Notes: generated by a model not told the origin, from the sequence alone. Positions 1 to 20,000 are shown, numbered from the stretch's first letter. The stretch is 20,000 nucleotides of DNA from an uncultured virus (IMG/VR IMGVR_UViG_3300024264_000021) (IMGVR_UViG_3300024264_000021:54298-74297); one strand, 5' to 3'. Numbers and translations: made by a program.

Positions 1-429
1 TATAAATTTACTAAAATTCCATTTCCAATCTGTAATGAATTTCATACATGTTCTAATTTTTTCAATAGTTAATTCTTTCATTTTTATTTTAGTTTTAATA
101 TCAAGAATTCTACTATCAGAACGTACCATCATATCAATTTCAGGTTTAGTATACGAAATTTGTAACGCTTCTAATTGATATTTCTCAATATCATCATCAG
201 ACATAGGTTTTTTTGAATAATATAATTTTAATACTTTTTCCATTTGTTCTTGTTTTTTTTGTAAACCATAAAGTTCTTTACAAGCTTCGTAATAGAAATC
301 AGAGTATTTGTTGTACTTATTTTCAACGCTTAATGTAATCTCATCTAAATTAGATAAATTCTTTGTAATATCTTCATATTTTGGATAGTCGTTGTTCCAT
401 TCGGAAGAAATCAATTCATGGGTAATCAT
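1..429 (-). CDS. uvsY: T4-like recombination mediator UvsY (3' end outside the window)
   Basis: Not in the ORF track. Manual translation from ATG 429 (GGAG RBS upstream): MITHELISSEWNNDYPK...LDEITLSVENKYNKY...LYYSKKP...MMVRSDSRILDIKTKI...FITDWKWNFSKFI, open to position 1. Helical UvsY-like pattern, directly downstream of gp3 as in T4-like phages. Confidence 0.75.
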   Translation of the reverse strand, partial: MITHELISSEWNNDYPKYEDITKNLSNLDEITLSVENKYNKYSDFYYEACKELYGLQKKQEQMEKVLKLYYSKKPMSDDDIEKYQLEALQISYTKPEIDMMVRSDSRILDIKTKIKMKELTIEKIRTCMKFITDWKWNFSKFI

Positions 430-448
430 ATTAACTCCAAAAACAAAA

Positions 449-970
449 TTATTTTTTGACAACTTCCCTTCTGTAAATTGTATAATTAAAAGAAGCTGAA
501 GCAAGTAGTTCATTAGCATCCGCAGCCATCAAATTCAAACCAGTTAATGTATTGGGTATTACATTATAGAAATGAAATCTATATAAAGGTAGGTTATAAC
601 TATCATTAATAGTCAAAAATCCATAACTATCAACACCTTCAAATCTTTCTAAATCTTTTCTATCATTAAAACTATCAGGAAATGAAATTGCTCTTATCCA
701 ATCATGTATTTCAAAATAATTAGCAAAATCTTCCTGCACTAAAAAATTAATATTTAATTGATCAAAAGTAGCTGAATCGGCTCCATGATAAGTTGGATTT
801 AGTATAGTTGGAACTATTGGATTGCTTATTGATAATCCAGGTAAATTCACCTCGTTTAACGTATATGTAACATTTGGGAGAATAGAAAATACCATCTCAA
901 AACGATTTACTTGAGAAAAATTATTATCTAAATCCCCATTGTTAATACTTAGTAATGAAGGCGCTGACAT
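449..970 (-). CDS. gp3: T4-like tail completion / tail tube terminator protein gp3
   Basis: 173 aa with motifs F...F..LPNV.Y....VNLPG.S, FDQL.I.FLVQEDF.NY.EIHDWI, L.I.DS.N.P...F.F....P..L.G, ASF.Y. AGGAG RBS and a late-promoter motif upstream. Confidence 0.85.
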   Translation of the reverse strand: MSAPSLLSINNGDLDNNFSQVNRFEMVFSILPNVTYTLNEVNLPGLSISNPIVPTILNPTYHGADSATFDQLNINFLVQEDFANYFEIHDWIRAISFPDSFNDRKDLERFEGVDSYGFLTINDSYNLPLYRFHFYNVIPNTLTGLNLMAADANELLASASFNYTIYRREVVKK

Positions 971-1007
971 GAATTCTCCTAATTTATTTAATATTTTGAA
1001 CTACTTA

Positions 1008-1015
1008 TATTTATG
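1008..1015 (-). promoter_or_regulatory. T4-type late promoter variant CATAAATA upstream of gp3
   Basis: One mismatch to the T4 gp55 consensus TATAAATA, about 38 nt upstream of the gp3 start. Confidence 0.6.
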
Positions 1016-1028
1016 TTTGAAAAAATAC

Positions 1029-1064
1029 TTGATTTTTTCAAACTTTTGTGGTATTCTATAAATA
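1029..1064 (+). promoter_or_regulatory. Overlapping sigma70-like promoter (TTGATT-N17-TATTCT with TGn extension) and T4 late promoter TATAAATA
   Basis: TTGATT at 1029-1034, TATTCT at 1052-1057 and TATAAATA at 1057-1064, all upstream of ORF 1108. Confidence 0.5.
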
Positions 1065-1107
1065 GAATGTAAACTTAAATTAGCTTACTAAAATAAAATA
1101 AAGAAAT

Positions 1108-1359
1108 ATGAAACCATTTATTATACACGATTCCGATATAAAAGTCAATGTTAGTATTCGTTACTCTTCTAATTTAGAACAAAATGAAGTACAAATAATT
1201 TCAAAAAATAATGAATGTTTTATTTTTCCCGAAGAAATTGTAAAAAAAAATATTAGCAAAAACACTTTAAAATTATTAAATGTAGATGATTTTGGAATTT
1301 TAAATAGTTTCTCTGTAATGAACACTTTTAACCAACACAAGAAAAAAAAATATGAATAA
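1108..1359 (+). CDS. hypothetical protein
   Basis: 83-aa ORF after the promoter, overlapping the next start. No recognised motif. Confidence 0.55.
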   Translation: MKPFIIHDSDIKVNVSIRYSSNLEQNEVQIISKNNECFIFPEEIVKKNISKNTLKLLNVDDFGILNSFSVMNTFNQHKKKKYE

Positions 1360-1684
1360 TTCTAAAATTTTTCAATTTTCTAAATCGGTAGCACCAATTA
1401 AATGGACTGGTGAATATGATGGAGTAAAAATAAAAGAAAAAATAGTTTATTCTGATGGTTCTGAATTAGAAATGCTACTTACTTTAAGTAATAATGATAT
1501 AGATTCTATGGAAAATAAATTAAATGATTTATTTCATTTATATGAAGAGGACTATGAAGATATAGATAAAGAAGATATTGATGATGAAAATGACAGTGTA
1601 TATGTAATAGTGGAAGAAAATGGAAATTCATTTCCGATACATAAAGATGTATTGGATATATATATGGAAATGATGGAGACTTAA
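1352..1684 (+). CDS. hypothetical acidic protein
   Basis: 110-aa ORF with a D/E-rich tract, tightly packed with its neighbours. Confidence 0.6.
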   Translation: MNNSKIFQFSKSVAPIKWTGEYDGVKIKEKIVYSDGSELEMLLTLSNNDIDSMENKLNDLFHLYEEDYEDIDKEDIDDENDSVYVIVEENGNSFPIHKDVLDIYMEMMET

Positions 1685-1690
1685 CAATAT

Positions 1691-2011
1691 ATGGGAACAA
1701 GTATGTCTGCGTTAGAAGAACTTAGAGATATTAAAAATTTATTACAAGAAATTAATTCAGGCGGAGAAACATATGTTGATTCTGCAGCGGATTATATTAA
1801 TGCAAATATTATTTCTGAATTACAAAATAATCCTAATGTTAATATTTTTGAAAAGATTGATAAAGAAGGCGGAGTATATACGCAAGAAGAAGAAACTTGT
1901 ATGATTATATTAGACCTACCAGAAAAATTAGTATTAGAATTATCAATGCGGGCTCATGCGAAAGAAACAACATTAATGAAATATATTGTACAGAAATTAA
2001 AGGAATGTTAA
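1691..2011 (+). CDS. hypothetical protein with C-terminal ribbon-helix-helix-like domain
   Basis: GGAG RBS. C-terminus IILDLPEKLVLELSMRAHAKETTLMKYIVQKL has a strand-helix-helix pattern. Confidence 0.6.
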   Translation: MGTSMSALEELRDIKNLLQEINSGGETYVDSAADYINANIISELQNNPNVNIFEKIDKEGGVYTQEEETCMIILDLPEKLVLELSMRAHAKETTLMKYIVQKLKEC

Positions 2012-2012
2012 T

Positions 2013-2165
2013 ATGGAAGAACAGGATGAACTAGTGACTATTGATATACCTACCGATACATTCATAGAATTAGCGTTAGAAGCACACAAAAGAGATATAA
2101 AATTAAATGATTTAATTGTTGAGATTTTAACAGATTATGCTAAAAAAGTTTTAGAAGATAAATAG
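2013..2165 (+). CDS. small ribbon-helix-helix-like protein (50 aa)
   Basis: Below the ORF-track cutoff: MEEQDELVTIDIPTDTFIELALEAHKRDIKLNDLIVEILTDYAKKVLEDK. AAGGA RBS. Aligns with the C-terminus of the upstream ORF. Confidence 0.7.
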   Translation: MEEQDELVTIDIPTDTFIELALEAHKRDIKLNDLIVEILTDYAKKVLEDK

Positions 2166-2175
2166 AATATAAACT
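2157..2175 (+). promoter_or_regulatory. T4-type late promoter variant GATAAATA ahead of the envelope cassette
   Basis: 2158-2175 ATAAATAGAATATAAACT matches 1058-1075 ATAAATAGAATGTAAACT at 17/18 positions. The 8-mer ends about 41 nt upstream of ATG 2206. Confidence 0.5.
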
Positions 2176-2205
2176 CTATTACTAAACTTTTTTAACCATT
2201 TAAAA

Positions 2206-2853
2206 ATGTCATCCGATTTTACAAGAGAGCAATTTTATGAATGGTTATCTAAACATGAAGTTAAGATAATTGAAAAACAAAATGAATTAGATATTCATTT
2301 AAAAGCATTTGAGAAAGAAGTACACGAACTCAAAAAACGTGTATTTAATGACGAACATTTAATTAAAGAATTTGATACTTTTTTTTACAAAGTAATTCTT
2401 CCTAAAGTCGGTAGTATTATTGATCGTGAAAAAAATAATCATGAAAAATTACTAGAACATATTCATGATAAAATTAAAGATTTAGATCAAAATACGGTTA
2501 AAAAATCAAATGTTTCAAAATATGTAGGTACGATACTTGGAGTTGTCTTTGCCGGGGGTTTAGGTTCTGTTTGGAATTCGTTATATGATATGCAAACTAA
2601 ACTGGATTCCGTGCCATTATTGAAAACCCAAGTATCTGAAATGTTGGTTAATAATAGAAACGTTGAAAAACAATTATTTGTCATGGAAGGCAATGTAGAA
2701 TCTATGAAAGAATCTATAGTTGTCATAGAAGACAAAGTTATGACAGTTTCCAGTAGATTAAATTCCGCAGAAAAAAGCATAGAAACTAATGCTTACAGCA
2801 TTTCTGACGTATATTCCAAACTATCTAAAATACTCCCTAAAAACCCTCAATGA
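2206..2853 (+). CDS. single-pass membrane protein flanked by coiled coils
   Basis: 215 aa with a central hydrophobic segment YVGTILGVVFAGGLGSVW and heptad-rich helices on both sides. ATGA overlap with the next gene. Confidence 0.75.
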   Translation: MSSDFTREQFYEWLSKHEVKIIEKQNELDIHLKAFEKEVHELKKRVFNDEHLIKEFDTFFYKVILPKVGSIIDREKNNHEKLLEHIHDKIKDLDQNTVKKSNVSKYVGTILGVVFAGGLGSVWNSLYDMQTKLDSVPLLKTQVSEMLVNNRNVEKQLFVMEGNVESMKESIVVIEDKVMTVSSRLNSAEKSIETNAYSISDVYSKLSKILPKNPQ

Positions 2854-3998
2854 AAAAAATTATACTCACGCTAATCTTTTGTTTAGTGTACGGTTTATTG
2901 TACGCTGAATTACGTTTAAATACTCGGTCATGGTTGACCACAAGCTATGTAGAAACAACAAAGAATGAACTACCAGAAGAATATGCTAATGTAGAAGTTG
3001 GTCTGCAATTAAATGTAGGTATAACAAAGAATCTTAAATGGAATTCATTGTTTGTTTACGAATCCGCTTATGATGATAACAGACAATTAGATTTCAACTA
3101 TTCGTTTGTTCAAGCTGATTATAAGCAAACTGATTTGGGAATAGGATATAGAGTAGGTAGGTTGAGTGTTCCATTTGGTTTTTGGAGTGACACCAAGTTC
3201 GCACCAGAAAGACCATTTGTACTACAATACTATCCGACAAATATGGTATGGCAAAATACTAGAAAACTTCTAACATCTATAGATGGTCATTCTGTATTTG
3301 GTAGACTTCATGTTGGTGGTGCTTGTCTAGAAGTTGAATACTTGCTAGGTTCAAATACAGATTTAAGACCGAGAGAAGATTACGCACAAGATTTTGTTGG
3401 TATGGAACCAGTTGCGCAAAATGTTAACTATGGACTTCAAGCAGAATTATATTACAGCAACTTTAGAATACGTGCAATTGAAAGTAGCATCACTTCAGAC
3501 TTTGAAACAACGAGAGAATTTTATAGTTTGAACCCTTTAATTCCAGAAGCGGATAAAGTTTATGATGTTGTAGATTTAAATTATATTTACAGATATAATG
3601 CTGGTGAATACTACTTGGGTAATTATATTTTTACATTAGAAAAGATAGATAGATTGCGAGAAGCAAATGGCACAGCAAATGATTTGATGAATAAGTATTA
3701 TGGTTTTAAACTTGGACCATCCAAGCAACAATTTTGGAATGCTATGGTTCAATATCGTACCCATAAATATAAATTATGGACTAATTATGGTCATGATTTT
3801 ATAGAAGATATTGATGAGGAAACACATAGAGGATTTGGCATATCTTATGACTATCTTGATAAGTTAATTCTAAAAGGACAGTATAGTAATACTCATGGAA
3901 CTCATCAATTAACTTGGAAAGAAAACAATAGAAACACATCAAATAATCTAAAAGAGAATTGGGATACATATGCGGCGTCTATCACTTACGTTTTTTAA
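2850..3998 (+). CDS. outer-membrane beta-barrel (porin-like) protein
   Basis: Signal peptide MKKIILTLIFCLVYGLLYA; alternating amphipathic strands (VGLQLNVGI, FNYSFVQADY, YRVGRLSVPFG, GFGISYDY..LILKGQY); BAM-type C-terminus WDTYAASITYVF ending in Phe. Confidence 0.8.
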   Translation: MKKIILTLIFCLVYGLLYAELRLNTRSWLTTSYVETTKNELPEEYANVEVGLQLNVGITKNLKWNSLFVYESAYDDNRQLDFNYSFVQADYKQTDLGIGYRVGRLSVPFGFWSDTKFAPERPFVLQYYPTNMVWQNTRKLLTSIDGHSVFGRLHVGGACLEVEYLLGSNTDLRPREDYAQDFVGMEPVAQNVNYGLQAELYYSNFRIRAIESSITSDFETTREFYSLNPLIPEADKVYDVVDLNYIYRYNAGEYYLGNYIFTLEKIDRLREANGTANDLMNKYYGFKLGPSKQQFWNAMVQYRTHKYKLWTNYGHDFIEDIDEETHRGFGISYDYLDKLILKGQYSNTHGTHQLTWKENNRNTSNNLKENWDTYAASITYVF

Positions 3999-4419
3999 TT
4001 TAGCAGTAGCTTTTTTATTAACAACTACAACTATACAAGCTCAAAATTCTATAGCCGTTCATCCTCAGAATAAACTAACACAAGTTGAGGGTGAAGAACT
4101 TATGTATTTTTTGGAAGGTAGAACAGATACTATTCAAGGTGTTCAAACAACTTTAGTCATTGTTTTATATGGTAAAGATTCAACTTTATTAGATTCGGTA
4201 GTACGTGAAATATCCGTTTTACCTCCACATCTTCTTAAAAGAAAAATAGAAGAAAAGATTGCCAGAGGACAACTAGAACAAGTTGAAGTTAAAGCAACAA
4301 CTATGGATTCATATCGTTATGTTTTGGGAAATAGAAATGCAATTGCACTTAGTAATGAAGATACAGCTGGACTAGCTGATATCATTGGACTAAAATTAAT
4401 TCCTATACAGGTCAACTAA
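3970..4419 (+). CDS. small secreted periplasmic-binding-protein-like protein (type often annotated as phosphate ABC substrate-binding protein)
   Basis: Signal peptide ending TIQA. IAVHPQN..V...EL..FL.G near the N-terminus and V..NRNAIA near the C-terminus resemble the ~140-aa PBP-like proteins I recall being encoded next to such porins. Confidence 0.65.
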   Translation: MRRLSLTFFNLAVAFLLTTTTIQAQNSIAVHPQNKLTQVEGEELMYFLEGRTDTIQGVQTTLVIVLYGKDSTLLDSVVREISVLPPHLLKRKIEEKIARGQLEQVEVKATTMDSYRYVLGNRNAIALSNEDTAGLADIIGLKLIPIQVN

Positions 4420-4427
4420 TAAACCTG

Positions 4428-4434
4428 CTAAATA
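4428..4434 (+). promoter_or_regulatory. T4-type late promoter variant CTAAATA
   Basis: About 36 nt upstream of ATG 4471, with TATAAATT also at 4437-4444. Confidence 0.45.
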
Positions 4435-4470
4435 TATATAAATTATATTTTAACTTTAATCTAACAGAAC

Positions 4471-4635
4471 ATGAAGTCATTTAAACTATTTTTAGACCAA
4501 ATCACAGAAGCCGCCAAGAAAAAGAAACCAGATTTTCTTGATATAGATAAAGATGGTGATAAAGAAGAATCTATGGAGAAAGCTGCAGATGACAAAGAAG
4601 AAGATAAAAAAGATGATGATAAAAAAGATAAATGA
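4471..4635 (+). CDS. small charged protein, probable head internal protein with DxDxDG motif (54 aa)
   Basis: Not in the ORF track: MKSFKLFLDQITEAAKKKKPDFLDIDKDGDKEESMEKAADDKEEDKKDDDKKDK. The N-terminus resembles the T4 capsid-targeting sequence. ATGA overlap with the next gene. Confidence 0.7.
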   Translation: MKSFKLFLDQITEAAKKKKPDFLDIDKDGDKEESMEKAADDKEEDKKDDDKKDK

Positions 4636-4844
4636 AACGATACAGTGAATTCTGGGAAGTTATCCTAGAGAAATCCTTATCTAAAAGTCAACAAAGACTA
4701 ATGGGTATGGTATACGCCTATAAAAAAGGCCGAATGAAAGATGCTTCTGATGAAGTAAAAAAGATAGCTAAAGGTATGTCTATGAAAGATGCAAAGAAAT
4801 TTGCATCTACTAAACATAAAGATTTGCCAGAGTATAAAAAATAA
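4632..4844 (+). CDS. DUF3008-like small basic protein with capsid-targeting-like N-terminus
   Basis: SKSQQRLMGM..A.KKG...AS..VKK.A..MS.KD...FASTKHK.LP pattern, preceded by MKRYSEFWEVILE. Confidence 0.7.
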   Translation: MKRYSEFWEVILEKSLSKSQQRLMGMVYAYKKGRMKDASDEVKKIAKGMSMKDAKKFASTKHKDLPEYKK

Positions 4845-4906
4845 TACTTGACTTCTTATAATTTATTAGCCGCTTAATTTATATAAAAAAATATCAATGT
4901 ATTTTT

Positions 4907-4920
4907 TATGAGATTGTAAT
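4907..4920 (+). repeat. 14-bp direct repeat TATGAGATTGTAAT, copy 1 (copy 2 at 5519-5532)
   Basis: Exact match in the intergenic regions upstream of purE and upstream of purD. Confidence 0.75.
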
Positions 4921-4978
4921 TTTTTATAAATGTTAATCTTCTTTTATAGTTGAAGATTTTTAATTGAAAGGAAATGAC

Positions 4979-5512
4979 ATGTTAAATCCGATTGTTAGTG
5001 TTGTTATGGGAAGTAAAAGTGATTGGGATATCATGAAACCCGCATGTGACACACTCCAAGAATATAATATTCCCCACGAAAAAAAAATTCTATCCGCACA
5101 TAGAACACCTTTGAAAATGGCTACATATGCTAAAAATGCTATTCAAAATGGATTTAAAGTAATTATTGCCGGTGCTGGTGGAGCAGCACATTTACCAGGA
5201 ATGTTTGCTGCATTAACTACAATTCCTGTAATCGGTGTTCCAGTAAGAACCTCTACTGCTGAAGGATTGGATAGTTTATTATCTATTGTGCAAATGCCAA
5301 GAGGTGTGCCTGTCGCAACAGTAGCGATTAACAATTCTAAAAATGCGGCTCTTTTATCTCTTCAAATATTAGCACTAAACAATACTACACTTCATCAAAA
5401 ATTAATTTCCGAAAGAGTAAAGCAAGAAAAAGATATAGACATTATTAATTCTGAATTTAATACTTATTATGAAGATGGAAATGTTACTGTAGTTGATAAT
5501 AATATATTTTAA
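4979..5512 (+). CDS. purE: N5-CAIR mutase (class I PurE)
   Basis: [52 protein letters not shown]. The start is moved to ATG 4979 because of AAGGA at 4968-4972. Confidence 0.97.
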
Positions 5513-5532
5513 TATACATATGAGATTGTAAT

Positions 5533-6900
5533 GTGAGAGTAAAAATTGTAGGAAATGGTGGCAGAGAATCTGCAATAAAATGGAAATTAACAAAACATTG
5601 TCATGAAATTGTAAATGATTTGCAAGAATTAACTGTCGTAGGTCCTGAAGGACCTATTGCAGATGGTATTGCCGATAGACATGGTTTCATAAGAATAGTT
5701 GCGCCTAGTATGCTTGCGGCTAGATTAGAATCTAGTAAATTGTGGGCCAAACAGTTTATGCAACGATGGGATATACCCACTGCAAGATGGATGACGTATA
5801 CTAGAAATCCTGATGGTATGAATCAAGCGTTGCTTGACCTTGATATCATGCGTAATAATCGTTCCCACAAAATTATAAGTATTAAACCACTAGATTTAGA
5901 AAATCCATATTATCCAGTAGTAATAAAAGAAGATGGACTTTGTGGAGGAAAGGGAGTAGTAATTGCAAGAACTCAAGAAGAAGCTTGGAGGAATATTCCA
6001 CCTATCTTTATTAATAATATTTTTAAATCTTCTTCTAATAAAGTATTATTTGAAGACTATGTATTTGGTTTTGAAGCAAGTTGTTTTGTCATGTCAGACG
6101 GAGATAGCTATAAAATATTACCATTTTGTAAAGATTATAAAAGAATAAATGATGGTGATGAAGGACCAAATACAGGCGGAATGGGTGCTATTGCTCCACA
6201 TCCACTTGTCACTGATAAAATGAAAAAAAGAATAGAAGATACTATTATAAAACCTACATTAAATGGAATGCGTTTAGAAGGTTGTAGATATAAAGGAATA
6301 TTATATATAGGATTAATGATAAATGAAAATGGTCCTTTTGTCTTAGAATATAATGTTAGATTTGGAGACCCTGAATGTCAAGTACTAATGATGCTTATGA
6401 AAGATGACTTAGCTCCGTATTTAAAGGCAATTTCTGAAGGAACATTAGATAATTTACCCGACCCAAAATTTCATGAAGGATATGCTATTACAGTTTCTTT
6501 ATGTTCACAAGGATATCCTCAAAAATATGAACATGGTTATTGCATTGAAGGTTTAGATAAAATTGATAATAGTGTTCAAGTATTTCACGCGGGAACCGTA
6601 TTTGATGAACAATCTCAAAAATACAAAACAAATGGTGGAAGAGTATTAAATGTAACAACATTTGAAAAAACACTTGACAAAGCTAGAGAAAACGTGTATA
6701 ATGCAGTGAATAAAATCAATTTTGATAATATGATCTACAGAAAGGACATAGGCAAAAATGAAAAAAGTGGCAATTCAAACAAAGCTTCGGAGTGGAATCA
6801 AAGACGTAGAAGGGGAAACAATACTGAACTCCGTAGGAAAAGATTTAAAAATCACTCACATTTCCGTAGGGGAGATTTATTATCTAGAAATAGAGAATGA
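5533..6900 (+). CDS. purD: phosphoribosylamine-glycine ligase (GAR synthetase)
   Basis: G.GGRE, VVGPE.P, LESSK..AK.FM, VVIK.DGL.GGKGV, DYKR..DGD.GPNTGGMGA, EYNVRFGDPE, VFHAGT, T.GGRVL, YRKDIG. GTG start. Confidence 0.96.
   Translation: MRVKIVGNGGRESAIKWKLTKHCHEIVNDLQELTVVGPEGPIADGIADRHGFIRIVAPSMLAARLESSKLWAKQFMQRWDIPTARWMTYTRNPDGMNQALLDLDIMRNNRSHKIISIKPLDLENPYYPVVIKEDGLCGGKGVVIARTQEEAWRNIPPIFINNIFKSSSNKVLFEDYVFGFEASCFVMSDGDSYKILPFCKDYKRINDGDEGPNTGGMGAIAPHPLVTDKMKKRIEDTIIKPTLNGMRLEGCRYKGILYIGLMINENGPFVLEYNVRFGDPECQVLMMLMKDDLAPYLKAISEGTLDNLPDPKFHEGYAITVSLCSQGYPQKYEHGYCIEGLDKIDNSVQVFHAGTVFDEQSQKYKTNGGRVLNVTTFEKTLDKARENVYNAVNKINFDNMIYRKDIGKNEKSGNSNKASEWNQRRRRGNNTELRRKRFKNHSHFRRGDLLSRNRE
6674..6702 (+). 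promoter_or_regulatory. perfect sigma70 consensus promoter TTGACA-N17-TATAAT inside purD, upstream of purS
   Basis: TTGACA at 6674-6679, 17-nt spacer, TATAAT at 6697-6702, A-tract upstream, 55 nt before the purS ATG. Confidence 0.7.
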
Positions 6901-6979
6901 TGCTGACGTTGATGATATTGCTAAAAAACTTTTTGTAAACGAATTACTCTATGATTATGAAGTAAAATATGTTGACTAA
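6758..6979 (+). CDS. purS: FGAM synthase subunit PurS (divergent)
   Basis: 73 aa; LR.GIKD.EG.TI, VG....L, KLF.N.L...Y correspond to the PurS motifs D-P-x-G and LLANPVIE. Lies immediately before purL, with an AAGGA RBS. Confidence 0.8.
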   Translation: MKKVAIQTKLRSGIKDVEGETILNSVGKDLKITHISVGEIYYLEIENDADVDDIAKKLFVNELLYDYEVKYVD

Positions 6980-8561
6980 AGATGAACTAATTGAAATTGA
7001 AAAAAGATTAAATAGAAAACCGAATCATACAGAAGAATCCGTTTTTGATGCAATGTGGAGTGAACATTGCAGTTATAAAACAAGCAAGCCTCATTTACGT
7101 AGATTATACACAGATAACAAATATGTTTTTTCAAGTCCTGGTGAAAACGCTGGAGTAATTAGTATTGGTGGCACTGATAAAGTCGCATTTAAAATGGAGT
7201 CACATAATCACCCAAGTTATATTGAACCATTTCAAGGTGCAGCAACCGGAGTTGGTGGTATTCTACGTGATATCTTTACAATGGGATTTAGACCTATTGC
7301 ACTTACCAATAATTTATTTTTCGGAGACCCTGCATTTTCTGATGATAGTAAACGTGTTATGGATGGAGTGATTGCAGGATTAACACACTATGGAAATTGT
7401 GTAGGTGTACCCACTGTCAGTAGTAAAATAAAGTTTAATGAAAGATATGAAAAAAATCCACTAGTAAATGCAATGGCAATTGGTCATACTAGAGAACGTA
7501 TTATAAAAAGTGTAGCCAAAAATCCGGGAAGATTATTATATGTCGGTGCTAAGACAGGAAGAGATGGTATTGGCGGAGCAGTAATGGCAAGTGATAGTTT
7601 CACAGATGGTGTAGATTTACGCCCTACTGTACAAGTGGGAGATCCATATCTAGAAAAGTTGTTAATAGAAGCCTGTCTTGAACTAGCAAAAACAGAACAT
7701 GTGATTGCCGCACAAGATATGGGAGCAGCAGGACTTACCAGTTCTTCTACTGAAATAGGTATAAAAGGAGGCTCTGCATTATTTAAAGGAACATGTGGTA
7801 TAGAATTAAATCTAGATAAAGTTCCGTTAAGAGAAACAGGTATGGAAGCTTGGGAGATTTTACTCAGTGAATCTCAGGAAAGAATGTTGTTTGTTTTGCA
7901 CGATCGGGGAATAGAAGAAGCTAAAGCTATTTTTGATAAATGGGATTTGGATTGTGTAGAAATTGGTCATACAACAGAAGATGGAAATTTTACAGTGTAT
8001 AAGGATGGTAATGTTTGTTGTAATTTTCCGCTTAGTGCTTTAGAATATCCAGAAATGGAAAGACCCTGGAAACCAATATTTGAAAGAGAAGAAGCACAGG
8101 AGAATTATTTTTATAGTTCAGAATTAATTCATTCTCAATATGATAGTGAAGTTCAAGGTAATACAATAAAGGGTATTAGAGATGATGTAGCTATTGTCAG
8201 AATACCTAGAAAAGATGCCAGAGGTAAAGATAAACAAATTGCAATTTATACTGATAGCTTTCCATATCAGAGTTATATTAATCCAGACCAAGGAGCAGAG
8301 AATTGTATAGTTTCAGTTTATGATAAATTAGTTTCTATTGGTGCTAAACCTATAGCATTAACAAATTGTTTGAATTTCGGCAATCCTGAGAACCCTGAGA
8401 TTATGTTTGAGTTTAAAGAAACTATAGATGCAATGGCTAGAATCTGTGAGAAACTGGACTTTCCTGTTGTCAGCGGCAATGTGAGTTTCTATAATGAAAC
8501 ATCAGGACAAAATATATTACCTACTCCAGTATTTGGAGCAATTGGTTTAATGGAGGATTAA
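6969..8561 (+). CDS. purL: FGAM synthase small-type PurL (shortened, 530 aa)
   Basis: MWSEHCSYK, GENAGV, FKMESHNHPS.IEPFQGAATGVGGILRDI, TGRDGIGGA.MAS, VQVGDP, QDMGAAGL, LLSESQERM, TNCLNFGNP, VSGNVSFYNE, PTP. Confidence 0.97.
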   Translation: MLTKDELIEIEKRLNRKPNHTEESVFDAMWSEHCSYKTSKPHLRRLYTDNKYVFSSPGENAGVISIGGTDKVAFKMESHNHPSYIEPFQGAATGVGGILRDIFTMGFRPIALTNNLFFGDPAFSDDSKRVMDGVIAGLTHYGNCVGVPTVSSKIKFNERYEKNPLVNAMAIGHTRERIIKSVAKNPGRLLYVGAKTGRDGIGGAVMASDSFTDGVDLRPTVQVGDPYLEKLLIEACLELAKTEHVIAAQDMGAAGLTSSSTEIGIKGGSALFKGTCGIELNLDKVPLRETGMEAWEILLSESQERMLFVLHDRGIEEAKAIFDKWDLDCVEIGHTTEDGNFTVYKDGNVCCNFPLSALEYPEMERPWKPIFEREEAQENYFYSSELIHSQYDSEVQGNTIKGIRDDVAIVRIPRKDARGKDKQIAIYTDSFPYQSYINPDQGAENCIVSVYDKLVSIGAKPIALTNCLNFGNPENPEIMFEFKETIDAMARICEKLDFPVVSGNVSFYNETSGQNILPTPVFGAIGLMED

Positions 8562-9178
8562 TGTATAAGGTTGGAGTTGTTATATTTCCTGGTTCCAATT
8601 GTGAGCAAGAAACTATTAGATTTTTAAAGACTTATAAGGAATTCCAAGTATCTACAATTTGGCACAAAGAAAGTTCTGTTCCAAAATTAGATATGTATGT
8701 TTTACCAGGTGGATTTAGTTATGGAGATTATTTACGTGCCGGTATTCTTGCAAGTTTAAGTCCAGCAATGAATGATATTGAAAAATATGCCAATGATGGT
8801 AGAAAAGTTTTAGGAATATGTAATGGATTTCAGATTCTATGTGAGAGAAAGATATTAACCGGCACACTGAGAAAAAATAATACTTTAAAATTCATATGCA
8901 AAGAAGTTGAATTATATGATAATCATCTAAAAAACATTACTGTACCAATTGCACATGGAGACGGACAGTTTTATTGTAATAAAAATGATCATTTTAATTT
9001 TGAAGTAGCTTGGCGCTACAAACCACTCAATCCAAACGGAAGTCTACATGCTATAGCTGGCATATACAACAATAAAGGTAATGTTCTTGGATTAATGCCT
9101 CATCCAGAACGTGCTTTTGAAAGTCATCACAAAAGTAAAGATGGTTATATAATAATAGATAAATTCTTATTAAGGTAA
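8561..9178 (+). CDS. purQ: FGAM synthase glutaminase subunit PurQ
   Basis: FPGSNC, LPGGFSYGDYLR.G, GICNGFQIL (catalytic Cys), PIAHGDG, NPNGS, GLMPHPER (His-Glu of the triad). Confidence 0.97.
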   Translation: MYKVGVVIFPGSNCEQETIRFLKTYKEFQVSTIWHKESSVPKLDMYVLPGGFSYGDYLRAGILASLSPAMNDIEKYANDGRKVLGICNGFQILCERKILTGTLRKNNTLKFICKEVELYDNHLKNITVPIAHGDGQFYCNKNDHFNFEVAWRYKPLNPNGSLHAIAGIYNNKGNVLGLMPHPERAFESHHKSKDGYIIIDKFLLR

Positions 9179-9180
9179 TT

Positions 9181-10122
9181 ATGAATTATAAAGATGCTGG
9201 AGTTGATGTAAATTTGGCAAATAATCTTGTAGATAAAATAAAAACTTATTCAGACCAAATTGGTAAATTTTCAGCTACGTGTGTTCTTCCGCAATGGTCA
9301 AATGGTAGTCTTGTTATGAGTTGTGATGGGGTAGGTACAAAAGTATTACTTGCAAAATATGCTAAAGAAGTTTATCAACGTCCAATGAATTCAATTGGAG
9401 AAGATTGTGTAGCTATGGTAATGAATGATATTTTATGTGAAAATGCAGAACCTCTTTTTTTTATGGATTATTTTGCAACAGGTGAGTTAAATGAATCTTT
9501 TTATCTGGAAGTAATAGCAGGTATAGATAGTGCTTGTAAAAATATAAATGTAAAATTAGTAGGAGGTGAAACTGCTGAATTACCAGAAATGTTTAAAACA
9601 AATAAAAACTTTGATGTTTGTGGATTTGGAGTAGGTACAAAATTAGATGAAAATACAAAGAAAATTAAAAAGAATGATATTTTAATTGGACTTTATAGTA
9701 CCGGTCTTCATAGTAATGGTTTTAGTTTAATAAACAAATTACTAAAAGATGACTATAAAATTAAAATAACAGAAGAACTGTTAAATAATTTGTTAAAACC
9801 AACTAAAATATATAAAAATGATTTAGATGAATTTAGAAAAAAATTAGTAGATATTAAAGCAGTTGCTCACATTACTGGAGGTGGTTGGAATAATATTAAT
9901 AGAAGTATTTCATCTAAACATTCTATAAACTGGAAATCAGAATCAAAAATTTATTTTGCACATGAAGAATTGTTTAGTTGGTTACAAGAAAAAACATCAT
10001 TAACAAATGATGAAATGAGAAGCACATTTAATTGTGGTTTAGGAATGGTTTTAGTAGTTGATCCTAAAAATTTAAAATCTGTTAATTTAAATTATGAAGT
10101 TTTGGGTGTATTAGAAAGTTGA
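9181..10122 (+). CDS. purM: AIR synthetase
   Basis: YKDAGVD, DGVGTK, D.VAM..ND, EPLFF.DY, GGETAE.P, S.GLHSNGFSL, LL.PT.IY, AHITGGG, TFNCG.GM. Confidence 0.97.
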   Translation: MNYKDAGVDVNLANNLVDKIKTYSDQIGKFSATCVLPQWSNGSLVMSCDGVGTKVLLAKYAKEVYQRPMNSIGEDCVAMVMNDILCENAEPLFFMDYFATGELNESFYLEVIAGIDSACKNINVKLVGGETAELPEMFKTNKNFDVCGFGVGTKLDENTKKIKKNDILIGLYSTGLHSNGFSLINKLLKDDYKIKITEELLNNLLKPTKIYKNDLDEFRKKLVDIKAVAHITGGGWNNINRSISSKHSINWKSESKIYFAHEELFSWLQEKTSLTNDEMRSTFNCGLGMVLVVDPKNLKSVNLNYEVLGVLES

Positions 10123-10141
10123 TTATTAAAAGGAAAATATC

Positions 10142-10654
10142 ATGAAAGTTTATTTGTGTGGTTATCGTAGTTACTTGCATTTTTTTTATGATTGGCTTGT
10201 AGATGCAGAAGAAAGCGGAAAAATTAGTAAAAGAACTTATGATATTCTTTTTAGTATTAATGATAAATTGTGTACAGTTGTCAATTGGGTTTGGCAACGT
10301 ACACGTTTTGATTATGTAAAAATAGATGGAGATGATATATATAGTTTAGATTATAAACTTTCTCAGGTTATTCATCCAGCACTTGTTAAGTTAAGAAAGG
10401 ATAATGTATATTCTGTTCCATTTGTATCAAGTGATGATGTACCTGAAGAATTAAAATTAGAAGATGATTCTCCAGTTAATGACACTGATATAGAATTTTT
10501 AGAAAAAAGATGGCACTATGTTTTGGATGAAATGATTTATGCATTTGAAAAAGTGAAGGAAGATAACATTATATTATTAAGCACAGAAAAGAGAAAAAGA
10601 GTTGATAATGGACTTTTGTTGTTTGGTAAATACTATTGTAATTTATGGATTTAG
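10142..10654 (+). CDS. conserved T4-like phage hypothetical protein
   Basis: VKID..D..SLD..L...I.P.L, P.V...DVP, RW..VL.EMI.AF, NG..LFGKYY..LW, a pattern I recognise from large myophages. AAGGA RBS. Confidence 0.75.
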   Translation: MKVYLCGYRSYLHFFYDWLVDAEESGKISKRTYDILFSINDKLCTVVNWVWQRTRFDYVKIDGDDIYSLDYKLSQVIHPALVKLRKDNVYSVPFVSSDDVPEELKLEDDSPVNDTDIEFLEKRWHYVLDEMIYAFEKVKEDNIILLSTEKRKRVDNGLLLFGKYYCNLWI

Positions 10655-10681
10655 TGATAACAATAAATCAAACAAGGAGGT

Positions 10682-10789
10682 ATGACAACTGAAGGATTGG
10701 ATTCTGAAAAATATAAAGAAGAAAAAGAAAGTGCAGATAATTTTAATATAAAATATAATGTAGTCAGATATGTTTTACATCATCGCTAA
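10682..10789 (+). CDS. putative 35-aa peptide
   Basis: MTTEGLDSEKYKEEKESADNFNIKYNVVRYVLHHR fills the intergenic gap. AAGGAGGT directly abuts the ATG, so the SD spacing is atypical. Confidence 0.35.
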   Translation: MTTEGLDSEKYKEEKESADNFNIKYNVVRYVLHHR

Positions 10790-10798
10790 GAGGTAAAA

Positions 10799-11152
10799 TT
10801 GATTATTGGAGATAAAGATTTTACAATTTCTATTACAGAAAAAGCAAAAAATATATTTTATGAAGCAGATGAAAAATTTATAAGAGTTGGAGCAAATCCA
10901 GGAGGATGTTCGGGATGGAGATGGACACTTGAATCAACTAATGACCTCAAACTCAATGATGTTACATTTGAAGGTGGTAGAATAATCATTGATAAAGAAC
11001 TATTGACAAACGTTATAGGTTCTATTACTATAGATTATAAGGATGATAATTTAATTGAACAAGGGTTTGTTTTTTTAACTAATTCAGGACAATGTGGTTG
11101 TGGAGAATCTTTTCAACCGTTAAATTCTAATTTTAAATTAGGAATTGAATAA
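10799..11152 (+). CDS. iscA: A-type Fe-S carrier (IscA/HesB/ErpA family)
   Basis: IT..A, GGCSG, GS.TIDY.....GF.F, CGCGESF, giving all three conserved Cys. GAGG RBS with a TTG start. Confidence 0.9.
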   Translation: MIIGDKDFTISITEKAKNIFYEADEKFIRVGANPGGCSGWRWTLESTNDLKLNDVTFEGGRIIIDKELLTNVIGSITIDYKDDNLIEQGFVFLTNSGQCGCGESFQPLNSNFKLGIE

Positions 11153-11153
11153 T

Positions 11154-11531
11154 ATGTCATACAGCAAAGAAGTCTTGGACCATTATAATGACCCAAAAAA
11201 TGTAGGAAGTTTTTCTAAAGATGATGAAAATATTGGTACAGGATTAGTAGGCGCACCTGAATGTGGTGATGTAATGAAACTACAAATCAAAGTAGAAAAC
11301 GATAGAATAGTTGACGCTAAATTTAAAACATTTGGTTGTGGAAGTGCAATTGCTAGTTCCAGTTTAGCAACTGAATGGGTAAAAGGAAAAACAATAGATG
11401 AGGCACTTGAAATAAAAAATACTGAAATAGTTGAAGAACTCTCTCTACCTCCCGTTAAAATTCATTGTTCTGTTTTAGCAGAAGATGCTATTAAAGCCGC
11501 AATCAAAAATTATCGTGAAAGAGCCGTATGA
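11154..11531 (+). CDS. iscU: Fe-S cluster scaffold IscU
   Basis: YS..VLDHY..P.NVG, GAP.CGDVMKLQI, FKTFGCGSAIASSS, LSLPPVKIHCSVLAEDAIKAA (contains the LPPVK chaperone-binding motif). ATG 11154 with AGGA RBS. Confidence 0.97.
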   Translation: MSYSKEVLDHYNDPKNVGSFSKDDENIGTGLVGAPECGDVMKLQIKVENDRIVDAKFKTFGCGSAIASSSLATEWVKGKTIDEALEIKNTEIVEELSLPPVKIHCSVLAEDAIKAAIKNYRERAV

Positions 11532-11869
11532 TTATATACGTAGACATAGATGGAACCATTTGTGAAGAAGTTAAAATGGCAGATGGTTCCAAAGACTATC
11601 CGAATCATAAGCCAATATATGAACGGATTATGTATTTAAATTCTTTATATGATGAAGGTCATGAGATACATTATTGGACTGCAAGAGGAGCCAGAAGTGG
11701 TATAGACTGGACTGAATTGACAAATAAACAAATAAAAGAATGGGGATGTAAGCACACAAGTGTAACTGTTGGAGGAAAACCACACTTTGATATATATGTT
11801 TGTGACAAAAGTTTTAATGCCGATGCATGGTTTACACATCAAAAATTACATAAAAAATTAAAAAAATAA
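11528..11869 (+). CDS. small HAD-superfamily phosphatase-like protein
   Basis: Motif I YVDIDGT, motif II WTARG, and GKP..D.Y..DK. Confidence 0.85.
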   Translation: MIIYVDIDGTICEEVKMADGSKDYPNHKPIYERIMYLNSLYDEGHEIHYWTARGARSGIDWTELTNKQIKEWGCKHTSVTVGGKPHFDIYVCDKSFNADAWFTHQKLHKKLKK

Positions 11870-11870
11870 C

Positions 11871-11898
11871 TTGACATTTCTTTCAAGTCTGATATACT
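11871..11898 (+). promoter_or_regulatory. sigma70-type early promoter TTGACA-N16-TATACT (extended -10)
   Basis: Direct match, with an A-tract upstream and GAGG RBS plus ATG 11943 downstream. Confidence 0.75.
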
Positions 11899-11942
11899 TA
11901 TTTCTATAGTTTGATTGACCCAACTCAAACCTTAGAGGTATC

Positions 11943-12308
11943 ATGGAAAATTTTGAAAATGCAATTGCCATTTATCTTCAAGCAATCATAGCAGACTATA
12001 AAGTATTTTCATCATGGGGAAGGAACCTGAGAGCAACCAGAACAGAAGCAGAAATCAGAAGTCAGATGATTGAAAAGTTTGAGAAAGGTATTGATATTAC
12101 ATATGGTAAGAAATATGCCAAAGTGACTACAACTATTGGTAATGGTCAAGAAACTGTTCATTCTTTTGTTGTATTGGAAGACGGTACTAAATTCAAAAGA
12201 GGTGACATTCTGATGGCAGCAAGTTGGGCAAGTCCTGCAAAAAATAAGGCAAGAGGAAATATTTTTGGTGAGTACAAAACAAAATGGACAGGTGCAGAGT
12301 ACCTTTAA
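11943..12308 (+). CDS. conserved phage early hypothetical protein
   Basis: G.KY.KV, VHSFV, GDILMAASW.SPAK..ARGNI pattern typical of T4-like early genes. Confidence 0.8.
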   Translation: MENFENAIAIYLQAIIADYKVFSSWGRNLRATRTEAEIRSQMIEKFEKGIDITYGKKYAKVTTTIGNGQETVHSFVVLEDGTKFKRGDILMAASWASPAKNKARGNIFGEYKTKWTGAEYL

Positions 12309-12337
12309 TTTATTAACATAATTAATGAGATTATATA

Positions 12338-12508
12338 ATGTCAAACAAATCAAAAGCCGGTTCTAGTCAACATAATGCAGAATTAAAAGCCGGGCAAGTT
12401 AAGTTTTTAGAAACAGGCGGTGCTACTGAAAATATCAGACAATCATCTTCAATATGTTTTCGCAGAATTGAAATTATTGATGGTAAAAAATATAGAGTTT
12501 TTTCATGA
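12338..12508 (+). CDS. hypothetical protein (56 aa)
   Basis: Manual translation MSNKSKAGSSQHNAELKAGQVKFLETGG...IEIIDGKKYRVFS. Fills the gap, with ATGA overlap to 12505. Confidence 0.6.
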   Translation: MSNKSKAGSSQHNAELKAGQVKFLETGGATENIRQSSSICFRRIEIIDGKKYRVFS

Positions 12509-12900
12509 AAGAATTAGTGGATCATCCAGAGCATTACAATTCTCATCCTTCTGGTGTGGAAGCAATTGTTATTGTTGAGAACATGTCATTTGGATTGGGT
12601 AATGCATTTAAGTATGTATATAGACACAAATATAAGAATGGTGTAGAAGATTTAAAAAAAGCTATCTGGTATTTGAAACGTGAAATAGATAATCCGATTT
12701 ATGATCATAGACACCCGGATTATAGATATTTTGGAGTGTATGATGCATTTCTTGAAATATTAAAACATGAAGAGGATGATACAGTAAGACAAGTACTTGA
12801 TTATATATATTACTATTCTTATACAAATAAAAATTCTAAAGAATTAGAAAAGGCTATTGATTTAATCAATCTTTTAATTTTAAAATATAATAAAATATAG
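12505..12900 (+). CDS. DUF3310 (SaV-like) domain protein
   Basis: VDHP.HY, G.EAI, F.LGNA.KY..R...K.G.EDLKKA.WYL.REI. Confidence 0.88.
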   Translation: MKELVDHPEHYNSHPSGVEAIVIVENMSFGLGNAFKYVYRHKYKNGVEDLKKAIWYLKREIDNPIYDHRHPDYRYFGVYDAFLEILKHEEDDTVRQVLDYIYYYSYTNKNSKELEKAIDLINLLILKYNKI

Positions 12901-12944
12901 AACATTATATGCTAAATTATATAATTAATATTATGGAGTTTAAT

Positions 12945-13079
12945 ATGAGGACTTTGTTTGTTGTTTTTGCTATTTCTTTATTTGCGGCATCTTGCACACA
13001 TAATCATTTTTGCTGGCCTGGCAATTATGAAAATGGTATGATGAAAAATACCCTATCATGTGAACGTATTAATCATTAA
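12945..13079 (+). CDS. small putative lipoprotein (44 aa)
   Basis: Manual translation MRTLFVVFAISLFAASCTHNHFCWPGNYENGMMKNTLSCERINH. GGAG RBS and a signal peptide II with lipobox-like AAS-C. Confidence 0.7.
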   Translation: MRTLFVVFAISLFAASCTHNHFCWPGNYENGMMKNTLSCERINH

Positions 13080-13080
13080 T

Positions 13081-13608
13081 ATGAAAAACGAATATACTCA
13101 CCTAAAAACAATTAAAAAAGTTATAGAACAGCATGAATATGATTATAAGTCTTTATATATTCTTATGATTAATGATGTTGTCAATAAAGTTGATTTTAGG
13201 AGTATGAGTGAGTATATGCGTATCCTTGAATTAAAATGGAATAATGTTACACCTCCGCAAAGATTGATTAAATCAACATGTTACCACTTATTAATAGATT
13301 CTGCTACAAAATTAATAAACAATAAATTAGATAAAATATTTTGTAATCATGAACATCTTAATGTTGAAATATACAGTATTAATTATCATGATAAAAACTT
13401 AGCAGGAAATATTAATGTATATTTTAATTTAGAAAGAAAGGAAAATTTACTGAGGGATTATTTTTCATTAGTAGATTTTGAAAATGCTTATTTGTCTACA
13501 GATGAAAAAATAGAAATTTTAAATAATAGATTATCAGCAGTAGAAGATAAGCTTGAATTAGAACGTATAAGAAAAAAAATAGATAGTCATCCTGACACTT
13601 CTGAATGA
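13081..13608 (+). CDS. hypothetical protein with C-terminal coiled coil
   Basis: Long ORF. ATG 13081 follows the lipoprotein stop, so it is preferred over the track's GTG 13060. Confidence 0.65.
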   Translation: MKNEYTHLKTIKKVIEQHEYDYKSLYILMINDVVNKVDFRSMSEYMRILELKWNNVTPPQRLIKSTCYHLLIDSATKLINNKLDKIFCNHEHLNVEIYSINYHDKNLAGNINVYFNLERKENLLRDYFSLVDFENAYLSTDEKIEILNNRLSAVEDKLELERIRKKIDSHPDTSE

Positions 13609-13641
13609 ACGGATTTTTACAGAAATAATCCGATTTTCCCC

Positions 13642-13669
13642 TTGACATTTCTCCCGCATCTGCTATGAT
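13642..13669 (+). promoter_or_regulatory. sigma70-type early promoter TTGACA-N16-TATGAT (extended -10 TGc)
   Basis: Direct match, with AAGGAG RBS and ATG 13713 downstream. Confidence 0.75.
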
Positions 13670-13712
13670 CTGATCATTGAGTGAGTGATTCCTAATCCAA
13701 AAGGAGAACGTT

Positions 13713-13976
13713 ATGATGATTCGCAAAATCTCTCAAGACCAACATCAGCAGATGCAAGCACTCAAAGAAAAGTATGACCAATCTCATGGTTCACCATTTG
13801 ATGTTGGTACATGTGATAGCTACTACTACCGACCAGAATCCCCAAATTATTGGGAAGGCGGCTCCAAAATCAGAGGAACTCAAATCTTTGAAGCAGATAT
13901 GACCCCAGAGCAAATTGAAGCATACCATGCTGGTTATGCATACAATGAGTGGATGGGAGATAAAAAAGAATGGTAG
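13713..13976 (+). CDS. conserved phage early hypothetical protein
   Basis: HG.PFD.G..DSYY.R...P, MT.EQI.AY.AGY..NE..GDKK.W pattern. Strong RBS. Confidence 0.8.
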   Translation: MMIRKISQDQHQQMQALKEKYDQSHGSPFDVGTCDSYYYRPESPNYWEGGSKIRGTQIFEADMTPEQIEAYHAGYAYNEWMGDKKEW

Positions 13977-13988
13977 TCATTTTTTTAC

Positions 13989-14017
13989 TTGACATTTTGA
14001 TTATCCTAGTGTATACT
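13989..14017 (+). promoter_or_regulatory. sigma70-type early promoter TTGACA-N17-TATACT
   Basis: Direct match, with AAGGAG RBS and ATG 14061 downstream. Confidence 0.8.
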
Positions 14018-14060
14018 ATCTTCTGTTGATTGATTAAATAACTTCTCAAGGAGAATCGTC

Positions 14061-14483
14061 ATGGCAAACGTAAATCTTTCCCAAGTTCACAATGCACTTT
14101 CCCAAAAACTGAGTGGCAAGGAACTCTCCATTGCACAAGAAGTTGTCAACAAGATTGTTAAAAAGAATGGTGCGCTACGTGCCTCAAAGCCAAAAGGTGA
14201 GAGTGGTGTAGACTCTCTTGCTAAATATGTATGGCGCATGGTAGCGTTTGTTTGTTTGCCTGGCCAAAATGCATGTATGCCTGTTACAGCGGATTTTGAT
14301 TTGTATTCCTACATTGAATCAGAAAAGCCGCATCTCAAAGGCGTTGAAACTATTCGTTACGCAAGAATCAAGGACAACGATGAGAAAGTTCTTGCGCAAA
14401 CTATAGAAGATGCTGTTTGTCATGCAATCCCTAAAAACGAATGGAGAAACATCCGTGCTTGGGGAAGAGCATTGGGATACTAA
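14061..14483 (+). CDS. conserved phage early hypothetical protein
   Basis: G.LRASKP, YVWRMV.F, CMPVTA.F, W....W..ALG pattern. Strong RBS. Confidence 0.8.
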   Translation: MANVNLSQVHNALSQKLSGKELSIAQEVVNKIVKKNGALRASKPKGESGVDSLAKYVWRMVAFVCLPGQNACMPVTADFDLYSYIESEKPHLKGVETIRYARIKDNDEKVLAQTIEDAVCHAIPKNEWRNIRAWGRALGY

Positions 14484-14503
14484 TTCTAACAAACGGAGTT
14501 TTC

Positions 14504-14665
14504 ATGATATGGGGTGTAACGTTTTTACTCTCAGCACTTAAACTTATCGGGTTAATAACAGCACCCTGGGTTTTAATCTTTCTACCAATGATTTTGACAA
14601 GTTCATTCATAATCTTTGGTTTAGCTTACATTGGTTTCAATAAATTAGAGGAAGAAGAGGAATGA
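14504..14665 (+). CDS. small membrane protein
   Basis: GGAG RBS before ATG 14504. LKL.G.I...W..I..P motif with hydrophobic segments. Confidence 0.7.
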   Translation: MIWGVTFLLSALKLIGLITAPWVLIFLPMILTSSFIIFGLAYIGFNKLEEEEE

Positions 14666-14748
14666 AAGAATTTGATGTTATTGTGGCAATTACTGGATTT
14701 ATTTTATTCAACACTGTTTTTGCAATTAGTATCGCAGGTATGATTTGA
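14662..14748 (+). CDS. 28-aa single-TM peptide
   Basis: MKEFDVIVAITGFILFNTVFAISIAGMI, with ATGA overlap to the upstream gene. Confidence 0.5.
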   Translation: MKEFDVIVAITGFILFNTVFAISIAGMI

Positions 14749-14749
14749 T

Positions 14750-14851
14750 ATGAAAGATGGTAAAAATTTAGTACTCTGGTTATTTTTCATGATAGTAACT
14801 TTTACCGTATTAGCCATATTAGAAACAGTTCTTGAGGTTCCGGACATATGA
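14750..14851 (+). CDS. 33-aa single-TM peptide
   Basis: MKDGKNLVLWLFFMIVTFTVLAILETVLEVPDI. AGGT RBS, with ATGA overlap to ORF 14848. Confidence 0.55.
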   Translation: MKDGKNLVLWLFFMIVTFTVLAILETVLEVPDI

Positions 14852-15177
14852 ATGCGCAAATGATTTTGAGAGATGAACTAAACTTTCTTGAAAATTTATA
14901 TGAGCATAAAATAACTGATGATGTGTTGGATCAATTGTTTGGAACTAAACGGCTTATCAAAGTTTCTATGTTTATTGAAACTCTTAAAAATTATTTGTCA
15001 AAAGGCACGGCTTCTATTTCAAGAGGTAATGTAGCAATTTATGATGACCTGCATGTTGTGGAACATCCAAATGGTGACTTAATAGGATATGTTTATAAAA
15101 GACCTTCATCTGGTCAGAGTACAATTAAACGTTCTCCATCAGATGTATTCTTTGACTATTTTGATAATAGAGGATAA
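14848..15177 (+). CDS. hypothetical protein
   Basis: 109-aa ORF, GAGG RBS, operonic packing. Confidence 0.7.
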   Translation: MNAQMILRDELNFLENLYEHKITDDVLDQLFGTKRLIKVSMFIETLKNYLSKGTASISRGNVAIYDDLHVVEHPNGDLIGYVYKRPSSGQSTIKRSPSDVFFDYFDNRG

Positions 15178-15179
15178 TT

Positions 15180-15470
15180 ATGAAATCTAAATTTTATTTC
15201 TTCAGTGACCCTGCACATGGATGGTTGAGAGTTGACCGTGATACATTAACAGAACTTGGTTTGACTCAAAATGATTTTACAGAGTATTCATACATTGACA
15301 TTCATTATATGTATTTGGAAGAAGATCATGATGCATCAAAGTTCATGACAGAATGGGCTAAGAAAATGCCATCAACCAGTAAGCTACAAATTGTTGAGAG
15401 AGTTTCTGAGAAAAAAGATTCGTTTGTTCGTAGGAAATACCAAAACTTTAGAATCAAAGAGGTTGCTTGA
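15180..15470 (+). CDS. conserved phage hypothetical protein
   Basis: F.SDP.HGWL.V, L..LG, YSY, YLEED.DA..F pattern. GAGGA RBS. Confidence 0.8.
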   Translation: MKSKFYFFSDPAHGWLRVDRDTLTELGLTQNDFTEYSYIDIHYMYLEEDHDASKFMTEWAKKMPSTSKLQIVERVSEKKDSFVRRKYQNFRIKEVA

Positions 15471-15733
15471 AACTATTCGGAAAAGAACTTAAACTTTTTT
15501 TTGTGGAGAAACTATCTGAAAATTGGGCATGGGAAATAGAATTTTTAAAATGGACGGGTTCTTGGGGAAATTTTCTAGTTTATGAAAATTCAATATCATT
15601 GAGATTGAAGGGGGACCATAGAGGAATCTATTGGTCCTATCATATTCTCGGTTTTAAAATTATTGAACTGAATGTTTACGATACACGCCATGAAGAACAA
15701 ATTTCTATTGTAAATAGAGGTTTAGACCATTAA
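15467..15733 (+). CDS. hypothetical protein
   Basis: 88 aa, TTG start overlapping the upstream stop, GAGG RBS. Confidence 0.65.
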   Translation: MKLFGKELKLFFVEKLSENWAWEIEFLKWTGSWGNFLVYENSISLRLKGDHRGIYWSYHILGFKIIELNVYDTRHEEQISIVNRGLDH

Positions 15734-15774
15734 AACATCTATTGTTGCAGATTGTAGTTCATCTAAATTAATTT

Positions 15775-16425
15775 TTAATCTGTGTAATAAGTTAAGAAAA
15801 ATCCAATATAGCTGACTTGCGTGACATGATTGCCCTCGCCATAGGAATCTGCATATAAAGCATTTACCAATTGCCATTTATCTGCATGTGCTGCTGTTCC
15901 ATTATATGTAAAACTTCCTACTGCATGAGCAAATACTGGAGAAGTCGCAGCAGAAAAAGGAAATCCATTTAATCTTAGTCCAGAACCTGATGTTCCACTA
16001 TTTCCAGAATCACATCTACCCCACAAAGTAACTTGCCTACCAATTTTGATATAAAATCCTTGTTTAGTTAGCCATGTAGAGTCATTGGTCGAAACATGGA
16101 AAACATTTGGAACCCAAGTACCCTCTTCATAATCATCCAGGGTAGTGTTTCCAAAATTAATTCCATAGCTATTTGGAAATGTTAAATTTCCAGCAATATT
16201 CAAATTACCGTTTTTATCCAAGACAAACTTATCCGTATTTACAGTCATAGCATTACCAGTACCAGACTGTATAACTTCTAATGCTGCATTAGAACTTTGA
16301 TAGTTTACTTTAAATCCAGTATTACTGGATTCAAAAAAGTTATTGCTATCAAAGCTAGATGTATCTATAATCTTTGTAAGACCACTTTTTGAATAAATTT
16401 GATCTAGATAAATTCTACTACTCAT
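15775..16425 (-). CDS. tail-fibre-like protein with LDDYEEGTW.P tip domain
   Basis: GN.....F....GI.F, LDDYEEGTW.P, G.Y.KIGR.V, L.G.PF pattern, common in phage fibre tips. Confidence 0.75.
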   Translation of the reverse strand: MSSRIYLDQIYSKSGLTKIIDTSSFDSNNFFESSNTGFKVNYQSSNAALEVIQSGTGNAMTVNTDKFVLDKNGNLNIAGNLTFPNSYGINFGNTTLDDYEEGTWVPNVFHVSTNDSTWLTKQGFYIKIGRQVTLWGRCDSGNSGTSGSGLRLNGFPFSAATSPVFAHAVGSFTYNGTAAHADKWQLVNALYADSYGEGNHVTQVSYIGFFLTYYTD

Positions 16426-16682
16426 GGAGTAACTTCAGCTTGCTCTGCTACATGTTGTTGATATGCAGCTACAACATCTGCTGTATGTACGGCAGCAACA
16501 ATTGCTTGAACTTTTGCATCACGATTAGAAACATCTTCTCCAGGTGGCACAACGTATCTATGATAATTTTGTGAAATCACTTGACCATCTTCCAAGACCT
16601 GTACCGCTTCTCTGACTTGTACATGATTAAATTCTCCGACAACTTCTACTTTGTCTGTGATTGTTCTCTTCTCAAGTGCCAT
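16422..16682 (-). CDS. fibre-associated small protein (usual partner of DDYEEG-type tips)
   Basis: DK.EVV....VQVR.A.....G..IS..YHR.V..P, VQAI..AVHT..VV.AY. AAGGA RBS and ATGA coupling to the next gene. Confidence 0.75.
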   Translation of the reverse strand: MALEKRTITDKVEVVGEFNHVQVREAVQVLEDGQVISQNYHRYVVPPGEDVSNRDAKVQAIVAAVHTADVVAAYQQHVAEQAEVTP

Positions 16683-16721
16683 TTATTTTTCCTTTATAAA
16701 TGATATTAAAATTGTATACTA

Positions 16722-16729
16722 TATTTATC
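16722..16729 (-). promoter_or_regulatory. T4-type late promoter variant GATAAATA
   Basis: About 40 nt upstream of the 16682 start, the same spacing as at gp3. Confidence 0.6.
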
Positions 16730-16756
16730 TATTGTGCTTTAAGAGTTTTTGATATA

Positions 16757-16807
16757 TTAATTTCCTGTTTCTAATGCTTCAATTCTTGCGGTTAGTGCGT
16801 CAATCTC
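16757..16807 (-). pseudogene. orphan 3' end of a tail-fibre gene (chaperone-type coiled-coil tail)
   Basis: After the fibre's TAA-TGA the same frame reads EIDALTARIEALETGN*, resembling the C-terminal coiled coil of intramolecular-chaperone (peptidase S74) fibres. Confidence 0.65.
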
Positions 16808-16810
16808 TCA

Positions 16811-17986
16811 TTAGCGGAAGATTGCTGCTTTAACATTAGAGTTATCAACTAAAGCACCATTTGTATTATATGTGTATACCTTTACAGATCCTGTGCTTTC
16901 ACTGTAAGTATAAGGCCCCTTATCTCCATTTCCACCACCAGCAACAGAAGAAGTAACAGTAGAAAAATTTGCATCTGGCATCGCATTGGTGAAGTTTACT
17001 CCGTAATGTCCTGTTCCTAGATCTGTCAGGCTTGACACATTCCCACTTCCCAAAATTGAAACTGTTCCTGTTCCATTAAACCTTATCCAAGCTCTACACG
17101 CATATGCAGTACCAACTGAACCAAAACCTGAGTCAAATTTAAGATTCCCACTGTTATCAATCCGCATTCTTTCACCATCAACACCGGAAAAAACATACCC
17201 AGTGAATCCAGTTTGATTCCCGTAAAATGTTAGTAACCCAGTAGAACCATTCCGACCAAATTCGTAAGACTGTGTAGCACTTGCACCATTTTCGACTCTA
17301 ATTTGATTATCAGCAACATTTCTAATTGATAAAGTTTGACTTGGACTACTCGTCCCAATCCCCACATTCCCACTGGAATCAACAACCAACGCATTGCTAC
17401 CAATGGCTGCCGTTCCCGCATTCACCACAACACTTCCATTACTCTCACTTATCACACTTCCACCATTGCTATCTACAATTGGAAGAACAGTTGAACTACT
17501 TGTAGCTGGTTCTCTACTAACAATCGCAACCACATCACCGTTCACTGGATTGAGTGTGAATGATATCACTTTTGTGTTAACGTTGATGCTGAAATCACTT
17601 GAAGCAAGTTTCACACCATTCAGGTAAACATCTGTACTGTCACCAGTCAAAGGATATGGAAACGTGACTGTAGTCTCGTTGTTAGCAATTGTATGCTCAT
17701 GACGGCGCTCTGAGAAACGCACACCTTGTGTTAGATTTCTTCTTCCTATAACAACAATGATGTCACCAGCAATGGCATTACTTGCAAGTGTGATGGTCTT
17801 TCTATCTGCGCCAAGAGTGTAGTCATCAGAACCCAGTAAAACACCATTTTTATATACATCTAGGTAATTAGATTTACCTGATACAACAAACCCACTGGTG
17901 GCGATTGTGTTTGTTGTGCTTGTGATGTTGAATTCTTCTCTAAATTCGTTTGATTGTAGTGCTGGTTGTTTTCCTAAGTAGGCCAT
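16811..17986 (-). CDS. tail fibre / virion fibre protein
   Basis: N-terminal MAYLGKQP, two DVY.NGV.L...D......GD.. repeats, shaft motifs GNVGIGTSSP and ERMRID.SGN, and a C-terminal RAW..F.G...NVSS.TD.GTG.Y.VNF..AM.D.N tip domain. Confidence 0.85.
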   Translation of the reverse strand: MAYLGKQPALQSNEFREEFNITSTTNTIATSGFVVSGKSNYLDVYKNGVLLGSDDYTLGADRKTITLASNAIAGDIIVVIGRRNLTQGVRFSERRHEHTIANNETTVTFPYPLTGDSTDVYLNGVKLASSDFSINVNTKVISFTLNPVNGDVVAIVSREPATSSSTVLPIVDSNGGSVISESNGSVVVNAGTAAIGSNALVVDSSGNVGIGTSSPSQTLSIRNVADNQIRVENGASATQSYEFGRNGSTGLLTFYGNQTGFTGYVFSGVDGERMRIDNSGNLKFDSGFGSVGTAYACRAWIRFNGTGTVSILGSGNVSSLTDLGTGHYGVNFTNAMPDANFSTVTSSVAGGGNGDKGPYTYSESTGSVKVYTYNTNGALVDNSNVKAAIFR

Positions 17987-18216
17987 TAACTAGTCTCTAT
18001 GTTTATAGCCTTTAAATCTTCAACGGATGTAGCTGTATCACAAAGCATCGTGATGTCTCTGAGTCGTTGCTTCTCCGCTACAATTGCAGTTGTATCAGTT
18101 CCGGCTTCCTGCTCTCTCATATAGAGTATATCTTGAGCCTCTAACAAAGGCTTGCGTTCTTGTCGTAGCGATTCACGTTTGATCTCTCTGGCTTTATCTA
18201 AATTTATTGTAATCAT
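17986..18216 (-). CDS. tail fibre assembly chaperone-like protein
   Basis: I.INLDKA.EI....LR.ER.PLL...D..Y.R..E, I..EKQ.LRD.T pattern. Confidence 0.75.
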   Translation of the reverse strand: MITINLDKAREIKRESLRQERKPLLEAQDILYMREQEAGTDTTAIVAEKQRLRDITMLCDTATSVEDLKAINIETS

Positions 18217-18231
18217 TGGGTTCCTTAGTTG

Positions 18232-18582
18232 TTAGCGGAAGATTGCGACAGAAACAAATGGCGAGTCTTGTAATGCTGTGCTGGTCTGAAGGGTAGTAAT
18301 TCTCACCGAATCTGTGGCAACGTTAGCATCTCCATCGCTTGTCTGAACTACGATGAAAACTCCGTAGTCACTTACTCCATCATAGTGTCTACCACAAGCA
18401 GTAACGACATAATCATTATCCGGCATTGCATTCTCAAAGTTCACGGTATAGTCTCCTGTGCCGTTGTCGGTGATGCTGGAAACACTGAAGCTGGCCCGTA
18501 TTGCTACCGTTCCCGTACCATTAAAATTCACCCACGCAGCAAGCTGATGTCCTGCATCTGCAATTTCAACCGATCTGGTCAC
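18232..18582 (-). CDS. stand-alone fibre tip module (AWVNF type)
   Basis: Short leader MTRSVEIADAG, then AWVNFNGTGTVAIR.S..VSSITDNGTGDYTVNF..AMPD..Y...VAIFR, paralogous to the 391-aa fibre tip. GTG start. Confidence 0.8.
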   Translation of the reverse strand: MTRSVEIADAGHQLAAWVNFNGTGTVAIRASFSVSSITDNGTGDYTVNFENAMPDNDYVVTACGRHYDGVSDYGVFIVVQTSDGDANVATDSVRITTLQTSTALQDSPFVSVAIFR

Positions 18583-18794
18583 GCTCCCACCCCATCATAG
18601 CTATTAGTGAAATCGTAGTCCCAAGCATTGCGAAACTCCCGGTCTGCTGGCAGTTCGCTACTGTCGATGATCTTGTATTTGACACCCGTAGGGACATCTT
18701 TCGCACAGATCTGTTCTAACGTAAGCCCACAGTTCGGGGCTGGTACTAGCACACTGATTATGCCTTCGTCATTTTTGAAAATTGCTAGATTCAT
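18579..18794 (-). CDS. fibre-associated small protein / chaperone
   Basis: G...V..P, T.E.I..KDVP.G..Y.I.....LP.DR.FRNAW pattern, which I recall beside AWVNF tip genes. Confidence 0.75.
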   Translation of the reverse strand: MNLAIFKNDEGIISVLVPAPNCGLTLEQICAKDVPTGVKYKIIDSSELPADREFRNAWDYDFTNSYDGVGA

Positions 18795-18809
18795 TCTAAT
18801 CCTTTGTTG

Positions 18810-19355
18810 TTAGTTAAAAACGGCAACAGTAACTCGACTTGCATCCGTTCGGTAAACTCCATCTCCAATAAAACAAGTTAATTGCAGTTGTGTTGTTGAA
18901 TAATACGATGGAGAATCTTTACCAAATACAACAGAAGCTGATCCACTACTTGGTTGATTATGATTACCTACTGCTGTGTAATTCACATCCGACATTGCCG
19001 TTGTAAAATTTACGGTGTAGTTGCCTTGTCCGTTATCGAAAATGCTGGAAACATTTCCACTTTTCCGAATCTGCGCATCAATCGTAACTGTAGTGCCAGA
19101 TACCGTTAAGTCTACACCTTCTCCATCACCTATTTCGTGATTCCCACTTGTATTGATTGTGTAAGTAGTTCCCGAATATTCTACTGTAAACTGCGTTGCT
19201 GTGACAACCGTAGCAGTGTAAAGCCCAGTAATTAATCCGCTAGCAGTAGCAGTCCCTGATTGTGATGTTCCACGAAAATTCACCCACGCACGACAAGCGT
19301 AAATCGGAGCATCATCACCATTCGGCAAGTTCGCTATATTTCTTGCGTTACTCAT
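18810..19355 (-). CDS. fibre tip module (AWVNF type) with inserted beta-rich domain
   Basis: Start moved to ATG 19355 (MSNARNIANL, ATGA-coupled). YACRAWVNF.G, then an insert of about 60 aa, then IR.SGNVSSI.DNG.G.YTVNF.TAM.D.NY. Confidence 0.8.
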   Translation of the reverse strand: MSNARNIANLPNGDDAPIYACRAWVNFRGTSQSGTATASGLITGLYTATVVTATQFTVEYSGTTYTINTSGNHEIGDGEGVDLTVSGTTVTIDAQIRKSGNVSSIFDNGQGNYTVNFTTAMSDVNYTAVGNHNQPSSGSASVVFGKDSPSYYSTTQLQLTCFIGDGVYRTDASRVTVAVFN

Positions 19356-19717
19356 ACTGCATCCGGTGGTGTGGGCCAAACTACGTTGGTTAGTTGTCCG
19401 TTCTCATCTAGCGTTGGTTCTGCGGTAGCAGGGAGATTGCGGAGACTAGTACGATAACTAGCCCACTCTGCTTGATCTGCGTAGGGATAGTCTGTGGTCA
19501 TTCGCCAGTCTGACCTAATAAGTAAGTCATTCCGTTGAGTTCTTAGTTGTTCAAAAGCATCAGTAAATTCGTTTACAAAACTTCCATCTACATATTTAGT
19601 TCCGTAGCGAATATTTGTTTCATTCGTTTCGATCCATTGAAAATCAGGATGCACATCAAATGGTGTTTCTTCTGTCTGAACGACAATATTTTTCCGAGTG
19701 TCAATCAGTGCGTACAT
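19352..19717 (-). CDS. phage tail (fibre) assembly chaperone domain protein
   Basis: LR..RN.LL..SDW....D......WA.YR..LR.LP.......WP..P in the C-terminal half. GAGG RBS. Confidence 0.85.
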   Translation of the reverse strand: MYALIDTRKNIVVQTEETPFDVHPDFQWIETNETNIRYGTKYVDGSFVNEFTDAFEQLRTQRNDLLIRSDWRMTTDYPYADQAEWASYRTSLRNLPATAEPTLDENGQLTNVVWPTPPDAV

Positions 19718-19725
19718 TTAACCTC

Positions 19726-20000
19726 TTATAAAAGCTCGAAAACAATGACATAGCCAGCAGCACCAGCAAGGCCATTAGCATAGGAATCCCCAGAACTGGC
19801 TGAACCGGCTCCTCCCACTGTTACGGAAACAGTTGAAGCCACTCCAGTAATGAATTCGCAAGCAAAACCACCAGCACCACCGTATTGCCCAATATCTCTT
19901 GCAGACCCCCCAGCATATCGGTTCCCTGCTGCACCTCCCACTGTGCTATTGGAATTCACGTTTCCACCAGAACCAGAGCCGTTAGCTGCTCCCAATCTGG
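19726..20000 (-). CDS. C-terminus of a glycine-rich fibre-like protein (5' end outside the window)
   Basis: GGAGG......V.VTVG..G......G..G.V.V.E glycine-rich domain. The frame is open to the window edge. Confidence 0.7.
   Translation of the reverse strand, partial: RLGAANGSGSGGNVNSNSTVGGAAGNRYAGGSARDIGQYGGAGGFACEFITGVASTVSVTVGGAGSASSGDSYANGLAGAAGYVIVFELL

Follow-up and report, generated by a model that had tools for sequence, protein, structure and literature searches.

An uncultured marine T4-like myophage carries a three-gene module in which BB382 (a barrel) and SP149 (a small secreted protein), together the phage copy of a gene pair that occurs in bacteria, are joined to a phage-specific membrane protein, CC215. 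The module probably serves sensing or uptake across the envelope of the infected cell; the reading that we favor, at a probability of roughly 0.4, is that it is an envelope sensing front-end that was rewired from a bacterial kinase/cyclase to a phage transducer and is not a transporter.

Organization of the module

The window (the whole 20,000-nt stretch of IMGVR_UViG_3300024264_000021 that was analyzed) contains the module as three genes on the same strand:

2206-2853, + strand: CC215, ORF of 215 aa
2850-3998, + strand: BB382, ORF of 382 aa
3970-4419, + strand: SP149, ORF of 149 aa

CC215 and BB382 overlap by ATGA and BB382 and SP149 by 29 nt; the three overlapping ORFs reported in the first-pass annotation are real, with coordinates and overlaps verified. 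The anatomy proposed there, an inner-membrane coiled-coil protein plus an outer-membrane barrel plus a secreted small protein, is upheld. Domain searches of the three genes and their neighbors also bear out that no permease, ATPase, or catalytic signaling domain is present. The phage version has no catalytic sensor, and the non-catalytic CC215 stands in its stead. Pfam searches with 27 family members returned nothing.

All three genes are under purifying selection (dN/dS 0.13-0.22 overall; CC215 0.20-0.22, BB382 0.13-0.15, SP149 0.20). The position of the module is kept in five IMG/VR contigs and 12 metagenome loci, and the module is rare (six records among 2.9 million IMG/VR contigs). It lies in an auxiliary-gene region beside purE, purD, purS, purL, purQ, purM, and IscU; nothing beyond this adjacency supports the tie to purine genes that had been suggested. 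The literature search found no description of this particular module, which the first-pass annotation also took to be undescribed in phages; phage-borne outer-membrane pores as such are already in print.

BB382, a predicted porin-fold barrel

The N-terminus of BB382 is hydrophobic (KD19 1.92), with a signal peptide (residues 1-19) and an LYA/E cleavage motif read by eye, and the protein ends in TYVF, that is, in the aromatic beta-signal of porins. The AF2 model (pLDDT 61, pTM 0.63, medium confidence) is a 16-strand barrel of antiparallel strands with short periplasmic turns and a 36-residue third loop (residues 107-142). The best solved matches by VIA are all 16-strand porins (Z 12.8 for OmpT, 12.7 for chitoporin, 12.3 for OprP), with Z ranging from 12.8 to 10.6 across OmpT, VhChiP, OprP, OmpU, and the Rh. 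blastica porin; Foldseek retrieves OmpC/OmpF at E 1e-8, yet with TM-scores of merely 0.37-0.44. The 382-aa protein thus models as a beta-barrel, one of the points that had been set as a test of the first-pass annotation. As modeled, BB382 is an outer-membrane barrel of the 16-strand porin fold, and a channel is predicted. It has in common with the general porins (OmpF/OmpC, V. cholerae OmpT/OmpU, VhChiP, OprP) the number of strands, the short periplasmic turns, the long third loop, and the C-terminal aromatic residue; it differs from them in having no sequence-level family match and, in this medium-confidence model, such low TM-scores. Searches with BB382 gave no match in Pfam, PHROGs, or NCBIfam, in PDB sequence profiles, or in GenBank phages.

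The third loop is the most conserved part of the barrel:

3168-3275, + strand: L3-like loop of BB382, residues 107-142, motif PFGFWSDTKF..RPFVLQYYP

In seven sequences, 27 of its 36 residues are invariant, compared with 0-55% in other segments of BB382; its dN/dS against the IMG/VR relative L001 is 0.018, and it has G, R, GF, P, and W positions in common with the bacterial barrels described below. This loop is the signature of the family and probably forms the constriction of the pore or a docking surface.

The resemblance to porins also bears on a doubtful alternative, nutrient uptake, in which the barrel would increase the passage of a limiting solute, possibly an oxyanion such as phosphate, across the outer membrane, SP149 would pass it to the host's own transporters, the adjacent nucleotide synthesis would be fed, and CC215 would be an anchor or assembly factor. 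OprP is within the three best structural matches, though level with general porins; gammaproteobacterial homologues of BB382 score 17.2 and 19.1 bits against Porin_O_P (PF07396), under the 20.9 cut-off; and the best viral match in BFVD is annotated as a phosphate-selective porin (E 7.5e-6, TM 0.30). BB382 itself, however, has no Pfam match to Porin_O_P at E <= 0.1. The location beside the purine genes and IscU suits uptake, as do marine viruses with pores or binders, for which three reports describe an OmpL porin that follows glnK-amtB in viral contigs (PMC8115048), PstS in pelagimyophages (PMC12379486), and CsgG/CsgF in pelagimyophages, where the authors also raise uptake (PMC7029224). CsgG/CsgF (PMC7029224) and OmpL (PMC8115048) resemble BB382 in being outer-membrane channel genes in a variable auxiliary region of uncultured marine phages, with putative roles and uptake proposed; they are members of other protein families, whereas the pore here has bacterial relatives linked to sensors and is encoded together with a phage-specific membrane protein and a secreted half-binder. 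The module has neither permease nor ATPase, which argues against uptake.

SP149, a putative single lobe of a PstS-type fold

SP149 also has a hydrophobic N-terminus (KD19 1.68), with a signal peptide (residues 1-24) and an IQA/Q cleavage motif read by eye; the mature protein is ~125 aa and contains 0 Cys. This size accommodates at most one lobe, not the two lobes with a hinge of PstS, and one lobe of 125 aa cannot clamp a ligand the way two-lobe binding proteins do, a further point against nutrient uptake.

The first-pass annotation called SP149 a periplasmic-binding-like protein. Direct comparisons do not sustain this: SP149 has no match in Pfam, PHROGs, NCBIfam, or PDB sequence profiles; its AF2 model, from an 11-sequence alignment, has a pLDDT of 47, and the best VIA Z of 3.2 is meaningless; PF12849 (PBP_like_2) has no match anywhere in the virus record at E <= 0.01; and SP149 profiles align with eight PF12849 proteins of SAR324 at an hhalign probability <1%, against a template set that is heterogeneous and includes one junk row. 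A chain to PF12849 through SAR324 and gammaproteobacterial proteins does speak for it. The phage-subfamily profile matches four 139-aa proteins of SAR324 (hhalign 91%, E 1.1e-6, score 43, where 100 column shuffles reached 19.4 at most); a merged SP149 profile matches gammaproteobacterial small (142-aa) proteins (hhalign 39%, E 3.2e-4); and the gammaproteobacterial 142-aa protein matches PF12849 (E 0.006 for the Contendobacter protein, hhalign 28%). The ESM Atlas neighbors of SP149 score 0.94-0.96, and in one of these clusters 46% of the members carry PF12849. This weak chain of homology makes a single lobe of the PstS-type binding fold the probable structure of SP149. An exhaustive profile search for homologues of SP149 yielded only six proteins, and a word-indexed search with a wider alignment yielded 33, all unnamed.

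A bacterial barrel and small-protein unit beside sensors

The first-pass annotation described a bacterial pair, a porin plus a ~140-aa PBP-like protein, that is usually located beside a membrane sensor; the homologous pairs that we found in SAR324 and Marinobacterium bear this out. The bacterial unit consists of a barrel and a ~140-aa secreted protein and lies beside membrane sensors that sense the periplasm. In SAR324 (loci L135 and L137), the pair adjoins a divergent 564-aa histidine kinase that crosses the membrane with two segments and has ~200 aa in the periplasm; in Marinobacterium (L146-L148), a dCache_3-GGDEF-EAL protein is encoded directly downstream. The sensor adjacency thus comes from two lineages here. 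The bacterial unit has no permease or ATPase, and transporter genes in its vicinity are limited to a convergent MFS gene in SAR324; this location near sensors, not ABC systems, is a further argument against nutrient uptake.

The barrels of phage and bacteria are homologous over their full length (hhalign probability 97.7%, E 2e-12, for BB382 and the SAR324 barrel). With an HMM built from phage barrels only and searched against a small ORF set, the SAR324 barrels were recovered at 8e-25 and the gammaproteobacterial barrels at 1e-11 to 1.5e-8. The bacterial family was reachable solely through per-genome HMM searches, which located a barrel homologue in seven of 88 SAR324-phylum genomes; scanning prokaryote genomes for patterns from three alignments (A4, A1, and A6) returned nothing. 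An SP-family HMM gave one marginal match (E 0.004) in 88 SAR324 genomes, so the bacterial small protein is missed in this way. A gp3-like protein was sought in a low-GC SAR324 single-cell genome, with no match. The literature search found no paper on the bacterial unit.

Phage module and bacterial unit are further alike in that the ~140-aa proteins are homologous, the genes are tightly coupled, and both the barrel and the small protein carry signal peptides. The order in the phage, barrel then small protein, is that of SAR324 and is reversed in Marinobacterium. The differences are that the window encodes no HK, GGDEF/EAL, or MCP protein, the membrane partner being the unrelated, non-catalytic CC215; that BB382 is just 21-24% identical to the bacterial barrels; and that the GC content is 31% in the phage vs 49-50% in the genes of SAR324. 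IscU and the barrel both resemble SAR324 genes, which hints at a host for this uncultured group of T4-like phages.

CC215, a phage-specific membrane protein

CC215 contains a single hydrophobic segment:

2524-2580, + strand: hydrophobic segment of CC215, residues 107-125 (VGTILGVVFAGGLGSVWNS), the highest KD19 window of the protein

This Gly-rich segment has a KD19 hydropathy of 1.31, under the usual threshold of 1.6, and is almost invariant across four CC homologues. Heptad-like stretches occupy residues 19-66 and 133-212, and K+R residues number four ahead of the segment and two behind it; from this count, the topology is probably N-in/C-out. CC215 would then be a single-pass protein with a conserved N-terminal domain that includes a coil, probably cytoplasmic, and a C-terminal coil of ~80 residues, probably periplasmic.

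The Pfam search with CC215 returned coiled-coil noise only, with no catalytic or recognizable signaling domain. The protein encoded at 2267-2983 in a more distant phage (L109) is 46% identical to CC215 over 204 aa (E 1e-71); used as the query in place of CC215, it has no match in GenBank phages. Homologues of CC215 were found in six viral contigs and nowhere else: five SAR324 genomes contained no match, the SAR324 kinase is unrelated (hhalign probability 0.1%), and the ESM Atlas returned unnamed clusters only, with scores of 0.90 or below. As judged by these searches, CC215 is phage-only.

These properties suggest a second alternative, control of lysis or superinfection, that we regard as unlikely: by analogy, CC215 would be like a holin, an antiholin target, or an i-spanin, SP149 would be a periplasmic regulator, and the barrel would be an added outer-membrane element. 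The T/RI holin-antiholin pair of T4 would be the analogue; holin T/antiholin RI and the Rz/Rz1 spanins likewise pair a single-pass protein that has a periplasmic domain with a small secreted protein, and the T4-like phage background and the overlapping genes are further likenesses. The architecture here (a single-pass, Gly-rich, weakly hydrophobic segment, a long periplasmic coil, a small secreted partner, and overlapping genes) suits this alternative, as do the restriction of CC to phages, a weak PHROG match of CC215 to phrog_937 ('hemolysin', E 0.0016, residues 17-120), and the allele swapping described below, which is typical of conflict genes. However, searches of Pfam and PHROGs found no significant match to a holin, antiholin, or spanin family and no sequence similarity to T/RI or Rz/Rz1, and the membrane segment of CC215 is located mid-protein. 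The module also encodes no lipoprotein and no o-spanin, because SP149 has no Cys and BB382 no lipobox (its sole N-terminal Cys is preceded by LIF, as read by eye). Also against lysis control, the barrel and SP149 have bacterial, chromosomal, sensor-linked homologues, and selection on all of the genes is purifying, not positive.

Conservation across phages and exchange of alleles

Co-conservation of the three genes, which the first-pass annotation had set as a test, holds for the window lineage as well as for the lineages with the 79% and 74% alleles; it breaks down in L109, where CC is followed directly by an SP-type gene (17-nt overlap) and the barrel is absent. The conserved phage core is therefore CC plus SP, not the triad: CC215 is the constant neighbor of an SP-type protein in phages. 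This persistence of CC and SP in the absence of the barrel also counts against nutrient uptake.

Comparison of the window with four IMG/VR relatives (L001-L004), otherwise identical, locates a swapped block:

2132-3983, unstranded: allele-replacement block

In the DNA alignment, the differences extend from 2132 to 3983, and 3983 to 4500 is 100% identical. Among the 12 flanking proteins that were compared, each locus has 10 or 11 with 100% identity, and the others reach 98-99.8%; the identities within the module are 85% for CC, 79% for BB, and 98.7% for SP149. The dS is 0.89 in the N-terminal part of CC, 0.22 in its hydrophobic segment plus C-terminal part, 0.89 in BB, and 0 in SP149. CC215 and BB382 together make up a block of swapped alleles in phage genomes that are identical elsewhere; the swap exchanges the barrel and the N-terminal half of CC, and the C-terminal (probably periplasmic) half of CC and SP149 stay conserved. 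The locus is an exchange hot spot within an otherwise clonal phage population.

This pattern invites a third alternative, which we consider very unlikely: surface remodeling or exclusion, in which the phage barrel would replace or mask a receptor porin, or act as a decoy, and the diversity of alleles would reflect conflict with other phages. The exchange of the barrel and the N-terminal half of CC as a block in otherwise identical genomes fits, as do contigs from RNA libraries (three studies; 2186-4017) in which the window-type barrel is joined to a different SP149 allele, and a dN/dS of 0.275 in the external loops except L3 vs 0.13 in the strands, against L001. This loop value, however, is far under 1 and is not raised against another relative, L005 (0.14). 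Furthermore, because the inward L3-type loop is the most conserved part, a working channel or docking site is indicated, and remodeling leaves SP149 and CC215 unexplained.

The RNA-library contigs do not show transcription, strand, or transcript ends, and the flanks that they leave uncovered may merely be other alleles. Elsewhere in the window, the part from 15.8 to 20 kb gave no more than a 190-nt match in two relatives.

A putative sensing front-end

In the sensing front-end that we favor, the barrel would admit a small solute to the infected cell's periplasm; SP149, whose fold is probably that of a single phosphate-binder-type lobe, would bind or report the solute and dock onto the periplasmic coil of CC215; and the conserved cytoplasmic domain of CC215 would relay this state to a phage process, with lysis timing or superinfection status as candidate outputs. 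Because the proposed relay runs from barrel to SP149 to CC215 to a phage process, the module would be a sensing front-end, not a transporter. This reading agrees with the purifying selection and the constant position of the module across relatives, with the tight linkage that the barrel and small protein share with their bacterial homologues, with the kinase (SAR324) or dCache_3-GGDEF-EAL protein (Marinobacterium), and not a permease or ATPase, beside those homologues, and with both the CC-SP linkage in L109 and the conservation of the C-terminal half of CC and SP149 through the allele swap. Against it, the fold of SP149 is poorly supported (pLDDT 47, no Pfam or PDB match, hhalign <1% to PF12849); CC215 has no recognizable signaling domain, homologues in six viral contigs only, a weak hydrophobic segment, and a topology taken from a 4-vs-2 charge count; the bacterial sensor adjacency comes from only two lineages, and the docking of SP149 on CC215 is predicted; the module is rare in IMG/VR; and a lytic phage has no obvious need of a solute sensor.

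Binding-protein-dependent sensing, for example by sugar-binding proteins that dock on chemoreceptors or by PstS-type proteins, is a related system. The likeness would be that a periplasmic binder works with a membrane protein whose periplasmic part is helical; here, however, the binder would be a single lobe, and the membrane protein beside it has just one membrane segment and lacks a known output domain.

We tentatively propose that a lytic marine phage may have captured a pore and a single-lobe binder and coupled them to its own transducer, reading an outside or periplasmic cue to tune its program, e.g., the time of lysis. Metabolic and transport genes are known phage cargo; compared with these, borrowing a module for sensory input would amount to another kind of host takeover and would yield a phage-encoded environmental sensor assembled from host sensory parts. 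The finding ties the phage to an uncharacterized bacterial unit of barrel and half-binder near kinases and c-di-GMP enzymes; if the sensing front-end is correct, it would offer a first clue to the function of a bacterial cassette that is widespread yet unstudied, and the occurrence of the unit in the cultured genus Marinobacterium makes it open to genetic study.

Promoter elements

The first-pass annotation placed a T4-like late promoter ahead of the module. The motif at 2157-2164 (GATAAATA) is one mismatch from TATAAATA and is no better than chance; the window contains 84 such one-mismatch matches vs 83 expected, so this candidate is not supported. The single exact TATAAATA in the window is at 1057-1064 (one match vs 3.9 expected), where it overlaps a sigma-70-like element:

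1029-1064, + strand: candidate promoter for the block of co-directional genes with its start at 1108, TTGATT-N17-TATTCT overlapping the exact TATAAATA, recognized by eye with no statistics

The overlap with an exact TATAAATA occurs in the window and in neither L005 nor L109; the element TTGAyT-N17-TAnnnT was found again (by eye) at the same place in both.

Genomic context of the envelope genes

Three overlapping genes of this phage unite a copy of a bacterial unit, that is, an outer-membrane barrel and a small secreted protein kept under selection, with a membrane protein that is confined to phages. The window forms the final 20 kb of a 74-kb IMG/VR virus record with an estimated completeness of 41%, and it derives from a T4-like myophage. 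Genes for UvsY and for a gp3-like tail protein, the latter with no more than 32% identity to cyanomyophage proteins, precede a long co-directional block that includes purE, purD, purS, purL, purQ, purM, and IscU; the GC content of the window is 24–36% as far as ~16 kb. The three ORFs overlap as described in the first-pass annotation, the first two by ATGA and the last two by 29 nt:

2206–2853: CC215, coiled-coil membrane protein, 215 aa
2850–3998: BB382, barrel, 382 aa
3970–4419: SP149, small secreted protein, 149 aa

A T4-like late promoter had also been proposed for these genes. The motif at 2157, GATAAATA, is the T4 late consensus with one mismatch; such one-mismatch motifs occur at chance level in the window (84 observed vs 83 expected), and the exact motif, TATAAATA, is found only at 1057–1064 (1 observed vs 3.9 expected), within the intergenic region that precedes the entire co-directional block, so the proposal is unsupported. 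In this intergenic region (window 971–1107; 4333–4460 in L005, a 146-kb relative; 1050–1298 in L109, a more distant viral contig), a sigma-70-like TTGAyT-N17-TAnnnT element, recognized by eye, is kept in the three divergent phages, with a TAAATA core just downstream; among the three, the exact late motif is confined to the window.

Directly upstream of CC215, two small ORFs (1691–2165) have C-terminal ribbon-helix-helix-like similarity, with weak CopG and Arc-like matches (phrog_582, E 4e-4); their counterpart in L109 is a single 125-aa ORF.

Predicted structures of BB382 and SP149

BB382 is predicted to be an outer-membrane barrel, as first annotated: the AF2 model (7-sequence alignment; pLDDT 61, pTM 0.63) has 16 strands, whose turns are short on one side; the loops on the opposite side are long, the third spanning 36 residues. 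Porins with 16 strands top an all-against-all structural search (OmpT, Z 12.8; chitoporin, 12.7; OprP, 12.3; OmpU, 11.2; entries at most 1 Z unit apart are tied); Foldseek identifies OmpC/OmpF with an E of 1e-8, but the TM-scores are low (0.37–0.44). Conservation is far higher in the third loop than anywhere else (27/36 residues invariant vs 0–55% in the other segments), and the dN/dS of this loop is 0.018.

A fold like that of a periplasmic binding protein (PBP) has indirect support in SP149. Searches for this fold in Pfam, in PDB sequences, and by hhalign against PF12849 proteins were negative; the sole direct hint comes from its language-model neighbors (scores 0.94–0.96), one cluster of which has PF12849 in 46% of its members.

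Distribution in viruses

Word-indexed searches identified only six relatives of BB382 (43–97% identity) and only 10 of SP149 (71–92%), all metagenomic; GenBank phages contained none. The triad occurs on 5 IMG/VR contigs and at 12 loci in JGI metagenomes, always as 74–98% alleles in the same genomic place. An exhaustive profile search with SP149 yielded only six proteins; a wider search yielded 33, including a subfamily of 170–229 aa that is present on one viral contig, L109 (33 kb, 35% GC), in a syntenic block with the same small upstream genes as the window. There, a CC215 homologue (46% identity across 204 aa, E 1e-71; itself unmatched in GenBank phages) is directly followed, with a 17-nt overlap, by the SP149-type gene (28% identical, E 2e-11); no barrel is encoded between them or elsewhere in this record, which is 23% complete. 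Thus, the presumed co-conservation of all three genes holds at the triad loci and breaks down in L109, in which the phage-only membrane protein accompanies the SP149-type gene even without the barrel; these two genes are the conserved phage core. The CC215 family is found on six IMG/VR contigs only (the five triad contigs and L109), and its alignment had no match in five SAR324 genomes. At 8186–8536 of L109, the N-terminus of an IscU-like gene gives way to a CFSGDTLI... stretch resembling an intein (Hint) insertion, within which the contig ends.

The two more distant relatives of SP149 have N-termini that are codon-compatible with barrel tails, P0017 (52% identical) with that of the P0006 barrel and P0018 (34% identical) with those of window-type barrels; the overlap fits at 9/9 positions, as did shuffled N-termini in 17/20000 trials. 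This fit argues that the linkage of barrel and SP149 probably reaches deeper than the gene contexts seen.

Allele exchange and selection

Outside the module, four IMG/VR relatives are near-identical to the window (12 flanking proteins were compared; at each locus, 10 or 11 of them show 100% identity and the others 98–99.8%); in the same relatives, CC215 is 85%, BB382 79%, and SP149 98.7% identical. In the DNA alignment the differences start at 2132 and stop at 3983, with none from 3983 to 4500. In the swapped block, both the barrel and the N-terminal half of CC215 have a dS of 0.89, and the hydrophobic segment plus C-terminal half of CC215 one of 0.22, a divergence of about the same order as that from L005. 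The dN/dS values (0.13–0.22) indicate purifying selection on all three genes, which argues that the block represents imported variation, with neither decay nor detectable positive selection.

Contigs from metatranscriptomic libraries of three studies (runs X15, X16, X18) match the window over 2186–4017; those with the window-type barrel continue past 4016–4017 into a different SP149 allele, the signal-peptide region of which resembles, by eye, the P0008 type. These contigs are a further recombinant, not proof of transcription, and they mark the BB382/SP149 boundary as a recurrent recombination point.

Bacterial relatives and host

Initial pattern scans across 185,579 species genomes gave no match. 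Because the phage IscU (NifU_N; 11145–11531) is 82–85% identical to IscU of SAR324-cluster MAGs, we searched the SAR324 phylum genome by genome and found a barrel homologue in 7/88 genomes (E 1e-12 to 7e-6). In the four genomes whose loci were examined (G051, G053, G055, G057), a 433–442-aa barrel is followed after 6 nt by a 139-aa secreted protein, with a convergent gene for an MFS transporter downstream. The loci with enough flank (L135 and L137) have a divergent ORF of 564–567 aa upstream of the barrel; in L135 (6376–8070) it encodes a histidine kinase in which HATPase_c is the only domain found by Pfam; by eye, this kinase has two membrane segments and a periplasmic part of ~200 aa, the latter without a family match.

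The phage and SAR324 barrels are homologous over their full length (probability 97.7%, E 2e-12). For the small proteins, a profile of 7 barrel-linked phage sequences matched 4 SAR324 proteins over 110 columns (probability 91%, E 1.1e-6, score 43; 100 column shuffles gave a mean of 11.8 and a maximum of 19.4, and the reversed alignment 10.0). A pattern scan with a joint alignment identified loci in SAR324 (7, two of them in MAGs that also have top IscU matches; contig sets CAXGMD01 and NYVT01), Marinobacterium (three), and Contendobacter (one). The gene for a 142-aa protein comes first in Marinobacterium, followed by those for a 422-aa barrel and a dCache_3-GGDEF-EAL protein (the last at L148, 3963–6179). 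In Contendobacter, the small protein matches PF12849 weakly (E 0.006), and the gammaproteobacterial barrels have sub-threshold Porin_O_P matches; a small-protein profile merged from phage and SAR324 sequences could be aligned over its whole length with the gammaproteobacterial proteins (probability 39%, E 3.2e-4). Thus, the pairing of a porin with a ~140-aa PBP-like protein beside sensors, which the first-pass annotation had put forward, is borne out in the lineages checked, the sensors being the kinase in SAR324 and the dCache_3-GGDEF-EAL protein in Marinobacterium.

The phage HMM scores 64–80 bits on SAR324 barrels vs 26–36 bits on those of gammaproteobacteria (few lineages compared); together with the IscU similarity, this hints at a SAR324 host. 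The bacterial loci have 45–60% GC vs 30% for the phage.

Proposed function

We favor, with a probability of about 0.4, the triad as an envelope sensing front-end, in which a bacterial input unit is tied to a phage membrane protein. CC215 would be oriented N-in/C-out (from a weak charge bias and the absence of a signal peptide), SP149, in the periplasm, would act between the barrel and CC215's coil on that side of the inner membrane, and the conserved cytoplasmic domain of CC215 would provide the output. Uptake through the porin-like barrel is a less probable role; sensing is favored over transport because the bacterial units adjoin sensors, the phage is without a permease, and a single binding-protein lobe would be a poor shuttle. 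Control of lysis or superinfection by the triad is unlikely.

Phage-borne envelope genes of bacterial origin are a kind already in print: CsgG/CsgF outer-membrane pores in pelagimyophages (PMC7029224), an OmpL porin after glnK-amtB on marine phage genomes (PMC8115048), and PstS as a structural variant in pelagimyophages (PMC12379486); BFVD also contains viral proteins annotated as porins. Remodeling of the cell surface by the triad is the least likely of the roles considered. We found no description of the barrel–half-binder unit, or of CC215, in open-access full text; a sensory input module rewired to a phage protein is possibly the new twist.

Other features of the window

From 16000 to 20000, GC content rises from ~30% to 41–45% and gene orientation changes to the minus strand; the encoded proteins include a tail assembly chaperone (Phage_tail_APC) and others with weak DUF2460 and Ig-like matches. 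The sole match to this region is 190 nt in one relative, and the region may represent a separate module or a chimeric join at the record end. The purD ORF (455 aa, in the 5533–6979 region) extends 143 nt into purS (6758–6979); its GARS_C domain ends at residue 408, and the final ~47 residues overlap purS in another frame.
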